From a virus, in IMG/VR virus record IMGVR_UViG_3300021185_003351, positions 1 through 64,000 of that record: a stretch of 64,000 bases of DNA; one strand, given 5' to 3'. The position numbers were made by a program, and so were the translations under genes. Each line of letters opens with the position of its first letter. The first letter of the stretch is position 1. Shown one piece after another: positions 1-64,000 of the stretch. The notes beneath the pieces were generated by a model that was given only the letters and a program-made list of their open reading frames with translations, was not told the DNA's origin and did no database searches.

Positions 1-102
1 ATGAGTGGGACAATTGGTGGCCTAACGAGGATCTATAATAAGTATGACCTGTAAGGGCGTACTAACGTACTAACCTTATATTTATATATAAAAGAAAAAA
101 TC

Positions 103-651
103 ATGATTAAATTAAAATCACTATTATCGGAAAAATATTTAGGATTTGGGTTTGGTGCTGGTAAAGTTAAAGAACAACAACTCCCTGATGCATCTATGAC
201 AGATCTAGCACAAGGATTAGATAGAGATCCAATGACAGGTAATCCAATACCTGGTGGAGCTGGCGGTACTGTTAACTTAAATTACAAAGAAGTACAATTA
301 GATCAATTGAAATTTGATGATCTTGTAAAAATGTTTAGAGTTAAAGATTATTATAATGATGTTCATTTTAATAGAATGCAGCCAGACGGCAAAGAAGGCC
401 CGTATTATAAAGACGGATTAAGTTTTCCTAATCCAAATGATACATCATCAATTGTTGCAGATATGAAGTCATTAGAAAATTGGAAAGAAAGAACCAAACG
501 AAGATTTGGCAATGTCAAAGTAATATTAGATCCAGATGCGGAAGAACATTGGGAAAAGGTTAAAATTGAAGATGATAAATTTTCCCAAGATAAACAAGAT
601 GCTGATGCTGCAAAAATGGATACGTTAAAACAATGGGGAACTACAGAATGA
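103..651 (+). CDS. Hypothetical protein with MIKLKSLLSE leader (putative internal head/cargo protein)
   Basis: 182 aa ORF; ATATTTAT motif at 78-85; N-terminal leader shared with at least 7 other ORFs. Confidence 0.75.
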   Translation: MIKLKSLLSEKYLGFGFGAGKVKEQQLPDASMTDLAQGLDRDPMTGNPIPGGAGGTVNLNYKEVQLDQLKFDDLVKMFRVKDYYNDVHFNRMQPDGKEGPYYKDGLSFPNPNDTSSIVADMKSLENWKERTKRRFGNVKVILDPDAEEHWEKVKIEDDKFSQDKQDADAAKMDTLKQWGTTE

Positions 652-791
652 ATTGGATAAATAGCTGGAAAGCCTACAATAAAAAAAGTATATTCGAAAT
701 TAATATTAGAATAGGTACATTAACTATACTAGAAATAGTAACAGCTCCTAAAGTAAAAATAATGATATTAAACTTTGGAGTAGAACTATGA
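648..791 (+). CDS. Small hypothetical protein, 47 aa (MNWINSWKAYNKK...LNFGVEL); not in the ORF track
   Basis: Translated by hand; ATGA overlaps at both ends fill the gap exactly. Confidence 0.7.
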   Translation: MNWINSWKAYNKKSIFEINIRIGTLTILEIVTAPKVKIMILNFGVEL

Positions 792-1255
792 TTAAGCTTA
801 AAGACATATTAATAGAACGAAAACTTAAACCAGAAGATGTTAAGATTATTCATAAAGAAACTAATCATTACAAACTAAGTGATACAGACGGTTTTAATAA
901 TCTGAAAATTGGTAATAACATAAGTTCTACCGAAAATCATTATAAAGGAGGAGAAAGTAATAAAGTATATGGTAGAGTAGCAGACAATTCTATACAGTTT
1001 GATTTTGATAGTATAGTAGCAGCTGGTAGTGATATCACAAACGTTGCCCTAGAATTTACAAATACTACAAATACTACAACGAAAAAAATAACTTTTTATG
1101 AAGTAAAACTTAATGTTACTTATAAAAATAGTGGAGTAAGGACCCTAGGCTCTGCTAGAACTAATATTACAATATCTAATTTGCCACGTGGCTATTATCA
1201 GTTAAGTAATAATAGAGATCCTAATAATTGGTTAAGTTTTATAGTTGATAAATGA
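788..1255 (+). CDS. Hypothetical protein with MIKLKDILIE leader
   Basis: 155 aa ORF, ATGA-coupled, leader motif. Confidence 0.75.
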   Translation: MIKLKDILIERKLKPEDVKIIHKETNHYKLSDTDGFNNLKIGNNISSTENHYKGGESNKVYGRVADNSIQFDFDSIVAAGSDITNVALEFTNTTNTTTKKITFYEVKLNVTYKNSGVRTLGSARTNITISNLPRGYYQLSNNRDPNNWLSFIVDK

Positions 1256-1767
1256 TTAAATTAAAAGACATATTAATAGAACAAATAGGATTCCAAATTC
1301 CAGGAACTCCTAAACAAAAAAATATTGGTCGTAAAACACGTCAGGAATTTGCTAAGTTTTTCAATAACTTTGAAGCAGGTAATACAAAAACTGCTATATC
1401 AGGGTATGCTGAGCAAATAATGAATTCAGATGCGCCTGATGAAGTAAAACAAAATGCATCTGAAATATTAAATGAAATGGAGAAAGTAGCAATAGATATC
1501 CAAGACGAATTACATACAAGACAAATAAGCGACGACGAAGTTGCTGAAACAATATTTGATTATGTTAATTCTGAAATGGATGCTTCCGATTCAATTGAAT
1601 TTGAACAATTATTATGGTATGACAATCAAATTGATTCGAGTATCAACTCCGGAATGATAGAAAATGCTGTTGCTATACTGGACCAGTTACTTCATCAATT
1701 AGAATTCATACGTGGTTTTATCTTACAAGAATTTCCAAAAATCTCTCCTGCAGGATTTAAAAGATAA
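1252..1767 (+). CDS. Hypothetical acidic helical protein with MIKLKDILIE leader
   Basis: 171 aa ORF, leader motif. Confidence 0.75.
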   Translation: MIKLKDILIEQIGFQIPGTPKQKNIGRKTRQEFAKFFNNFEAGNTKTAISGYAEQIMNSDAPDEVKQNASEILNEMEKVAIDIQDELHTRQISDDEVAETIFDYVNSEMDASDSIEFEQLLWYDNQIDSSINSGMIENAVAILDQLLHQLEFIRGFILQEFPKISPAGFKR

Positions 1768-1790
1768 AACTAATCTAGAAACATAACATT

Positions 1791-1931
1791 ATGAAACATA
1801 CAAGGTTTACTACTATCCTTACATACATACTGTGCGGGAAGTGCAAAAATAAATGGTTTACTAAAGGATATTTTGTTAATGAAACATGTCCAAAGTGTAA
1901 ACATGAAGATACAACTATGAATTCATTATAA
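1791..1931 (+). CDS. Small Zn-ribbon protein, 46 aa; not in the ORF track
   Basis: MKHTRFTTILTYILCGKCKNKWFTKGYFVNETCPKCKHEDTTMNSL contains two CxxC pairs. Confidence 0.6.
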   Translation: MKHTRFTTILTYILCGKCKNKWFTKGYFVNETCPKCKHEDTTMNSL

Positions 1932-1947
1932 GTAATATTTATATAAA

Positions 1948-2505
1948 ATGATCAAACTCAAAGACATATTATTAAGTGAAGGTACCCGTTGCTGGAAAGG
2001 ATTTGAGAAAAAAGGCACCAAAGAAAAATACGGAAAACGTGTTCCTAATTGTGTTAAAAAAGAATCTAAATTACCTGACGAAGGATTTTCAGATCCAGAC
2101 CAAATGAGAATGTATGAAAAAGACATTGACGAAGACTTAAGACGATGGGCAAAAGAAAAATGGACAGATCAGAATGGAAATCCATGTGGTAGCTCTAAAT
2201 CTAAAGGAGTAGTTAAATGTCGTCCATCTAAAAAAGTTTCTAAAAAAAGTCCAAAGACTTGGAGTCAAGTTGATAAGAAAAAAGAAGTTGCTAAAAAGCG
2301 TAGAGTTGGAATGGGTAAGCGAACTAAAAAAGCTGAAGTCATAACTCCTATAGAAGAGAAAAAGAAAAAAGCTAAAAGAGATGCTTGTTATCATAAAGTA
2401 AAATCTAGGTATGATGTATGGCCGTCTGCTCGAGCGTCTCAAGCTCTAGTTAAATGCAGAAAAAAAGGCGCTAAGAATTGGGGTAAAACTACTACCAAAA
2501 AATGA
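1948..2505 (+). CDS. Highly basic Cys-containing modular protein with MIKLKDILLSE leader (DUF5872-like motifs)
   Basis: Modules CWKG...VPNCV, LRRWAKEKW...PCG...KCRPSKKVS and DACYHKVKSRY.VWPSA, recalled from T4-like phage and giant-virus proteins. Confidence 0.65.
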   Translation: MIKLKDILLSEGTRCWKGFEKKGTKEKYGKRVPNCVKKESKLPDEGFSDPDQMRMYEKDIDEDLRRWAKEKWTDQNGNPCGSSKSKGVVKCRPSKKVSKKSPKTWSQVDKKKEVAKKRRVGMGKRTKKAEVITPIEEKKKKAKRDACYHKVKSRYDVWPSARASQALVKCRKKGAKNWGKTTTKK

Positions 2506-3569
2506 TTAAGCTTAAAAATATATTAACCGAATCAATAGTAGGAAACAAAATTGTATGTGATAATTGCAATTGGAGTTGGGATATAAAAGATGGCGGAGAT
2601 GATTTATATATGTGTCACAAATGTGGACATAACAATACTCCTAAGTTAACAGAACAATCATCTAAAATTACAAATTTATTTATTGGTCAGCCTAATCAAG
2701 AAAATTGGAATCAAACAAACATAGAAAAGTGGCAGACAAAAGGCGAAAAATATTTATCTTCTTTTCTTAAAAAAATAGGAGCAATCGACATAGTAGTAAC
2801 TAATAATATGAGTACTTCAGCTGTTACTAATGAGATTAAAAAATTAGCAATAGCTGGTGCATTAGTTTCCGGAAAATTAGAATCTGTTACCATAGTATCT
2901 CATCGTACTGGGTGTGGTAGATTTAATTATGGTATAATGTATAGTTCTGGCGGAGGTGCTGCTACAGAATTTTGGAAAGTGTTATCTCAATATTGCAATT
3001 CTAATACAAAAATATTTCTGGGAGGATGTAGTGTAGCTGAAGATCCAAGTATAATTGCCAAAATATCTAAAATTACTAATTGTACAGTAACAGCTCCAAC
3101 CGGAACATATTTTCCAGGAATAGAATTAGTTACTACTGATGATAATAAATTTAATATATCTAAACGAGTTGGAAAATATATTACTTGTACAAATAATCCG
3201 TCAGGCGATAAAAAATATGAAAATTTTATAAACAAACATAAACAAAGTTTATTTGCTGATTCAAAATATTATTATAAGATTAGTCGTAAATTACAAACAA
3301 TTACAAAATTTCATGATGAGTTGAACTATATATCCCCAAAAAATTTATATAATTTAAGACGACGTATTTTTACTCCCCCTTTAGAAGGCCCACCTCCAGC
3401 GTATCGATATTTAAAAGATGATGCATATAAAAAAGAAATAAATAATTTAATGGATACATTAATAGAAACAATGACTGTTAAACTAATTCAAGATTATATT
3501 AAATCTATAGGATGTGTTCCAACTAAAACAAATCCTATACAAGGAACAAGAAGTGCAATATTCAAATGA
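2502..3569 (+). CDS. Leader + Zn ribbon + DUF4347-like (caspase/hemoglobinase-fold) protein
   Basis: CDNC...CHKC, followed by VTIVSH, IFLGGCSVA and ISKITNCTVTAPTG. Confidence 0.55.
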   Translation: MIKLKNILTESIVGNKIVCDNCNWSWDIKDGGDDLYMCHKCGHNNTPKLTEQSSKITNLFIGQPNQENWNQTNIEKWQTKGEKYLSSFLKKIGAIDIVVTNNMSTSAVTNEIKKLAIAGALVSGKLESVTIVSHRTGCGRFNYGIMYSSGGGAATEFWKVLSQYCNSNTKIFLGGCSVAEDPSIIAKISKITNCTVTAPTGTYFPGIELVTTDDNKFNISKRVGKYITCTNNPSGDKKYENFINKHKQSLFADSKYYYKISRKLQTITKFHDELNYISPKNLYNLRRRIFTPPLEGPPPAYRYLKDDAYKKEINNLMDTLIETMTVKLIQDYIKSIGCVPTKTNPIQGTRSAIFK

Positions 3570-3862
3570 TTAAACTAGAAAATATATTAAAAAGCATTCC
3601 TAATCAAGAAATAGTTGAATCACATCTTGGACAATGGGAATATCCTGGTAGAATAACAAGAATACCAAATAATCAAATTACAATGCAACCTGATCCTAGA
3701 ACAGGCAAGGAAATAGAACATATATTATTAATAATAGGAGATCAAAGCGGCGAAAAACAAATAGGAGTTCCAAATGGACCAAATTTATTATTTCCCAATG
3801 ATCAATCAGTTACAGAATATCCAATAAGAAAATATGAAGTTTATAAAAGTCGTAAAAAATAA
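3566..3862 (+). CDS. Hypothetical protein with MIKLENILKS leader
   Basis: 98 aa; GQWEYPG...ITMQ...LFP...VTEYP domain. Confidence 0.65.
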   Translation: MIKLENILKSIPNQEIVESHLGQWEYPGRITRIPNNQITMQPDPRTGKEIEHILLIIGDQSGEKQIGVPNGPNLLFPNDQSVTEYPIRKYEVYKSRKK

Positions 3863-4016
3863 TAATTCTGCAGAGTATATAAATACTAATCATATAACAT
3901 CATTTTATAGTGGTGATAATTCAGAAATAACAATTGTAAAGTTAAAAACTAGCAGACGAATTCATATACAAGAACATGTAGATATATTTGCAGACAGAAT
4001 TTCCATGGAAAAGTAA
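3834..4016 (+). CDS. Small FlbD-like beta protein
   Basis: YINTNHI...TIVKLKTSRRIHIQEHVD.FADRI pattern resembles the FlbD family. Confidence 0.4.
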   Translation: MKFIKVVKNNNSAEYINTNHITSFYSGDNSEITIVKLKTSRRIHIQEHVDIFADRISMEK

Positions 4017-4054
4017 TAATACAATATTTATATTAAATAATAAAGGTATATAAT

Positions 4055-4240
4055 ATGACATCGATAGAAATATATATGAAAATTGAGGATCAATGGGATA
4101 TATTTATGGAAAATCATGTAAGATTTAATGATAAAAAAGTAAAAGCAGCAGGTGTTAGAGCAAGAAAAGCTATTGGTGAGATAAAAAAATTAGCTTCGCA
4201 ATACAGAACTGCTTGTTTAGCTGAATCAAAAGAGATATGA
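4055..4240 (+). CDS. Histone H1-like Hc1-family DNA-binding protein (Bacteroidota type)
   Basis: KAAGVRARKA...KKL...YR signature; ATATTTAT at 4024-4031. Confidence 0.75.
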   Translation: MTSIEIYMKIEDQWDIFMENHVRFNDKKVKAAGVRARKAIGEIKKLASQYRTACLAESKEI

Positions 4241-4950
4241 ACGAGTCAATATTAAGAAATATTATACGAGAACATCTATTAGAAAGCTTGTCTGAGCAAA
4301 CAATTGAAACAACATTGTTTTCACCAGAAGAAGAAAAGTTTCTTGCTACATTCACAAAGCTAGGAGCAACTAGTTTAGGCATATTATATGCTAAAAATAT
4401 GATAGGAATCCGGGAATTTCTTAATAGAAGCGGTAAGGATTTCAACTTAACGCCTCCTGTATTGAATAGTTTGCTAAGAAATAAGACAATTTCCATAGTT
4501 CCTTATGGTGGATACTCCAGAAACAATGATTATACCATTCAATTGAATATACCTTTAAAGGATTTAGAAGGAATTAAAGAACCAGAAGGCGATGATGCTG
4601 CAGGCGGTGCACCAGAACCAGCAGTAGCTGAAGAAAGTGTTCAAATATTAGCTCGAAATATAGTGTCAGAAGCAAAAAAATCAAAAAAAAAGAAAAAAAG
4701 TAAGGTTTATACCGGCAAATCAAGAACATTGAAGCGGTTACCAAGCGGATACGTAGGATATTTAGAGAAAATTATCCAAGTTTTAGGCGAAAAAGTGAAA
4801 AATGACATGGAAAAGGAGCATTTGGTTGCAGATATCCTTGATAACCTATCTCATAACTTTGGTTTAACACCTAAACAAGTATATCGTTCTTATATTTATT
4901 ATAAATCGCAAAATAGATTGGCAAATATCATCAAGGATAACAATGATTAA
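4237..4950 (+). CDS. Hypothetical protein, putative head-associated (ILRNIIREHLLE leader)
   Basis: 237 aa ORF with several L/I-x-E sites and a poly-K tract. Confidence 0.65.
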   Translation: MNESILRNIIREHLLESLSEQTIETTLFSPEEEKFLATFTKLGATSLGILYAKNMIGIREFLNRSGKDFNLTPPVLNSLLRNKTISIVPYGGYSRNNDYTIQLNIPLKDLEGIKEPEGDDAAGGAPEPAVAEESVQILARNIVSEAKKSKKKKKSKVYTGKSRTLKRLPSGYVGYLEKIIQVLGEKVKNDMEKEHLVADILDNLSHNFGLTPKQVYRSYIYYKSQNRLANIIKDNND

Positions 4951-6148
4951 ATTAAAAGACTTATTAACAGAGCAAAATAATTATACTAAAACTATATTTG
5001 ATTGGCTGAATAAATTTAAGCCAGATTTTATGAAAAATTCAGCTAAAATGGGATTTCTTCCATCTTCAAATTATGCAATTAATCAATTAGAAGGTCCTTC
5101 TGGCAAGAAAGATGGAATTGTATCTGTTATAAATTATGTAGTAGGCCTAGACGTCTTTTTTAATACCAGAACTGGAGACGCACAACCTAAATTAAAAAAT
5201 AATAAAAAACAACTAGCATCATCAATATCACGAAATACTATAGTATTAAATAAAAGCAATAATGTATATTTTGATTTTACGCCAGCTGGAAGAGGACCTA
5301 CTGTAGCAGTCGATAGGCAACAATTTATGAATAAAAGTACAACGTGGTATCCAAATGGAAAATATTTTGGAAACTCTGTTACAACTATGGTTGGAAGTAT
5401 TAATCAAATAAATCAAGTCCACTTTCGAACAAAAAGACCTCAAGTTATATTTATTGCTCCAGCTGATAAACCAGTTAACGGAGTTTCATATAATAAAATA
5501 ACAATGGGTACATCTGATAAACTTCATTTATATAGTACAAGAGACGTTGCTACTACAAAAGTTCCTGGTACAAAAGCTACTCCAGATAAAGTAATAAAAA
5601 AACCAGGTCAACAGTTTCCTCCATTACCGGTCCCTGATAGTAACTTCCAATCTAACTCAGCACAATTAACACCGACTGCTCTAAGAAATGTAACAGCTTT
5701 AATTACTCAAAGAATACAACAAATGAGAGAAGCTGGTATAACAATTCCAGCTGGAATAGGTACAATTGTAATAAATTCTGGTACTGATAGTATGCCGACT
5801 GGTAGAGCCGGAGGAAATCCACAATTAGCAGCAGATAGAGGTGCTACTCTTCAAGCATTATTAGAAGCACAAGGTATTCCTCGAGGTCAAATTCGTATAA
5901 ATACTAGAGGATTTGTTAACGCAGTACCTGCAGGTACTACTAGTTGGGCAAATAAACCAGCTTCTCAAACAAGACTCCAATGGCAACAAGCAGCTGCACC
6001 AGCACGAATGGTTCAAATGACATTTCCGTCTGTGCAAGCGCCTGATGAAGAAGAAATAATAAAAGGTAAGAAAGGTACTCCTCCAAAAGAAGTAGATACT
6101 CCTAAAAAAGTAACAATTAATCATTTAGAAGTATTTATTAAAAAATAA
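4943..6148 (+). CDS. Leader-bearing protein with a C-terminal OmpA-like peptidoglycan-binding domain
   Basis: MIKLKDLLTE; FQSNSAQL...SGTD...NPQLAADRGATLQALLEAQGIP..QI...RG matches OmpA_C motifs. Confidence 0.7.
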   Translation: MIKLKDLLTEQNNYTKTIFDWLNKFKPDFMKNSAKMGFLPSSNYAINQLEGPSGKKDGIVSVINYVVGLDVFFNTRTGDAQPKLKNNKKQLASSISRNTIVLNKSNNVYFDFTPAGRGPTVAVDRQQFMNKSTTWYPNGKYFGNSVTTMVGSINQINQVHFRTKRPQVIFIAPADKPVNGVSYNKITMGTSDKLHLYSTRDVATTKVPGTKATPDKVIKKPGQQFPPLPVPDSNFQSNSAQLTPTALRNVTALITQRIQQMREAGITIPAGIGTIVINSGTDSMPTGRAGGNPQLAADRGATLQALLEAQGIPRGQIRINTRGFVNAVPAGTTSWANKPASQTRLQWQQAAAPARMVQMTFPSVQAPDEEEIIKGKKGTPPKEVDTPKKVTINHLEVFIKK

Positions 6149-6149
6149 T

Positions 6150-6178
6150 TTGGATTTTCAATATATTTTTCTTATTAT
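6150..6178 (+). promoter_or_regulatory. Sigma70-like promoter TTGGAT-N17-TATTAT
   Basis: Exact 17-nt spacer; upstream of ATG 6196. Confidence 0.65.
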
Positions 6179-6195
6179 AATAAAAAAAGAAAGAT

Positions 6196-6705
6196 ATGAA
6201 AAAGTTATTGATATTATTATTACTTCCCATCACAATATTTTCACAAGAAAATTATTATGATACTACGATTGCTAGATTAATCAATGAAAAAATTAATGAA
6301 TATCGCATAAGCAAAGGTCTTTACAATTTAATTCAAACAGATAGATATAAAAGTGAGACAGAACAGTACTGTGCTAAAGCTGCACAAAAGATAACAGAAA
6401 CAAGAATAATTGAACATTCGTCTTTATTTTTTCCTGGTAAATGGAGCGAAATTATTTGTTCTGTTCCTTTTAATGGAGCCGAAATGAGTGCTGATTCATT
6501 AGCAAATGAAGTTGTTGATGCATATATAAATTCTAGACCACATCATGTTGCAATATTGAGTATTGGAGTTACAAAAATACACACATCTGTATACATATAT
6601 TATAATCCCAAACAAAAGATGTGGAAATTATTTACAGCATCTCATATTATGGATTGGGAATATGAATTCAATGTACAATATAGTTCGATTAAATTGGAAT
6701 ATTGA
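6196..6705 (+). CDS. Secreted CAP (SCP/PR-1) domain protein
   Basis: Signal peptide MKKLLILLLLPITIFS; INEYRISKGL, EHS, SEII, AYINSRPHHVAIL. Confidence 0.75.
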   Translation: MKKLLILLLLPITIFSQENYYDTTIARLINEKINEYRISKGLYNLIQTDRYKSETEQYCAKAAQKITETRIIEHSSLFFPGKWSEIICSVPFNGAEMSADSLANEVVDAYINSRPHHVAILSIGVTKIHTSVYIYYNPKQKMWKLFTASHIMDWEYEFNVQYSSIKLEY

Positions 6706-6722
6706 AATATTTTCATTATAAT
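6694..6722 (+). promoter_or_regulatory. Sigma70-like promoter TTGGAA-N17-TATAAT
   Basis: Exact spacing; upstream of ATG 6763. Confidence 0.7.
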
Positions 6723-6762
6723 AATAGTAAGTTAAATAAATAAAAAAAGAAAAAACAAAGTT

Positions 6763-6933
6763 ATGGCAACATCACAAGAATTATTCGATCAGATAAAAAA
6801 TTTATTTGTAGAATTTGAAGAAAATCACAATGGTTCAACTAAAGCTGCTAAAGGCAGAGCAAGAAAAGCTATTGGAGAAGTAAAAAAGTTAGTGACTGAA
6901 TATAGAAAGCAGTCTGTAGCAGAAAATAAATAA
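6763..6933 (+). CDS. Second Hc1-like histone protein, 56 aa; not in the ORF track
   Basis: MATSQELFDQIKNLFVEFEENHNGSTKAAKGRARKAIGEVKKLVTEYRKQSVAENK; paralog of 4055..4240. Confidence 0.8.
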   Translation: MATSQELFDQIKNLFVEFEENHNGSTKAAKGRARKAIGEVKKLVTEYRKQSVAENK

Positions 6934-6955
6934 TAAACAATTAAAATTAATAAAC

Positions 6956-7153
6956 ATGGGTTATTACACCGCAAAAGTCCAGTTAAGAGATGACTCTACT
7001 GGCAAAATGAAGAAAGTTACTGAAATGTATCTTGTTGAAGCAATGTCTGTCACCGAAGCAGAAGCTAAAGTAGTTGGAGATTTTGGATCTACTACCTTAG
7101 AATATGAAGTAAAGGCGGTGTCTGCAAGTAAAATCATTAAAATTATAGGATAA
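6956..7153 (+). CDS. DUF4494-like protein (Bacteroidota-associated family)
   Basis: KKVTEMYLVEAMSVTEAEAKV signature. Confidence 0.7.
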   Translation: MGYYTAKVQLRDDSTGKMKKVTEMYLVEAMSVTEAEAKVVGDFGSTTLEYEVKAVSASKIIKIIG

Positions 7154-7449
7154 TGTATAATCAAGGAGAAACAGTAATTGTTACAGAGTATATCAATAAG
7201 AAAGCAAACGAAGTAAAACATTCAGTAGGTGTCATAATGAGACCCTTTATTCATAAAAAACAAACTTTTTATGATGTTTTATTAGAAAGAAGGACCGGAT
7301 TATCCTTTCTGAATACAGCAAAATCATCCAAGCAATCATTTATTAACAGAGAATTAACTACCAAGCTAATTGACTCTGATAGTATCGAAACTACCATTCC
7401 GTTCAAGGCTATGTTAGAATTTGAAGAACTTCCTATAATGATTGCATAA
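7153..7449 (+). CDS. Hypothetical protein
   Basis: 98 aa ORF, TAATG coupling. Confidence 0.65.
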   Translation: MYNQGETVIVTEYINKKANEVKHSVGVIMRPFIHKKQTFYDVLLERRTGLSFLNTAKSSKQSFINRELTTKLIDSDSIETTIPFKAMLEFEELPIMIA

Positions 7450-7751
7450 TGGCAAGACCAAAATTACCAGAAATAGACAAACTAAAGAAAAGAGTCAGGA
7501 AAAGATATCCTGGCTCTTATTGCGTACAAGATTCATTAGGTGAATACTATATAATGTGGAATGAAGACAATCTAAATGAAACATTTTTATTAGATAATAC
7601 ATCAACTGAATTAAAAGCATGGGAACAAGCTAGTATAACTGCTAAACACGAACAGCATATTAATCGTACCCATCCGTTAAAGCAATTAATGTCTCAAGAA
7701 CAAAAGAATTTAAATAAAGAACGTATAACAAAAAGAATAAGAAAATTATGA
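7449..7751 (+). CDS. Hypothetical protein
   Basis: 100 aa ORF, TAATG coupling. Confidence 0.65.
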   Translation: MARPKLPEIDKLKKRVRKRYPGSYCVQDSLGEYYIMWNEDNLNETFLLDNTSTELKAWEQASITAKHEQHINRTHPLKQLMSQEQKNLNKERITKRIRKL

Positions 7752-8146
7752 TGATAACTAAGACTATTAATCAATCATGGGCTATACCAGATAATTTCAA
7801 AGAAAGATATGGAAGAATATGGTCAGAATTAGATTTTGAAATTAATCCAAAATTATCAAACTATGCTTTTGGTAATGATCCAATGAATACTGTTATTGGA
7901 ACATTGGTAATAGACAGAAAAAGAATTTCCGTTAAGTATAAGCAGTTAATTGGAGCTTTAAGTACTGTTGATCAATATGTAACCGATATATTCTTTTCAA
8001 AGCCATCAAAGACAGATGTTATAGACATAACATTATTTAATACACCATTTTCTTTAAGAAAACATGAAATAAATAAATTAGCTAATACAATTCATGATAC
8101 ATATGATACAATTATGAAATCTTATAAGCTAGGTTTATATTTATAA
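7748..8146 (+). CDS. Hypothetical protein
   Basis: 132 aa ORF, ATGA coupling. Confidence 0.65.
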   Translation: MMITKTINQSWAIPDNFKERYGRIWSELDFEINPKLSNYAFGNDPMNTVIGTLVIDRKRISVKYKQLIGALSTVDQYVTDIFFSKPSKTDVIDITLFNTPFSLRKHEINKLANTIHDTYDTIMKSYKLGLYL

Positions 8147-8155
8147 TAAAGAAAT

Positions 8156-8320
8156 ATGAATAAATATAAATACTTTTTTAAATCTGATAATTTGAAAGAA
8201 TCTATTGGAAATATTACTGCTAAAGATTTAAATGAAGCTTATATTAAAGCATCATATATTAAAAAATTAGCTCCAATGCATTTTAAAGAATTATTTGATG
8301 TTGAGCAACTTAATGGATAA
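8156..8320 (+). CDS. Small hypothetical protein, 54 aa; not in the ORF track
   Basis: MNKYKYFFKSDNLKESIG...FDVEQLNG; ATATTTAT at 8137-8144. Confidence 0.65.
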   Translation: MNKYKYFFKSDNLKESIGNITAKDLNEAYIKASYIKKLAPMHFKELFDVEQLNG

Positions 8321-8762
8321 TGTTTTTGAAAATATTGTTATTAGCTTACCAGAGCTAAATTATTACAAATCATTAGATACTACAGATAAAGTTGAATATT
8401 TTTTAGATCTATATGATATTTCAAAAAAATCAATTAATTATTCCACAGAAGATTTAGCAAAAGGAGTTCAAAACTTTTTTGATGAATTAGAAGCTGACGA
8501 ATCAACTCCAGAATTAGAATCATATGACGTTGGATCTATTAATGGCACTGACAGAGTTGATGTTTTAGTTGATAATGAAAATTTAGTATTAGAATCAAAT
8601 AGTTTAAAAGCTACAAGAGAAATACGTAATCGTTTTTTAGATTGCGGATATTTATTGTCGAGAGACTTGGAAATTGAGGACATGTTAAAACCAGACAAAA
8701 TTACTCGATTTCTAAGGGTCTATAAAATCATAGGTAGAACTTATCATCTATGTTATAATTGA
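8313..8762 (+). CDS. Hypothetical acidic protein (start probably ATG 8313 rather than 8295)
   Basis: Open frame; ATG 8313 overlaps the end of the 8156 ORF. Confidence 0.6.
   Translation: MDNVFENIVISLPELNYYKSLDTTDKVEYFLDLYDISKKSINYSTEDLAKGVQNFFDELEADESTPELESYDVGSINGTDRVDVLVDNENLVLESNSLKATREIRNRFLDCGYLLSRDLEIEDMLKPDKITRFLRVYKIIGRTYHLCYN
8751..8759 (+). promoter_or_regulatory. Extended -10 promoter (TGnTATAAT) upstream of hsp20
   Basis: tgttataat; weak -35 (taggta) at 8731-8736. Confidence 0.45.
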
Positions 8763-8767
8763 GTCAC

Positions 8768-9282
8768 GGTAGGTCTCAATTTATTAAATTAATAACGGTT
8801 AGCTAATGCAACCATAAAACACAGGAGGTTTAAAATGACACATTTTAAAGAAACACTATTATTCAATGACTTCGATTTAGTTTGGAAAAACTTTTTCGAT
8901 CAAAAATCATCTTTTTTACCGGTAACATCAAATAAAATGAATTATCCAGTTGATATATTTTCAACCGATAATGGAATACAGTTTGAAATTGCTGCAGTAG
9001 GAAAAGATAAAGCAGATATTGAAATTTTAACTGAAGGAGAGACGTTAAGAATTCGATATGATAAAGAAACAGAAACAAAGCGTGAATTTATTCACAAAGG
9101 AATTGCTAAACGGGCTTTTGACTTTGCTTGGAAAATATCTAAAGAATTAGATTTAACAAAAGCAAATGCTACAATGGATAAAGGATTATTAACCATTACT
9201 ATTCCATATGCTAAAGATAGAGCACCAAAGCGATTAACAATTAAATAAGTTACAATAAAAAATAAGTTATATGAGACCTACC
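8768..9282. repeat. Perfect 11-bp inverted repeat flanking hsp20 (GGTAGGTCTCA 8768-8778 / TGAGACCTACC 9272-9282), extendable on both sides
   Basis: Read directly; further pairing TGAGT/ACTCA and ATTTATT/AATAAGT. Confidence 0.8.
8835..9248 (+). CDS. hsp20: Small heat-shock protein (Hsp20/IbpA family)
   Basis: NYPVDI, AAVG..K.DI.I, FIHKGIAKRAF, ATMDKGLLTITIP; strong SD AGGAGGT at 8823-8829. Confidence 0.92.
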   Translation: MTHFKETLLFNDFDLVWKNFFDQKSSFLPVTSNKMNYPVDIFSTDNGIQFEIAAVGKDKADIEILTEGETLRIRYDKETETKREFIHKGIAKRAFDFAWKISKELDLTKANATMDKGLLTITIPYAKDRAPKRLTIK

Positions 9283-9474
9283 AACTCATTATGTTTTCTA
9301 CCAACAATAGAATTTCAGCATAAAAGATTTAACGTACGAAGATTAGTTAAAGAAGATCCAAATGAAAATATAGAATTTTGGAAAAATATTATCGAACATG
9401 ATACCGTTTTACGTAAAGATGGATATTTATGGTTTTTAGTTGAAATTACAGCTGTAGAAATATTTGAAGAATGA
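9271..9474 (+). CDS. Hypothetical protein
   Basis: 67 aa ORF, ATGA coupling to the next gene. Confidence 0.6.
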   Translation: MRPTNSLCFLPTIEFQHKRFNVRRLVKEDPNENIEFWKNIIEHDTVLRKDGYLWFLVEITAVEIFEE

Positions 9475-9971
9475 AAAAAAAGAAATTACCAAAGTACGTA
9501 CAAGACATATTTAAAAAACAACAATTTAAAATTGGTGACACTGTTAAATGGGAATTTTTAGGTGAATCTGGTTGGGGGATTGTTAAAAAAATACTAGAAG
9601 CAAATGATAAAATTACTTACATGGTTAAAACGAGCAAGTATACGTATCCTTGTGGTATTCAAATCAAAGAATACTCAAGTTATTACGCCGGATCCATCGA
9701 TTATGAAACCTCAAAAGATAAAAAAGCTATTAGAAACGCCAGAAATGCAACAACTAAGAAACGAGTTGATAATAGAACAAGGGAACAAATTTTTGGAAAT
9801 GGTAGCAATACAATATCAGATACAAGATCTGGATCTATCTCAACGAATAACATTGGGATTAGCAATGGAAAAAACATATCAACAAATAAAGGAAGCCAAA
9901 AGTCAAATCAAAATCCGGAATTAGAACAAGAAATTCAAAAACAACAAAATTTTTTGCGTAAATTCACGTAA
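9471..9971 (+). CDS. Hypothetical protein (SH3/KOW-like N-terminus, low-complexity C-half)
   Basis: FKIGDTVKW...GIVKKI...YMV pattern. Confidence 0.6.
   Translation: MKKKKLPKYVQDIFKKQQFKIGDTVKWEFLGESGWGIVKKILEANDKITYMVKTSKYTYPCGIQIKEYSSYYAGSIDYETSKDKKAIRNARNATTKKRVDNRTREQIFGNGSNTISDTRSGSISTNNIGISNGKNISTNKGSQKSNQNPELEQEIQKQQNFLRKFT
9703..9924 (+). CDS. Nested out-of-frame ORF, 73 aa helical protein
   Basis: MKPQKIKKLLETPEMQQLRNELIIEQ... is protein-like where the host frame is N/S/T-rich. Confidence 0.5.
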   Translation: MKPQKIKKLLETPEMQQLRNELIIEQGNKFLEMVAIQYQIQDLDLSQRITLGLAMEKTYQQIKEAKSQIKIRN

Positions 9972-10021
9972 ATTAATATTTATATAAAAGAAGTATAAAC
10001 AATATAAAAAGAAAGGTTATA

Positions 10022-10201
10022 ATGTCAAAATTTGTATATAAAGAGCAAGTATTAGATTTAGTAGTAGATACTGCTGATATTATTAGAACAATTGGTCGTG
10101 GAGTTGAAAATAAAACAATAGACCCTCAATCAGCATTACATAATTTGTCATCTGCTTTACAGAAAATGGAAGCAGCTGCAGGATATTTAAGAAAATCATG
10201 A
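10022..10201 (+). CDS. Small hypothetical protein, 59 aa; not in the ORF track
   Basis: MSKFVYKEQVLDLVV...AAGYLRKS; ATATTTAT at 9976-9983; ATGA coupling to 10198. Confidence 0.7.
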   Translation: MSKFVYKEQVLDLVVDTADIIRTIGRGVENKTIDPQSALHNLSSALQKMEAAAGYLRKS

Positions 10202-11217
10202 AACACTCGTTTCCGTATTTAGTATTAATAGCGGCATTAGCATTAGCATCAAGTGCCGCTTATTATAGTGTATACGGGATTAGTAAATTATTTTCTGCAC
10301 AAGCAGTTGCAGTAGCTATTATGGCTGGAACATTAGAAGCTTCAAAATTAATTGCTGCAACATATTTACATCGATATTGGAAAAAAATAAATTTTTTATT
10401 TAAATTGTATTTAACGTCTGCTGTTATTATATTAATGTTAATAACATCTATAGGTATATATGGATTTTTAACAGCTTCATACCAAACAACTGCAAATGAA
10501 TTATTTATAATGGATAAACAAATATCTGTTATAGAAATGAAAAAATTTAGATATAATGAACAATTAAATGGATATACCTCTGAAAAAACACAATTAGCTG
10601 GTTCTATTACAGAATTAACAAAAGGTTTATCTAATAATAAGGTTCAGTGGAGAGATAAAGAAACTGGTCAAATTATTACATCAACTTCAAGTAGAACAAG
10701 AAAAGTATTACAAAGTCAATTAAATGACTTTAAAACACAAAGAAATAAAGTATCTTCGAAGATTGAAAAGCTTACCGACTCAGTGACTAAGTTAGATTTA
10801 CAAGTTTTAGATCTCCAATCTAATTCAGAAGTAGCTAATGAAATTGGACCTTTAAAATATGTTTCTGAATTATTAGATAAGCCTATGAATCAAGTAGTAA
10901 ATTGGTTTATATTAATTTTTATATTTGTATTTGACCCATTAGCAGTAGTATTATTAATTGCAGCTAATAAAGCTTTTGATATTTTAACTCCAGATACAAA
11001 AGAAAATATATATGGAGAACAAGTTATAAAAAATAGTAATCCGGATGCTTTTAGGCCTCCACATCCATCTGATGCTGTTGATTTCGAAAATGTTAAAATA
11101 TGGGACGAAGACGATGCAGAAAAAAGAATGGATATTATAGGTCAGAATGGTAATGAAGGATTACATTACAAGGATAAGGAAACTCCTCGTCCAGGAAAAA
11201 CAAAAGTTATATCATGA
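10198..11217 (+). CDS. Membrane protein with a central coiled coil
   Basis: About 3 N-terminal TM helices, coiled coil, EIGPLKY and FVFDPLAV TM segment. Confidence 0.75.
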   Translation: MKHSFPYLVLIAALALASSAAYYSVYGISKLFSAQAVAVAIMAGTLEASKLIAATYLHRYWKKINFLFKLYLTSAVIILMLITSIGIYGFLTASYQTTANELFIMDKQISVIEMKKFRYNEQLNGYTSEKTQLAGSITELTKGLSNNKVQWRDKETGQIITSTSSRTRKVLQSQLNDFKTQRNKVSSKIEKLTDSVTKLDLQVLDLQSNSEVANEIGPLKYVSELLDKPMNQVVNWFILIFIFVFDPLAVVLLIAANKAFDILTPDTKENIYGEQVIKNSNPDAFRPPHPSDAVDFENVKIWDEDDAEKRMDIIGQNGNEGLHYKDKETPRPGKTKVIS

Positions 11218-11372
11218 GAAAATTAATTAAAAAAAGTACAATAACTAAAAAATTACAATGTAGATGTAAAAATTGTACTAATATAGTAGAAGTTGCTTCT
11301 ACATCATTATCAGTTGTATGCTCTTCTTGCACATTTAAAATGGCAGAAGGTATATTGGAATATTCCAAATAA
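11214..11372 (+). CDS. Small Zn-ribbon protein, 52 aa; not in the ORF track
   Basis: CRCKNC...CSSC; ATGA coupling. Confidence 0.6.
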   Translation: MRKLIKKSTITKKLQCRCKNCTNIVEVASTSLSVVCSSCTFKMAEGILEYSK

Positions 11373-11383
11373 TTTATTATAAT
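11355..11383 (+). promoter_or_regulatory. Sigma70-like promoter TTGGAA-N17-TATAAT
   Basis: Exact spacing; ATG at 11396. Confidence 0.7.
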
Positions 11384-11395
11384 AAATAAAAAGTT

Positions 11396-12169
11396 ATGTT
11401 AGAAGCAGAAAAAATTAAATCCAACTGGGATGAATATAGAAATAGAGTTAATACTTTATTTCCAGATAGGGCAGAAAAATTAAATAAATTATATGATGAG
11501 TATGAAGACAGGATCATAATGATGCCAGCTTCTTCAGTTGCTCATTATCATAATGCATTCGCTGGAGGATATATTGATCATGTACTGAGAGTTATGGATT
11601 GTACAGAAAAATTGTATAATTCTTGGGAAAGTATGGGATCTGATATGTCTGGCTACGAATATAATGAGATGATGTTTGCAGCAATGCATCATGATTTAGG
11701 CAAATGTGGATTTCCTGGTAAAGGAAGAGAAGTATATCAAGTAGAAACGTCTGACTGGCATAGAAAGAATATGGGAAGAATGTATAAGCATAATGAAAAT
11801 ATACCTTTCACAATGGTACCAGATCTTTCAATATATTTACTTCAAAAATATCAAGTTCAAATGTCTTGGAATGAATATCAAGCTATTAGAATACATGATG
11901 GTATATATGATGATGCTAATAAACCATATTTTATTGCAAGATCAGCACAAGCTAAATTAAAAACTAATTTGCCTTTGCTATTACATCATGCAGATCATAT
12001 GGCATCTCAAATAGAATATGAAAGATGGAGATCGTATAAAAATAATTCTCCTAACCCAGTTAGTGCTAAAACAAAAGCTACTAAAAAAACAGCTATTAAA
12101 AATTTAGCAGAACAAAATCCAGAAATTGATAAATCAATAACAGATATATTTAAAACATTTAACGACTAA
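11396..12169 (+). CDS. HD-domain phosphohydrolase (YhaM-like)
   Basis: PAS...YHNAFAGGYIDH, HHDLGK, IRIHDG, LHHAD. Confidence 0.85.
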   Translation: MLEAEKIKSNWDEYRNRVNTLFPDRAEKLNKLYDEYEDRIIMMPASSVAHYHNAFAGGYIDHVLRVMDCTEKLYNSWESMGSDMSGYEYNEMMFAAMHHDLGKCGFPGKGREVYQVETSDWHRKNMGRMYKHNENIPFTMVPDLSIYLLQKYQVQMSWNEYQAIRIHDGIYDDANKPYFIARSAQAKLKTNLPLLLHHADHMASQIEYERWRSYKNNSPNPVSAKTKATKKTAIKNLAEQNPEIDKSITDIFKTFND

Positions 12170-12172
12170 ATC

Positions 12173-12463
12173 ATGGAAATAATAACAATTATATTAATGT
12201 CAGGATCTCTTATATATTTTGTATGGAGAGCATTGTCATTAGCCGATAAAGTTGCAGATCAAGAAGAATATATCGAAGAATTAGAAGAAATGTCTCAATA
12301 TATGTATAATCAAATTGAAAATTCATATACCGCATTAAATAATATAGACAGTAGAGGAGCATTCGAAGCAGATGACGAAACAGGTACTGTATTTAGTCAA
12401 TTAAAACAAGTAGTAACAAATTTACAGGAAGAATTTAATGCCAAGGAAAAAGAAAGCAAGTAA
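12173..12463 (+). CDS. Membrane-anchored coiled-coil protein
   Basis: N-terminal hydrophobic helix; FEADDETG motif. Confidence 0.65.
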   Translation: MEIITIILMSGSLIYFVWRALSLADKVADQEEYIEELEEMSQYMYNQIENSYTALNNIDSRGAFEADDETGTVFSQLKQVVTNLQEEFNAKEKESK

Positions 12464-13139
12464 TAGATATTGGACAAAAATAACTGAATATTCAATATCC
12501 GCATATAATAGATGTACAGATAATCAAGTATTAAAAGAACGAATTTATAGAAGATTTATATTTCCTGCTTATATGAAATTGGCAGAAAATTTAATTAATA
12601 AAATGAAATGTGATTATATCGATTCATCTTTTAAAGATTTACAAACTGATTTGGTTACTTATTTAACAATGAGGCTAGATAAATTTAATCCAGAGCACGG
12701 TAAAGCATATTCATATTATACTAGAACGTCATTTAATTATTTAATTGCAGAAAATCAAAAAGGTTATGCAAAATTGAAAAAAATGACAGAGCCAATTAAT
12801 GTTGACGAACAACGTAACGTGCAAACTGAAATGCATAATGACGAAATGAAGGAAACATTAAAAATATTCATGGATTCATATATACAATATTGTTATGACA
12901 ATATTAATTTTATTTTTTCAAATCAATCTGACATACATGTTGCTGACTCAATTCTTCATATATTTGAGAATAGAGAAAATATAGAGCAGTATAACAAAAA
13001 AGCTTTATATGTCTTTATACGTGAGCGTACGGGGCTACAAACGAATAATATAACTAGAGTTATTAAGGTTTTAAAACAAATATATTCTGAAAAGTTTCTT
13101 GAATATGAACAAACCGAATTTGTGAATTTACCCTTTTGA
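12438..13139 (+). CDS. gp55: gp55-like late-transcription sigma factor
   Basis: KLAENLI...LDKFNPEHGKAYSYYTRTSFNYLI resembles sigma region 2 of T4 gp55. Confidence 0.7.
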   Translation: MPRKKKASNRYWTKITEYSISAYNRCTDNQVLKERIYRRFIFPAYMKLAENLINKMKCDYIDSSFKDLQTDLVTYLTMRLDKFNPEHGKAYSYYTRTSFNYLIAENQKGYAKLKKMTEPINVDEQRNVQTEMHNDEMKETLKIFMDSYIQYCYDNINFIFSNQSDIHVADSILHIFENRENIEQYNKKALYVFIRERTGLQTNNITRVIKVLKQIYSEKFLEYEQTEFVNLPF

Positions 13140-13163
13140 TATTTATTATTAAAAGGTCTTATT

Positions 13164-13601
13164 ATGGATATTAAAGAAGAATTATTTAAAGGAACAAGCT
13201 TTGCTGACTTAATGTCTGATGTTTATCACAATTCAAAAAAGAAAGATAGACAAATAAATCAACTTATAGCACAATTACAGCCTCTCATAAGAAACGCATC
13301 TGATGCCACTATTATAGTACCATTAATTAAAGAATACCTAGACGTCGCAGTAAAAAATGATGATCACCTAGTAAAATTAACTGCTATTACACAACGTTAT
13401 ATTTCAACCACCCAAACTATATCTGGAGAATCATCTTTATTAAGTGATGATGAAAAACAACAATTGTTGGAGATGGCTAGTAAAGATTTCGAAGAAGAGT
13501 TATCTAATGAAATTGATGAAATCGATCAAGAAGCTAAAGAAATTAAAGAAAAAATATCAAATGTAAAATCTACTTTGGAGAATAATAATGTCATTAAATA
13601 A
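13164..13601 (+). CDS. Hypothetical helical protein (possible terminase small subunit)
   Basis: Helical, late motif at 13139-13146; function speculative. Confidence 0.35.
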   Translation: MDIKEELFKGTSFADLMSDVYHNSKKKDRQINQLIAQLQPLIRNASDATIIVPLIKEYLDVAVKNDDHLVKLTAITQRYISTTQTISGESSLLSDDEKQQLLEMASKDFEEELSNEIDEIDQEAKEIKEKISNVKSTLENNNVIK

Positions 13602-14598
13602 TACAGTTACATTTAAATTTGCCGAAGTAGTTAATACATATGAAGATACTTATAAGTATTCAGAAGAACATGTTGATAATCTATTTAAAATTGATGTTCA
13701 AACATATGGAGAGTTGGATTCTAGAATTTTATCAGCCCGGCCGGCAAATCCTAATATAAAACAAATTCCATTAATTGGAGAGCATGTTATTATATTTAGT
13801 GCATTACAACAAGAGTCTACCGGTAGTAAAAGAAAAATTCAATGGTACTATTTACCAGCTTATACTATACAATCAGCTATAAATAATAATGCACTACCAG
13901 GTATATCTCGTATAAGGGGCGATCAAGAAAATGAAGAGTCAGTATATGATCAAGCTTTAGGAAAAACGTTTGAAGAAAAAAGAATATCACCATTACAACC
14001 ATATGAAGGAGATATTTTATTTGAAGGCAGATTTAGTAATAGTATTAGATTAAGTAGTACAGTTACTAAGAATAATTATACAATAGCTCCTTCTTGGTCC
14101 GGAGATACAAATGGAGATCCTATTATTATTATTTCAAATGGACGTAAAGATAAAGCTAATAAACAATTTATAGTAGAATCATTTGATTCTGATCAATCAT
14201 CTATATACTTAACATCAACACAAAAAATTAATACTTTATCGTTATCGACTGGATTAACAAAATCTAGGTCATTAACTGATTTTAATAATTCTCAATTAAT
14301 TGGGGACGCTCATCGTATTATATTACGTGCAAAATCAGATTCAATTATATTAGATACTCCTAATAGAATAACATTAAATACACCGGATTTACGAATTGGA
14401 TCTGAATCTGCAAAACATCCTTTAGTAAAAGGTGACGAATTAAAAAATATCTTAGCTGAATTAATTAATATTATATCTGCAGGTGTAGTTTATGCACCAG
14501 CTGGAATTGTATCAACTCCAATAGAATACAATAAATTATTACAGTTACGAGAAAAACTAGGAAATATTAATAGTAGTAATCATTATTTGGATAAATAA
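13588..14598 (+). CDS. Baseplate hub/spike protein (gp5/gpV-like OB fold)
   Basis: KQIPLIGEHVII; PYEGDILFEGRFSNSIRL; C-terminal beta repeats and PLVKGDEL. Confidence 0.65.
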   Translation: MSLNNTVTFKFAEVVNTYEDTYKYSEEHVDNLFKIDVQTYGELDSRILSARPANPNIKQIPLIGEHVIIFSALQQESTGSKRKIQWYYLPAYTIQSAINNNALPGISRIRGDQENEESVYDQALGKTFEEKRISPLQPYEGDILFEGRFSNSIRLSSTVTKNNYTIAPSWSGDTNGDPIIIISNGRKDKANKQFIVESFDSDQSSIYLTSTQKINTLSLSTGLTKSRSLTDFNNSQLIGDAHRIILRAKSDSIILDTPNRITLNTPDLRIGSESAKHPLVKGDELKNILAELINIISAGVVYAPAGIVSTPIEYNKLLQLREKLGNINSSNHYLDK

Positions 14599-14599
14599 C

Positions 14600-15625
14600 A
14601 TGTTAACTCCACCATTAAATAAAATACCAATAATACCAGATCAATTAGTAAATATAATTGATGATCAAATTATTAAATTATTAGATAATATTACATTTAA
14701 TGTAACTATAGCAATTCAAGAAGCTATATCATTACCTGATGATATAAAATGTGATGATCCTAGGATAGAAGCATTAAGAAAAAGAATTGAACAAGTAAAT
14801 AATTTAATAACAAAATTACAAAAAATTATACCAATCATTGATAAGATAACAACTGGGTTACAAACTATTGTAGGAATTGCTAATACAATTAAAGCAGCTC
14901 AATTATTAAATCCATTAACAGCCCCAATGGTAATTATTCCAGAATTAATATTAACACAAAATTTAACTATAGCAAATGCAGGAGAAGCTGTTAAAAAATT
15001 AACTAAAGGAATAGGACCAAAAATAAATGCAAATTTAAATGAATTAATTTCTAGTTTAGTTCCTGTTGCAAATATAATAGGACAAGCTTGTAATCAAAAT
15101 TCTGCAGATATTGGTATAGCTGGTACAGCTGGATTACAATCTGCATTAAATGATTTAGATTATTCAGATTCAATTCCAGGGTATCCAGGTGGTAAATGGA
15201 TATTGATTTCTGGATCTGGGGAATTAGGTTCTCCAATTGGCATACCGCCTTCGCCTAAATCTCCATATAATGATGGACAAGGAACATGGTTTTGGTCTGG
15301 TAAAGGATATAATAATACTAATGGAGTAGGTTGGGGATCTACTGGAAGTAGAAATGATGATTATACAATTGGTACTGAATTTTATACTTCGGATAATGTT
15401 TCATCTGACGACATGAAACAATATTTAAGTATAGTTAATAATTTAGTTGATTCACAACAAAGTTTATTAACGTCATTGCAAGAAGCTCCAGCTCAATCAT
15501 TTAGTGGAGAAACCCCACCTAGTGATGATTTAGGAAAAATTGGTGATTATTATGTTGATACTGTATCTAATCATATATACGGTCCTAAAACAAATACTGG
15601 CTGGAATACGCCCGTAAATTATTAA
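14600..15625 (+). CDS. Putative virion structural protein
   Basis: Baseplate context; C-terminal GETPP..LGKIGDYYVD...IYGPKT..GW fibre-type motif. Confidence 0.5.
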   Translation: MLTPPLNKIPIIPDQLVNIIDDQIIKLLDNITFNVTIAIQEAISLPDDIKCDDPRIEALRKRIEQVNNLITKLQKIIPIIDKITTGLQTIVGIANTIKAAQLLNPLTAPMVIIPELILTQNLTIANAGEAVKKLTKGIGPKINANLNELISSLVPVANIIGQACNQNSADIGIAGTAGLQSALNDLDYSDSIPGYPGGKWILISGSGELGSPIGIPPSPKSPYNDGQGTWFWSGKGYNNTNGVGWGSTGSRNDDYTIGTEFYTSDNVSSDDMKQYLSIVNNLVDSQQSLLTSLQEAPAQSFSGETPPSDDLGKIGDYYVDTVSNHIYGPKTNTGWNTPVNY

Positions 15626-15654
15626 TAGTAATATTTATTAAAAAAGAAGAACGA

Positions 15655-16119
15655 ATGGAACAATCAAAATTTATCAAAACTTTAAGAAAAGTTATACAAG
15701 AAGAAATACGTTCTGTTATAAAACAAGAATTAACAGAAATATTGCAAGAAGGATTAAAATCTACAATATCTACGATTTCAGAAGAAAAACAAGTTACAAA
15801 CACAAAACATATGCCTGTTAAAACATCTAAGAATAAAGTTAATTTTAAAGAAACAAAATTTGCAGATATATTAAATGAGACAACAAAATTAACAGATCAT
15901 AAGAGTGCTAGTGATTATAAAGATTTAATGACAGAAGATATAGTAATGACATCAGCTGATGCTCAAGGATTTGGAATGCAAAGAAATATTCATCAAACAG
16001 CGGTAATGACAGATCCAGAATCCGGTAAGTCGTTAAAAGTAGATCCTACAATACAAAAAGCAATGACACGAGATTATTCTGCATTGATGAAAGCAATTGA
16101 TAATAAAAAGAAAAGGTAA
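15655..16119 (+). CDS. Hypothetical protein (LRKVIQEEI...ILQE leader)
   Basis: 154 aa; late motif at 15631-15638. Confidence 0.65.
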   Translation: MEQSKFIKTLRKVIQEEIRSVIKQELTEILQEGLKSTISTISEEKQVTNTKHMPVKTSKNKVNFKETKFADILNETTKLTDHKSASDYKDLMTEDIVMTSADAQGFGMQRNIHQTAVMTDPESGKSLKVDPTIQKAMTRDYSALMKAIDNKKKR

Positions 16120-16122
16120 TGA

Positions 16123-16566
16123 ATGGCATATCAAGTTGTAACAGCTAATGATATAACTAAAAATCCAGATGTCGCAATTGGAGTTAAATTTCCATTTAAT
16201 GGCAAAGGTATTTTTACAAAAAGTTTTACAACAGATGATCAAGCATTAACAAATATAAAAAGTTTATTATTAACAAGAAAAGGGGAACGTTTCGAACAAC
16301 CAAATTTTGGTACAGATTTACTAAATGTTTTATTTGAACCAATAACAAGTGAATTAAAAACGTTTATTGAAGAAACAATTACATCTGCAGTTGCACTTTG
16401 GTTACCATATATTCAAATATCTAATTTAGATATAGTTACATTAGAAGAAGATCCAAATTTGGGTCATGAAATAAAAATATCAGTTGGATTTATTGTTACT
16501 GGTATTGGATCTGAACAAACAATTATTATTTTTGCAGATCAGAATGGAATTGTAAGAATTGAATAA
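16123..16566 (+). CDS. gp25: Baseplate wedge subunit, gp25-like
   Basis: NIKSLLLTRKGERFEQPNFGTDL..LFEP. Confidence 0.9.
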   Translation: MAYQVVTANDITKNPDVAIGVKFPFNGKGIFTKSFTTDDQALTNIKSLLLTRKGERFEQPNFGTDLLNVLFEPITSELKTFIEETITSAVALWLPYIQISNLDIVTLEEDPNLGHEIKISVGFIVTGIGSEQTIIIFADQNGIVRIE

Positions 16567-16573
16567 GGAATAT

Positions 16574-18454
16574 ATGGAAGTAACAAAAGATATATCATAT
16601 TTAGGAAAAGATTTTGGACAATTTAGAAAAAACTTAATTGATTTTACTAAACAATACTTTCCAAATGATTATACAGATTTTAATGAATCATCTCCTGGTA
16701 TGCTATTTATGGAAATGGCATCATATGTAGGTGATGTATTAAGTTATTACGCAGATAATAATTTAAAAGAATCATTATTAGAACAAGCGTCGGAGCAAAA
16801 AAATATATATGATTTAGCTAAAGCTTTAGGATATAATGCAAAAAATGTTATACCGGCATATGTTACGTTAGATGTATTTCAATTAGTACCAGCTATAGGT
16901 ACTGGGGTAAGTAATAGACCAGACTATACATTTGCATTATCAATTAAATCTGGATTACGTGCTAAACAAAATAATGGATCTGTTGAATTCAGGACATTAA
17001 CAGATGTTGATTTTGCATTTTCATCTTCTATAAGCACAACCGATGTTACAGTATATGAAAGTGATGCATCTACTAATGAACCTACATATTATTTATTAAA
17101 AAAACAAGTACCTGCAGTATCTGGAGCTGTAAAAACTGCAACATTTAGTTTTACAAGTCCAAAACAATATGATAAAATTGTATTAACTGACACAGATGTT
17201 ATTGATATTATTAGTATAACTGAAAGTGATGGTGATGTTTGGACAGAAGTTCCATACTTAGCACAAGACACTGTTTTTAATGAAGTTCCAAATTTATTAG
17301 AAAATGATCCAGACTTTGCTCAATATAGAGACTCTTCTCCATATTTGTTAAAATTACGAAAAACATCTAAAAGATTTATTACAAGATTACGTAGTGACAA
17401 TACAATTGAAATACAATTTGGAGCTGGTATAAGTGATAATAATGATGAAGAAATTGTTCCAAATCCTAAAAATGTAGGAAATGGACTACAAGGAATGAGT
17501 CATAACGTTGATATTGATATAGATCCTTCAAATTTTTTATATACAAGAACATATGGACAAGCTCCTTCAAATACTACTTTAACTGTTACATATACGACTG
17601 GTAAAGGAGTTAGTGATAATATTGAAGCAAATCTTATAACAGACATTGAATTTGTAGATTTTCATGATGATCCAAATACAACTGCTGCAGCTGGAATGAT
17701 TAGATTTGCAAAAAGTAGCTTAGCAGTAAATAATCCAAATCCAGCTTCTGGAGCGAAGAGTTCTGAAACAGTACAAGATATTAAAAATAATGCTATGTCT
17801 AATTTTGCAACTCAAAATAGATTAGTAACAAAAGATGATTATCTAATTAGATGCTATGCAATGCCTTCAAAATTTGGTAGTGTTTCAAAAGCATATGTTG
17901 TACCAGATGATCAATTATCACAATCTAGTTTTATTTCATCTAGAGTACCAAATCCATTAGCATTAAATTTACATGTTTTAGGATTTAATGAGTCAAAACA
18001 ATTAACAGTATTGAATAATGCTGTAAAACATAATTTGCAGAATTATTTATCTTATTATAGAATATTAACCGATGCTGTAAATATTCAAGATGCTTTAATT
18101 GTTAATATATCTTTAGATTTTGAAATTATTATACGTACTAATTATAATTCAAATGAAGTTCTATTAAATTGTATCGATGCAATGAAACAGTATTTTGATA
18201 TTGATAAATGGCAGATTAATCAACCTATAGTTAAAACCGAAGTTATGAACACATTAGGAAATGTAACTGGAGTACAAAATGTAGTAGGAATAACTTTTAA
18301 AAATGTGTTTGATTCCTCACAAGGATATGCTGGAAATGTTTATGATTTAGTATCAGCAACAAAACAAGGAGTAATATATCCTCCATTAGATCCATCAATC
18401 TTTGAAATAAAATATTTAAATCGTGATATTAAAGGAAAAGTAGTAAATTTTTAA
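16574..18454 (+). CDS. gp6: Baseplate wedge protein, gp6-like (start likely ATG 16574)
   Basis: YLGKDF...YTDFNESSPGM..MEMASYVGDVLSYYAD; QNRLVTKDDY; follows gp25. Confidence 0.85.
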   Translation: MEVTKDISYLGKDFGQFRKNLIDFTKQYFPNDYTDFNESSPGMLFMEMASYVGDVLSYYADNNLKESLLEQASEQKNIYDLAKALGYNAKNVIPAYVTLDVFQLVPAIGTGVSNRPDYTFALSIKSGLRAKQNNGSVEFRTLTDVDFAFSSSISTTDVTVYESDASTNEPTYYLLKKQVPAVSGAVKTATFSFTSPKQYDKIVLTDTDVIDIISITESDGDVWTEVPYLAQDTVFNEVPNLLENDPDFAQYRDSSPYLLKLRKTSKRFITRLRSDNTIEIQFGAGISDNNDEEIVPNPKNVGNGLQGMSHNVDIDIDPSNFLYTRTYGQAPSNTTLTVTYTTGKGVSDNIEANLITDIEFVDFHDDPNTTAAAGMIRFAKSSLAVNNPNPASGAKSSETVQDIKNNAMSNFATQNRLVTKDDYLIRCYAMPSKFGSVSKAYVVPDDQLSQSSFISSRVPNPLALNLHVLGFNESKQLTVLNNAVKHNLQNYLSYYRILTDAVNIQDALIVNISLDFEIIIRTNYNSNEVLLNCIDAMKQYFDIDKWQINQPIVKTEVMNTLGNVTGVQNVVGITFKNVFDSSQGYAGNVYDLVSATKQGVIYPPLDPSIFEIKYLNRDIKGKVVNF

Positions 18455-18462
18455 GGTAAAAT

Positions 18463-19626
18463 ATGTTTAAAATTATTTATCCATCTGCAGACGCAACTTT
18501 ATATGAAGCATTACCTTCGTATAATACAGGAATTGATGAAATATTAGAAGTTGGCAAAAGATTATCCACTGCAGGAGAGTCATATTTAAATTCAAGATTT
18601 GTTATTCAATTTGATATGAATGATATTAAATCTGCATTATCAAAATATTCTGTTGATTTAGATACTTGTAAATTTATGTTACAATTATATACTACTAATG
18701 CAAAAAATTTACCAGCTCAATATACAATAGACGCAAACATAGTTACTGACTCATGGAATAATGGAACAGGATTTCAAAATAGTAACCCAGCTATTACTGA
18801 TGGTGTTTGTTGGAATACTCCAAAATCTGGAAGTGGTTGGACATCTGGGTCTCAAAATTATAATATACCTGGAACTGATTTATATGCATCCGGATCTGGT
18901 AAAGGTGGTAGTTGGCTCTATCAAGTATCAGATGGATTTTATAGTTCTAGTTTTTATTCCCAATCATTTTATACCCAACCAGGAATCGGTACAGGTATTT
19001 CAGAATCGTTTAGCACAAGACCAACTGATATTAATATGGACGTAACAGGCGCAGTTAAAACATGGATAAGTGGTAGTGGAGGAGTTACAGTTCCAAATAA
19101 TGGATTCCTTTTAAAGTTTTCTGACGCTGATGAAAGTGATGTTAATCAAACCGGATATATAAGATTTTTTAGTAGAGAAACTCATACTATATATGTTCCT
19201 AGAATATTAATGTTATTTGACAAATCAACTTTTAATAATGGTACTTTAACAGAATTTGATATTGATTCATATAAAATATATACTAGCTTACAAAAAGAAT
19301 ATAAAGACACTAGCGTTAATAAAATTAGAATTTATGCTCGTGATAAATATCCACAAAAATCTCCAACTAATTTATTTCCACAACAGACAGTAAAATACTT
19401 GCCGGCTGATACATTATATTCTATAATAGACGCAGCAACAGATGAAATTATAGTTCCATATGATTCTCAATATACAAAAATAAGTTGTGATTCAACTAGT
19501 AATTTTATCAATATTGATATGACTGGATTAATGCCAGAAAGATATTATAGATTAGCATTTAAAGTTGTTTCTGGATTTTATGAGGAATTTATTGAAGATG
19601 ACTTATTTTTTAAAGTAGTAAGATAA
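18463..19626 (+). CDS. Virion structural protein (DNRLRE/CBM-like N-terminal domain)
   Basis: ADATLYE...NTG..EILEVG...SRFVIQFD; NNGFLLK; baseplate context. Confidence 0.55.
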   Translation: MFKIIYPSADATLYEALPSYNTGIDEILEVGKRLSTAGESYLNSRFVIQFDMNDIKSALSKYSVDLDTCKFMLQLYTTNAKNLPAQYTIDANIVTDSWNNGTGFQNSNPAITDGVCWNTPKSGSGWTSGSQNYNIPGTDLYASGSGKGGSWLYQVSDGFYSSSFYSQSFYTQPGIGTGISESFSTRPTDINMDVTGAVKTWISGSGGVTVPNNGFLLKFSDADESDVNQTGYIRFFSRETHTIYVPRILMLFDKSTFNNGTLTEFDIDSYKIYTSLQKEYKDTSVNKIRIYARDKYPQKSPTNLFPQQTVKYLPADTLYSIIDAATDEIIVPYDSQYTKISCDSTSNFINIDMTGLMPERYYRLAFKVVSGFYEEFIEDDLFFKVVR

Positions 19627-19627
19627 C

Positions 19628-21562
19628 ATGTTGATACAAAAATTAAAAGAATATCCAAAAGTTTCCCAGGGAGGAAATTATGCTGCACCACCGACTACTA
19701 CACTAACAGCTGTTTTAGGACAATTTACACTTAGTACAACAGGAGCTGATTATGTGGGTCCATATCATACAATGTCAAATGGTGATTATATGACTGGAGC
19801 AACACATAATCGTGGAAGTGTACAATTAATTCCAATAACCTCTGGAAATCAGACTACGGTTGTTGGTACTGCATTAGTAGGACGATCTAATACTGGTATG
19901 ACTGGTGCTACCTCAACTGCTATTCAACCTCAACCATATGTTCCAACATCCGGAGAGTTAGTTGAATATGAAAAATATCGTGTTAGTGGCTCTTTATATA
20001 AATCTAATATTTCATATGTTAATTCTAGAGATACTAAAGGTAATATTTCACTCCGTGAAAATGAAAATAATGAATTATTATTAATAGAAAATATAAGTAA
20101 TAATTTTACAAATAGATCAATTGTATCTGCAATTGACACTCAATTTAGATATTTTAAATTTCCAGCTCAAATATCTACCACAATAGATGATATTGAATTT
20201 GATGAAAGTTTATTAGATATTGATCTTGATTTAGCAGTTTCAAATGATCCAAATGCAAATAAACTAATTAAAACATATGATGATAAACTTTATTATGTAC
20301 AAAATGGTAAAAAACGACTTTTTAATATAAAAGCAAGTTCAACATGGGCGTATAAAAATAATTTGCCACCTTTTGAAAATTTAGCTGGAAATATTTCTGG
20401 ATTAGATTTTGGAGAAAATAATTATAGTAATTATAATGAAGTAACATATAATACGGTAGCACCTTCGGTGTCTGATGGATATATAACAGGAGATCCATAT
20501 CTTCCAGAAGATGCATTTATAGAAGGAGATATTTATTCTAAAATAACTTTTATTACTGCAGTATCAATACCTAATTTGCCAAGCAATGTGCCAGTAAATA
20601 TCAATGGACCAAAAATTGGAAAAGTAGTATTTAGTGATTTAGCTGACGGTCAAAAGAGAAGAACTGAATTTGTTGCTAGTGAAACAGAAAATAGTTATCT
20701 AGGAATTAAAGTTGGTGCCTTTGGAAATACCGATACATCTGCTTTTGCTAATTATGGTATATATACAACTAATCCAAATGGCCCATATGCAATAATTGTA
20801 GATTATAACAATTATCAGGGAGCTGACACAGTAGGTCAACGAGATTTTGGTTTAGTACAAGATTTATTACAACTTTTCTATGTTGGGTTCAATGCATTTT
20901 TATTAGACAAACCAACAAAATTAGGAATACAAGTAAAAAATCAATTAACAATGTATGCATCTGTAGATTTATTTAATTCAACTGGAGTTCAATATGTTGC
21001 ATACAATGATGCACTAACATTGTTACGAAAAAATAATAATACTAATTCTACACAAATTCCCGAATACATGGGTAGTGGCTTTTCTATAGTTTCGGGTGAT
21101 AATTGGACTACAAAATATGAAGGATTACTTGGAGAAACAATGCAAGATAGTCAAGGAAAGCGTTTATATTGGTATAAAACCACAATAGATATAGTTGGAG
21201 AGGCAGCAACATTACAACTTTGGTCTATGACAAATAATCAACCTGTAAATAATTTAACAAATTTATTATACAACTCGGTAGAAGTTCCAAATGCTCCTAT
21301 TTTACCAATACGATCGAATTCAACAACATTTCCGGGGTGGGTTGTAAACTTCAATGATTTATTTCCAAATGGTATAACACCAAATACTCATACAGAATTT
21401 GAAGTACGTATAGCTACTACAACAACATTTTCTGTTGATGTATATTTTATAGGATGGCAACGACAAGATAATGATGCAGTATATATAATTAATGATTCAG
21501 TACATTTAGGAACTCCTCCTGATTTAACATTAAGTAATATGCCAACAGGACCGCAAAACTAA
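19628..21562 (+). CDS. Putative virion structural protein
   Basis: 644 aa, beta-rich; YVGPYH...MTGATH module; baseplate context. Confidence 0.55.
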   Translation: MLIQKLKEYPKVSQGGNYAAPPTTTLTAVLGQFTLSTTGADYVGPYHTMSNGDYMTGATHNRGSVQLIPITSGNQTTVVGTALVGRSNTGMTGATSTAIQPQPYVPTSGELVEYEKYRVSGSLYKSNISYVNSRDTKGNISLRENENNELLLIENISNNFTNRSIVSAIDTQFRYFKFPAQISTTIDDIEFDESLLDIDLDLAVSNDPNANKLIKTYDDKLYYVQNGKKRLFNIKASSTWAYKNNLPPFENLAGNISGLDFGENNYSNYNEVTYNTVAPSVSDGYITGDPYLPEDAFIEGDIYSKITFITAVSIPNLPSNVPVNINGPKIGKVVFSDLADGQKRRTEFVASETENSYLGIKVGAFGNTDTSAFANYGIYTTNPNGPYAIIVDYNNYQGADTVGQRDFGLVQDLLQLFYVGFNAFLLDKPTKLGIQVKNQLTMYASVDLFNSTGVQYVAYNDALTLLRKNNNTNSTQIPEYMGSGFSIVSGDNWTTKYEGLLGETMQDSQGKRLYWYKTTIDIVGEAATLQLWSMTNNQPVNNLTNLLYNSVEVPNAPILPIRSNSTTFPGWVVNFNDLFPNGITPNTHTEFEVRIATTTTFSVDVYFIGWQRQDNDAVYIINDSVHLGTPPDLTLSNMPTGPQN

Positions 21563-21572
21563 TTTAAATATT

Positions 21573-24500
21573 ATGATAAATCAATATTCAAATATCAAAC
21601 AAATAAATGAAAGCTTAAATGCTTTAGAAGGTTATAGATATCGTGATGCAGATCGTAATATATTTTTACGAAACACACAACAATATATATTTGATACTGC
21701 ATATCATGATACAGAATTTCACATATATTCAGGAGATGAATGGATTACTGGAAAATATAATGGTGTAAATTTATCTGGTTTTACTGGCCAAAAATTTGAT
21801 GAAAATAATAATCCAATATTTTTAAATAACTCACATACATTAGATGTATATCAACAATTTTCTGATTTACAGTTAACTTCTGGTAATTATAGATTTGCTG
21901 TTAATTTCTTTGAGAATAAAATTGGAAGTTATGACACTCCGTCATTTGTAATTGATAAAATATCAGCTGATAAAACAGAAATTAGATTAAGATTATTAGA
22001 TGAAACAAATAGTCAACATTTATTACAGATAACTGATTGGATTGATAATGTTAATCAAACAGTATTTAATACACAAACAAGTAAAAATTATTTACTAAAT
22101 TTTGGAAAAAATCAAACAATACATTTTGTTAATAGTGTAGTTATAGGAAAATATTTATTTGTTAAAACATATAAGCCAGTCGACACGGATATATTTAAAG
22201 AAAATTTTAAATGTTGGGTTGTTTGTGAAAAACAATTACCATACATTGATAATGTATCTTTATCTGAACAAGAAGTAGAAATCCAATACAATGTATTAAA
22301 TCATATAAACTGGGATGCATATGATGAGTCATTACAATCCTCAGAAACTAGTTTAAAAAATTGGAATCAATTATTAGGATCATCATTACAAACATCTCAA
22401 CAAATTATTGATTCATATTTTTCTGGAAGCTTAAGTGGAATTAATTTAAATATTGATTATAGTGATTTTAATAATTTTATATTTTATAGTTCTGCTACAG
22501 AGCGATTATCAAACTTTAAATATAAATTAGAATTACTAGAATATTATACAGCTCAGTCTTCATCTGCAGCAAGTTTATCAGGTGGAACGTCGACAACGAA
22601 TGCAAATGATTATAAATCATTATATAATAATTTAATTGGAACATTTGATGAATTTGAAAATTTTCTGTATTATCAATCATCGTCGGCATTATTTAGTAAT
22701 AATATACCAAGTATAAATCCAAATGTTAGTTTTATAACTGGTAGTTATATAAATCCAGTACCTAAAATAAATAATTCTATTCCATATCAATTGCAGTCTG
22801 TCACTAGTAGTATTTTTGAATCGTGGTATTCAGGAACATATGAGTCAGCATCTTTATATGATTTACGTAATAATAATAAGTTAACAAAATCTATACCAGA
22901 ATTTATTTTATTAGATGAAAATAATGAACAATTATCTATTTTTGTTAATATGTTAGGGCATCATTATGATATTTTATACTCTTATATAAATTCTATGACA
23001 AAAATTAATAATCGGGACGAACATCCTAAAAAAGGAATGCCTAATGAATTATTATATTCTGTTGCTAAACAATTTGGATGGACATTAACAAATGGAAATC
23101 AATATCAGAATTTATGGGAATATGTTTTAGGCACTAATGAAACTGGAACTCCGTTAACTGGATCTAATACAGTTGGCGATGAATCATTACCAGGTCGTGA
23201 AATGACATTTAACGTATGGAGGAGAATTGTTAATAATATTCCTGGATTACTAAAATCAAAAGGAACAAAAAGAAGTATTCAAGCGTTATTATCTTGTTAT
23301 GGAGTACCTCAATCATTAATTACTATTAAAGAATATGGCGGTCCAAGAATCGAACGAAAACCAGTTTATGAAAAATTAAATTTTGATTATGCATTAGATT
23401 TAATAAATAATAATGCTGGTACAGTTCGTGTTGATTATGATCAACCAATTAATTCTGTTGAATTAAGATTTAAAATAGATAACGTATTAAATAATCCAAC
23501 TGTACCTAGTTCAATGAATCTATACTCTATAGGTTCTAATAATGTAACTATAAATTTTGTACGTGGAACATTAGGAACGTTGAGTATTAATGGAACTGCT
23601 ACTAATGAAATTGAATGTTATAATGGAGAATTTTTAAATACCTTATTAAGAAGTGGCTCATCTGGAACATTAGAATTAATAGTTCAAAAATCAAAATATG
23701 GAAAAATTGTAGCAGCTGTTTCTTCGTCTGTTACTGCATCATTTCCTAATACCGGTACTTTAACATTAGGAGGAGCAACAAGATTAAAAGGACAATTACA
23801 AGAATTAAGATTATGGTCATCTAGTTTACAAAATGATCCGTTTTCTAATCATACAAAAGCACCAGGTTCATATGATGGAAATATTAATGCATATGATGAA
23901 TTAACATTTAGATTACCATTAAATGAAAATATAAATCATTCACAAACAGGAAGTTTATTAGGAGTAGAACCAAATATATCTAATATATCTGCATCATTTA
24001 TAGGATGGAGTTCAAATACTCCATATGATTCATTAGAAGAAACTTATTACTATGATGGAATTTCAATAGGAGCTGGGACTTATGATGATAATAAAATTCG
24101 TATTGAATCAAATGAACTTACTGGAAATTTAAGTGTTGCTACAAGAGCTTCATTATCACAATATGATAAAGCTCCATTAGATTCAAATAAATTAGGAGTA
24201 TTTTATTCTCCTCAAACAATTATAGATGAAGATATAATAGCACAATTAGGAAGTGTTAAATTAGATCAATATATAGGAGATCCAGAAGATCAACAAAAAA
24301 AATCATATCCGGAACTAATACAATTTTCTAGATCGTATTGGAAAAAATATAATAATAAAAATAATTTAAATGCATTTATTAATATGTTTACATTGTTTGA
24401 TTTATCATTTTTTAAACAAATTGATCAATTATTACCAGCAAGAATTGATAAAATTAAAGGATTACTAGTACAACCTAATTTGCTAGAACGAAGTAAAGAA

Positions 24501-25100
24501 GCGGTATATAGTAAACCAGTTCAATTAAAAAATAATAGTTATACGTCTTCTTTAAATATATCTCCAGAAATACCTTTTTCATATGATAATATTAATGTAG
24601 TATTAAATAATAAAGATATCTTATTATCTGGTATATCTAATAAAATACAAGGAGAAATGCGTCCTATAGATATGTATACCGGAAGTATATCATCATTAAG
24701 TGTAAATATTAACGCTTCTTCAGGAATTTCAGTTGCAACAGTAGGTCAAAGAAGACATAGATTTGAAGGATGTAAATTGACTGGCCCTGGTATTAATATT
24801 CCGACTAATAATTTTCCAGTTGGAGAACCGGTTGTTACAAGAGTAAGAGTTAGTCCAACAGAATTAGTTAGCAGTGATCCTAATCGATTAGGAGTATTTA
24901 GTACAAAACGTGATACCGAAATAACAATTAAAGAAGAACCAGAAATTATTGTATCAGAAAATGATCCTACAACAACAGCTCAAACAACTACTAATACATT
25001 AGCTGCTAAAGGAAATACATCAATACCAGAAAATAATCCACCGGTTATACAACGAACTACAAATAATAAAAGTAATTATAAATCTACTAGAGGAAATTAA
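21573..25100 (+). CDS. Large baseplate wedge protein (gp7/P2 gpI-like) with LamG-like domain
   Basis: LLKSKGTKRSIQALLSCYG; LKGQLQELRLW. Confidence 0.65.
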   Translation: MINQYSNIKQINESLNALEGYRYRDADRNIFLRNTQQYIFDTAYHDTEFHIYSGDEWITGKYNGVNLSGFTGQKFDENNNPIFLNNSHTLDVYQQFSDLQLTSGNYRFAVNFFENKIGSYDTPSFVIDKISADKTEIRLRLLDETNSQHLLQITDWIDNVNQTVFNTQTSKNYLLNFGKNQTIHFVNSVVIGKYLFVKTYKPVDTDIFKENFKCWVVCEKQLPYIDNVSLSEQEVEIQYNVLNHINWDAYDESLQSSETSLKNWNQLLGSSLQTSQQIIDSYFSGSLSGINLNIDYSDFNNFIFYSSATERLSNFKYKLELLEYYTAQSSSAASLSGGTSTTNANDYKSLYNNLIGTFDEFENFLYYQSSSALFSNNIPSINPNVSFITGSYINPVPKINNSIPYQLQSVTSSIFESWYSGTYESASLYDLRNNNKLTKSIPEFILLDENNEQLSIFVNMLGHHYDILYSYINSMTKINNRDEHPKKGMPNELLYSVAKQFGWTLTNGNQYQNLWEYVLGTNETGTPLTGSNTVGDESLPGREMTFNVWRRIVNNIPGLLKSKGTKRSIQALLSCYGVPQSLITIKEYGGPRIERKPVYEKLNFDYALDLINNNAGTVRVDYDQPINSVELRFKIDNVLNNPTVPSSMNLYSIGSNNVTINFVRGTLGTLSINGTATNEIECYNGEFLNTLLRSGSSGTLELIVQKSKYGKIVAAVSSSVTASFPNTGTLTLGGATRLKGQLQELRLWSSSLQNDPFSNHTKAPGSYDGNINAYDELTFRLPLNENINHSQTGSLLGVEPNISNISASFIGWSSNTPYDSLEETYYYDGISIGAGTYDDNKIRIESNELTGNLSVATRASLSQYDKAPLDSNKLGVFYSPQTIIDEDIIAQLGSVKLDQYIGDPEDQQKKSYPELIQFSRSYWKKYNNKNNLNAFINMFTLFDLSFFKQIDQLLPARIDKIKGLLVQPNLLERSKEAVYSKPVQLKNNSYTSSLNISPEIPFSYDNINVVLNNKDILLSGISNKIQGEMRPIDMYTGSISSLSVNINASSGISVATVGQRRHRFEGCKLTGPGINIPTNNFPVGEPVVTRVRVSPTELVSSDPNRLGVFSTKRDTEITIKEEPEIIVSENDPTTTAQTTTNTLAAKGNTSIPENNPPVIQRTTNNKSNYKSTRGN

Positions 25101-25148
25101 TCAAAATTTTGATTGAACAATATTTATTAAAAACAAAAGGACATTAAT

Positions 25149-25814
25149 ATGGGATATTTAGATAATACATCAATAACAGTCGACGCAATATTAACAAATA
25201 AAGGTCGTGAATTATTAGCACAAGGAGGAACCGCTTTTAATATTACACAATTTGCGTTAGGTGATGATGAAATAGATTATACATTATGGAATCCAAATGA
25301 TACAAGAGGTACAGCATTTTATGGAGATGTTATTGAAAATATGCCAGTAACAGAAGCAATTCCAGATCAAACAAAAGCTTTAAAATATAGATTATTAACA
25401 TTACCTGGAAATAATGCACAATATTTACCAAAAGTTTCAGTAGCTCCAGCGACAATGGGTTCGCAATCAGGAAATGGATCAACACTTACATTTAATGTAT
25501 CAACATTAAACTTTTCAAATGCAAATTCAACATTAGGATATACAGCGGTTTTATCTAATAGTTCAATAGGAACATTAACTGCAGCAACAGGACAAGCATT
25601 AAGTAATGTAGCTCCTGGAATAACTGGCGATGCAACTTCTGTAGCAATCGTTGGTTTAGGCGGATTTAATTTAACATTGAATCCAAATCCTTCTACAACT
25701 CAAACTAGATCTACTACGATTACATTTTTTGCAAATGAAACTGGAGGCGAAGTTACTGTTAATATAACACAAGAAAAACGTACGTTTACTGCTTCAACAA
25801 ATACGACCTTTTAA
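25149..25814 (+). CDS. Baseplate/tail structural protein
   Basis: MGYLDNTSITVDAILTNKGRELLA...ITQFALGDDEIDY; late motif at 25120-25127. Confidence 0.6.
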   Translation: MGYLDNTSITVDAILTNKGRELLAQGGTAFNITQFALGDDEIDYTLWNPNDTRGTAFYGDVIENMPVTEAIPDQTKALKYRLLTLPGNNAQYLPKVSVAPATMGSQSGNGSTLTFNVSTLNFSNANSTLGYTAVLSNSSIGTLTAATGQALSNVAPGITGDATSVAIVGLGGFNLTLNPNPSTTQTRSTTITFFANETGGEVTVNITQEKRTFTASTNTTF

Positions 25815-25816
25815 AA

Positions 25817-26926
25817 ATGAGAACAACTATGATAAATTTACTAAAACAACTACCAAATCAAGGCCAATCATTATCATTTCAACAATTGGATACAACTAGA
25901 GATATTATTGATTCATCACAAGAAACAATAACAGACGCATTATGGAGTGATGATCAGCCATTATTATCAACATTTTTTACTGCATCAAATTTATCTGTTT
26001 CTCAAAAAGCATATTATGTTAATGTATATCAAAAAGATCCGGCAGCAACTGGGTCTGCAATTCAATTTGCATTAGCATATGGTGATCAGCGAGGTAGCGG
26101 ATCATTAAATAATGGCGGTGGACAATTAGGAGATGCTCCTAGTAAAGCAATATATTCACAATATAAACAATTATTATTAGATGAAACAGTAAATGCATTT
26201 ACATTTAAAACTGGATCTGGTGTTTATACTACGGATTCAATATATGTAATAAATTTGCAACGAGCAAGATCAAAAGAAAGACTAGATCCAGGTAATTGGG
26301 AATTACCATTAAGTGGTATTACATCTAGAGATACAGATGCAACAGGAAGTGTTGTAATAGGACCTTCTCATATAAAACTAATTGATAATTCATCAACAGA
26401 AACAACATCTACACCGGAGATTGCGGATTCATATGACATTGTTTCTGGAAGTATTTCAAATGGAATCTTTAATTCAACTGCTCCTGAATATTATGGTAAA
26501 GTTTATCCACAACATAGCGTTATTATATTAGATGGGAGAAAATTAGATAATGAGTTAGGATTTAAAACTAACACCGGTTCTAATGCAGCTGGAAGTAATC
26601 ATTATGGCTTATTTCATTCTGTTTCTGGATCTGCTTCTGCGGGGTCAGGATCGTTTTTAGCTAGAAATAAAGAAACTGTTAGTAGCACTATGTATTTTGT
26701 TAGATTAAATAATGCAGATTATAATTATTCAAATAATCCATCATATGTAACTGGAACTCAATTTGAAATTGCAAATCAAGGATATTGGACAGATCCAGTA
26801 TCATATATAACTACAGTTGGTTTATATAATGATCAACAAGAATTATTAGCAGTTGCAAAATTAAGTAAGCCAATTAAAAAAGACAAAAAATCAGAATTAA
26901 ATATTCGTGTTAAATTAGATTATTAA
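25817..26926 (+). CDS. Baseplate/tail-collar-like structural protein
   Basis: C-terminal YITTVGLYND..ELLAVAKLSKPI domain. Confidence 0.6.
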   Translation: MRTTMINLLKQLPNQGQSLSFQQLDTTRDIIDSSQETITDALWSDDQPLLSTFFTASNLSVSQKAYYVNVYQKDPAATGSAIQFALAYGDQRGSGSLNNGGGQLGDAPSKAIYSQYKQLLLDETVNAFTFKTGSGVYTTDSIYVINLQRARSKERLDPGNWELPLSGITSRDTDATGSVVIGPSHIKLIDNSSTETTSTPEIADSYDIVSGSISNGIFNSTAPEYYGKVYPQHSVIILDGRKLDNELGFKTNTGSNAAGSNHYGLFHSVSGSASAGSGSFLARNKETVSSTMYFVRLNNADYNYSNNPSYVTGTQFEIANQGYWTDPVSYITTVGLYNDQQELLAVAKLSKPIKKDKKSELNIRVKLDY

Positions 26927-26976
26927 TTACATGTATTTTTTGCCTGTTATATTTATTATAAAATAACAGAGTCTAT

Positions 26977-28557
26977 ATGTCAGATATCACAGAATATACT
27001 GGTGAATCAGTAAAAGCGTTTAAAAAAGTTAATCCTACTGATTTAAAATTTACTCCAATGCAATTAAACAAAACGTTTTATATGTATTCTGGAAGTACTT
27101 TGTTATATACTCCTTTAAATGCTTATTATTGTACTAGTATACCAGAAAATCATTTAAATTGGGGTGAACAGAATTTAAACGGTACATATAAATCAATTAT
27201 TTATAAATCATTACAACAATTATTTTATAATGAATCATTTGATACAGAAATATTTTTACATCAAACATCATCTATTTTTAGTATTCCTCAAAAGAAGATG
27301 GGACAAAAAATTAAAGAAAATTCATTTACATATAATAGTTCATCATTAAATTTAAAATCAAATCGTTCTGGAAAAATATATGATGTAAATGTTAACACCG
27401 GATCTTTTCCAAATACATTAAATTTTTATGAAGGATTTAATAAGTATTTTGATTCTTCGAATATTACATATGAATCTCAAAATATTTTATATGTTGATGG
27501 GGTAACTACTAATACTGGAAATCAAAAGTCTATAGGATTATCAGCATTATTTTCCGGAAATGGTTATATATCATCTAGTTTAGAAGGAATATATGATAAA
27601 CAACATAATTATGCAATATCATTTTTTATATCAGGAACAAATAGTACAAATAATGATCAATTGATATTAACAAAAGCAGATCAAATAACTAGAAGTCCGT
27701 GTCCTTTTAATATCGAATTAAGTGGAAGTAATGAAATTAAATTTAGTATACGTGGTAATAATTCTAATTTAATTGCGTTAATAACATCTTCTGCAGATGT
27801 ATCGTCATCTTGGACTCATGTATTATGTCAAAAGACTGGTAGTAGTATTGAAATGTATATTAATGGAACTAAACATTCATCCGGTAGTTTTAATTTTCTT
27901 CAAGACAATTTAAATACATATGTAAATTCTCCAACATTTATTAATAACAATTATCATTTAAGTATTGGGGGTTATAACACAAATAGTTATAATCTACAAG
28001 GATATTTAGATGAAGTTAGGATTTATAACAAAGCTTTAACAAACTCTGAGATAAGCACGTTAACGGACCGTAATGAAGGTGGAGGATTATTACAAACAAA
28101 TATAGTTGGTAATGTATTTTCAGAAAAAGGATTTATTGTTATATCAACTCCTGATTATCGATACAATGACTTAATAACTACAAAATATACTGCTAGTTAT
28201 CAAAGTACAATTACATCATATGAAATGTCAACATTATGTCGTATAGATGCAGGTGATTTCAATGTTACAAATAATCATAGTGCACATAATGATTCGAATA
28301 TACAATATTTAAACTATTTAACAGGTAGTGATTTTGCTCCATATATTACATCGGTAGGATTATATAATTCAGCTGGTACGTTATTAGCAATTGGAAAATT
28401 AGGACAACCAATAAGAAAACGTGATGATGTTGATATGAATGTTTTAGTTAGAATGGATTTAGACATTAGACCTATTAATTCTGGATCAAGTTTAGAAAGT
28501 ACAAATCAAAATTTTAATATAAATAATTCTAAAACAATAGGAGGATTATCATATTGA
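26977..28557 (+). CDS. LamG (concanavalin-like) domain tail protein; C-terminus paralogous to 25817..26926
   Basis: WTHV...MYING...GYLDEVRIYNKALT; YITSVGLYN..LLAIGKLGQPI. Confidence 0.7.
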   Translation: MSDITEYTGESVKAFKKVNPTDLKFTPMQLNKTFYMYSGSTLLYTPLNAYYCTSIPENHLNWGEQNLNGTYKSIIYKSLQQLFYNESFDTEIFLHQTSSIFSIPQKKMGQKIKENSFTYNSSSLNLKSNRSGKIYDVNVNTGSFPNTLNFYEGFNKYFDSSNITYESQNILYVDGVTTNTGNQKSIGLSALFSGNGYISSSLEGIYDKQHNYAISFFISGTNSTNNDQLILTKADQITRSPCPFNIELSGSNEIKFSIRGNNSNLIALITSSADVSSSWTHVLCQKTGSSIEMYINGTKHSSGSFNFLQDNLNTYVNSPTFINNNYHLSIGGYNTNSYNLQGYLDEVRIYNKALTNSEISTLTDRNEGGGLLQTNIVGNVFSEKGFIVISTPDYRYNDLITTKYTASYQSTITSYEMSTLCRIDAGDFNVTNNHSAHNDSNIQYLNYLTGSDFAPYITSVGLYNSAGTLLAIGKLGQPIRKRDDVDMNVLVRMDLDIRPINSGSSLESTNQNFNINNSKTIGGLSY

Positions 28558-29099
28558 TTAAGTTAAAAAATATATTAAAAGAAATTTCTGAATCTGATGC
28601 TGAAAAATTATTAAATAAAATTAAAAATAAAGAATTTTCATTTGTAGCACAAGGTGATAATGGCAAAGTGTATGCAATAAATGGAGAAGATTTATTATTT
28701 AAAATAACCACTGAACCAGATGAAAAAGCAGTAGCTGATGTTATTGTTGGTAGATCTAGTGAATTTAACTCATTTATTCCTGTACATTATTCAGATCCAA
28801 AGCGTAGTATGTATATTATGAATAAAGCAAATCCATTATCATCAAAAGAAGAAATAGAAATAAATAAATTTTATAAAGGTTATAAAAATTTTTTAAGACA
28901 AGCTGGACCAGAAGCTTCTGTATTTGATTATTTAGACACAGAAGAAACAAGAAGTTATTCCATGGAATTAATTAATTTTATGCGAGCGTTACAGCAACAT
29001 GTTAGAAAAACAAATATAGGCGATTTACATTTATCATTAGATTTCAAGCCAGATAATATTATGAAATGGAATGGTAATTTAGTAATGGTCGATTGGTAG
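28554..29099 (+). CDS. Minimal protein-kinase-like enzyme with MIKLKNILKE leader (TTG start)
   Basis: AQGDNGKVY Gly loop, LFK, PDE, LDFKPDNIM catalytic loop, terminal VDW; SD AGGAGG at 28539-28544. Confidence 0.75.
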   Translation: MIKLKNILKEISESDAEKLLNKIKNKEFSFVAQGDNGKVYAINGEDLLFKITTEPDEKAVADVIVGRSSEFNSFIPVHYSDPKRSMYIMNKANPLSSKEEIEINKFYKGYKNFLRQAGPEASVFDYLDTEETRSYSMELINFMRALQQHVRKTNIGDLHLSLDFKPDNIMKWNGNLVMVDW

Positions 29100-29108
29100 A
29101 AAGAAGTT

Positions 29109-29585
29109 ATGAAAAATCATTGGCATTCAACAAATAATAAACAACGCCAAGCAGCATACAAATACGGATATAGATCTGGTTTGGAATTAAAAGTTGCTGA
29201 TCAAATTAAAGAAGCAGAATATCCTGTAAATTACGAAACTGAAACATTGAAATATATTGTTCCACAAAAAAATTCAAAATATACTCCAGACTTTATTTTT
29301 ACAAAAAAAGATGGTAATACAATGTATATTGAAACTAAGGGACGATGGACAAGCACCGATAGGCAAAAAATGAAAAATATTTTAGCTTCAAATCCTGATA
29401 TTGATTTAAGAATAATATTTCAAAACCCAAATCAAAAAATATCAAAAGGATCTAAAACAACATATGAATTGTATGCAACAAAAATTGGAATTAAACATGT
29501 TGCAAAAAAAGATATGCCGCTAGAATGGTTAAATGAGTGTTGTAAAGTTGACGAAAAGCCGAATGTAGTTAAATTTTTTGTTTAA
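29109..29585 (+). CDS. T7 endonuclease I-like Holliday junction resolvase
   Basis: YRSGLE, YTPDF, IETKGRW...DRQKM. Confidence 0.88.
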   Translation: MKNHWHSTNNKQRQAAYKYGYRSGLELKVADQIKEAEYPVNYETETLKYIVPQKNSKYTPDFIFTKKDGNTMYIETKGRWTSTDRQKMKNILASNPDIDLRIIFQNPNQKISKGSKTTYELYATKIGIKHVAKKDMPLEWLNECCKVDEKPNVVKFFV

Positions 29586-29588
29586 TGA

Positions 29589-29617
29589 TTGGATCTTTGA
29601 AAAATAATCATTATTTT
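29589..29617 (+). promoter_or_regulatory. Sigma70-like promoter TTGGAT-N17-TATTTT
   Basis: Same spacing as the class; precedes a hairpin region. Confidence 0.45.
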
Positions 29618-29637
29618 CTTTATGTAAGTAATAAAAA

Positions 29638-29705
29638 GATGAAATCGTTTAATATAATGTATATTATTAAATGATGATTCGTTAGACCGATTAATTGTGT
29701 CTAAC
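29638..29705 (+). ncRNA. Candidate small structured RNA or origin element (two hairpins)
   Basis: ATCGTTTAAT/ATTAAATGAT and GTTAGAC/GTCTAAC stems in the longest gene-free gap. Confidence 0.35.
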
Positions 29706-29731
29706 CAATATTATATATAATAACCAATACT

Positions 29732-29760
29732 TTTGATCTTTCAGTAAATTTTCTTATAAT
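29732..29760 (+). promoter_or_regulatory. Sigma70-like promoter TTTGAT-N17-TATAAT for primase (near-leaderless)
   Basis: ATG 29768 follows 7 nt after the -10. Confidence 0.7.
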
Positions 29761-29767
29761 ATATTAT

Positions 29768-30709
29768 ATGAAGAACTTAAAACTACTTCAATTATTAGAG
29801 TCTGTATTAGGTAAAGGAAAACAAACATCAGGTGATAATATTGCATTCTTTTCGCCGTTTACATCGCATTATAAACCTAAATTAGAAATTGATATAAATA
29901 CAAATTCGGAAGGCCAAAATCCATGGCATTGTTGGATATCTGATAAAAAAGGACGTTCTATACATTCATTATTTAAACAATTAAATTTACCTAAATCTAA
30001 ATTTGAAAAATTAAATAATATCATAGAAGTAACAAGATATCGTAATACTAAATCAGAAACTAAAGAATATAAATTACAACTTCCAGAAGAATATCAACCA
30101 CTATGGATAGAAAAAAAATCTCCTGATTATAAAAATGCTATATATTATTTAAAAACTAGAGGAATTAATATATTTGATATAATTAGATACAGAATTGGAT
30201 ATGCTGAATCTGGCCAATATTCCGGAAAAATTATTATTCCTAGTTATGATTCTAATGGCCAATTAAATTATTTTGTATCTCGAGCATTTTATCAAAGTGA
30301 TTCATATAAACATAAAAATCCACAAACATCAAAAGATATAATTGGATTTGAAATGTTAATTAACTGGAATGAGCCTATTGTTTTATGTGAAGGAGCATTT
30401 GATGCTATTACTATAAAAAGAAATGCAATTCCGTTATTTGGTAAAATTATACAACCAGTATTACAGAAAAAAATTATAGAAGAACATGTAACAGACATTT
30501 ACATATGTCTAGATTCAGATGCAATAACTAATGCATTAGAAATATCAAAAAAATTCATGGCTGAAGGATTAAATGTTTATTTCGTGGAATTAAAAGAAGA
30601 TGATCCTAACGAATTAGGATATAAAAAAATAACAAAAAAATTAGAAGATACCTATAAATTCTCATTTGAAAGAATGATGGAATTAAAAATAGATTCATTA
30701 TGGAAATAA
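29768..30709 (+). CDS. gp61: DNA primase (TOPRIM, gp61/DnaG-like)
   Basis: YLKTRGI, IIIPSYD, CEGAFDA, LDSDA, DPNE. Confidence 0.88.
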   Translation: MKNLKLLQLLESVLGKGKQTSGDNIAFFSPFTSHYKPKLEIDINTNSEGQNPWHCWISDKKGRSIHSLFKQLNLPKSKFEKLNNIIEVTRYRNTKSETKEYKLQLPEEYQPLWIEKKSPDYKNAIYYLKTRGINIFDIIRYRIGYAESGQYSGKIIIPSYDSNGQLNYFVSRAFYQSDSYKHKNPQTSKDIIGFEMLINWNEPIVLCEGAFDAITIKRNAIPLFGKIIQPVLQKKIIEEHVTDIYICLDSDAITNALEISKKFMAEGLNVYFVELKEDDPNELGYKKITKKLEDTYKFSFERMMELKIDSLWK

Positions 30710-33700
30710 AAGAATTAAACACAAACATAACAAGTATTGATAAAATATTTCATATATCAGATATTCACATACGCACATTAAAACGACACAAAGAATATCA
30801 AGAAGTATTTGACAATTTATTTTTACACATTGCCCAACATGCAACTAATCAAAGCATTTGCGTATTAACTGGAGATATTGTACATTCTAAACTAGATATG
30901 TCTCCGGAGTTAATTACCATGTTAACAAAATTTTTTAATGGATTTCATATACCTACAATTGTAATATTAGGAAATCATGATATGAATTTAAATAATTTAT
31001 ATCGTCTAGATGCGATATCACCAATATTGGATGTTATTAATAATAAGAATATACATTTTATTAAAGATAATGGATTATTTAAATTTGGAAATGTAGTTTT
31101 TAATCATATGGCAGTAGACGTTGCTCCAAAGGATTACATAAAAGGTAAAGATTTTAATGCACATTACAAAATTGCATTACATCATGGAGCAGTACATAAT
31201 GCAAAAACTGACATTGGATTCCAAATATCAAATGATCATGTAACAACTGATTTATTTGAAGGACATGACTTAACATTATTAGGAGATATACACAAACCTG
31301 CTCAATTTCTAAATAAAGAAAAAACAATCGGATATCCAGGATCATTAATTCAACAAAATCATGGAGAGGCTCTAGATCATGGAATCTTAATATGGGATCT
31401 TCCAGACAAAACATCAGAATTTATAGAAATAACAAATGACTATGGATATGTTACTTTTGAAGTAGAAAATGCACAAATTAAAAAATCACCACATAGAATA
31501 CCTGCAAAGCCTAGAGTCAGAATTAAATTTACTGATACAGATGCGTCTGATATTAAAAAATTAATAGCAACTATACGTAAAAAATATAAAGTTCAAGATA
31601 TATCAATACAACGTACTGCAAATCATATCGAAAGTAATAAAGACGGATCGATTGCAATAGGTAATGTTCGTGATGTAGAACATCAAAATAATTTAATAAC
31701 AAATTTTATAAATGAAAATTATCCTGATGCTAATAAAAAAGAATTAGATGCAATTAGACATATTAATAGAACAATAAATTCTAAACTACCAGTACTAGAA
31801 TCGGTTAGAAACGTAACATGGTATCCAGTATCTTTTGAATTTGATAATATGTTTTCATATGGAGAAAAAAATAAAGTAGATTTTTCTAAATTATCTGATG
31901 TTATAGGACTATTTGCATCAAATGCATCTGGTAAATCATCTTTATTAGATGCTATAATATATACAATATTTGATAAATGTAGTAAAACAAGTAAATCTAA
32001 AGAAGTTTTAAATAATAAAAAGTCTGTATTTAAAGGTATTTTTAAATTTAAGTTAAATAATAAATTATATACAATTGAAAGAGAAGGCATAACATTAAAA
32101 CATGGACATGTTAAAGTTAATGTTAATTTTTATAATGAAGATGAAAACTTAAATGGAGAAGAACGAAGTGATACAAATAAAAGTATACGAAGATATTTAG
32201 GAACATATGATGATTTTATTTTAACTGCATTTTCATTACAAGCAGACAATAATAATTTTATAGAAAAATCACAAAGAGAAAGAAAAGATTTATTATCTCA
32301 ATTTTTAGACACTACTGTTTTTGAACAATTATATCATTTAGCTTCAGAAGAAATCAAAGAAACATCTGGCAAATTAAAAGAATATAAAAAAATAGATTTT
32401 GGTTATATTATAAAAGAATCTGATGACATTATTATTGAAAATCAAGATACTATAATTGAATTAGAAAAAAATGATAATGATTTACAAAATTCAAGAAATA
32501 ATGTACAGAATGATATTGTTGAATTAATTGAATCAAAACAACCGATGTCATATGATGGCCCAGATATATCTGAATTAGAAGCAACAGAAAATCAATTAAT
32601 TTCTAATATAGAAAATATAGAAATATCTATAAACAAACTAGAAGATATAATAACAAAGATGCCAAAATTTGATATAATATCTACAAATGAGTTAAATCTA
32701 CAAAAAAATCAAAAAGATATATTAAATAAAGATATAAAAATTGTAACAAAAGAACTTACTCAATTGGAACAATTAATCAAATTACAACAACAAAAAATAG
32801 ATCATTTAAAGACTCATGAATATGATCACACATGTAAATATTGTATTTCCAATATTTTTGTTAAAGAAGCAGAAGAAGCAAAAATAGAATTACCAAAAAA
32901 TAAAAAATTAGCAGATAATGCATTTACAAAACAATCTGAATTACAAACAAATCGTGATATAATTCAAGATACAATTTTAAAATATCAAGAACAAATAGAC
33001 TTATCTAATAAATTAGAAAAATTTGAATTACAATTGCAAGTACTTGAAAGTGATTTACAAACAAAAGAATCTGAATTAGAAACAACTAATGAGCGACAAG
33101 AATTATTTAAAAAGAATAAAACTGCTATTATTCATAATAAATCAATCGATGAAAAAATTAAAACAAAAAAGAATTTAATAATTGACATTGTAAATACTTT
33201 AAAAAGTATTACTGATAAAGTTAAATCAAATCATGGAGAAATAGAAGTTGCAAAAACCAAAAAGAAAACTGCGTTAGAACAATTAGAAACATATAAACAA
33301 TTGGAAACTGAATATAAAGCATATGAATATTATTTACAGTCTGTAAAAAGAGATGGGGTGCCATATGAATTAATCAAAAAAGCATTGCCTAAAATAGAAA
33401 CAGAAATAAATAATGTACTAGATCAAGTTGTAGACTTTAATATGGTATTAAATACAGATGGTAAGAATATTAATGGATATATTATTTATGATGAGGATAA
33501 TTTTTGGCCGTTAGAGCTAACTTCTGGTATGGAACGATTTATGAGTTCATTAGCAATACGTGTAGCTTTAATTAATGTATCTGCATTACCTAGACCAAAT
33601 TTTATTGCAATAGATGAAGGATGGGGTAGTTTAGATAGAGAACATATTTCTGCGGTAACAAATTTATTTGAATATTTTAGAACAAAATTTGACTTTTCAA

Positions 33701-33795
33701 TTATTATATCCCACGTAGAATCAATGAGAGATATGGTAGATAACTTAATTGAAGTAAATAAGATAAATAATTTCAGCCAGATTCAACATACATAA
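30700..33795 (+). CDS. Fused Mre11/SbcD nuclease - Rad50/SbcC ATPase (gp47-gp46 fusion)
   Basis: SDIH, GDIVH, GNHD, GDIH; Walker A NASGKSS, Zn hook CKYC, signature SGMERF, Walker B IAIDEG, ISH. Confidence 0.9.
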   Translation: MEIKELNTNITSIDKIFHISDIHIRTLKRHKEYQEVFDNLFLHIAQHATNQSICVLTGDIVHSKLDMSPELITMLTKFFNGFHIPTIVILGNHDMNLNNLYRLDAISPILDVINNKNIHFIKDNGLFKFGNVVFNHMAVDVAPKDYIKGKDFNAHYKIALHHGAVHNAKTDIGFQISNDHVTTDLFEGHDLTLLGDIHKPAQFLNKEKTIGYPGSLIQQNHGEALDHGILIWDLPDKTSEFIEITNDYGYVTFEVENAQIKKSPHRIPAKPRVRIKFTDTDASDIKKLIATIRKKYKVQDISIQRTANHIESNKDGSIAIGNVRDVEHQNNLITNFINENYPDANKKELDAIRHINRTINSKLPVLESVRNVTWYPVSFEFDNMFSYGEKNKVDFSKLSDVIGLFASNASGKSSLLDAIIYTIFDKCSKTSKSKEVLNNKKSVFKGIFKFKLNNKLYTIEREGITLKHGHVKVNVNFYNEDENLNGEERSDTNKSIRRYLGTYDDFILTAFSLQADNNNFIEKSQRERKDLLSQFLDTTVFEQLYHLASEEIKETSGKLKEYKKIDFGYIIKESDDIIIENQDTIIELEKNDNDLQNSRNNVQNDIVELIESKQPMSYDGPDISELEATENQLISNIENIEISINKLEDIITKMPKFDIISTNELNLQKNQKDILNKDIKIVTKELTQLEQLIKLQQQKIDHLKTHEYDHTCKYCISNIFVKEAEEAKIELPKNKKLADNAFTKQSELQTNRDIIQDTILKYQEQIDLSNKLEKFELQLQVLESDLQTKESELETTNERQELFKKNKTAIIHNKSIDEKIKTKKNLIIDIVNTLKSITDKVKSNHGEIEVAKTKKKTALEQLETYKQLETEYKAYEYYLQSVKRDGVPYELIKKALPKIETEINNVLDQVVDFNMVLNTDGKNINGYIIYDEDNFWPLELTSGMERFMSSLAIRVALINVSALPRPNFIAIDEGWGSLDREHISAVTNLFEYFRTKFDFSIIISHVESMRDMVDNLIEVNKINNFSQIQHT

Positions 33796-33819
33796 TATTT
33801 ATAAAAAAGAATATCATGT

Positions 33820-36800
33820 ATGAAAAAAGTAACAACTATAGTTCGTAATCTAGATCAACTATCTACATATATCACCGATCAATCATCATTATCTAGTAAT
33901 ATATTTAATATTACCGAATTTCCATTGGAATTTACTATTGGTAAAAATTTAATTAAATTAAAAGGAAATACTAATATATTTGAAATTGGTACTGAATTAG
34001 CAATTGAAATACTTGATTCTAATAGAAATCCAATTTATCATGAAATTATTGATTATATTGAAAGTGATACTTCTAGAGTATTAGCTGTTTATATTTATGA
34101 TACAACTCCAGCTGGTAATTGTACTGTAACTATTGCTGCAGTTTTAAATCAATTATATACAGGAGAACAAATTCCACCCGTTTGGAGAAATAAATTAAAT
34201 GTCAAATGGACAAAAAATGTATCAGTTAACAATAAAGCAACTAATACTTCAGAAATAATATTTGAAGATACAAAACTTCCAATAGTAGAAGTTTCAGAAC
34301 AAATAGGAGTTCGATTAGATAGAATATATGAAAATAACGAACAGTTTCCAACATATACAACGGGATTACTAGAATTTGAAACACGGAACAATAGTGTATT
34401 AGCAAAAATAACCGGAGGAGAATTTGATCCAAAATTTTCTGGAGGAACATTAACAGTTACTAATCCAGTCAATGCATTACCAATACCGTTATTAACTACT
34501 AGCTCTGCTAAACCGTATACATCAAAAATTAAAAAAATATTAAATAAAGATTTTATTGAATTAGATGATCGATATGTATTTACTTATAGTCAAAGTTTAA
34601 CACAACACGAATTTATTAAATTTGATGCATCACCATTTTCTTTATCATATGAAGCAGTACCTACATATATACCAACTCAACATTCAGAATCATTTGCATT
34701 AACACAAATAAAAAACTTAAATCCAGGGACTGGCGACGTATCAAGAATTAAATTGTATATAAATAGTGCAGGTACTATTGGCACATATGAATTAATTAAT
34801 GATATATCATTAGAACCTACAGAAATATTTGTTGATGCAACTGGATCTATTTTTCCAGATGTGAGTATTGGTTATTTTACATCACAAAGTATAATTGATT
34901 CATATTGGGAAGTTAATCAATACAATGGAAAAAATACAGTTACAAAACCAACATTAACATTTTCAACTAGTTCATTAAATAATGCATTAATTGTTACGCC
35001 GTCTGTTTTATATTCCGGAGATCAAAATGCAATCGTATTACAAACAACAAGTTCATTACCTGGAGTATTCGTTAAAGATTCAGAATATAAAATAATATTT
35101 GATGCAATTGGGATAAAAAATTCTTTAAGTAATCTAGAAAATCCAAAAATTTGTATATATTTATCAGGATCTGCATTTGATTATGATAATACTAATTTGC
35201 AAAATGATTATTATCCTATATTATTAGGTAAAAAAATAGGAGAATATGAAACTCCAAATAATAATCAACGATTAGATAATTTACAATTTAATTTTACTGC
35301 AGACAAAACAGGAAATGGATCATTATTAATATTAATTGAATCAGGAGAATGGCAATTTTCAGATATTAGAACATCAACATCTGCAGAAAAAGGATTTACA
35401 GAAAATTACACAAGATTCAGAACTGACATCCCTGTAAAACATAAATCTGATAATGAAATAAAATTTAAAATTGAATATTATAACGCTGCTGGAGTTAAAA
35501 GTGATCATGAAACAATAGTAACAAATCAAGTATTTCAAGGAGGAAATAGATATATAGACGGCGGATTTTCAATGTTAACAGGTTCATTAACTGTTGCTGA
35601 TACATTAAATTCTGGAGTTGAAATAGTAGGATTACAAAATACTGGATATATTAGATCATTAGGTTATGATGGGTTTAACCAAGCAATGACTGGACGTGGA
35701 GGATTTTTATTATTTTCTGGTTCTGCATTACCAAATCAATTTGCAACATCATATCAAGGTGTTGGTTTGGAAATGGTTGCTGATTCAAATAACTTTTTTA
35801 AATTTAGAACAGATCCAAGTGGATTAGAAATACAAACAGAAAAATTCTTTTTAGGTAATCCTGCAACACAATTTATTAGTGGATCGAATGGACAATTAGA
35901 AATTTCATCTTCAGGATATCATATAAGACCATCTGGAGATATAACAGCATCTAATTTTTTAATGGAAGGTGGAGTCATAACAAATAATGTAACTATTTTA
36001 GGATCATTATCTGCAAATAGTATTTTAACTCCAGCACTAATTAACGGAAATCCAGCAACACCTGCGAATGCATCATCATCAATATCAGATCAAGGTTTAG
36101 CAATATTTAGATCAGCATCAATTGCAGGATTTGAAATTTCTCCTGCAGAGATTAAATCTCCAGGAAATGCACTTCGATTAAAATCTGAAGGACAAATAAC
36201 TGCATCTTCTGGATTTTTATTTGGATCAAAAGCAGCTAGTAACTTTATACAATTTGCTGGAAGCACATTAACTGTTAGAGGTGATTTATCGGTTGATCAA
36301 ATATTTACTCCTGCTTTAATAGGAGGAAATCCTTCGAATGAAACAAATGCATCTTCATCTATAAAATCAGATGGATTTGCAAAATTTGTATCTGCATCTA
36401 TTGGAGGATGGGGTATTACTACAAGTTCTATAGAAGGCGGAAATCTTATAATGAAGCCAGAAGGTATCCTACAGACACGAGACTTTGCTAGTGGCTTAAA
36501 AGGATGGAAAATATCTTCAGAAGGAAATGGAACTGCTGAATTTGAAAATGTAAGAATACGAGGAACATTAAGAACAACAACATTTGAAAAAGAATCTGTT
36601 AATGCAATCGGAGGTCAAGTATGGATTGCAAACTCAACTACTATTACAGGATCTCAAGTACCAGCAACATCCACTACAATGTCAGTCAAAAATGCTAGCG
36701 GATTTATAACTGGTGAAATATTATTAGCTAAAAAAGTTGATAATACTGGATTCCAAACGGAATATCTTTTTGTAGAATCAGCTTCATTGGATGGAGATAA

Positions 36801-39669
36801 TTCAAATGAAGATGAAGTATTTGGTAGAATATATGTTCAACGAGGATACGGAAGTGGCTCAGAAGGAAGTTTTGTTGGAGATTTAGCATCTACGTCTCAA
36901 TCATATGAAGAAGGACAAGTTATAGTAAGTACTGGTAAAATTGGAACTGGTTATATTAAAATGAATGCAAATCCCAATGATCAAGCAACTCCATTTATTG
37001 ACATAGTAGAAAGAACGGGTAGTGGGTTATATGACGTTTCACTAAAAGCTAGAATGGGTGACTTATCGGGGCTTGCAAATTCGTCTTATGTATTCGGGAA
37101 TTCAACACCAGGTTATGGCTTAGCAACTGATAATGTGTTCTTACAAGGCGGTATTATAGCAAATACAGGGTCTATTGGCGGAATACATATGCAAAACAAT
37201 AAATTATTTATTGGAGTAGGTAGTCATGCAAATTCTAATACTGGATTTTATGTTGATTCTGGATCTAATTTTTCATTAGGTGATAAATTAACATGGGATG
37301 GATCAGCATTAACCGTTAGAGGACAGTTAAGACTAGAATCAGGTGAAAATGTACAAGATGCAATAAATGAAGCTACAGCATCAAATACAGCAAAATCATT
37401 GATATTAACGTCTGATTCACAAGTAATGGCATTTGATAGTGCATCAGACAACACAGCTACCCCATCAAATATTATATTTAGTATATCACAACAAAACTTA
37501 ACTGCAAGTATATCTGCTAGTAATGTTACTATAACAACAGCTCAATCTACCAATGTAACTGGATTTAATTTTGATACTGGTAGTATAACAGTAAATTCAG
37601 CCGGATTATATAGTGGAATTGTATCTGGAAGTATAACATTTGCAGGAGCATTATCTGCAGGAGGATTGGAAACTGATAAAGATAATTTTCCAGTATCTAT
37701 TACAGTTAATGGAGATTCATTAATAGATACAACATCATTATTTAAAGTGCAAGGTGGAGCAACTGGATCAGACGGTACTCCAGGTACAGATGGTACAGAC
37801 GCAGTTACTGCATTTCTAACAAATGAATCTCACACGTTTACAGCTAATGCCGCAGGTACAATTTCTTCATTTGTAGGTGGTGATACCGATATGGAAATAT
37901 TCGAAGGAGTTACAAATCGAACTGCAAATTATTCATATGGAAGAGTTAATGGAGTTGGAGTATCATCAAATATTGTTAATAATACAGTTACTGTAACAGG
38001 GTTAACTGGAGATACTGGATCAATAGCTATAACAGCAACATCTGCAAGTACATCGTTAACTAAAACAATGTCATTAGCAAAATCTAAACAAGGTACTACC
38101 GGAACAGCAGGAGCAACAGGCGCAACTGGTCCTAATTTTGATTTCTTAACAGGATCAATATCTGAAGTTGATACTACCGGCGGATTAAATGCTGGATTAT
38201 TAATGACATCCAATGTATTAGGATTTCATGGCAATATTGCCGCCGGTGATGGAACTAATGCAACTATTAATGATTTCATTACATTTTTAGATTCATCCGG
38301 AAACTTTTTTATAGGTTCTGCATCAGCTGGACATTTTGCATATTCTCAAACAACAGGTCAATTATTAGTATCAGGATCTAAAGTAGATATACAAACTCCT
38401 AAATTCTTTTTAGGATCGACTGATAATCAATTTGTTTCTGGAGCAAATGGAAACATAGAAATATCATCATCTAAATTTCATGTTAAACCAGATGGAGATG
38501 TAATAGTTAGAAAAATATCTGCAGAAGAAGGAACAGTTGGAGGATTTTCTATAACAGCAGATAAAATAAGCGGAGGATTTACGCCAGCGTCTTCATCAAT
38601 ACTTAATACAGTAGTATCTGCTTCATTACAATTGGATGGAGAACTAGAAACATCAACAGTAACAGTTGATTCATTTACTACTAATGCAGCAGGCGGAGCT
38701 GCATTTTGGGAAGCATATAGACAATCTGGTAATTTTGTAGGTATAAAATCTAACAATGGAACTGCTTATTATAATATTTCAAACCAAAGTAGAAATACTT
38801 TTACACCACAAAGCTCTATTAATGCAGGAAGTATTTCTATAGGAGCATCAAATTTTATAGAAACTGGATTTACAAATCAACCACATACTTTAGTCACCAA
38901 TCTTGGATCGGTATTAACAGCTGTTTCATCATCAACACAAACTTTTCCAGAAGTCCCAGATTCATTAATATTAAAAGATTCAGGACAAATAACAGGATCT
39001 AATGTATTATTTGACGGAGGCGAAATTGGAGGATTTTCTATAGGAACAAATTCTCTTACAACCACCGGAGTTGAAATTAATGATTCGACTCAAACATTAT
39101 TTATAAGTTCTAGCGGGTTTAAAGTTTCACATCCAGGCGCAGTTACTGCAACAAGTCTTGTAGTAGAAAATTCAACAGGTACTTTATTAAGTACTTTTAC
39201 TGGATTTTCAGATGGTAAGAACATTGCACGTAATCTTCCAATACAAAATACATCTGATGAGCCATTTGTTATATTTTTAGCTGGCGAACAAAAACTAGTA
39301 GTAATGGCAATGTCATCACAAAATAACAACTACTCAAGTACTTTATCTGGTACCTTAGGTATTGAATTTGAAAGATTTTTACCAGATTCATCTCCTGCAC
39401 CAGACGCTACTGAAGTTGGTAACTGGTCATTTACAAATCCAGAAGATCCTGGAGGCGGCGGATTCTTTACAAGACGTCAATTGATACGACATGTTGTTGA
39501 TTTAACGCGTGTAGGTAGTAGCAATATAGATTTAACAAATGCAGCTGCCTTTATAAAAGTAATTGGTACAAATATAGTATCTAGTCAAACACAAGTAACA
39601 GTACATAGAAATGTAGGTGCTACTGGAGTTGAAGGAAATAAAAATGGTGGAGTAATTGATACCACATAA
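33820..39669 (+). CDS. Giant tail/fibre-like structural protein, 1949 aa
   Basis: G/S/T-rich beta repeats, short collagen-like GxxGxx stretches, AEFENVRIRG motif; late motif at 33795-33802. Confidence 0.65.
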   Translation: MKKVTTIVRNLDQLSTYITDQSSLSSNIFNITEFPLEFTIGKNLIKLKGNTNIFEIGTELAIEILDSNRNPIYHEIIDYIESDTSRVLAVYIYDTTPAGNCTVTIAAVLNQLYTGEQIPPVWRNKLNVKWTKNVSVNNKATNTSEIIFEDTKLPIVEVSEQIGVRLDRIYENNEQFPTYTTGLLEFETRNNSVLAKITGGEFDPKFSGGTLTVTNPVNALPIPLLTTSSAKPYTSKIKKILNKDFIELDDRYVFTYSQSLTQHEFIKFDASPFSLSYEAVPTYIPTQHSESFALTQIKNLNPGTGDVSRIKLYINSAGTIGTYELINDISLEPTEIFVDATGSIFPDVSIGYFTSQSIIDSYWEVNQYNGKNTVTKPTLTFSTSSLNNALIVTPSVLYSGDQNAIVLQTTSSLPGVFVKDSEYKIIFDAIGIKNSLSNLENPKICIYLSGSAFDYDNTNLQNDYYPILLGKKIGEYETPNNNQRLDNLQFNFTADKTGNGSLLILIESGEWQFSDIRTSTSAEKGFTENYTRFRTDIPVKHKSDNEIKFKIEYYNAAGVKSDHETIVTNQVFQGGNRYIDGGFSMLTGSLTVADTLNSGVEIVGLQNTGYIRSLGYDGFNQAMTGRGGFLLFSGSALPNQFATSYQGVGLEMVADSNNFFKFRTDPSGLEIQTEKFFLGNPATQFISGSNGQLEISSSGYHIRPSGDITASNFLMEGGVITNNVTILGSLSANSILTPALINGNPATPANASSSISDQGLAIFRSASIAGFEISPAEIKSPGNALRLKSEGQITASSGFLFGSKAASNFIQFAGSTLTVRGDLSVDQIFTPALIGGNPSNETNASSSIKSDGFAKFVSASIGGWGITTSSIEGGNLIMKPEGILQTRDFASGLKGWKISSEGNGTAEFENVRIRGTLRTTTFEKESVNAIGGQVWIANSTTITGSQVPATSTTMSVKNASGFITGEILLAKKVDNTGFQTEYLFVESASLDGDNSNEDEVFGRIYVQRGYGSGSEGSFVGDLASTSQSYEEGQVIVSTGKIGTGYIKMNANPNDQATPFIDIVERTGSGLYDVSLKARMGDLSGLANSSYVFGNSTPGYGLATDNVFLQGGIIANTGSIGGIHMQNNKLFIGVGSHANSNTGFYVDSGSNFSLGDKLTWDGSALTVRGQLRLESGENVQDAINEATASNTAKSLILTSDSQVMAFDSASDNTATPSNIIFSISQQNLTASISASNVTITTAQSTNVTGFNFDTGSITVNSAGLYSGIVSGSITFAGALSAGGLETDKDNFPVSITVNGDSLIDTTSLFKVQGGATGSDGTPGTDGTDAVTAFLTNESHTFTANAAGTISSFVGGDTDMEIFEGVTNRTANYSYGRVNGVGVSSNIVNNTVTVTGLTGDTGSIAITATSASTSLTKTMSLAKSKQGTTGTAGATGATGPNFDFLTGSISEVDTTGGLNAGLLMTSNVLGFHGNIAAGDGTNATINDFITFLDSSGNFFIGSASAGHFAYSQTTGQLLVSGSKVDIQTPKFFLGSTDNQFVSGANGNIEISSSKFHVKPDGDVIVRKISAEEGTVGGFSITADKISGGFTPASSSILNTVVSASLQLDGELETSTVTVDSFTTNAAGGAAFWEAYRQSGNFVGIKSNNGTAYYNISNQSRNTFTPQSSINAGSISIGASNFIETGFTNQPHTLVTNLGSVLTAVSSSTQTFPEVPDSLILKDSGQITGSNVLFDGGEIGGFSIGTNSLTTTGVEINDSTQTLFISSSGFKVSHPGAVTATSLVVENSTGTLLSTFTGFSDGKNIARNLPIQNTSDEPFVIFLAGEQKLVVMAMSSQNNNYSSTLSGTLGIEFERFLPDSSPAPDATEVGNWSFTNPEDPGGGGFFTRRQLIRHVVDLTRVGSSNIDLTNAAAFIKVIGTNIVSSQTQVTVHRNVGATGVEGNKNGGVIDTT

Positions 39670-39710
39670 TTTAAAACAGTGTATTAATAACTAAGTAATA
39701 TTTATATAAA

Positions 39711-41984
39711 ATGAATAATGTAACAGTATTATTTCCCGGTGGCTTCAAGCCAATAACAGGAGCACATATGGCTCTTGCTCAAAGATACGCTCAAAATTCT
39801 AGTGTCAACAAAGTTATCATGTTAATAGGTCCAAAAGAGCGAGAAGGTATAACAAGAGATACAAGTATTAAAATGTTTAATTTGTTAAACAGAAATAATA
39901 ACATCGAAATACAATCTACAGATTTTAATTCGCCTATTATGGCCGCATATGAATATCTATTTTCATTACCAGAAGACGCACAAGGTCAATTTGCATTAGC
40001 TGCATCAGAAAAAGATGAAGATTATGTTCGAGTAAAGACATTTCTGCCAAATGTAGATAAATATAAATTAACTGGTGATAGAAAAGGAAGAAAAATACCA
40101 GCTGGCATCGATGCAGTTGAATTAACAGTTTCTGCAGATCCTTTAAAATATGATGATGGTAATGCAATATCAGCTTCAGCCGTAAGAGCAGCTTTAAATG
40201 CAGACGAATATAGTAAATTTAAAGCAAGTTATCCTGGATATGATGAATCTATAATAAAAAACTTATGGCAAATGCTTGGCGGAGCTCCAACATATGGTGA
40301 TGTAATGGGATCTGAAATTCAAAAAAGTATTAAAGATATTGAAGATGGCGATGTAATATTATTAGACAATGGTAAAAAGTTTAAGGTAGATTATATAGAT
40401 CCTTGGAGTGCTGGAGGAAGAATACTTAACGGTACAGATCTCGAAACAAGCAAAAAAGGAAAGTTAAAAATTAAGTTTTTAACACCTATAGGGAATACGG
40501 GCTTGGCAGATGATACCATGTTAACAGTATTAAAAGAATCATTAAATATGAAAGAATGGTTTTTACAAAAATTTCAAAATGATGCAAATGAAATAGCAGA
40601 ACAAATGGGCGTTGGATATATGACTCCTAAAGGAGCTGTAGCACATCAAAAGAAAATTAAAAAACTTAGAAAATTTCTTGATAAGAAAAATGATCGTGGA
40701 TTTACATATGATTTTGATAAATATCCAAAAACTGTATTTGGAACAAAATATTTAAATGAAGGTGGATTAGCTGGACATATGTCACATCCATTTGATAAAA
40801 ATAGATCACAATCATTAACATTTGCAGATTTCAAAGAAATGATTCAGCGTGGGTTACAAGGTAGATTAGATATAGAATCAGCTGTTACTGAAAAAACAGA
40901 CGGTCAAAATATATTTGTTACATATAAAGACGGAGCAGTTAAATTTGCTAGAAATAAAACAGAACGTGTTAATCCATTATCAGTTGAAGGATTACAAGCA
41001 AAGTTTGCTGGAAGAGGTCCTATATCAGATGCATTTGGAGAAGCTGGTAATGATTTAGAAGCTGCATTTTCAAAAGTAGGAAAAGGCAAATTAGAAAGTA
41101 TTTTTCAAAACGGAAAAGTATTTGCTAATATGGAAATTATTTATCCAGAAACAAAAAATGTTATAGCATATGAAATAGCAGTTCTTCAATTTCATAACTT
41201 AGTTGAGTATGATGAAAATGGAAATGTTGTTCAAACTGATATGACTGGAGGAGCAGTAATACAACGAGCTATACAAGATGCAAATGCTCATATGCAAAAA
41301 ACATTTAACTTAATACCACCACAAAAAATTAAAGTAGGAAGAGTTGAAAATTTTCAAGATTATGAAGATGCATTATTTACAGAATTAAATCAATTACGTG
41401 ACAAATATCAATTACAAGACACTAGTTATTTATCAGATTATCATAAGGCCTGGTGGAAAGATGTTATAAAAGAAAAAGCAAACGAAATGAATTATGATAT
41501 ATCTGATGATTTAATAGAACAATTAACTAATAGATGGTCATTTAATGATAAATCAAATTCAATTGTGAAAATTAAAAAAATGATTGATAATCCAGAATTC
41601 TTAGAATGGGTCTCTATATTCGATAAAAAAGATTTCAAACAATATCAAAAAGATAATCTGCAACCATTTGAATCTATATTTTTAAAACTAGGAGCAGAAA
41701 TAATGAAAAATGCATCTAATTTTTTAGCAGCAAATCCAAATAAAGCTGTACAATCAATAAGATCAGAAATTGCTGGAATAATACGTACTCTTAGATCCAC
41801 AAATGATATTGCAAAAATGGATCTATTAAGAAAACAATTAGAACGAATTAAAAGACTAGGCGGATTCGAAAAAATAGTTCCAGTAGAAGGAATTGTATTC
41901 ACCTATGGCGGTAATACATATAAACTAACTGGAGCTTTTGCCCCGATAAATCAAATATTAGGAACATTAAAGTATTCTAGATAA
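39711..41984 (+). CDS. HIGH-type nucleotidyltransferase fused to an ATP-dependent ligase-fold domain
   Basis: FPGGFKPITGAH and ISASAVR; EKTDG, NMEII, EGIVF, YKLTG ligase-type motifs. Confidence 0.65.
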   Translation: MNNVTVLFPGGFKPITGAHMALAQRYAQNSSVNKVIMLIGPKEREGITRDTSIKMFNLLNRNNNIEIQSTDFNSPIMAAYEYLFSLPEDAQGQFALAASEKDEDYVRVKTFLPNVDKYKLTGDRKGRKIPAGIDAVELTVSADPLKYDDGNAISASAVRAALNADEYSKFKASYPGYDESIIKNLWQMLGGAPTYGDVMGSEIQKSIKDIEDGDVILLDNGKKFKVDYIDPWSAGGRILNGTDLETSKKGKLKIKFLTPIGNTGLADDTMLTVLKESLNMKEWFLQKFQNDANEIAEQMGVGYMTPKGAVAHQKKIKKLRKFLDKKNDRGFTYDFDKYPKTVFGTKYLNEGGLAGHMSHPFDKNRSQSLTFADFKEMIQRGLQGRLDIESAVTEKTDGQNIFVTYKDGAVKFARNKTERVNPLSVEGLQAKFAGRGPISDAFGEAGNDLEAAFSKVGKGKLESIFQNGKVFANMEIIYPETKNVIAYEIAVLQFHNLVEYDENGNVVQTDMTGGAVIQRAIQDANAHMQKTFNLIPPQKIKVGRVENFQDYEDALFTELNQLRDKYQLQDTSYLSDYHKAWWKDVIKEKANEMNYDISDDLIEQLTNRWSFNDKSNSIVKIKKMIDNPEFLEWVSIFDKKDFKQYQKDNLQPFESIFLKLGAEIMKNASNFLAANPNKAVQSIRSEIAGIIRTLRSTNDIAKMDLLRKQLERIKRLGGFEKIVPVEGIVFTYGGNTYKLTGAFAPINQILGTLKYSR

Positions 41985-42017
41985 TATTTATATAAAATAA
42001 TATAACAGGACGTTAAC

Positions 42018-42857
42018 ATGGCTAAATATAAACAACCAAAAAATGATAAGTATAAATCAAGAAAAGATTTAAAAGATTACACTATTGACAAAGAAGTCAA
42101 AGGAATGGTACCAAATGCATCTGGAGAGCCAATGCCTGAAGTTCCTAGAAAAGACGATAAAGAAGTTATTGATGATGTTGAGAATATGGTACCAAAAATA
42201 AAAGATTCTGACAGAATATATGTTACTAAAGAATTAGAGGATGGCGATCCTAAAATGCCATCTAATGCATTAAAAACATTGGTAAAGAATCAAGAAGAAG
42301 ATGCAAAAGAATTAATTGATACATTATCAAAAAAAGATGGCGGATATATGACACAAATAGAAAAACTAACTAAAGAACAAAAAGAAAAACTAGTTAAAGA
42401 AATTGTAAAAATAAAAGTAACTAAATTTTTATCTGAACAAGCATTAAATACTCTTAAAACAGAACAAGATACAGAAGAGCCAGAAACAACACCAGAAGAG
42501 CCAGTAGCTGATACTCCAGAACCAACTCCTGCTCCATCTGCCCCAGCAGAACCTGCAGATGCCCCTGCACCAGAGCCTGAAGTAGCACCAGAGCCAGAAG
42601 CTCCAGTAGAAGAGCCAGAAGCAGAAGCTCCAGTAGAAGAGCCAGAAGCAGAAGCATCTGGAGATGTAAGAATTGAAAAATTTATTGAAGCATTAAAATT
42701 AAAACCAAGCACATTATTACAAGTACAAACGATGATGAAATCTATACAATTATTATTAAAAGAAAAAGATCCAAAACAACAAATACAATTTTTAGCTTTT
42801 ATGAAAAAATTAATTGACAGATCATTACAAAAACAAGATCCTAATGATTTAGGATAA
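42018..42857 (+). CDS. Acidic Pro/Glu-rich protein (putative head-associated)
   Basis: PE/PA linker, L-x-E sites; late motif at 41984-41991. Confidence 0.65.
   Translation: MAKYKQPKNDKYKSRKDLKDYTIDKEVKGMVPNASGEPMPEVPRKDDKEVIDDVENMVPKIKDSDRIYVTKELEDGDPKMPSNALKTLVKNQEEDAKELIDTLSKKDGGYMTQIEKLTKEQKEKLVKEIVKIKVTKFLSEQALNTLKTEQDTEEPETTPEEPVADTPEPTPAPSAPAEPADAPAPEPEVAPEPEAPVEEPEAEAPVEEPEAEASGDVRIEKFIEALKLKPSTLLQVQTMMKSIQLLLKEKDPKQQIQFLAFMKKLIDRSLQKQDPNDLG
42597..42650 (+). repeat. 27-bp perfect tandem repeat x2 (EAPVEEPEA)
   Basis: gaagctccagtagaagagccagaagca occurs twice in tandem. Confidence 0.9.
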
Positions 42858-42879
42858 ATTAAATTTACAATAAATTTTT

Positions 42880-43515
42880 ATGGCAAATAAGTTACAAAAT
42901 ATAAAAGCTATCCAAAAAATGCTGGATGGAACTCACGCATTTCAAACAAGAAAAACTCATGGATTTACTGACGCAAAACAAAAAGCAGAAAAAAATAAAC
43001 GTAGAGAGATTGGTGAGATATGGGAAGAAAAAATAGGCAATACTATTTATCAAATTGAACAACAAGATGGATTTCGAGTTAAAAAACCAAAAAATTCAAT
43101 TGCAGAAGAAGTTCGAACATATTTAAATTCATATCCAAATTGTAAAAAAGATTGTTGCAAAATAAAAAAAGGACCAGTTGATGAAAAGATGCGGGTAATA
43201 CATGGAATGTGTCTTGATTGTGTTGTTGATATGGAACATGAATTAAAGAAACAAGGCAAATATGAAGAATATGAGCAAAAGAAAATTCGTGAAAATGCAG
43301 AAGCTTGGTTAAAGCGAGCAGAACAAGATGTTGATATGCTTAAAGAAGTATACACACAAGCTTCTAGTACAGTTATGAATGCAGACGGAATGGTAGAACA
43401 TTGGTCAGCAAAAATGACTCCAGACGAATTTGAAAAAACAATACAAACACAATTTGATAATTTTAAAGTAAAATTTTTAAAAAATTTAGAAACAAAAAAG
43501 GAAAATAATGATTAA
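42880..43515 (+). CDS. Hypothetical protein with Cys cluster
   Basis: PNCKKDCC...GMCLDC. Confidence 0.65.
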   Translation: MANKLQNIKAIQKMLDGTHAFQTRKTHGFTDAKQKAEKNKRREIGEIWEEKIGNTIYQIEQQDGFRVKKPKNSIAEEVRTYLNSYPNCKKDCCKIKKGPVDEKMRVIHGMCLDCVVDMEHELKKQGKYEEYEQKKIRENAEAWLKRAEQDVDMLKEVYTQASSTVMNADGMVEHWSAKMTPDEFEKTIQTQFDNFKVKFLKNLETKKENND

Positions 43516-43828
43516 AAAAACATGGAAACTTATAGCAGGTATAGTTGTTGGAATATTTGGACTGATTTTTATATTTGGAAAAAAATCTAACAATAAAAAA
43601 GCAGCTGAAGCTAAGAAAAAAATTGATAATAATAACACTAATATTAATAAATTAGATGGCAGTATCGAAGAAGTAAAAAAACAAAAAGTAGTTGCAAAGA
43701 AAAAAGTATCAACGACAAAAAAACAACTAGCTTCTACTAAAGCAAAAAAGGCAGCGCCTAAAAAGACAGCTCCAAAAAAATCAGTTAAAAGTGCAAAAGC
43801 AAATATTAAAAAGAAAATTAGGAAATGA
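43508..43828 (+). CDS. Membrane-anchored Lys-rich coiled-coil protein (possible i-spanin)
   Basis: N-terminal TM helix followed by a basic coiled coil. Confidence 0.4.
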   Translation: MIKKTWKLIAGIVVGIFGLIFIFGKKSNNKKAAEAKKKIDNNNTNINKLDGSIEEVKKQKVVAKKKVSTTKKQLASTKAKKAAPKKTAPKKSVKSAKANIKKKIRK

Positions 43829-44205
43829 AACATATTTTTATTATAATATTATTATGGCCATTAATTAATTTTAGCCAAATGCCAGATACTTGTTTTACAG
43901 AAAATGAAATTATAGAAATTTCAGAAACATTGGATTCATTATATTATTTAGATTCAATTAACAATGAAATTATTTCACAACAAGAAATATTGATATCTGA
44001 ATTAGAAACAGTATTAAAATTAGATTCAGTTGAATTAATGTATATAAGTAAAAAAAATAATTTATTAAATGATAATATTGAATTATATATACAACGTGAA
44101 AAATATTTGAAACCAAAATGGTATGATAATAAAGTTATATGGTTTGCATCAGGAATTCTAACAGCAGTTGCAACAGGAAAGATGGTTGTCGAAGTAGTAC
44201 AATAA
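43825..44205 (+). CDS. Signal-peptide protein with C-terminal hydrophobic segment (possible lysis accessory)
   Basis: MKHIFIIILLWPLINFSQ; acidic coiled coil; KWY...WFASGILTAVATG. Confidence 0.4.
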   Translation: MKHIFIIILLWPLINFSQMPDTCFTENEIIEISETLDSLYYLDSINNEIISQQEILISELETVLKLDSVELMYISKKNNLLNDNIELYIQREKYLKPKWYDNKVIWFASGILTAVATGKMVVEVVQ

Positions 44206-45786
44206 GTGAGTAACAAGCAAAACATAAAAAAAATAATACAGGAGCAATATAAAAAATGTGCTCAAGATCCTGTTTATTTTATGCGTCAATATTGCTATAT
44301 TCAACATCCAATTAAAGGTAAAATAAAATTTAATTTATTTCCATTTCAAGAAGAATCATTAACTACATTACAAAAAAATCGATATAATGTAATTCTAAAA
44401 TCTAGACAATTAGGTATATCAACATTATCTGCAGGGTATGCATTGTGGTCAATGTTATTCAATGAAGATTTTAATGTATTAGTAATTGCAACAACTCAGG
44501 ACGTTGCAAAAAATTTAGTAAGTAAAGTTCAAATAATGAACGAAAACTTACCTAGTTGGTTAAAAACAAATATAGTTACTAATAATAAATTATCATTAAA
44601 ATTTGCAAATGGATCAGAAATTAAAGCAATATCAAGTTCTTCTACAGGTGCACGTTCTGAAGCATTATCATTATTAATAGTCGACGAAGCTGCATTTATT
44701 AGAAACATTGAAGAAATTTGGGTAGCATCTCAAGCAACATTATCTACTGGAGGTGGAGCTATTGTATTATCTACTCCTAATGGAATTGGTAATTGGTTTC
44801 ATCAAACATGGGCTGATGCTGAAACTGGAGTAAATGGCTTTGAAACAATTAAACTAGATTGGAAATTACATCCAGAACGAAATCAATCGTGGAGAGACGA
44901 ACAAACACAATTATTAGGAGAAAGAGGAGCAGCACAGGAATGTGATTGTGATTTTATATCTTCCGGTCATACCGTTGTAGATGGATTAATATTACAAAAA
45001 TATGAATCTAAATGCGAAGAGCCTGTAGAAAAAAGAGGATTTGATAACGGATATTGGATATGGGAATATCCAAATTATGAAAAAAATTATATTATTGTAG
45101 CTGATGTTGCTAGAGGTGATGGCGCAGATTGGTCGACATTTCATGTTATCGACGTAGAAACAATAAATCAAGTTGCAGAATATAAAGGTAAATTACCTCC
45201 AAAAGATTTTGGAAATATGTTAGTAACTATTGCAACTGAATGGAATAATGCGTTGTTAGCAATTGAAAATGCAAATATAGGATGGGCTGCAATACAACCA
45301 GCATTAGATAGAGGATACCAAAATTTATTTTATACATATAAAGATGATGGATATGTAGATTTAGAGGTTCAACTATTAAAAGGATATGATCAAAAAGATA
45401 AAACAAAAATGGTACCAGGTGTTTCAACTACTTCAAGAACCAGACCATTAATGATATCTGCATTAGAAATGTATATGAGAGAAGGCTCTCCTATAATACG
45501 TTCAAAAAGATTAATTCAAGAATTATTTGTATTTGTGTGGTTAAATGGTAAAGCACAAGCACAAGTTGGATATAATGACGATTTAGTAATGGCGTATGCT
45601 ATTGCGTTATGGTTACGAGATACTAGTTTAAAATTAAGACAACATGGAATTGAATTAAATAAAAGAGCATTATCACAATTTCAAAAATCAGATAATATAG
45701 TTTATACTAATAAAAATAAATCACAAAGTGAAGACTGGGATTGGAATAACGGTCGAGACAATGAAAATTTAACCTGGCTTCTGTAG
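44206..45786 (+). CDS. gp17: Terminase large subunit (GTG start)
   Basis: LKSRQLGIS Walker A region, LIVDEAAF Walker B, STPNG, ADVARG, NDDLVMA. Confidence 0.95.
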   Translation: MSNKQNIKKIIQEQYKKCAQDPVYFMRQYCYIQHPIKGKIKFNLFPFQEESLTTLQKNRYNVILKSRQLGISTLSAGYALWSMLFNEDFNVLVIATTQDVAKNLVSKVQIMNENLPSWLKTNIVTNNKLSLKFANGSEIKAISSSSTGARSEALSLLIVDEAAFIRNIEEIWVASQATLSTGGGAIVLSTPNGIGNWFHQTWADAETGVNGFETIKLDWKLHPERNQSWRDEQTQLLGERGAAQECDCDFISSGHTVVDGLILQKYESKCEEPVEKRGFDNGYWIWEYPNYEKNYIIVADVARGDGADWSTFHVIDVETINQVAEYKGKLPPKDFGNMLVTIATEWNNALLAIENANIGWAAIQPALDRGYQNLFYTYKDDGYVDLEVQLLKGYDQKDKTKMVPGVSTTSRTRPLMISALEMYMREGSPIIRSKRLIQELFVFVWLNGKAQAQVGYNDDLVMAYAIALWLRDTSLKLRQHGIELNKRALSQFQKSDNIVYTNKNKSQSEDWDWNNGRDNENLTWLL

Positions 45787-45820
45787 TTAGTTATATTTAT
45801 AATAAATTAAAGATAAAAAT

Positions 45821-47650
45821 ATGGCGTCGTTAAGAAAACGTTTACAAAACCTATTTAGTACCAATGTAGTAGTTAGAAAATTTGGAAAAGATAAACTACG
45901 AGTAGTTGATACAAATAGATTACAATCAACTGGTAATTTAGCTGCAACAAAAATTACTGATCGATATTCTAGATTACATGGATCAAATCGACATGGATAT
46001 GGATCATATGGATCTGCATTTGGAGGATATGATTCAAATTATTATTCTCAACAAAATAGAAAACAATTATATACAGATTATGAAATGATGGATAAAGATC
46101 CTATTATTTCTTCTGCATTAGATATATATTCAGATGAGTCTACATTAGAAGATCAGTTTGGAGATATCCTATCTATTAAAACAAATAAGACACATATACA
46201 AAAAATATTATATAATCTATTTTATGATGTTTTAAATATTGAATTTAATATGTGGCCATGGGTTAGGAATATTTGTAAGTATGGAGACTTCTTTTTAAAA
46301 TTAGATATTTCAGATGAATTAGGAATAATTAATGCTAGACCATTATCATCATATGAAATTGAAAGACTTGAAGAATTTGATTCTGAATCTGGAGAATATA
46401 ATATTAAATTCAGACACGACATTAGTGAAAATGTACAATATGATGTATTTGAAATAGCACATTTTAGAATGTTATCAGATTCAAATTTTTTGCCATATGG
46501 TAGATCGATGTTAGAAGGAGCTAGACAAGAATTTCAAAAACTAACAATGTTAGAAGACGCAATGTTAATTCATAGAATTATGAGAGCTCCAGAAAAAAGA
46601 ATCTTTAAAGTTGATATTGGCAATATTCCACCAAATGAAGTTGATACATTTATGGAACAAATTGTTAATAAAATGAAAAAGGTTCCATATGTTGATAAAA
46701 ATACCGGAAATTATAATTTAAAGTTTAATTTAAATAATATGTTAGAAGATTATTATTTACCAGTAAGAGGTGGAAATAGTCAAACACAAATTGATACATT
46801 ACCAGGTATGGAATTTACTGGTATTGATGATATTGAATATGTAAAAAATAAAATGATGGCAGCTTTAAAAATTCCTAAACCATTTTTAGGATATTCTGAA
46901 GGGGTTGAAGGAAAAAGTACATTAGCTTCTATGGATATTAGATTTGCTAGAACAATCGAACGAATTCAAAAAATTATTTGTTCTGAATTATCAAAAATTG
47001 CAATAGTTCATTTGTATGCACAGGGGTTTGAAGGAGAAGATTTAATTGGTTTTGAATTATCATTAACTCCACCTTCAATTATATATGATCAACAAAAAGT
47101 TGCACTAATGAATGAAAAAATTACTTTAGCAGTTGCAATGAAAGATTCAAAACTAGTATCAGACAAATACATTTATGAATACATATTTAATATGTCTGAA
47201 GACGAATGGTTAGAAGAAAGAAATAATGTTGTAGAAGATCTTAAACTAAGATTTAGACAAAATCAAGTAGAGCAAGAAGGAAATGATCCAACATTAACTG
47301 GAGTTTCATATGGTACTCCACACGATTTAGCCTCCATGCATATGAGCACCGATGATGTTGAAGATAAAGATCAAGGCGGCCGTCCACCTGAAGGAATAAA
47401 ATACGGACAGCATAAAAATCATATGGGTTGGGATCCTACCGGAGGAAAAACAGTTAAACAGGCAATGAATACAACATTCCAACCAGATCCTAGATTTAAA
47501 ACAACTACTAAAACTGGCATGAAACCTGTAGCTACAGAAAATGCTGATATTTTAAAAAAAATTAATAAAAGTAGATCTAAAATACTATTTGAAAAAAATA
47601 AAAAAAATAAAGATTCTGGATCAATTTTAGATGAAAATAATATTTTATAA
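45821..47650 (+). CDS. gp20: Portal protein
   Basis: LEDAMLIHRIMRAPEKRIFKVDIGN; MLEDYYLPVRG; IDTLPG. Confidence 0.95.
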   Translation: MASLRKRLQNLFSTNVVVRKFGKDKLRVVDTNRLQSTGNLAATKITDRYSRLHGSNRHGYGSYGSAFGGYDSNYYSQQNRKQLYTDYEMMDKDPIISSALDIYSDESTLEDQFGDILSIKTNKTHIQKILYNLFYDVLNIEFNMWPWVRNICKYGDFFLKLDISDELGIINARPLSSYEIERLEEFDSESGEYNIKFRHDISENVQYDVFEIAHFRMLSDSNFLPYGRSMLEGARQEFQKLTMLEDAMLIHRIMRAPEKRIFKVDIGNIPPNEVDTFMEQIVNKMKKVPYVDKNTGNYNLKFNLNNMLEDYYLPVRGGNSQTQIDTLPGMEFTGIDDIEYVKNKMMAALKIPKPFLGYSEGVEGKSTLASMDIRFARTIERIQKIICSELSKIAIVHLYAQGFEGEDLIGFELSLTPPSIIYDQQKVALMNEKITLAVAMKDSKLVSDKYIYEYIFNMSEDEWLEERNNVVEDLKLRFRQNQVEQEGNDPTLTGVSYGTPHDLASMHMSTDDVEDKDQGGRPPEGIKYGQHKNHMGWDPTGGKTVKQAMNTTFQPDPRFKTTTKTGMKPVATENADILKKINKSRSKILFEKNKKNKDSGSILDENNIL

Positions 47651-47687
47651 TTAACATCATATTTATATGAAAGAACCATGAACTAAC

Positions 47688-48539
47688 ATGAAAACTCTTA
47701 AACATTCAAAATATAAAAATACTGCTATTCTTTTTGAGATGTTAGTAAGGAAACTTACATCGGAAACATTGACGTCAGATAAAACAATTACAGTTGAAAT
47801 TATTAAAAAGTATTTTGGTAAAAATACAGTATTATCAAAAGAGCTACAATTATATAATTCTTTAATAAAAGAATCATTTAAAACTGAAGCTCAATCATTA
47901 GAATTTATTAGAAGTTGTAAAGAAGCTCATACTAAATTAAATAAAAGTTCATTACGTAGACAACGTTATAATTTAGTGAAAGAAATATCAGAAAATTTTG
48001 ATTTTCAAAAAGTTTCTAAAATACGTATAAATAATTATAAAGAATTAGCATCTATATATAAAATATTTGAATATTCTAATTCTGATAATCCTAAGGATTT
48101 ATTGGAATGTAAAACTGTTATCGTTGAACATATATTAAATGATAGTAATACGTCAACTAAAAAAGATGTTGTATTAGAAACATATAAAAAACACGATAAA
48201 GAAGTTAGAATGTTAGCATATAAATTATTAGTTGATAAATTTAATTCAAAATATTCATCTTTAAACGAAAATCAGAAACAAGTTTTAAATCAATATATAA
48301 CTCACGTTAATGACACTGAATCTTTAAAATTATATTTAGAAGGTATATTACCAAATATTAAATTACAACTAAAAGAACAAGTATTAAAAATTCAAGACCC
48401 AGTTACAAAAATAAAAGTTGATAAACTTTCTGATATGTTATGTAATGTTAAAACAATAAAAGTAGTTAAAGAGTCTCATATTTTGTCAATATTAAGATAT
48501 TTTGATTTAATTAAAGAACTAAAACAGGTAAACAAATGA
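47688..48539 (+). CDS. Conserved head-module hypothetical protein
   Basis: KHSKYKNTAILFE start; lies between portal and protease; late motif at 47659-47666. Confidence 0.65.
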   Translation: MKTLKHSKYKNTAILFEMLVRKLTSETLTSDKTITVEIIKKYFGKNTVLSKELQLYNSLIKESFKTEAQSLEFIRSCKEAHTKLNKSSLRRQRYNLVKEISENFDFQKVSKIRINNYKELASIYKIFEYSNSDNPKDLLECKTVIVEHILNDSNTSTKKDVVLETYKKHDKEVRMLAYKLLVDKFNSKYSSLNENQKQVLNQYITHVNDTESLKLYLEGILPNIKLQLKEQVLKIQDPVTKIKVDKLSDMLCNVKTIKVVKESHILSILRYFDLIKELKQVNK

Positions 48540-49237
48540 AGTCATTTTTACACGAAATAGAATCTAAATTTACACGTCTTCAAGAAAAAGATTGGGACGG
48601 TGATGGAAAAGAAGAATCTCCAAATGATGAATATATGGGAGTTAAAGACAAAGCTATTAAAAAAGCAATGAAGAAAGAAAACTCTAAGCCAGATTTTTTA
48701 GATTTAGATAATGACAATGATACTGAAGAGTCTATGAAGCAAGCAGCCAAACAAGCAAATGAAGTCATAAAAACAAATGATCCAGATGCTGCAGCAGACA
48801 TGCAAAAAAAGAATCCTAATGTAGATATTGAATTAACAGAAGATGAACTTGGCGAACAAAATGTAACTGGTGCAATTGCTGGATATCAAACCCCAAATGC
48901 ATTTTCAACAAAAGCTCAAGCAAAAAAGAAAAAGAATATGAAATATGAATCTGTACAAAAAGCTATGGATACAAAATATGAAGCTATGATTGAATCATAT
49001 TCTAAATTTGCAACTGGTAATCCAAAGTCTACACCATCACAAACAGTAAATGGTACCATTAAAGAAGTTGCAAAAAAATTACAAGAGATAGAACAAATAG
49101 TTAAATATACATCTAAATTAAAGACCGAATCTGGTATAGCTGGATCGTCATATGGAAAATCTACTCATACAGCATTAAATAAAATTTCAGAAAGATTATT
49201 AAAAATATCTGAACGTGTAAGAAGCTTAGGAGAATAA
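48536..49237 (+). CDS. Putative prohead core/internal protein with DxDxDG-like motifs
   Basis: DWDGDGKEE, DLDNDNDTEE; AGYQTPNAF. Confidence 0.55.
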   Translation: MKSFLHEIESKFTRLQEKDWDGDGKEESPNDEYMGVKDKAIKKAMKKENSKPDFLDLDNDNDTEESMKQAAKQANEVIKTNDPDAAADMQKKNPNVDIELTEDELGEQNVTGAIAGYQTPNAFSTKAQAKKKKNMKYESVQKAMDTKYEAMIESYSKFATGNPKSTPSQTVNGTIKEVAKKLQEIEQIVKYTSKLKTESGIAGSSYGKSTHTALNKISERLLKISERVRSLGE

Positions 49238-49238
49238 T

Positions 49239-49865
49239 ATGAATAAAAATTTATTAGTAGAATATATTCCATTTAAACCAATAGGGCCAATTAATGAACA
49301 AATGGCTAATAAATTTGGAGTTCCAGGTGGGTTAGTAGTACAAGGCGTTTTACAAAGAGCTGGAGCTAAAAATCAAAATGGACGTGTTTATCCTAAAAAT
49401 ATATTAGATAGAGAAGCTAAAAAATATCAACAAGAATATATTAGTCAAAACAGAGCGTTAGGCGAATTAGATCATCCAGAATCATCAGTTGTTAATTTAA
49501 ACAATGTATCTCACAATGTTTTAAAAATGTGGTGGCAGAATAACGATTTAATGGGAGCTGTACAAATATTAGAAACCCCAGCTGGTAAAATATTAAAGTC
49601 GCTATTTGATGCTGGTATTACATTAGGAATATCTAGTAGAGGATTAGGATCAGTAAAAGAATTATATAAAGAGTCTGCAGTTGAAGTTCAAGAAGATTTT
49701 GAATTAATTTGTTTTGACTTTGTTTCAAATCCGTCTACCCATGGCGCATTTTTAAAACCAATGAATGAATCAATTAATAAAAATACAAAACAAAATTATA
49801 AAAAAGTAAATGATATTATTACATCAATTTTATGTGATAGTGGAAAATGTAGGATTTTACCATGA
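49239..49865 (+). CDS. gp21: Prohead core protease
   Basis: NQNGRVYP, ALGELDHP, VSH, GISSRGLGS, DFVSNPS. Confidence 0.95.
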   Translation: MNKNLLVEYIPFKPIGPINEQMANKFGVPGGLVVQGVLQRAGAKNQNGRVYPKNILDREAKKYQQEYISQNRALGELDHPESSVVNLNNVSHNVLKMWWQNNDLMGAVQILETPAGKILKSLFDAGITLGISSRGLGSVKELYKESAVEVQEDFELICFDFVSNPSTHGAFLKPMNESINKNTKQNYKKVNDIITSILCDSGKCRILP

Positions 49866-50227
49866 GAATAAAAGATTTATTAGAAGCATTAGATAGAGAG
49901 CAAGTTGAAATACCAAAAGAGAAAAAACGTGAATTTGTAGAAGCAGTAAGAAATTACTCTCAATTAGGCGAATCAGTATATGGTAAAGGTGATCTTAAAG
50001 AATTATGTCAAAAGATACACTATATGGTAGAAATGGCTCAACAAGTAACATTGTCTGAAGGCGATTGGTTTGATGGTATTACTGTTAATAGACACATGAA
50101 AGGACTTAACGAATCATATAAAGTATTTGAAAAGACTGCTCAAGAAATATCTAGACTACAAGAAAGACTATCTGCATCATATGAAGATATTGGTCAAGGA
50201 TTAAGTAAATATTTTGATATAAAATAA
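49862..50227 (+). CDS. Hypothetical protein with MRIKDLLE leader-like start
   Basis: 121 aa in the head module. Confidence 0.65.
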   Translation: MRIKDLLEALDREQVEIPKEKKREFVEAVRNYSQLGESVYGKGDLKELCQKIHYMVEMAQQVTLSEGDWFDGITVNRHMKGLNESYKVFEKTAQEISRLQERLSASYEDIGQGLSKYFDIK

Positions 50228-50228
50228 T

Positions 50229-50257
50229 TTTGAATTTATAAAAAAAATTATTATAAT
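50229..50257 (+). promoter_or_regulatory. Sigma70-like promoter TTTGAA-N17-TATAAT
   Basis: Exact spacing; upstream of 50271 and bS21. Confidence 0.65.
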
Positions 50258-50270
50258 ATAAAGGAAGTAA

Positions 50271-50654
50271 ATGTCAAACATTGATAATACATATCGTCAA
50301 TATTTTGGAATGAAATCACAAACTAATGAAGCTGATTTAATAAATAAAATATCAGATTACAAGGGTGGATTTCTTTATAAACTAATTGATCCAGCTACAG
50401 CAGGTAATGTGAAAGCCGATATTCAAGCATTTTTAAATAAAAAAGGAATGCATGTTATAAAAACAAAATTTGACGATGCAGCTGGTAAAGGATTCTTTTA
50501 TGTTAGATTAGGAGAAGATCCTGCAAAAGAATCTCAGAGAATACAAGGATTTGTAAGTCAACTACCAGAAGTAGAAAAATTTAAATTTACATTAAAACCA
50601 ATACAAAAAGTTACAAACAATCCATCAGATGAACAAACAACACAAATACCATAA
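50271..50654 (+). CDS. Hypothetical protein
   Basis: 127 aa ORF. Confidence 0.65.
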   Translation: MSNIDNTYRQYFGMKSQTNEADLINKISDYKGGFLYKLIDPATAGNVKADIQAFLNKKGMHVIKTKFDDAAGKGFFYVRLGEDPAKESQRIQGFVSQLPEVEKFKFTLKPIQKVTNNPSDEQTTQIP

Positions 50655-50865
50655 ATCAATAGTACCAGGAAATTCTTTTTCAACGAAAGTAATTAATAAA
50701 GATATAAACTTTGCTTTACGATCTTGGAAAAAACAACTTAAAATATCTAATACATTAGATACATTAAAAGAAAAACGAGAATTTGAAAAGCCTAGTGTTA
50801 CCAAAAGAAAAATTAAAAATTCTGCAATTTTTAATCAATATATACAAGATTTAAAATCTTTATAA
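50629..50865 (+). CDS. rpsU: Phage-encoded ribosomal protein bS21
   Basis: DINFALRSWKKQ...TLKEKREFEKPSVTKR bS21 signature. Confidence 0.85.
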   Translation: MNKQHKYHKSIVPGNSFSTKVINKDINFALRSWKKQLKISNTLDTLKEKREFEKPSVTKRKIKNSAIFNQYIQDLKSL

Positions 50866-51002
50866 TATATTTTCATTTTTTTTATTTCGTCTATATTTAT
50901 AGTAAATACACTATCTCTATATAGTGTCAATTATTATTAATTTATTCTATTAAGATTTACAAATAATCTTATTTCCAAAAACAAAATTTAAGGAGACAAG
51001 TA

Positions 51003-52022
51003 ATGGACGGAAAATCGGACTTACTAAAAGAAGCGATCGCTGACGCAAAAGCCGTAAAGGAAACTGCATTAGCAAACGCTAAAATAGCTCTTGAAGAGGC
51101 TTTTGCCCCTAGAATTGAAGCAATGCTATCAACAAAACTTTCTGAAGATTTATATGAAGACGAAATGGAAGACGAAGTACCAGCGCCAGTAGCCGATACA
51201 CCAGTTGAAGAACATGACGTTATGTATGAGCCTGAAGTAGAAGGTGGAGAGATGGATGCTGCCCCTGCACCAGAAATGGATGCCGAAATTGATATGGATA
51301 TGCCTGCTGAAGAACCAGTAGTTGCAGATGACATGGAAATGGAAGGTATGATGGATGATGCACCAGTAGACACAGACAGCGTTGAAGAAGATCTAGAACT
51401 AGAAGCAATCATAAGAGAGTTAGAAGAAGATTTAAATGAAGAAGAACTAACTGAAGAAGATATCTTTGAATCAAATGATTCTACAGATTTAACTGAAGAG
51501 GATAAAATGGTCGACGACAAAAAAGAAACCAATGAAGAATTCAATATTGATGAAATCATTGAAGGTATTTTGTCTGAAGACGAAGAAGAAAAAGACTCTA
51601 AAGAAAAAGTAGAAGAAGAAAAAGAAGAAGATGAATCTAAAGAAAAAGTAGAAGAAATGACTGAAGAATTAACTGAAGCATATGATACTATTGAATCTTT
51701 AAGAGGCACAATCAACGAAGTTAATCTTTTAAATGCAAAACTTTTATATACTAACAAATTATTTAGGAATTTTGAATTATCAGAAAGTCAAAAAATGACT
51801 GTTATCGAAAATTTCGATAGAGCTGGTAATACAAGAGAAGTTAAACTCGTATTTAGTACATTAGCAGAAAATTTTACAGTTCCTGTAAAAAAGAGAAAAG
51901 TAGTTAAAGAAGGCACTGCCTCTAAAGCAATTAACTCTACTGCTCCTGCAACTAAAACAATAATCAACGAAGGTAATGAATTAGCTAACAGATGGAAGAA
52001 GTTAGCAGGATTACTAAGTTAA
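51003..52022 (+). CDS. gp22: Prohead scaffolding/core protein
   Basis: Very acidic, many L-x-E sites, directly upstream of MCP; SD AAGGAG. Confidence 0.8.
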   Translation: MDGKSDLLKEAIADAKAVKETALANAKIALEEAFAPRIEAMLSTKLSEDLYEDEMEDEVPAPVADTPVEEHDVMYEPEVEGGEMDAAPAPEMDAEIDMDMPAEEPVVADDMEMEGMMDDAPVDTDSVEEDLELEAIIRELEEDLNEEELTEEDIFESNDSTDLTEEDKMVDDKKETNEEFNIDEIIEGILSEDEEEKDSKEKVEEEKEEDESKEKVEEMTEELTEAYDTIESLRGTINEVNLLNAKLLYTNKLFRNFELSESQKMTVIENFDRAGNTREVKLVFSTLAENFTVPVKKRKVVKEGTASKAINSTAPATKTIINEGNELANRWKKLAGLLS

Positions 52023-52047
52023 TTAAAAAAAAATAAGAAAGAAAAAA

Positions 52048-53691
52048 ATGAAAATTTCATCTTTACTAGAAGACAATAATCCTTCCCAAAGAAATGCAGC
52101 GTTAAAAACTGTAACAAAATGGGAAAAGACAGGTCTTCTAGAAGGTTTAAAAACCGAAACAGAAAAAGCAGGTATGGCTCAGCTTCTTGAAAATCAAGCT
52201 AGACAACTTGTAAAAGAAGCATCATCAACTGGTACTACTGAAGGATCAGAAGAATGGGCTGGTGTAGCTTTACCATTGGTAAGAAGAATCTTTGCTGAAT
52301 TTGCAGCAAAAGAATTTGTTTCTGTACAACCAATGAATTTACCATCTGGACTAGTATTTTATTTAGATTTCAAATATGGAACTGAAAAAGCTGGATTTGA
52401 TGGTGATAATTTAAATGTAGCTGGCGATCCTTTTGGATCACCAAATGCTGACGATTCCATGTTTGGTGTAACAACTACTGCAGGAGATCCAACTGGTGGT
52501 CTTTATGGTGCTGGTAGATTTGGTTACTCACTCAATGATGTAGCAGTTACTGCTTCAGCTGTTGTTTCAGCAGCATCATCTGCATCTGTAAATTACGATT
52601 CATCATTTACTGGCAATAAATTATCTGAATATAACGTAGTAACTGTACCGTTAACATCGTTATCAGGTTCAGATTCAACTGCAGTTAGATCATTTATTAT
52701 CGAAACTGGATCTGGTACAATTGTGCAACATTCTGCATTTACAAAATTAAATGCTGCAAAAACTCATGTTGAGTTTTTAGTATCTGGATCAGCTGCATCA
52801 ATGACTGGTGTTGAATACATTGTTAAATTTAGTGAGCAACCAACTGACATCTCTAGAGGCGACTTTGAAGATTCAAATCCTTTTAAAGGTTCTGGTGCTG
52901 GTACTGGTATCAATAATGGTACTGATATTGACATTCCTGAAGTTAACTTAGAAATGCAATCAGATCCAATCGTAGCTAAGACTAGAAAGTTAAAAGCTGT
53001 TTGGACTCCTGAATTTGCACAAGATTTAAATGCATATCATTCAATTGACGCTGAAGCTGAATTAACTTCAATGTTAAGTGAATATGTATCAATGGAAATT
53101 GATCTTGAAATTCTAGATATGTTAATCAATGGTGCATTAACAACTGAATATTGGTCAGCTCAATCTAATCAATTCTTGAACGCAGCTGGTACAGCTTTTG
53201 AAGGAAGAGATGTTTCTGCAGGCGGATATTATAATACACAAGGAGAGTGGTTCCAAACTTTAGGAACTAAACTTCAAAAAGTATCTAACAAAATTCATCA
53301 AAAAACACTTAGAGGTGGTGCTAATTTCTTAGTTACTTCACCTGCTGTTGCAACTATCCTAGAATCTATTCCTGGATTTGCTGCTGACACAGATGGTAAC
53401 AAAATGGAATTTGCTGCTGGTGTTCAAAAAATTGGTGCAATCAATAATAGATACACAGTATATAAGAATCCATATATGAAAGAGAACGTAATCCTTATGG
53501 GTTATAGAGGAGCACAATTCCTTGAAACTGGTGCAGTATATGCTCCATACGTACCTTTAATTATGACTCCACTAGTATACGATCCTGTTAATTTCACCCC
53601 AAGAAAAGGTGTAATGACAAGATATGCTAAGAAAATGGTAAGACCAGAATTCTACGGTAAAGTATATGTTGCTGGATTAGACACTATTTAA
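52048..53691 (+). CDS. gp23: Major capsid protein (T4 gp23-like)
   Basis: VQPMNLPSGLVFYL, AKTRKLKAVWTPEFAQDL, YAPYVPL, PRKGVMTRY. Confidence 0.97.
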   Translation: MKISSLLEDNNPSQRNAALKTVTKWEKTGLLEGLKTETEKAGMAQLLENQARQLVKEASSTGTTEGSEEWAGVALPLVRRIFAEFAAKEFVSVQPMNLPSGLVFYLDFKYGTEKAGFDGDNLNVAGDPFGSPNADDSMFGVTTTAGDPTGGLYGAGRFGYSLNDVAVTASAVVSAASSASVNYDSSFTGNKLSEYNVVTVPLTSLSGSDSTAVRSFIIETGSGTIVQHSAFTKLNAAKTHVEFLVSGSAASMTGVEYIVKFSEQPTDISRGDFEDSNPFKGSGAGTGINNGTDIDIPEVNLEMQSDPIVAKTRKLKAVWTPEFAQDLNAYHSIDAEAELTSMLSEYVSMEIDLEILDMLINGALTTEYWSAQSNQFLNAAGTAFEGRDVSAGGYYNTQGEWFQTLGTKLQKVSNKIHQKTLRGGANFLVTSPAVATILESIPGFAADTDGNKMEFAAGVQKIGAINNRYTVYKNPYMKENVILMGYRGAQFLETGAVYAPYVPLIMTPLVYDPVNFTPRKGVMTRYAKKMVRPEFYGKVYVAGLDTI

Positions 53692-53723
53692 TATTTAATT
53701 AATTATTAAATAATCTAAAAATT

Positions 53724-53753
53724 GAGAGGGGTGATTCGTCACCCCTTTCTTAC
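53724..53753 (+). terminator. Intrinsic terminator after MCP
   Basis: GAGAGGGGTGA-TTCG-TCACCCCTTTC stem with UUCG loop and a T-rich tail. Confidence 0.8.
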
Positions 53754-53784
53754 TGTTTTGATATTTATTATAAAAAGAAGTACA

Positions 53785-54060
53785 ATGGCAGCTCCAAGGG
53801 TAAAATATTCAATACAAGCTAGAATACGTTATAAAGGTAATTTAGTCGACACATTAGACAGAATACGAGCTATTAGATTAGTTCTAATGGTTCATATAGA
53901 ACAAGACTTGGGTAAAGGATCAGAACTTATTACAATGAAGGTAATGTCCCCATATCCACCAACAAAAACATTTGAAGCAATTAGAAGATTATCAGTTGGT
54001 AAAATTGAATCATTAGAGCAAATGCAACTACTGCCAACTACTTTATTAAAATTAGAATAA
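53785..54060 (+). CDS. Small hypothetical protein (start ATG 53785)
   Basis: MAAPRVKY...; late motif at 53761-53768. Confidence 0.65.
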   Translation: MAAPRVKYSIQARIRYKGNLVDTLDRIRAIRLVLMVHIEQDLGKGSELITMKVMSPYPPTKTFEAIRRLSVGKIESLEQMQLLPTTLLKLE

Positions 54061-54068
54061 GGATATAA

Positions 54069-55295
54069 ATGGCAGATTACAGTGAAAATAAACCAATATG
54101 GCCTGGCTCATCATCATTTGTTGCAGGAGATACCCCATTTGGATTTTTTGATAATGATACATTATTTCAACAACAAGCTGATAGCTTTGCTAAACATGCA
54201 GCTCAAAATGTTGGATATCCAATTATGGATGTAGAATTATTAGATATAAATTTTTATAATGCATTTGAATCAGCTGTTATTGAATATTCAAATCAAGTTA
54301 ATCAGGTTAATATTACAAACAACTTATTAAGTACCTTAGGAATACAAACCGGATCTGATTTTTTATCTGCAGATGGATTTTCTGATACGTTGGTTGGAGG
54401 ATCATTATCATATGTAACAAAACTATCAAAAACATATGGCACTGAAGCAGATTCAGGAGGTAATTTAAAATGGTTTTCTGCATCAATTGATGTACAACCT
54501 GGTCAACAAACATATAGTATAAAAAAAGCTGTAGAAGAAACATTAGGAATAACTTTAACAAATACAAGTTCAATTGAAGTAAAAAAAGTATTACATAATG
54601 TTCCACCAGCAATTATAAGATACTTTGACCCATTTGTAGGAACAGGATTAGGATCTCAAAATTTAATGGATGCGTTTGATTTTGGAGGATTTTCTCCTTC
54701 TGTTAATTTTATGTTGATGCCTTTACATCAAGACTTACTTAGAATACAAACAATTGAATTTAATGATAGAATACGAAAATCACATTTTTCATTTGATATA
54801 CATGGAGATGATATAAGATTATATCCAGTGCCTGGAACAACAGGAACAGCTGCAAATCCATTTTATAAAAACGTTTGGTTTGAATTTATATTTGAAGATA
54901 AAAAAGCTGACGAAGCAATATTATTTGGTAATACTGCAGCAACAAATGGAGTTGTAAGTGATGCATCTAATATACCATATACATATCAAAAATATTCACA
55001 AATTAATGATATGGGAAGAGCATGGATTTTCAGATATGGATCTGCGTTAGTTAAAGAAATGTTGGGATATGTTAGAGGAAAATATTCATCAGTACCAATA
55101 CCAAACTCAGAAGTAACATTAAATGGATCTGATTTAGTGACACAAGGACAATCAGAAAAAGAATCATTAATTACGCAACTAAGAGAATTTTTAGATAAAT
55201 TAACAAAAGAGAGTATGATGACAAGACAACAAGCAGAAAATGATGCAATGAATGAAGTACTGTCAAAAATACCAACTAAAATTTACGTAGGATAA
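54069..55295 (+). CDS. gp13: Neck/head-completion protein, gp13-like
   Basis: GYPIMDVEL; ALVKEMLGYVRGKYSSVPIP..EVTLNG. Confidence 0.8.
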   Translation: MADYSENKPIWPGSSSFVAGDTPFGFFDNDTLFQQQADSFAKHAAQNVGYPIMDVELLDINFYNAFESAVIEYSNQVNQVNITNNLLSTLGIQTGSDFLSADGFSDTLVGGSLSYVTKLSKTYGTEADSGGNLKWFSASIDVQPGQQTYSIKKAVEETLGITLTNTSSIEVKKVLHNVPPAIIRYFDPFVGTGLGSQNLMDAFDFGGFSPSVNFMLMPLHQDLLRIQTIEFNDRIRKSHFSFDIHGDDIRLYPVPGTTGTAANPFYKNVWFEFIFEDKKADEAILFGNTAATNGVVSDASNIPYTYQKYSQINDMGRAWIFRYGSALVKEMLGYVRGKYSSVPIPNSEVTLNGSDLVTQGQSEKESLITQLREFLDKLTKESMMTRQQAENDAMNEVLSKIPTKIYVG

Positions 55296-55296
55296 A

Positions 55297-55818
55297 ATGG
55301 CGTTATTTGGAACAAAACGAGATGCTAGATTTCTAGCCGCAATTAACTCAGAATTATTAAATTCAATAATTGATACAGAAATTGAGTTTTTTAAGCTAGT
55401 TATAGAACAATCTAATTCAAATATATATGGCGAGTCTACATCAAAAACATATTTTAATTCTATATTAATTCCTGCATTGATTACAAAAGAAAACAAAACA
55501 TCAAATATGGATGATTATGGTCATACATATACACGAACAGCTCAATTTGGAATATCAAGAGATATTTTAGAGAAAGCATCATTTTATCCAGAAGTTGGAG
55601 ATATTATTAAATGGGATAATGAATTTTATGAATTGGATAACGTAGATGCAAATCAATATTTTTCTGGAAAAAATCCAGACACTTGGCCTAATGGTAATAA
55701 TTTTGGTTATAGTGTATCTGTTTTATGTGATAGTCATGTAACAAGACAAGCTCCATTAAATATTAGAAAAATGAGAATAGGTACAACAGATGATAATCAA
55801 TCGTATAAAGGATTTTAA
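55297..55818 (+). CDS. gp14: Neck/head-closure protein, gp14-like
   Basis: NIYGE; YPEVGDII.W; follows gp13. Confidence 0.65.
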   Translation: MALFGTKRDARFLAAINSELLNSIIDTEIEFFKLVIEQSNSNIYGESTSKTYFNSILIPALITKENKTSNMDDYGHTYTRTAQFGISRDILEKASFYPEVGDIIKWDNEFYELDNVDANQYFSGKNPDTWPNGNNFGYSVSVLCDSHVTRQAPLNIRKMRIGTTDDNQSYKGF

Positions 55819-57065
55819 TGCCTAGAAATCGAAGACAAAATATTGATCGAAAAACAAATAAACCAGAATTAAAAAGTACTGTTTCAACAAGACCAGATTT
55901 AATATTAAATAGAGCAGAACAAGTACGACGAGATGACGACGTTGTTCGAACACCTAAGCGTACTGTATATGATATAGATTATGCAATAAAATGGTTTTTA
56001 GATAATGAAATCCAACCACAAGTTCAACATAATAACGAATTAGTTAAAATACCAATAGTATTTGCAAATGGCGAAAAATGGGATAACGTACGAAGATTAG
56101 GATATTTGCGTGATGAAAAAGGAATGCTTCAATCTCCAATAATTGTATTAAAAAGAAACTCATTATCAGAACGGGATACATTAAAAAAATTAGATGTTAA
56201 TAATCCAATACCGGGAAATCAAATTGTATATAAGCAAAAATATAACAAAAGAAATAGGTATATTGACGAATTAGTTCCAATACCAAAAAATAATACAATT
56301 GATTCAAAGGAATTATATACCGTTAATATTCCAGAATATGTAGATGTAGAATATGAAATGTTGATATGGACTGATTTTACTACACAAATGAATGAAGTAA
56401 TTGAACAAATAATGCCATATGGAACATTTGCTTGGGGAAATGAATTCAATAAGTATAGAACATTTATAAGAGATATTTCATTTGAAACTGTAAACACAGT
56501 TGGAGACGATAGATTAGTTAGAGCAACAATTCCACTAACAGTTAATGGAACATTATTATCAGAACAAGAATTTAGAATGTCGACAGTACAAAAAAGATAT
56601 TCAATTAAAAAAATACAATGGGCGTTAGTTATCGATGTTACAACTGATATATTTAGTACTACAAAAGTTCCACAAAAACTAATTGACGCTAAACAAAGAA
56701 TTATTTCTGGAAATAAAGTTATAGTTTCAAATCAATCATCTGGCGGAGGCGGCGGAGGCGCAGGTACCGAAATAACGCCAGCACTAATGAATTATTTAAC
56801 GCAATTAATAGAAAAACAAGGAGTTATAATTAATAATAATACTATATCAGTCACCGGAACACCAAATTATAATACTATTATAGGCGGCAGAGCTACTACA
56901 AAAGAATTTGATATTTATATCAATGGACAATATATAGATACAGCTGTATATGATTGGACTCCAAATGCAACAACAACACAACAAATAACATTTGATACTA
57001 CAGAATTAGGATATAATTTAGAATCTGATGATATAATTATTGTTAATGGAAGATGGAGTGAATAA
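55818..57065 (+). CDS. Tail terminator/sheath-stabiliser-like protein (gp15-like) with C-terminal extension
   Basis: IPIVFA..EKW; PEYVDVEYEM.IWT...QMNEVIEQI. Confidence 0.6.
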   Translation: MPRNRRQNIDRKTNKPELKSTVSTRPDLILNRAEQVRRDDDVVRTPKRTVYDIDYAIKWFLDNEIQPQVQHNNELVKIPIVFANGEKWDNVRRLGYLRDEKGMLQSPIIVLKRNSLSERDTLKKLDVNNPIPGNQIVYKQKYNKRNRYIDELVPIPKNNTIDSKELYTVNIPEYVDVEYEMLIWTDFTTQMNEVIEQIMPYGTFAWGNEFNKYRTFIRDISFETVNTVGDDRLVRATIPLTVNGTLLSEQEFRMSTVQKRYSIKKIQWALVIDVTTDIFSTTKVPQKLIDAKQRIISGNKVIVSNQSSGGGGGGAGTEITPALMNYLTQLIEKQGVIINNNTISVTGTPNYNTIIGGRATTKEFDIYINGQYIDTAVYDWTPNATTTQQITFDTTELGYNLESDDIIIVNGRWSE

Positions 57066-57286
57066 TGGCTAGAAGACTAAAAGGCAAACAATTTGCTAAA
57101 CATTTAAAATTATCTGGATCTTTATCTATATCTGGATCTGATGATTCTCCGTTAGATAATAAAGCAGCTATACAAATAGATGGAGGAATTAATCAGATAG
57201 GAACAAATATAACTAGTAGTGTAGAAGGAATAATAGATGTTGGATTTTTCCCAACGTCCAGCGTATCAAAAACAATTATTCCTTAA
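57065..57286 (+). CDS. Small structural protein
   Basis: LSGSLSISGS fibre-type repeat; IDVGFF. Confidence 0.55.
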   Translation: MARRLKGKQFAKHLKLSGSLSISGSDDSPLDNKAAIQIDGGINQIGTNITSSVEGIIDVGFFPTSSVSKTIIP

Positions 57287-57334
57287 AGTATTTAATTCAA
57301 AAGTATTTGATATTTATATAAAAGAAAACATTTA

Positions 57335-59350
57335 ATGGCACAGGTAATTCAGCATAAAAGAGGTAGTTTAGAAAATTTAAAAAATGTAAATCCCGTTTTT
57401 AGAGGCGAAGTCTTATTAGCAACTGGATCTTTAAATGTACATTCTTCTGAGTTTGGAACAGTTTCACAACCAATCGAAATACAATTTATCGGAGGATTAA
57501 ATGACTACGAACCAGTAACAAAATTTTTTACAGGATCTGGATTACCTTCTATTACAACAGGTACATATGGAGATCGATTAGATGGTATAGTTTGGTATGA
57601 TTCAACAAGAAGACAACAATACGAATTAAATGCTACTGTAACAAATGATGCAGCAACGTCTGCAATTTTTACTGGAAGTCATATTGCAATTAGTCCAGAA
57701 GTATCTGCAGACGGCCAAGGAGTTATTGGTACACCATCTGATACAACATACACAGACGGATTTTTTGATACTTTTACTCCTGCTACTACTATAGGAAATG
57801 CAATAGATGAAATTAGTGAAGCATTTCTAGATTTAGCACCTGCAAAAGCAAAAACATTAACAGGTCAATCATTAACAAAAAATAGTCCTAGTACATTTAC
57901 TGGTAGATTAGCAGGAGGTTTACCTTCAGCTGATTGGTATGTAGGTACTACTGCATATTCTAATGTATCAACATTAACAAGTGCTACCTCAGTAGATTTA
58001 AGAAGTCCAGATCAAACAGAAACATTTAGAGCAGGAAAATCATCGTCATTGTCAGCAAATACATTGGAAGGCGGAGTGTCATCTAGTATTATATCTGGAT
58101 CTACACCGGAAGTATTTAGTAAAAGGGCATTTGATCCTGACGGAGAAGGAATTACTGGAAATATACGTATTTCAGATTTAGATGTATATAACACATTTTG
58201 GGCAAAGGCAAATGCTAGAATTGAACACACACTAACAAGCACAGGGTCATATAAATACAAAATATTAGCAGATGGAGCTGGAGAAACAAATGTTTATCAG
58301 TTATGGTATTTAGGATCTGGAACCAATTATCCAAATATATCAGTAACTGCACAGTCACCAGTAACAAGTTCAACATCATTTAATTATTTAAGTGGTATAA
58401 CATATTTAGCAGGAGCTACATTTGATTTAGCTATAACAGGAAGTGATTTATTTTATCCGATATATGAAACAGGTAATGTACATTTTAATTCCACAAACTT
58501 TTCAGCAAATTTAGCAACTGGTAGTCAAACATCAGATCAGCCACAATATAACGACATATTAGAATTAGATGTACAGCGATCATTAAAACAAAATATTAAC
58601 ACCGCTCAATCATCACCAACAGGTACAGTTACAGTAGAAAAACCAGGTAAGTCAGATGCATCTGCTACATATACATTAACACAAATGTTTGTTAATTCTT
58701 ATACGTCTGCAGATAATGCTGGATCTACAAATTCTGGAAACTCTCACGCAGAAGCATTTTTACATGAATCACATCGTTTAAATAATCTACAAGGTGGCGT
58801 ATGGAATAGCCAAACTACATTATCAGATGGAAATCTAGAATCACAAAATGGTAAGTTAATTGCTGGCAAATTTGGATCGACTGCCTATTCTGGATTTGTT
58901 GATGGAACAAATGTCGACACAGATTATGCAATATATTTTAGAAGATCAGATCCATCATCAGATAATAGACAAAATGGAACATTTACTATATCAAGAAATA
59001 CAAATGCATTTGCCTCATCTACTCCTATTTCTCCATGGGATTATCAAGGAGCAAATCCATCAGACGCAGTATTACAGGTTTCATTGATATTATCAGCTGA
59101 TGTTACCGGAGCACAAACAACTAATGCTGTATATGATCTCGGTAGATCAGTAGGAGATAATTCTGGTATAATAAAAGGAATTAGAAATACTATTACAACA
59201 AATAATAGTACTAGTTACACAGTTACATGGGCATTGCCATCAGGAATAAATACTGGTGCAGCTGCATCTGGATATGTTATAGTTTGGATACGTTATAAAG
59301 GAACAAGTGCAAGTGATTATTTAAATAATTTTAGTATAACATATTCATAG
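57335..59350 (+). CDS. Tail fibre/appendage protein (Mtd-N-like N-terminus)
   Basis: MAQVIQHKRG...GEVLLAT; S/T/G-rich; late motif at 57310-57317. Confidence 0.6.
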   Translation: MAQVIQHKRGSLENLKNVNPVFRGEVLLATGSLNVHSSEFGTVSQPIEIQFIGGLNDYEPVTKFFTGSGLPSITTGTYGDRLDGIVWYDSTRRQQYELNATVTNDAATSAIFTGSHIAISPEVSADGQGVIGTPSDTTYTDGFFDTFTPATTIGNAIDEISEAFLDLAPAKAKTLTGQSLTKNSPSTFTGRLAGGLPSADWYVGTTAYSNVSTLTSATSVDLRSPDQTETFRAGKSSSLSANTLEGGVSSSIISGSTPEVFSKRAFDPDGEGITGNIRISDLDVYNTFWAKANARIEHTLTSTGSYKYKILADGAGETNVYQLWYLGSGTNYPNISVTAQSPVTSSTSFNYLSGITYLAGATFDLAITGSDLFYPIYETGNVHFNSTNFSANLATGSQTSDQPQYNDILELDVQRSLKQNINTAQSSPTGTVTVEKPGKSDASATYTLTQMFVNSYTSADNAGSTNSGNSHAEAFLHESHRLNNLQGGVWNSQTTLSDGNLESQNGKLIAGKFGSTAYSGFVDGTNVDTDYAIYFRRSDPSSDNRQNGTFTISRNTNAFASSTPISPWDYQGANPSDAVLQVSLILSADVTGAQTTNAVYDLGRSVGDNSGIIKGIRNTITTNNSTSYTVTWALPSGINTGAAASGYVIVWIRYKGTSASDYLNNFSITYS

Positions 59351-59364
59351 GATAACAAAGAGAC

Positions 59365-60426
59365 ATGGCAATAAATAAAGAAGATAAGTCGTTTAAGATT
59401 CTAATTAATAAAGAATTTACAGATCCTAGTAGAGCATTCTTTCAAGAAAATACAGTAAGTACTTTAGATATAAATGATACGGAAGTATATACTTCTCCAA
59501 TAACTTCTGACACCGCTAGTGCAATTGCATCTGGCCATGCAAAACAACATACTCAATTCATATTAACTGCAGATGGTACATATCCAAATAATGCATTTTA
59601 TTTTATATCTGGATCAGGATTTACTCCGGGTAGTGATTCTATACCTTCATTCTCATCTAATCCAGAATTATATCAAAGAAATTTTTTAAGTGATAAATAT
59701 GGTGCAAACTATGAGATAAAATTATTTGAAAATGATGGAACTCAAATATTTAAAACAGATTCAATTAATTGGATATTTGATTATAAAACAGGTATACTTC
59801 ATATAGCAGATCCAGGAGGTAAAAACACTCCATATAAAGTTAGTGTTTTACAATATACTGGTGAAACATTAAGCGGATCATTAGCTAATGAAAGAGATGG
59901 AAATATTTGGAAACAAACCGGATCTGCATATACTACTCAAAATAATATTCAAATAACTGGTTCATTAGGTGTAACTGGAGGCTTATCTGGATCATTTTCT
60001 GGTTCTGGAGCTGATCTGTCTGGCATACCAGCATCTGGTATAGTAGGCTTAGAGTTATTTAAAATACAAACAGGATCTGTTTCTACAGCTGTAAATATTG
60101 GAACAACTAATATTTTCACTGTTAATAGTGGATCAACACAATTAGTAACTTTAAATAGTGATGGAGATTTAAAAGTTTCTGGAAGCTTAACTGCAGAGTC
60201 TTATATTATATCATCATCTGTATTATATATGACTCAGTCATTTTCGTCTGGATCTACCATGTTTGGAGATACATTTGATGATACTCATATTTTTACTGGA
60301 TCTTTATTTTTTACTGGAAGTGGAACATATACATCAATGAGTCAAGCAACATACAGTGAATTTGCATATCAAGACTCTAGAGGTGGACTAAGATTTAGTC
60401 ATGTAATTGATGGAGGAGCATTTTGA
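59365..60426 (+). CDS. Virion structural/fibre protein
   Basis: WIFDYKTGIL; TGS/SGS repeats; SGSTMFGDT.DDTH.FTGS; terminal IDGGAF. Confidence 0.6.
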   Translation: MAINKEDKSFKILINKEFTDPSRAFFQENTVSTLDINDTEVYTSPITSDTASAIASGHAKQHTQFILTADGTYPNNAFYFISGSGFTPGSDSIPSFSSNPELYQRNFLSDKYGANYEIKLFENDGTQIFKTDSINWIFDYKTGILHIADPGGKNTPYKVSVLQYTGETLSGSLANERDGNIWKQTGSAYTTQNNIQITGSLGVTGGLSGSFSGSGADLSGIPASGIVGLELFKIQTGSVSTAVNIGTTNIFTVNSGSTQLVTLNSDGDLKVSGSLTAESYIISSSVLYMTQSFSSGSTMFGDTFDDTHIFTGSLFFTGSGTYTSMSQATYSEFAYQDSRGGLRFSHVIDGGAF

Positions 60427-60779
60427 GTAATATTATACAATTGCGAAGATCTCTAATAGCAGGTACTAGACCAGTCGACCTAGAAGATGGTGAATTGTCT
60501 GTTAATGTATATGACGGAAAATTATTTTTTAAACGAAATGATGGTACCACATCAATTGAAGAAATTTTTGTAACTGACTCTTGGATAACAGGATCATTAC
60601 AATTTAAACAAGAAGACACAAATAATGATATTTTACTAATACGTGAAGTAGATAACACAAGATCATTAACAGTTACATCTCAAAGTGTATTAGTAGTAAA
60701 AGAACAATCTTTAACACCAGAAGCTGCTGAAGCTGGAATCATGTATTCCGGGAGTAATTTTTGGTTAGGATTAGAATAA
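60423..60779 (+). CDS. Small fibre-associated protein (Mtd-N-like, TTG start)
   Basis: IIQLRRS..AG..P..L.DGEL.VN..DGKLFFK. Confidence 0.65.
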   Translation: MSNIIQLRRSLIAGTRPVDLEDGELSVNVYDGKLFFKRNDGTTSIEEIFVTDSWITGSLQFKQEDTNNDILLIREVDNTRSLTVTSQSVLVVKEQSLTPEAAEAGIMYSGSNFWLGLE

Positions 60780-60839
60780 TGAAAATATTTTAACAATATA
60801 TTTATAATAAAATAAAAAAATACTTTTAAAGGAGAATAA

Positions 60840-62606
60840 ATGGCATCATGGAAAAAAGTCATCGTATCAGGCAGTAATGCCGATTTAGCACAAATAACAT
60901 CATCAGCTGGAATAATAACTGCAGGAGATTTAAATGTTTCTGGTAATAGTTTTCTAGGAACTAATCCTAGCGGTAGAACAGAAAGCACTGGATCATTATT
61001 TATTTCTGGAGCACTTGTATTAGATACAAATACAGGAGGCGGATCCAATGTTGGAGGGTTTACATTTGATTTAGGACCAACATCTGATGCTAGAGATGGT
61101 AGAATAATAGTTACTCCAAAACATAGATATGGCGGATTTCAATATAAAGTTTTATCTGATGCCAATTATAGTAACGAAACAGTAATTGATCTTTACTCCG
61201 CCAACGCAGGAAGAACAGGATTTCTTGCACTTTATAATCAAAACACTAAAAATATACAATTATCTGCAGATGCTCAAGGAGCTATGTTTAATACTGCAAT
61301 GGTAATTGGAACAAATCAAGCTGCAAATGCATTTATTCAAAGTAATGATCCAAATGCACCAGACAATACTAATCCTTATAAATTAGCAGTAGCTGGTAGA
61401 TTATATGTTGGTACTGCTAATGGAGAACAAGCAATTCATAATATAACAGGATCTACAAATATAACAGGATCATTAAATGTTGATGGTACATTAACAGTTA
61501 CCGGAGATACATTACAAGAAGATTTACAAACAACAGGAACTACCAAGCTTGGTAATGATATGTCTGACAAGACAGAAGTTACAGGATCTTTAAATGTTAC
61601 TGGATCTAGTTTCTTTCAAGGAAGTGGTATTTTTAGTGGGTCAGAGGCAAAAGTAACAATTGATCCATATGCTACTAATGTAATTGAAATACAAGATGCT
61701 GGCGGCGGAACAACACAAAAATTAAGATTTAGAAATGCTGTAGGCTCTGAGGAAATAGTACTTCATGGTAATGATACTGATAATAGAATATTCTTGAACG
61801 GCGGAGGCAGTACTGATGTCATGCTTAGGACAGCCAATAGCTATTTTGGAGGCAAGTTGAGTATAGGTGCCGCCTCTTACGATAACGATAATACATTATC
61901 TGTAACAGGTAATGCAAAAGTAACAACAGGTATTACTGGATCTTATTTAACTGATAATAAATTATTAACTGCCGGAAGTGTAGGACAAATTGAATCAAGT
62001 GCAATAACTTGGGATGATACCACATTAACAGTAGGATCATCAGGAGCAGGACATGTTTATGCAACTCAAGTAACTGCATCAGAAGTTAAGATATCTAGTT
62101 TAGCAGCTGACAGAATTGTATTTGTTAATTCAACTAATCAATTAGAAGATTCCGCAAATTTACAGTATGATGATGATGGCGGATTAAATGTAGGCGGAAA
62201 ATTATCTTTAACCGGTGATTTAATTGTTTCTCATAACTTAACAGTTCAAGGAACAGCATCGTTTCAAAACACAGAAGACTTAGACGTTAAAGACAGATTT
62301 ATAAGAATGGCGTCGGGTTCTACCACAACTGGAGATGGTGGATTTGCAGTACAGCAAACAGGTCCATTAGACACAGAAGGATTTGGATATGATAGTGCTT
62401 TACAAAGATGGGGAGTTACTTCATCGTTTGATGCATCACAAAATGCATTAAATCCAGCAGCATTTATGCCAATGACAATTAATGGAACAGAAAATGTACC
62501 AACCTCTAATCAAGTAGCAAATGAAACTAGATACAAAAAAGCTGGTAACATGTATATTGATACAAATGCTTCCATGGAAGAAGGCGGCGTTTGGATATAC
62601 GTATAA
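60840..62606 (+). CDS. Tail fibre-like protein
   Basis: MASWKKVIVSGS; ITGSLNV repeats; LDVKDRFI; SD AAGGAG; late motif at 60798-60805. Confidence 0.65.
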   Translation: MASWKKVIVSGSNADLAQITSSAGIITAGDLNVSGNSFLGTNPSGRTESTGSLFISGALVLDTNTGGGSNVGGFTFDLGPTSDARDGRIIVTPKHRYGGFQYKVLSDANYSNETVIDLYSANAGRTGFLALYNQNTKNIQLSADAQGAMFNTAMVIGTNQAANAFIQSNDPNAPDNTNPYKLAVAGRLYVGTANGEQAIHNITGSTNITGSLNVDGTLTVTGDTLQEDLQTTGTTKLGNDMSDKTEVTGSLNVTGSSFFQGSGIFSGSEAKVTIDPYATNVIEIQDAGGGTTQKLRFRNAVGSEEIVLHGNDTDNRIFLNGGGSTDVMLRTANSYFGGKLSIGAASYDNDNTLSVTGNAKVTTGITGSYLTDNKLLTAGSVGQIESSAITWDDTTLTVGSSGAGHVYATQVTASEVKISSLAADRIVFVNSTNQLEDSANLQYDDDGGLNVGGKLSLTGDLIVSHNLTVQGTASFQNTEDLDVKDRFIRMASGSTTTGDGGFAVQQTGPLDTEGFGYDSALQRWGVTSSFDASQNALNPAAFMPMTINGTENVPTSNQVANETRYKKAGNMYIDTNASMEEGGVWIYV

Positions 62607-62609
62607 TAA

Positions 62610-62852
62610 ATGTTAAAACAGTTACAAAAATTTATGGGATTTACAGCAAAAAATATTGATGTAAAAAATCAAGAAAAAATTAAAATTAAAAAAGCCAAAG
62701 TGCCAGAACCAACACAACCTATATCTCAATTAACTAACACAGAAATAGTATGGTTAATGGGGTTAATTAAATCTGGTACTTTTAAAGGTGAAGATGTTCA
62801 AACTGTATATGAAACAGTTGTTAAGTTACAAATCATGTTAAATCAATCATAG
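62610..62852 (+). CDS. Small hypothetical protein (possible fibre chaperone)
   Basis: 80 aa, directly after a fibre gene. Confidence 0.55.
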   Translation: MLKQLQKFMGFTAKNIDVKNQEKIKIKKAKVPEPTQPISQLTNTEIVWLMGLIKSGTFKGEDVQTVYETVVKLQIMLNQS

Positions 62853-62858
62853 TTTGTA

Positions 62859-62893
62859 TTTGATCTTAGAAAATAAATTATTATAATATTTAT
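62859..62893 (+). promoter_or_regulatory. Overlapping sigma70-like (TTTGAT-N17-TATAAT, 62859-62887) and late (ATATTTAT, 62886-62893) promoters
   Basis: Both motifs read directly. Confidence 0.65.
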
Positions 62894-62898
62894 ATTAA

Positions 62899-62960
62899 AT
62901 TGTTGTAGGCCGAAAGGAAGTAGGCATATACACGGCATAGTGTATGTATCTAACCACAAT
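62899..62960 (+). ncRNA. Candidate structured 5'-leader RNA (three-way junction with GAAA tetraloop)
   Basis: GC-richer island; P1 AUUGU/ACAAU, CC-GAAA-GG, AUAUACAC/GUGUAUGU hairpin extended by UAGG/UCUA. Confidence 0.55.
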
Positions 62961-62976
62961 AAATTAAAGGACATAT

Positions 62977-64000
62977 ATGCCAAATTGGAAAAAGGTCGTT
63001 GTATCTGGAAGTGCGGCCAATCTACATTCTTTAAACGTATCAACTGATGTCACTGCATCAAATATAAGTTCTAGCGGCAATATATTCGGAAATTTATCTG
63101 AAAACTCATCCACATCATTTAAAACAGTTGTAGTAGATCCATCTACGGGTCAATTTTATAGAACAGGTTCATATGGCACCGGCGGTGGAGGCGGAGGAGG
63201 AAGTGCATTCCCATTTACTGGAGATGCTCAAATAACAGGATCATTAATAGTATCAGGAGCATTACAATTAGATTATAATGGTAATGACAATATAATTATA
63301 GGTTCTGGTTCTGGAGAAGTATTAGACTCTGGAACAAATAATATTATATTTGGTAATAATGCAGCAACTAGTTTAACTACAGGAGGTAGCAATTTAATAA
63401 TAGGTCATAGAGCTGGAAAAAGTACAGCATTAAATCAAGAAAGTGGAAATACTCTTATAGGTATAGGTGCAGGTGAAGATGGAACTTATGATGCAAATTA
63501 TGGATCTAATACATTTATAGGATATAATGCTGGTAAAAGTTCTGCAGCAATGTATAGCACATTTGTGGGATCTGGAGTAGGACAAGGAACTACTAGTTTT
63601 AGTGTTGCCATGGGAGCAAATGGAACTTTATCCTGTACAGCTGCCCAATCTGTTGCATTAGGATATGGTAGTCAAACAAATGGTACCAATAATTACAATG
63701 TATCTCTAGGTACATCAGCTATGCGATCAGGTAATGGTGGATCTCTAAACCAATATAATGTTGCATTAGGATATCAAGCTCAATACACAAGTTATAGACT
63801 TAACAATTCTATTTCAATTGGTGCTAAAGCAGCCTATGGAACAAGTTATGCAAAAGATGATATTTTTATAGGACATGAAGCAGTTTATAGTTATGTAGGA
63901 AATACTACAGGTCGTAATCTTATCATCGGATACCAAGCGGGATATGATTTAGGAGATGCAAGTACACATAATATTTTAATTGGAGAGGGAGTAGGAGCAG
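62977..64000 (+). CDS. Tail fibre/adhesin with YadA-head-like NxxxGxxA repeats (partial, runs off the window; not in the ORF track)
   Basis: MPNWKKVVVSGS...; NIIIG, NLIIGHRAG, NTLIGIGAG, NTFIGYNAG, NVALGYQA repeats; open to the window end. Confidence 0.8.
   Translation, partial: MPNWKKVVVSGSAANLHSLNVSTDVTASNISSSGNIFGNLSENSSTSFKTVVVDPSTGQFYRTGSYGTGGGGGGGSAFPFTGDAQITGSLIVSGALQLDYNGNDNIIIGSGSGEVLDSGTNNIIFGNNAATSLTTGGSNLIIGHRAGKSTALNQESGNTLIGIGAGEDGTYDANYGSNTFIGYNAGKSSAAMYSTFVGSGVGQGTTSFSVAMGANGTLSCTAAQSVALGYGSQTNGTNNYNVSLGTSAMRSGNGGSLNQYNVALGYQAQYTSYRLNNSISIGAKAAYGTSYAKDDIFIGHEAVYSYVGNTTGRNLIIGYQAGYDLGDASTHNILIGEGVGA

What the first reader, a model, noticed from the sequence alone, without database searches (positions are those of the whole stretch)
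103..6148. Candidate capsid-targeting cargo system: one shared MIKLKxILxE leader on many unrelated payloads
Seen: ORFs at 103 (MIKLKSLLSE), 788 and 1252 (MIKLKDILIE), 1948 (MIKLKDILLSE), 2502 (MIKLKNILTE), 3566 (MIKLENILKS), 4943 (MIKLKDLLTE) and 28554 (MIKLKNILKE) share a ~10-aa leader and then diverge completely. Leader codons differ synonymously (aaa/aag, tta/ctt/ctc/cta), so selection acts on the peptide rather than on a DNA repeat. MCP (MKISSLLE) and 49862 (MRIKDLLE) start similarly. Established: T4 internal proteins carry a 10-aa capsid-targeting sequence ending in E that gp21 removes at L/I-x-E, and a gp21 homolog is encoded at 49239. Inference: this is a modular address tag that loads diverse effectors (kinase, OmpA-like domain, caspase-fold protein, basic DNA binder) into the head for injection at infection, forming a swappable payload array. 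It could also serve as a protein-delivery tag.
Basis: partly seen in the sequence, partly recalled or inferred. Interest (0 to 1): 0.85.

Follow-up and report, generated by a model that had tools for sequence, protein, structure and literature searches.

The report
Capsid-address leader on phage cargo proteins
A marine T4-like phage puts the same 10-residue N-terminal peptide (MIKLKxLLxE), built like phage T4's clip-off "load me into the head" tag, on about a dozen unrelated proteins, and the same tag marks many unrelated proteins in related environmental phages, so it is a likely label for head-packaged proteins, although packaging and cutting have not been measured.

Summary
In the 173-kb genome the core IKL[K/E]x[I/L]L occurs only at start codons. 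It marks 10 canonical genes plus 2 divergent ones, and their bodies are unrelated.

The constraint acts on the peptide. Similarity starts at the ATG and stops after codon 10, and codon choice follows ordinary synonymous usage.

In viral contigs 90% of matches head real ORFs, against 15% in cellular genomes. A sample of 126 tagged proteins falls into 82 body families.

The leader has the architecture of the T4 capsid targeting sequence: hydrophobic residues at 4, 7 and 8, and Glu10 in 83% of an unbiased sample. Supporting context:
- The phage encodes a gp21-family (S77) protease.
- Protease-type sites are conserved in the capsid-protein propeptide and enriched in the scaffold.
- All leader genes sit in units headed by the virion-gene promoter motif.
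- A conserved gene next to the protease (49862) carries variants of the same tag.
- Module boundaries fall exactly at [I/L]-x-E.

The best reading is a T4-type capsid-targeting, protease-removed propeptide on a fast-changing cargo set. Packaging, cleavage and injection are not shown.

Payload labels: OmpA-like is confirmed; kinase and caspase-fold are inconclusive. This scan has flagged similar systems in at least eight other phage genomes.

The parts
79..88 (+). Virion-gene ('late'-type) promoter motif TATTTATATA heading the first cargo unit (103-1767)
   Evidence: ATATTTATAT is 23 forward versus 2 reverse in the genome. It lies 12-45 nt before the starts of structural units and of cargo units.
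103..651 (+). Cargo gene, 182 aa, leader MIKLKSLLSE; body of unknown family
   Evidence: The first [LI]xE ends at residue 10.
788..1255 (+). Cargo gene, 155 aa, leader MIKLKDILIE; body unknown
1252..1767 (+). Cargo gene, 171 aa, leader MIKLKDILIE; acidic body of unknown family
1936..1945 (+). Virion-gene promoter motif heading the second cargo unit (1948-6148)
1948..2505 (+). Cargo gene, 185 aa, leader MIKLKDILLSE (Glu at 11); very basic body (net charge +34) with DUF5872 and phrog_727 matches
2502..3569 (+). Cargo gene, 355 aa: leader MIKLKNILTE, then a CxxC...CxxC zinc-ribbon cassette ending in KLTE (residues 11-51), then a body with invariant His134/Cys176 and a weak clan-CD (C11/caspase-like) fold resemblance
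3566..3862 (+). Cargo gene, 98 aa, variant leader MIKLENILKS (no Glu10; the first I-V-E ends at residue 18)
4237..4950 (+). Gene inside the cargo unit with a different N-terminus (MNESILRNIIREHLLESLSE) that carries three [LI]xE sites; candidate second leader class
4943..6148 (+). Cargo gene, 401 aa, leader MIKLKDLLTE; C-terminal OmpA-like peptidoglycan-binding domain; no signal peptide or TM segment
28554..29099 (+). Conserved cargo gene, 181 aa, TTG start, leader (M)IKLKNILKE; lies at the end of a virion-gene unit; kinase-like motifs (GDNGxVY, LFKIT, DFKxDN, IDW)
47688..49237 (+). Two head-module genes (283 and 233 aa) between portal and protease; candidate prohead-core proteins enriched in [LI]xE
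   Evidence: 9 sites versus 4.5 expected (P 0.014) and 9 versus 2.4 (P<0.002). Neighbours of leader genes in 27 and 18 of 120 loci.
49239..49865 (+). Prohead protease, Peptidase_S77 (T4 gp21 family); His79 and Ser132 invariant
49862..50227 (+). Conserved head-module protein, 121 aa, with a degenerate leader MRIKDLLE. Homologs in relatives start MIKLK..., MKLKKILKE, MKLKNILNE and similar.
   Evidence: [LI]xE 6 versus 2.3 expected
51003..52022 (+). Putative scaffold (gp22 analogue by position and composition), 339 aa, N-terminus MDGKSDLLKE, 18 [LI]xE sites
   Evidence: 18 versus 9.1 expected, P<0.002. No family match, so the role is inferred.
52048..53691 (+). Major capsid protein (gp23-like) with a propeptide of about 55 residues that carries conserved protease-type sites
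   Evidence: phrog_138 E 4e-72. Homology to mature gp23* starts near residue 61. LLE|G, [LI][LI]E|NQA and [LIV]xE|[AT] are conserved in four phages.

Best explanation
MIKLKx[I/L]LxE is a capsid-targeting propeptide of the T4 type.

Inferred mechanism:
1. The cargo genes are transcribed together with the virion genes.
2. The short amphipathic N-terminal peptide gives each protein affinity for the assembling prohead core (scaffold, core proteins, protease), so it is enclosed when the gp23-like shell forms.
3. The S77 prohead protease (49239) cuts after Glu10 (motif [L/I]8-x-E10), in the same way that it trims the capsid-protein propeptide and chops the scaffold.
4. The mature cargo stays in the head with the DNA and probably leaves through the tail at infection.

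Because only the tag is needed, genes and modules can be swapped behind it. This has produced a fast-turning repertoire: about 12 genes here, and 82 body families among 126 sampled relatives. It includes basic proteins, a peptidoglycan-binding protein and, in relatives, ADP-ribosyltransferases, kinases, nucleases and hydrolases.

Shown here: the tag, its peptide-level conservation, its restriction to phage N-termini, the protease and its conserved site pattern, the genomic and promoter context, and the modularity.

Inferred: targeting, cleavage, retention and injection.
For: 1. N-terminal only and far above chance: 11 of 11 occurrences at start codons against 0.43 expected. In viral contigs 129 of 143 matches head ORFs of at least 60 aa, against 18 of 120 in 596 Gb of cellular genomes.

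2. Peptide-level constraint: similarity is bounded by codons 1-10, and codon usage in the leader equals that in the bodies.

3. Architecture equals the T4 CTS as defined by mutagenesis (10 residues; targeting at 4 and 7; processing at 8 and 10; gp21 cuts after L/I-x-E; PMC9026906). Here L4, I/L7 and L8 are near-invariant. E10 is present in 81 of 98 ORFs selected only on residues 1-8, and conservation ends at residue 11.

4. The protease is present and looks active: S77, with invariant His and Ser. It is present in both complete leader-bearing relatives.

5. The protease's likely specificity is conserved: [LIV]xE sites are conserved in the MCP propeptide of four phages, and [LI]xE is enriched in the scaffold and core candidates but not in portal or TerL.

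6. Head-assembly context:
- In G002, five leader genes lie between the protease and the scaffold/MCP genes.
- The protease is the commonest neighbour of leader genes, in 28 of 120 loci.
- The conserved gene downstream of the protease (49862 family) carries variants of the tag in most of 61 loci.

7. All leader genes lie in units headed by the motif that precedes the portal, tail and other virion genes.

8. Modularity:
- 82 body families among 126 proteins.
- The 4943 family keeps the leader down to 33% body identity.
- In the 2502 family a Zn-ribbon cassette is inserted exactly between two [I/L]xE| joints, and a third N-terminus also ends in ILSE| at the same joint.

9. Cargo classes recall T4's packaged Alt and the basic internal proteins: ADP-ribosyltransferases, Zeta/AAA_33 kinases, NUDIX, RNase_T and HD in relatives, and a +34 basic protein here. 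The OmpA-like peptidoglycan binder has no export signal, so ejection from the virion is the obvious way for it to reach the cell wall.

10. In the two AlphaFold models the leader is a detached, low-confidence N-terminal segment with helical propensity.
Against: - No direct evidence of packaging, cleavage or ejection. No virion proteome for any leader-bearing relative was found in the held library.
- Linkage to the head module is not general. Of the 80 closest protease loci, only 5 (strict) to 12 (loose) have a leader gene within 10 kb. In this genome the canonical copies lie 20-100 kb from the protease.
- About 17% of copies lack Glu10, among them 3566 here.
- Cargo bodies are not depleted of [LI]xE (z = -0.4), so resistance of the mature proteins would have to come from their folding.
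- Flavobacterium phage immuto has an S77 protease context and 57% MCP identity but essentially no MIKLK genes, so the tag is not obligatory for this head type.
- The leader shows no sequence similarity to the T4 CTS beyond the residue pattern.
- The scaffold assignment for 51003 rests on position and composition only.
Confidence: 0.72

Rival explanations
1. The tag is a prohead-core assembly and cleavage propeptide, but most tagged proteins are accessory core or scaffold components. They would be degraded or expelled at maturation, or stay in the head to organise DNA, rather than being effectors delivered to the host.
For: - The conserved 49862 family sits next to the protease and is itself enriched in [LI]xE (6 versus 2.3 expected), like the T4 core proteins gp67 and gp68 that are cut to pieces (PMC9026906).
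- Several cargo proteins are small and have no recognisable enzyme fold.
- The +34 basic protein could simply neutralise DNA.
Against: - Many tagged proteins in relatives are enzymes of host-directed classes (ADP-ribosyltransferase, kinases, nucleases, cell-wall hydrolase).
- The extreme turnover (82 families among 126 proteins, 64 of them singletons) fits an arms-race repertoire better than structural parts.
- Cargo bodies are not enriched in cleavage motifs.
- A peptidoglycan-binding domain has no obvious role inside a head.
Confidence: 0.15
2. The peptide is an address or regulatory tag for something other than the capsid, for example tail or baseplate assembly, membrane association through an amphipathic helix, or a degradation or chaperone signal. 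In that case the [L/I]-x-E ending would be coincidental.
For: - 28554 lies at the end of a tail-region virion operon.
- Most canonical leader genes are far from the head module.
- The peptide is amphipathic.
- Nothing shows where the proteins go.
Against: - Glu10 is conserved at 83% and conservation stops exactly after it, which is what a cleavage site predicts and a membrane helix does not.
- Module joints fall at [I/L]xE|.
- Variants of the tag are constitutive on a protein encoded next to the prohead protease, and arrays sit between the protease and scaffold genes in G002.
- There is no hydrophobic segment of signal-peptide or TM type in any cargo.
Confidence: 0.08
3. The conserved element works at the nucleic-acid level, either as an A/T-rich translation-start enhancer for hosts that ignore Shine-Dalgarno sequences or as a short homology box that promotes cassette exchange. 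The peptide would then be incidental.
For: - The leader DNA is A/T-rich (ATGATTAAATTAAAA...).
- Copies 788 and 1252 are nearly identical at the DNA level.
- Gene cassettes clearly do exchange behind the leader.
Against: - Synonymous codons at I2, K3, L4, L8 and E10 are used in the same proportions as in the gene bodies, including TTA versus CTN for Leu.
- The amino-acid sequence is the same in contigs of 25-47% GC.
- The most highly expressed virion genes (MCP, scaffold) do not use this start.
- 30 nt at about 75% identity is poor substrate for homologous recombination.
Confidence: 0.03

Closest known systems
Phage T4 internal proteins IPI, IPII, IPIII and Alt with the capsid targeting sequence (CTS), processed by the prohead protease gp21 (Mullaney & Black 1996; reviewed in PMC9026906 and PMC3012670)
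   Same: - A 10-residue N-terminal peptide shared by otherwise unrelated proteins.
- Hydrophobic residues at 4, 7 and 8 and Glu at 10, matching the gp21 rule L/I-x-E.
- Homologous protease (S77), portal and capsid protein in the phage.
- Cargo includes very basic proteins and, in relatives, ADP-ribosyltransferases like Alt.
- Diverse cargo with only the tag conserved.
   Different: - The tag sequence is different (MIKLKxLLxE, against MKTYQEFIAE as I recall it for T4 IPIII/IPII).
- There are many more tagged genes per genome (about 12 against 3-4), spread over several loci.
- The same tag is nearly invariant across a large, deeply diverged environmental clade (MCP identity about 55%).
- Internal cassettes are joined at the cleavage motif.
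- Nothing has been measured here.
Polymorphic ip loci of T-even phages (other CTS-bearing basic proteins in T2, T6 and relatives; cited in PMC9026906 as its ref. 69 and in PMC3012670)
   Same: A hypervariable gene set behind a constant CTS, interpreted as an arms-race repertoire against host defences (for example IPI* against GmrSD).
   Different: Those loci hold a few small basic proteins in close relatives of one phage of enterobacteria. Here the repertoire spans enzymes and binding domains, and phages probably of Bacteroidota from many aquatic metagenomes.
Ejection and inner-body proteins of giant phages phiKZ, 201phi2-1 and SPN3US, processed by gp21-like proteases (PMC5694885)
   Same: - Head-packaged, protease-processed proteins with N-terminal propeptides that are thought to target them to the prohead.
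- Cleavage after Glu in a three-residue motif.
- Paralogs with conserved N-termini.
   Different: Their propeptides are mostly 100 or more residues long, the motif is S/A/G-x-E, and the processing has been shown by mass spectrometry. Here the propeptide is a 10-residue T4-style tag.
Encapsulin cargo-loading peptides
   Same: Works like it: a short portable peptide is sufficient to load unrelated proteins into an HK97-fold shell.
   Different: They are usually C-terminal, bind the shell protein directly and are not removed. There is no protease, no DNA and no delivery to another cell, and they are not homologous to this system.

Membership tests
T4-type capsid targeting sequence (CTS) / internal head protein system | Short (about 10-residue) N-terminal peptide shared by proteins whose mature parts are unrelated | tested here: met
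   10 canonical plus 2 divergent genes in the genome; bodies are unrelated (best E 0.048). 82 body families among 126 environmental carriers.
T4-type capsid targeting sequence (CTS) / internal head protein system | Peptide ends in the prohead-protease site L/I-x-E, with the processing determinants at residues 8 and 10 | tested here: met
   L8 in 95 of 98 and E10 in 81 of 98 ORFs selected without regard to residues 9-12; conservation ends at residue 11. The rule is taken from PMC9026906.
T4-type capsid targeting sequence (CTS) / internal head protein system | Hydrophobic targeting determinants at residues 4 and 7 | tested here: met
   L4 is at least 90% conserved; residue 7 is L in 55 and I in 39 of 98. 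Only the sequence pattern was tested. Their role in targeting cannot be tested here.
T4-type capsid targeting sequence (CTS) / internal head protein system | Phage encodes a gp21-family (Peptidase_S77) prohead protease with its catalytic residues | tested here: met
   PF03420 E 8.9e-33; T4 gp21 structure 5jbl E 2e-20. His79 and Ser132 are invariant in 18 clade members. They align to the two positions that are Ala in the crystallised T4 chain; reading these as the catalytic pair is my inference.
T4-type capsid targeting sequence (CTS) / internal head protein system | Other head proteins (capsid-protein propeptide, scaffold, core proteins) are cut at the same motif | tested here: inconclusive
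   Sites are conserved in the MCP propeptide of four phages and are enriched in the scaffold and core candidates. This is consistent, but no cleavage was observed.
T4-type capsid targeting sequence (CTS) / internal head protein system | Tagged proteins are incorporated into the prohead and the tag is removed in the virion | not testable with these tools
   This needs virion proteomics. No such data for this clade were found in the held library.
T4-type capsid targeting sequence (CTS) / internal head protein system | Mature proteins are ejected into the host with the DNA | not testable with these tools
   Inference only.
Sec/Tat/lipoprotein signal peptides | N-terminal positively charged region followed by a hydrophobic core of 10 or more residues | tested here: not met
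   The leader is 10 residues long with K3, K5, D/N6 and E10. The highest 12-residue hydropathy in the first 36 residues is at most 1.07, and there is no TM-like segment in any cargo.
OmpA-like peptidoglycan-binding domain (PF00691), for cargo 4943 | OmpA_C-like fold and family match | tested here: met
   Foldseek probability 1.0, E 2.6e-4, TM (target) 0.63-0.70 to OmpA, MotB and Pal domains. PF00691 is precomputed on 8 of 13 homologs. The window protein alone is below Pfam's cut-off (20.8 against 27.2 bits).
Protein kinase-like fold, for cargo 28554 | Gly-rich loop, invariant Lys, D-x-K-x-x-N catalytic loop and a significant family match | tested here: inconclusive
   The motifs are present and invariant in 4 members. 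There is an atlas lead to a cluster in which 17% of members carry Phage_T7_kinase. There is no Pfam hit, and the PDB profile search gives only E 0.14 to twitchin kinase.
Clan CD (caspase / C11) cysteine protease fold, for cargo 2502 | Caspase-like alpha/beta fold with an ordered His...Cys dyad | tested here: inconclusive
   His134 and Cys176 are invariant. C11 proteases score Z 5.3-6.0 and a T6SS effector Z 7.5. Foldseek hits to caspase-11, MALT1 and CHAT have E 0.04-0.06. The model is of moderate quality (pLDDT 68.7).

The most novel reading that the evidence does not exclude
One nearly invariant 10-residue tag serves as a universal capsid address across a very large clade of aquatic T4-like phages, probably of Bacteroidota. 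Any ORF that starts MIKLKxLLxE would then be a head-packaged, protease-released and injected protein. Modules would be plugged in and out at [I/L]-x-E joints, so the tag would allow the 'injectome' of uncultured phages (anti-defence and takeover effectors, including ones aimed at the cell wall) to be listed from sequence alone.
Probability: 0.5. Interest if true: 0.7.

Novelty: new member of a known kind. Interest (0 to 1): 0.55.

Why it matters
Proteins that phages inject with their DNA act before any phage gene is expressed. They are prime candidates for first-line counter-defence and host takeover, yet they are known in only a handful of model phages, because finding them needs virion proteomics.

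If this tag works like the T4 CTS, it is a sequence key. A sample capped at 120 loci per scan already retrieves 82 unrelated protein families, mostly of unknown function, from uncultured aquatic phages. Each of them carries a precise, testable prediction: it is present in heads and starts at residue 11.

The tag also shows that the T4 loading principle (hydrophobic at 4, 7 and 8, Glu at 10) has been kept over deep divergence while the tag sequence itself has changed. That bears on how the tag is recognised, and on the use of such tags to load foreign proteins into other phage heads, as has been done in T4.

Tried and rejected
- Near-identity DNA search of the head region against cultured phages found nothing.
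- PHROGs and Pfam give no family for most cargo proteins or for the scaffold and core candidates.
- The complex prediction of the S77 protease with the first 60 residues of the 28554-family cargo gave no verdict (score 0.00, controls not run). It says nothing either way.
- I tested whether cargo bodies avoid [LI]xE. They do not (z = -0.4), so this gives no information.
- I tested whether the 153561-like domain is joined to its upstream parts at [LI]xE. There is no consistent joint.
- The Zn-ribbon cassette of 2502 was sought elsewhere in this genome and was not found.
- Kinase reading of 28554: Pfam at E up to 5 and a PDB profile search gave nothing significant.
- Foldseek on the 2502 model gave no match at E <= 0.001.
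- A full-text search for 'MIKLK' returned only unrelated vaccine-design papers, and 'Mel-JY01' returned no paper.
It was redone with fixed codons.
- I considered and rejected a signal peptide, a DNA repeat or translation enhancer and a general cellular N-terminal motif.

Full report
WHAT IS THERE

The window is the first 64 kb of a 172,973-bp phage genome. GC is about 29% and nearly all genes are on the + strand.

It has a T4-type head module:
- large terminase (44206);
- portal (45821);
- a Peptidase_S77/gp21 prohead protease (49239; Pfam E 8.9e-33; T4 gp21 structure 5jbl E 2e-20);
- an acidic putative scaffold (51003);
- a gp23-like major capsid protein (52048).

The closest cultured relatives by capsid protein are Flavobacterium phage immuto (57%), Microcystis phage Mel-JY01 (55%) and, further off, Rhodothermus phage RM378.

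Over the whole genome the core IKL[K/E]x[I/L]L occurs 11 times in six frames, every time at a start codon. That is 10 genes plus a terminal-overlap duplicate, against 0.43 expected from codon shuffles. Two more canonical carriers lie at 97328 and 146797 of the genome. Two divergent ones (MNKLKNILKD at 147807 and MILLKNILNE at 148420) sit beside the latter.

The bodies are unrelated to each other (best pairwise E 0.048). None has a signal peptide or a transmembrane segment.

THE CONSTRAINT IS ON THE PEPTIDE

DNA identity between copies is 75% in codons 1-10, but 30-34% in the 30 nt on either side. In 133 environmental copies the synonymous codons at I2, K3, L4, L8 and E10 are used in the same proportions as in the bodies of the same genes, including TTA against CTN for leucine. 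This removes a DNA repeat or an RNA-level start enhancer as the explanation.

THE TAG IS WIDESPREAD AND PHAGE-SPECIFIC

Eighteen loci held two to four copies in a row. Of these, 129 of 143 (90%) head an ORF of at least 60 aa.

The same pattern in 596 Gb of prokaryote genomes gave single hits only. Just 18 of 120 of them head such an ORF, and 87 of 120 lie in short random frames. The few convincing ones look like phage contigs binned into MAGs.

106 of the 120 viral loci share other genes with this phage, so the tag belongs to one large phage clade. Complete relatives carry 4-9 copies, with none for a reversed control pattern. Mel-JY01 has a cluster of four, while immuto has essentially none.

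THE TAG IS BUILT LIKE THE T4 CTS

In T4 the first 10 residues of IPIII suffice for packaging. Residues 4 and 7 matter for targeting, residues 8 and 10 for processing, and gp21 cuts after L/I-x-E (PMC9026906). T-even internal proteins are described as diverse proteins that share only the CTS (PMC3012670).

I drew an unbiased sample, selected only on residues 1-8. Its scan ran beyond the range of the first, so it is not enriched for Glu10. Across 98 N-terminal ORFs:
- residue 7 is L or I in 94;
- residue 8 is L in 95;
- residue 10 is Glu in 81 (83%);
- most exceptions have Glu at 9, 11 or 12;
- residues 6 and 9 are free (6 is hydrophilic);
- conservation stops at residue 11.

In the AlphaFold models of two cargo proteins, the leader is a detached low-confidence segment with helical propensity.

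THE PROTEASE AND ITS SITES

His79 and Ser132 are invariant in 18 clade proteases. They align with the two Ala positions of the crystallised T4 chain; I read these as the mutated catalytic pair, which is my inference.

The capsid protein aligns with mature gp23* only from about residue 61. Upstream of that, four phages share ...EKTG-LLE|G, [L/I][L/I]E|NQA and a [L/I/V]-x-E|[A/T] near residue 55.

Against composition-preserving shuffles, [LI]xE is enriched in:
- the putative scaffold (18 against 9.1, P<0.002);
- the 233-aa gene (9 against 2.4, P<0.002) and the 283-aa gene (9 against 4.5) upstream of the protease;
- 49862 (6 against 2.3).

It is not enriched in portal or terminase. This is the pattern expected if the clade's protease keeps the T4 specificity.

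CONTEXT

The motif ATATTTAT(A) is 23 forward against 2 reverse in the genome. It precedes the portal gene, 47688, 26977, 33820, 57335 and 60840, which are virion units. It also precedes the cargo units at 103, 1948, 97328 and 147807. The remaining leader genes lie inside such units. The 'late' timing itself is inferred.

In relative G002, five leader genes lie in a row between the protease and the bS21/scaffold/MCP genes. Among the 120 leader loci the commonest neighbour is the protease (28 loci), followed by the 283-aa gene, terminase, portal, 49862, scaffold and MCP. In several loci the leader gene abuts the protease gene, and homologs of this genome's 97328 are among them.

The reverse sampling tempers this. 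Of the 80 closest protease loci, only 5 (strict) to 12 (loose) contain a leader gene within 10 kb. Embedding in the head module is therefore a minority arrangement.

The conserved gene just downstream of the protease (49862, MRIKDLLE here) has homologs in 61 of 78 such loci. Nearly all of them begin with variants of the same core: MKLKKILKE, MKLKNILNE, MSKKIKLKDLLEE, MATKLKDLLTE, MIKLKELLNE...NLKFILET. The tag is thus constitutive on a head-assembly protein, and the variable genes carry its canonical form.

MODULARITY

126 environmental tagged proteins fall into 82 body families, 64 of them singletons. Only 16 of the 126 have a homolog in this genome.

The 4943 family keeps MIKLKD[L/I][L/I]xE in 12 of 13 members, down to 33% body identity.

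In the 2502 family the conserved body (Q-x-S-x-ITDLFIGQ...) is preceded by one of three arrangements, and all three end in [I/L]-x-E| at the same joint:
- the leader alone;
- the leader plus a CxxC...CxxC zinc-ribbon cassette that ends in its own KL[T/K]E;
- in one distant member, a different N-terminus (MKIKLTESQFKRIILSE).

The leader-plus-Zn unit also heads other bodies, and the Zn ribbon occurs inside leaderless nucleotidyltransferase-like proteins. A 116-aa protein that has no leader in this genome (153561) is the C-terminal domain of five tagged proteins elsewhere.

PAYLOADS

- 4943 ends in an OmpA-like peptidoglycan-binding domain and has no export signal.
- 1948 is extremely basic (+34) with DUF5872 and phrog_727 matches.
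- 28554 has kinase-like motifs and one atlas lead to a T7-kinase-like cluster, but no significant family match.
- 2502 has an invariant His...Cys pair and a weak resemblance to C11/caspase-type proteases and to a T6SS effector.
- The other cargo proteins have no assignable family.
- Among relatives, Pfam finds ADP-ribosyltransferases, Zeta-toxin/AAA_33 kinases, NUDIX, RNase_T, HD, ATP-grasp and a cell-wall hydrolase.

INTERPRETATION

The best-supported reading (0.72) is a T4-type capsid-targeting, protease-removed propeptide on a rapidly changing set of head-packaged proteins. That they are injected effectors rather than core accessories is less certain, at about even odds. Nothing here measures packaging, cleavage or ejection, and no proteome of a tagged relative was found. 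The one complex prediction gave no verdict.

COMPARISON AND NOVELTY

This is the T4 CTS principle in a homologous head-assembly system, so I file it as a new member of a known kind. The new elements are:
- the tag sequence itself;
- its near-invariance across a deep environmental clade;
- the number and diversity of tagged genes;
- the tag's presence on a conserved head-module protein;
- cassette joints at the cleavage motif.

No paper in the held library mentions this leader. Within this scan, similar tag systems have been reported on at least eight other phage genomes, and once elsewhere in this genome. I used those notes only as leads.

Noticed in passing
window 4237-4296 and 15655-15740; also immuto 81525, 102880 and 113188; Mel-JY01 162463; L126 (G002) 10816; L128 (G001) 10310: A second recurrent N-terminal motif, roughly [L/F][K/R]x[I/V][I/V][K/R/Q]E..., followed by [LI]xE sites (for example MNESILRNIIREHLLESLSE and MKKSQLREIIRKEL). 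It occurs on 1-3 genes per genome, including genes inside head modules and a gene inside the cargo unit here. It may be a second leader class, and it is the only kind seen in immuto. P0067, a body homolog of 2502, has a similar N-terminus.
   Followed up: partly
window 2532-2654: The zinc-ribbon cassette (CDNC...CHKC) of cargo 2502 is a mobile module. It follows the leader on several different bodies, and it sits inside leaderless proteins of 480-610 aa that some sources call phosphopantetheine or nicotinate-mononucleotide adenylyltransferases. Their N-termini resemble window gene 39711, which lacks the cassette here.
   Followed up: partly
genome 153561-153911 (outside the window; L147:7562-7909): A 116-aa basic protein with a Cys-rich C-terminus has no leader in this genome, but it forms the C-terminal domain of five leader-bearing proteins in other contigs. 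It has homologs in 26 of the 120 leader loci. No Pfam family.
   Followed up: partly
window 4055-4240 and 6763-6933: Two small paralogous genes (61 and 56 aa) share a basic ...KAAGxRARKAIGE[I/V]KKL...YR... segment. One lies inside the cargo unit and one just after it. Function unknown.
   Followed up: no
window 6196-6705: Right after the cargo cluster lies a 169-aa protein with a classical hydrophobic signal peptide (MKKLLILLLLPITIFSQ), unlike the leader proteins.
   Followed up: no
window 1-137 and genome 172837-172973: The record's end repeats its start (the 103 leader recurs at 172939). This points to a circularly permuted or terminally redundant assembly, so the cargo cluster directly follows the sigma-factor-like and AAA-like genes at the record's end.
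   Followed up: partly
L187, L231, L244 (genome contigs): A few contigs filed under bacterial MAGs (for example a 'Gammaproteobacteria' MAG) carry canonical leader ORFs, in L231 two in tandem, or homologs of this phage's genes 29768 and 30700. They are probably phage contigs binned into MAGs.
   Followed up: partly
window 51003-51032 and 52048-52071: The putative scaffold starts MDGKSDLLKE, with L7, L8 and E10 in register with the leader. The capsid protein starts MKISSLLE. The head proteins' own N-termini thus resemble the C-terminal half of the tag.
   Followed up: partly

What the first reader, a model, noticed from the sequence alone, without database searches (positions are those of the whole stretch)
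62899..62960. Unrecognised structured RNA at the 5' end of an adhesin-fibre mRNA, served by both promoter classes
Seen: a GC-richer 62-nt island starting exactly at the inferred late TSS. It contains P1 AUUGU(U)GU/AC(C)ACAAU, a CC-GAAA-GG tetraloop, an AAG junction, and UAGG-C-AUAUACAC-GGCAUA-GUGUAUGU-A-UCUA. UAGG occurs twice (62906, 62921), each able to pair with UCUA, and the hairpin has two alternative 8-bp registers, which is switch-like. AGG-CC-GAAA-GG-AAGUAG loosely echoes SRP RNA helix 8 but does not match its 5' side. The RBS (AAAGGA) follows 6 nt after the structure. Inference: a novel cis-regulatory RNA (riboswitch-like or protein-binding) controlling which receptor-binding fibre is made.
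Basis: partly seen in the sequence, partly recalled or inferred. Interest (0 to 1): 0.7.

Follow-up and report, generated by a model that had tools for sequence, protein, structure and literature searches.

The report
New phage fibre-gene leader RNA
The 62-base island is one copy of a previously undescribed, widely conserved three-stem RNA that sits once per genome in front of one particular tail-fibre gene in large aquatic myoviruses, including a cultured Flavobacterium phage; what it binds and does is still unknown.

Summary
Window 62902-62960 (+) folds into a three-way junction. P1 is 5 bp, a 1-nt bulge, then GG/CC. P2 is CC-GAAA-GG. J2/3 is AAG. P3 carries a 2-nt bulge, and J3/1 is a single A.

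The same motif precedes every MP[NS]WKK-type fibre gene examined. That covers 80 of 80 gene-selected IMG/VR loci (45-67 bits) and 116 distinct pattern-selected sequences. In total 94-98% of stem positions pair, with many compensatory changes, including at near-invariant pairs. G-U pairs place the structure on the sense strand.

It occurs once in each of five complete genomes and in the cultured Flavobacterium phage vB_FspM_immuto. It is absent from Rfam 15 and I found no paper describing it. Sampled bacterial genomes gave only chance matches.

It shares the word GGAAGUAGGC and the stem order of the glutamine-I riboswitch, but fails that family's defining tests.

Function is not shown. The best guess is a gene-specific cis-acting leader that controls translation initiation through a conserved partner. 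In the window's subfamily the P3 loop complements the start codon.

Other first-stage readers noted the same motif in other genomes; none had followed it up.

The parts
62887..62894 (+). Late-type promoter-like word TATTTATA. The inferred transcription start is about 62899.
   Evidence: ATATTTATA occurs 38 times on + and 4 on -. Most copies are intergenic, 5-37 nt before a start codon. A like 8-mer ends 4-14 nt before P1 in 92 of 122 relatives. The transcription start is inferred, not measured.
62902..62909 (+). P1 5' strand: GUUGU, bulged A62907, then GG
   Evidence: Pairs with 62954-62960. Five of seven P1 pairs show compensatory changes; GG/CC becomes GA/UC in immuto-like phages.
62910..62917 (+). 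P2 hairpin CC-GAAA-GG
   Evidence: C-G and C-G are invariant. The hairpin is 8 to about 26 nt long in relatives.
62918..62920 (+). J2/3 AAG
   Evidence: AAG in nearly all relatives, GAG in three gene-selected ones.
62921..62952 (+). P3. Base pairs U-A, A-U, G-C; 2-nt bulge at 62948-49; then G.U, C-G and a variable hairpin.
   Evidence: Pair 62922-62951 is A-U in 71 sequences and G-C in 45. The C-G pair becomes U-A in L476.
62934..62939 (+). P3 apical loop GGCAUA, complementary to UAUGCC at 62976-62981
   Evidence: The loop GGCAU is kept in all 56 sequences of this subfamily. Position -1 is U in 52/56 there, against 28/50 and 0/16 in the other two groups. The pairing itself is inferred.
62953..62960 (+). 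J3/1 A, then the P1 3' strand CC-ACAAU
62966..62971 (+). Weak Shine-Dalgarno-like AAAGGA in an A/U-rich spacer
   Evidence: Only 27 of 122 relatives have an SD-like word. The spacer from P1 to the ATG is 7-28 nt.
62977..64000 (+). Fibre gene MPNWKKVVVSGS... It is 821 aa and runs to 65442 in the genome.
   Evidence: PHROG hits are to virion structural and tail spike proteins. The immuto homologue is annotated 'putative tail fiber-like protein'.
62610..62852 (+). Small 80-aa ORF directly upstream
   Evidence: In most of the 122 relatives the ORF immediately upstream of the motif is small, about 47-104 aa. Many end in a ...KGE.V..VY....KLQ-like motif. No Pfam or PHROG hit.
60840..62606 (+). Paralogous fibre gene MASWKKVIVSGS... 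without the motif
   Evidence: It has its own promoter word and AGGAG. The model finds only one motif copy in the genome.

Best explanation
The island is the local copy of a new, phage-specific structured RNA family: a compact three-way junction at or near the 5' end of the late transcript. It occurs once per genome, always 7-28 nt before the start codon of the MP[NS]WKK fibre gene. I propose that it acts in cis on that gene's expression, most likely at translation initiation. In this model the near-invariant junction is the docking site for a conserved partner, and a protein or the 30S subunit is more likely than a metabolite. The junction comprises the GG/CC top of P1, the CC/GG base of P2, J2/3 AAG, and the U-A, G-C, G.U and C-G pairs of P3 around a 2-nt bulge. 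In the window's subfamily the P3 loop (GGCAUA) can also pair with UAUGCC at the start codon, which would mask it. Shown: structure, conservation, strand, gene linkage and copy number. Inferred: the transcription start, the cis action, the level of control, the partner and the loop-to-AUG pairing.
For: Structure: 116 distinct sequences are 93.7% paired, with covariation 0.417 against 0.164 in shuffles (0/500) and at most 0.12 in slid controls. RNAalifold independently returns the same three stems. In a sample chosen by the protein alone, 80/80 loci carry the motif at 45-67 bits and are 98.1% paired. Compensatory changes there reach near-invariant pairs. Strand: there are 40 U.G pairs in P1 and 110 G.U pairs in P3, which would be mismatches on the other strand. 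Specificity: there is one copy in the window's own genome and one in each of five other genomes, four of them 100% complete contigs plus the cultured phage's complete genome. Of 198 core matches, 174 are followed by ATGCCnnnnTGGA. MA.WKKV paralogues lack it. Position: P1 ends 7-28 nt before the ATG, and no terminator-like U tract follows. Loop complementarity to the start region appears in two subfamilies, carried by different hairpins. The spacer is longer (mode 16 nt) where the P3 loop carries it. Exclusive linkage to one gene family is the usual pattern for autogenous or gene-specific operators (general knowledge: ribosomal-protein leaders, T4 gene 32 and 43 operators, P22 scaffold autoregulation).
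Against: There is no functional data of any kind. Short spacers may simply reflect phage genome compaction rather than a translational role. Many family members have plain GNRA- or UUCG-capped hairpins with no complementarity to the start codon, so that pairing cannot be the universal mechanism. The start codon and the Pro codon cannot covary, so the pairing cannot be tested by covariation. The sequences within a subfamily are related, so the -1 U enrichment is not independent evidence. No candidate binding protein was identified. The near-invariant junction is equally what a small-molecule aptamer would look like.
Confidence: 0.45

Rival explanations
1. It is a riboswitch: a new aptamer class, possibly a diverged relative of the glutamine-I aptamer. 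It would sense a small molecule or ion in the infected cell and gate fibre synthesis.
For: The junction core is near-invariant while the peripheral hairpins vary freely, as in aptamers. It has the same stem order and size as the Rfam glutamine consensus and shares the 10-mer GGAAGUAGGC with it. True glutamine riboswitches were pulled out by my own pattern scan. Glutamine riboswitches are known in marine phages (PMC9004378). P1 is short and A/U-rich, and in one subgroup it overlaps the GGAG of the Shine-Dalgarno sequence.
Against: It is tied to a single gene family, whereas riboswitch classes usually control several functionally related genes. It has no terminator and no conserved SD-sequestering alternative; the best alternative fold in the window is 7 kcal/mol worse. 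No convincing copy was found in the bacterial genomes sampled. The glutamine-binding features are missing (see the membership test).
Confidence: 0.2
2. It is an mRNA end or processing element: a 5' stabiliser, an RNase site, or a small self-cleaving ribozyme that frees the fibre mRNA from a polycistronic transcript.
For: It lies 0-12 nt from the inferred late transcription start in most loci. In the subgroup without a promoter it sits immediately after the upstream stop codon.
Against: A stabiliser needs no invariant junction. Only about four conserved unpaired nucleotides exist, which is few for a ribozyme core. The hammerhead core CUGANGA...GAAA is absent, and no Rfam ribozyme model matches at E up to 10. 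The RNA contigs gave no information on ends.
Confidence: 0.15
3. It is a put-like processive antitermination RNA that modifies RNA polymerase so that the long fibre operon is transcribed through.
For: It lies just after a promoter at the head of a long (more than 14 kb) run of same-strand genes, many of which hit fibre, virion-structural or related PHROGs. A universal target such as RNA polymerase would explain the invariance across phages of unknown, possibly varied hosts.
Against: It gives no reason for the exclusive link to the MP-type start or for the loop complementarity to the AUG. I did not map terminators downstream. The architecture differs from the two-hairpin put RNAs (my recollection, not tested).
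Confidence: 0.08
4. It is a DNA-level element, for example a recombination or homing site at the fibre cassette boundary, and not an RNA.
For: Downstream of a conserved roughly 20-residue N-terminus the fibre genes are highly mosaic. HNH endonuclease genes have inserted exactly at the start codon in two contigs.
Against: Compensatory changes preserve pairing rather than sequence. The many G.U pairs make sense only in sense-strand RNA.
Confidence: 0.03

Closest known systems
Glutamine-I riboswitch (glnA RNA, Rfam RF01739)
   Same: It is about 53-60 nt long with three stems in the same order (P1, hairpin, purine-rich joiner, hairpin, P1). It shares the word GGAAGUAGGC and a GUUGGCCC-like 5' half. 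It is found in aquatic phages, just upstream of a start codon.
   Different: In glnA the AGUA pairs non-canonically with GAA(G) as an E-loop. Here the UA forms Watson-Crick pairs that covary (A-U to G-C). The 3' GAAGGAACG is replaced by C-Y-A-A-CC. The conserved CG/CG end of P1, which binds glutamine, is replaced by variable A/U pairs. The Rfam model does not match the window.
Autogenous translational operators: rpsO/S15 pseudoknot and three-way-junction operators, T4 gene 32 leader pseudoknot, thrS operator
   Same: These are structured leaders specific to one gene, placed just upstream of or overlapping the initiation region. They are recognised by a protein and can hold or block the 30S subunit. 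The S15 sites combine a junction with a G.U/G-C motif. This comparison rests on general knowledge.
   Different: No binding protein is known here. The G.U/C-G motif lies only 4 bp from the junction. No Rfam leader family matches. The resemblance is of kind only and was not tested.
Orphan phage-associated RNA motifs (manA, wcaG, PhotoRC-I/II)
   Same: They are covariation-supported leader motifs of aquatic phages with unknown ligands or partners (my recollection of Weinberg et al. 2010, PMC2864571).
   Different: They have different structures and gene contexts. All are in Rfam, and none matches the window.

Membership tests
Glutamine-I riboswitch (RF01739) | Scores above the Rfam gathering threshold (35 bits) | tested here: not met
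   No RF01739 match in the window at gathering score, nor at E up to 10 in 62700-63200. True members L236 and L247 score 61 bits in the same tool.
Glutamine-I riboswitch (RF01739) | E-loop formed by AGUA opposite GAAG | tested here: not met
   The 3' strand reads C-Y-A-A, not GAAG. U37-A73 and R38-Y72 are Watson-Crick pairs with 45 double changes.
Glutamine-I riboswitch (RF01739) | Conserved C-G and G-C pairs at the outer end of P1 that contact glutamine (PMC6698751) | tested here: not met
   The outer P1 pairs are variable and mostly A-U or U-A.
   No SRP family. P2 ranges from a 2-bp GNRA hairpin to about 26 nt.
Hammerhead and other small self-cleaving ribozymes in Rfam | Conserved catalytic core (CUGANGA...GAAA for hammerhead) or a match to the family model | tested here: not met
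   The core words are absent from 62899-62960. No ribozyme family matches at E up to 10. Self-cleavage itself cannot be tested here.
Riboswitch (generic kind) | Specific ligand binding coupled to an expression platform | not testable with these tools
   No conserved terminator or anti-SD alternative was found. Ligand binding needs bench work.
New family proposed here (fibre-leader three-way junction) | Three stems with the GG/CC, CC/GG, RAG, U-R-G...C-Y-A, A core, lying before an MP[NS]WKK gene | tested here: met
   The window scores 60.9 bits against model R1, with one copy in the genome. All core positions are present.

The most novel reading that the evidence does not exclude
The motif is a new phage-only riboswitch or ribosome-docking class, perhaps descended from the glutamine-I aptamer with its E-loop turned into a helix. 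It would read a host metabolite or the state of the ribosome and so time or meter the receptor-binding fibre. In one subfamily a 7-nt loop (GGCAUAA, whose last five bases match my recollection of the initiator tRNA anticodon loop) would clamp the start codon.
Probability: 0.2. Interest if true: 0.88.

Novelty: new variant of a known kind. Interest (0 to 1): 0.7.

Why it matters
If confirmed, this is a new, abundant RNA family. At least 460 viral contigs carry the linked gene, and every one examined has the motif. Its covariation support is as strong as that of accepted Rfam families, and it controls or marks the gene at the head of the host-recognition module of large aquatic myoviruses. It would add a rare example of RNA-based control of a phage structural gene. 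Its relation to the glutamine aptamer offers a test of how aptamer folds diverge. It is directly testable, because a cultured pair exists: Flavobacterium sp. LMO8 and phage vB_FspM_immuto.

Tried and rejected
1. Searching GenBank phages by DNA with the window region and two relatives found nothing; the conserved blocks are too short for BLAST. A protein search with the N-terminus then found the immuto phages.

2. RNA-library contigs (X15-X18) cover the region only as scattered read-sized pieces. They say nothing about transcript ends or cleavage.

3. Host copies were not found. The 100 loci I scored reached at most 22 bits, against 45-67 for real copies. Among 151 Bacteroidota genomes the best matches (24-28 bits) were examined for two, and both lie inside a phosphatase-like coding region. 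This means 'not found in those searched', not 'absent'.

4. A link to phage-encoded bS21 is rejected. PF01165 is absent from two other complete motif-bearing genomes and from immuto.

5. The idea that the SD-bearing subgroup are cyanophages got no support: psbA was not found in five contigs, though these are only 30-48% complete.

6. That fold is -14.9 kcal/mol against -22.1, and it is not conserved where the stem sequence differs.

7. An apparent G.A/A.G covariation at the P3 bulge did not hold. RNAalifold's R.U pair with a 2-nt bulge fits better.

8. Mimicry of the S15 site, the L11 site, 5S rRNA or the 16S 3' end was considered from memory only. No convincing match was seen and none was tested.

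9. The upstream 80-aa protein shows no similarity to the immuto upstream ORF.

10. Five literature searches found no description of the motif.

Full report
**What is in the window.** Positions 62899-62960 lie between a small ORF (62610-62852) and the gene at 62977, which encodes MPNWKKVVVSGS... (821 aa). RNAfold gives a three-way junction as the minimum free energy fold, but for the single sequence this is only marginally better than shuffles (z = -1.79). No Rfam 15 family matches the 64-kb window at gathering score, and none matches 62700-63200 at E up to 10 apart from noise. The window is the first 64 kb of a 172,973-bp IMG/VR virus record with 30% G+C. The DNA recurs in many seawater metagenomes.

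**Comparative evidence.** The downstream protein was used to fetch related loci. Every locus whose gene starts MPNWKK had the same element upstream.
- Of 198 core matches, 174 are followed by ATGCCnnnnTGGA. After trimming to the motif, these gave 116 distinct sequences.
- On that alignment the three-stem model is 93.7% paired, with 331 doubly changed cells. Its covariation score is 0.417, against 0.164 in shuffles (0/500) and at most 0.12 when partners are slid. RNAalifold independently returned the same stems.
- The pattern scans fixed part of the core, so I drew a second sample by the protein N-terminus alone. Of 600 matched stretches, 460 encode relatives. The best 80 all carry the motif at 45-67 bits, ending 8-22 nt before the ATG.
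- That sample has 51 distinct rows and is 98.1% paired.
- It shows compensatory changes even at near-invariant pairs: GG/CC becomes GA/UC, and C-G becomes U-A. This alignment was fitted to the model, so it leans towards the structure. The MAFFT-based result does not have that bias.

**Anatomy, in window coordinates.**
- P1 is GUUGU (62902-06) with ACAAU (62956-60), a bulged A62907, then GG (62908-09) with CC (62954-55).
- P2 is CC-GAAA-GG (62910-17).
- J2/3 is AAG (62918-20).
- P3 opens with U-A, A-U and G-C (62921-23 with 62950-52). A 2-nt bulge follows (62948-49), then G.U, C-G and a variable hairpin.
- J3/1 is A62953.
- The many U.G and G.U pairs fit only the sense strand.

**Distribution and linkage.**
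- Model R1 finds one copy in the window's own genome and one in each of five other genomes. Four of these are 100% complete contigs with terminal repeats; the fifth is the complete genome of the cultured phage.
- The cultured example is Flavobacterium phage vB_FspM_immuto_3-5A (50.3 bits), upstream of its 'putative tail fiber-like protein', MPSWKK....
- The window's second WKKV-type fibre gene (MASWKKV, 60840) and the MA.WKK genes of other loci lack the motif.
- In the bacterial genomes sampled, only chance matches were seen.
- I found no paper describing the motif.
- Other first-stage readers of this scan noted the same element in at least four other genomes. None of those notes had been followed up.

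**Context.**
- The word ATATTTATA is strongly strand-biased (38 to 4) and mostly intergenic, 5-37 nt before start codons. Several genes start 5 nt after it, which suggests leaderless or near-leaderless late transcripts.
This is inference only.
- The 83-nt leader is long because it holds the motif.
- In 92 of 122 relatives a like word ends 4-14 nt before P1. In a subgroup with strong GGAG there is no such word, and the motif abuts the upstream stop codon.
- The sigma-70-like site at 62860-62887 is a 10/12 match, but such sites are no commoner here than in shuffles.
- No terminator follows the motif.

**Relation to the glutamine riboswitch.** My pattern scan also picked up two true glutamine riboswitches (61 bits to RF01739). 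The Rfam consensus shares GGAAGUAGGC, the stem order and the size with the motif. The crystallised aptamer also shares a GUUGGCCC-like 5' half. However, the E-loop partner GAAG is missing, the UA positions form covarying Watson-Crick pairs, and the CG/CG end of P1 that contacts glutamine is variable here. The window does not match RF01739. It is therefore not a member. Distant kinship or convergence remains open.

**Clues to mechanism.**
- The element is exclusive to one gene, single-copy, and lies 7-28 nt from the start codon. This is the pattern of a gene-specific operator rather than a metabolite regulon.
- In the window's subfamily (56 distinct sequences) the P3 loop always contains GGCAU, the complement of AUGCC. 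Position -1 is U in 52/56, against 28/50 and 0/16 in the other groups, and the spacer is longer.
- In another subfamily it is the P2 loop that carries UGGCA or UUUGGC, complementary to UGCCA(AA), and codon 2 is CCA in 16/16.
- These pairings would add to the junction as a pseudoknot rather than compete with it. The nested alternative in the window is 7 kcal/mol worse.
- Many members have plain tetraloops, so this is an accessory feature, and it cannot be checked by covariation.
- No function was shown. I rank translational control through a conserved partner first (0.45), then a riboswitch (0.2), processing or stability (0.15), antitermination (0.08) and a DNA-level role (0.03).

**Verdict.** This is a real, widespread and apparently undescribed RNA family whose function is unknown.

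Noticed in passing
L219 (reverse strand, about 4098-4700) and L060 (reverse strand, about 12939-13230): An HNH homing-endonuclease-like ORF (MPNYRKLY...EIHHIDGNHNN...) is inserted exactly after ATGCCAAATT of the fibre gene. It takes over the RNA motif and the start codon. The fibre gene restarts downstream behind a strong GGAGG, overlapping the endonuclease stop codon. The L060 copy is shorter. This is a natural uncoupling of the motif from the fibre gene.
   Followed up: partly
window 60423-60779, 60840-62606 and 62977 onward; also L009, L014, L031 and L015-L025: Genes that precede M[AP].WKKV fibre genes often end in a G-x-[WFY]-[IV]-like strand (GSNFWLGLE, GGVWIYV, DGELFIKE, NGSVWVKNK). This may be a split interface between successive fibre proteins, as another first-stage note also suggested.
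   Followed up: no
window 62610-62852 and the ORF directly upstream of the motif in most relatives: A small ORF (about 47-104 aa) precedes the motif in most relatives. One recurrent type ends ...[FY]KGE.V..VY....KLQ.., and another is a Lys-rich coiled-coil-like tail. Neither has a known family. Either could be a candidate partner or chaperone.
   Followed up: partly
whole genome, + strand (for example 1936, 39699, 77634, 147795): The promoter-like word ATATTTATA(W)(W)AAA sits only 5 nt before several start codons. This implies leaderless or near-leaderless late mRNAs.
   Followed up: partly
L236:2203-2254 (-) and L247:9201-9251 (+): These are bona fide glutamine riboswitches (RF01739, 61 bits) in unrelated viral contigs, each directly before a small gene with a strong SD.
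   Followed up: partly
window 62977 onward and 113 relatives: Only about the first 20 residues (MP[NS]WKK[VIL]..SGS.A.L) are conserved. Beyond that the fibre sequences diverge completely, so the gene is an extreme mosaic behind a fixed N-terminal anchor.
   Followed up: partly
window about 50229-50865: Earlier notes report a phage bS21 gene here. I did not re-check it. The family is absent from the other motif-bearing complete genomes searched.
   Followed up: partly
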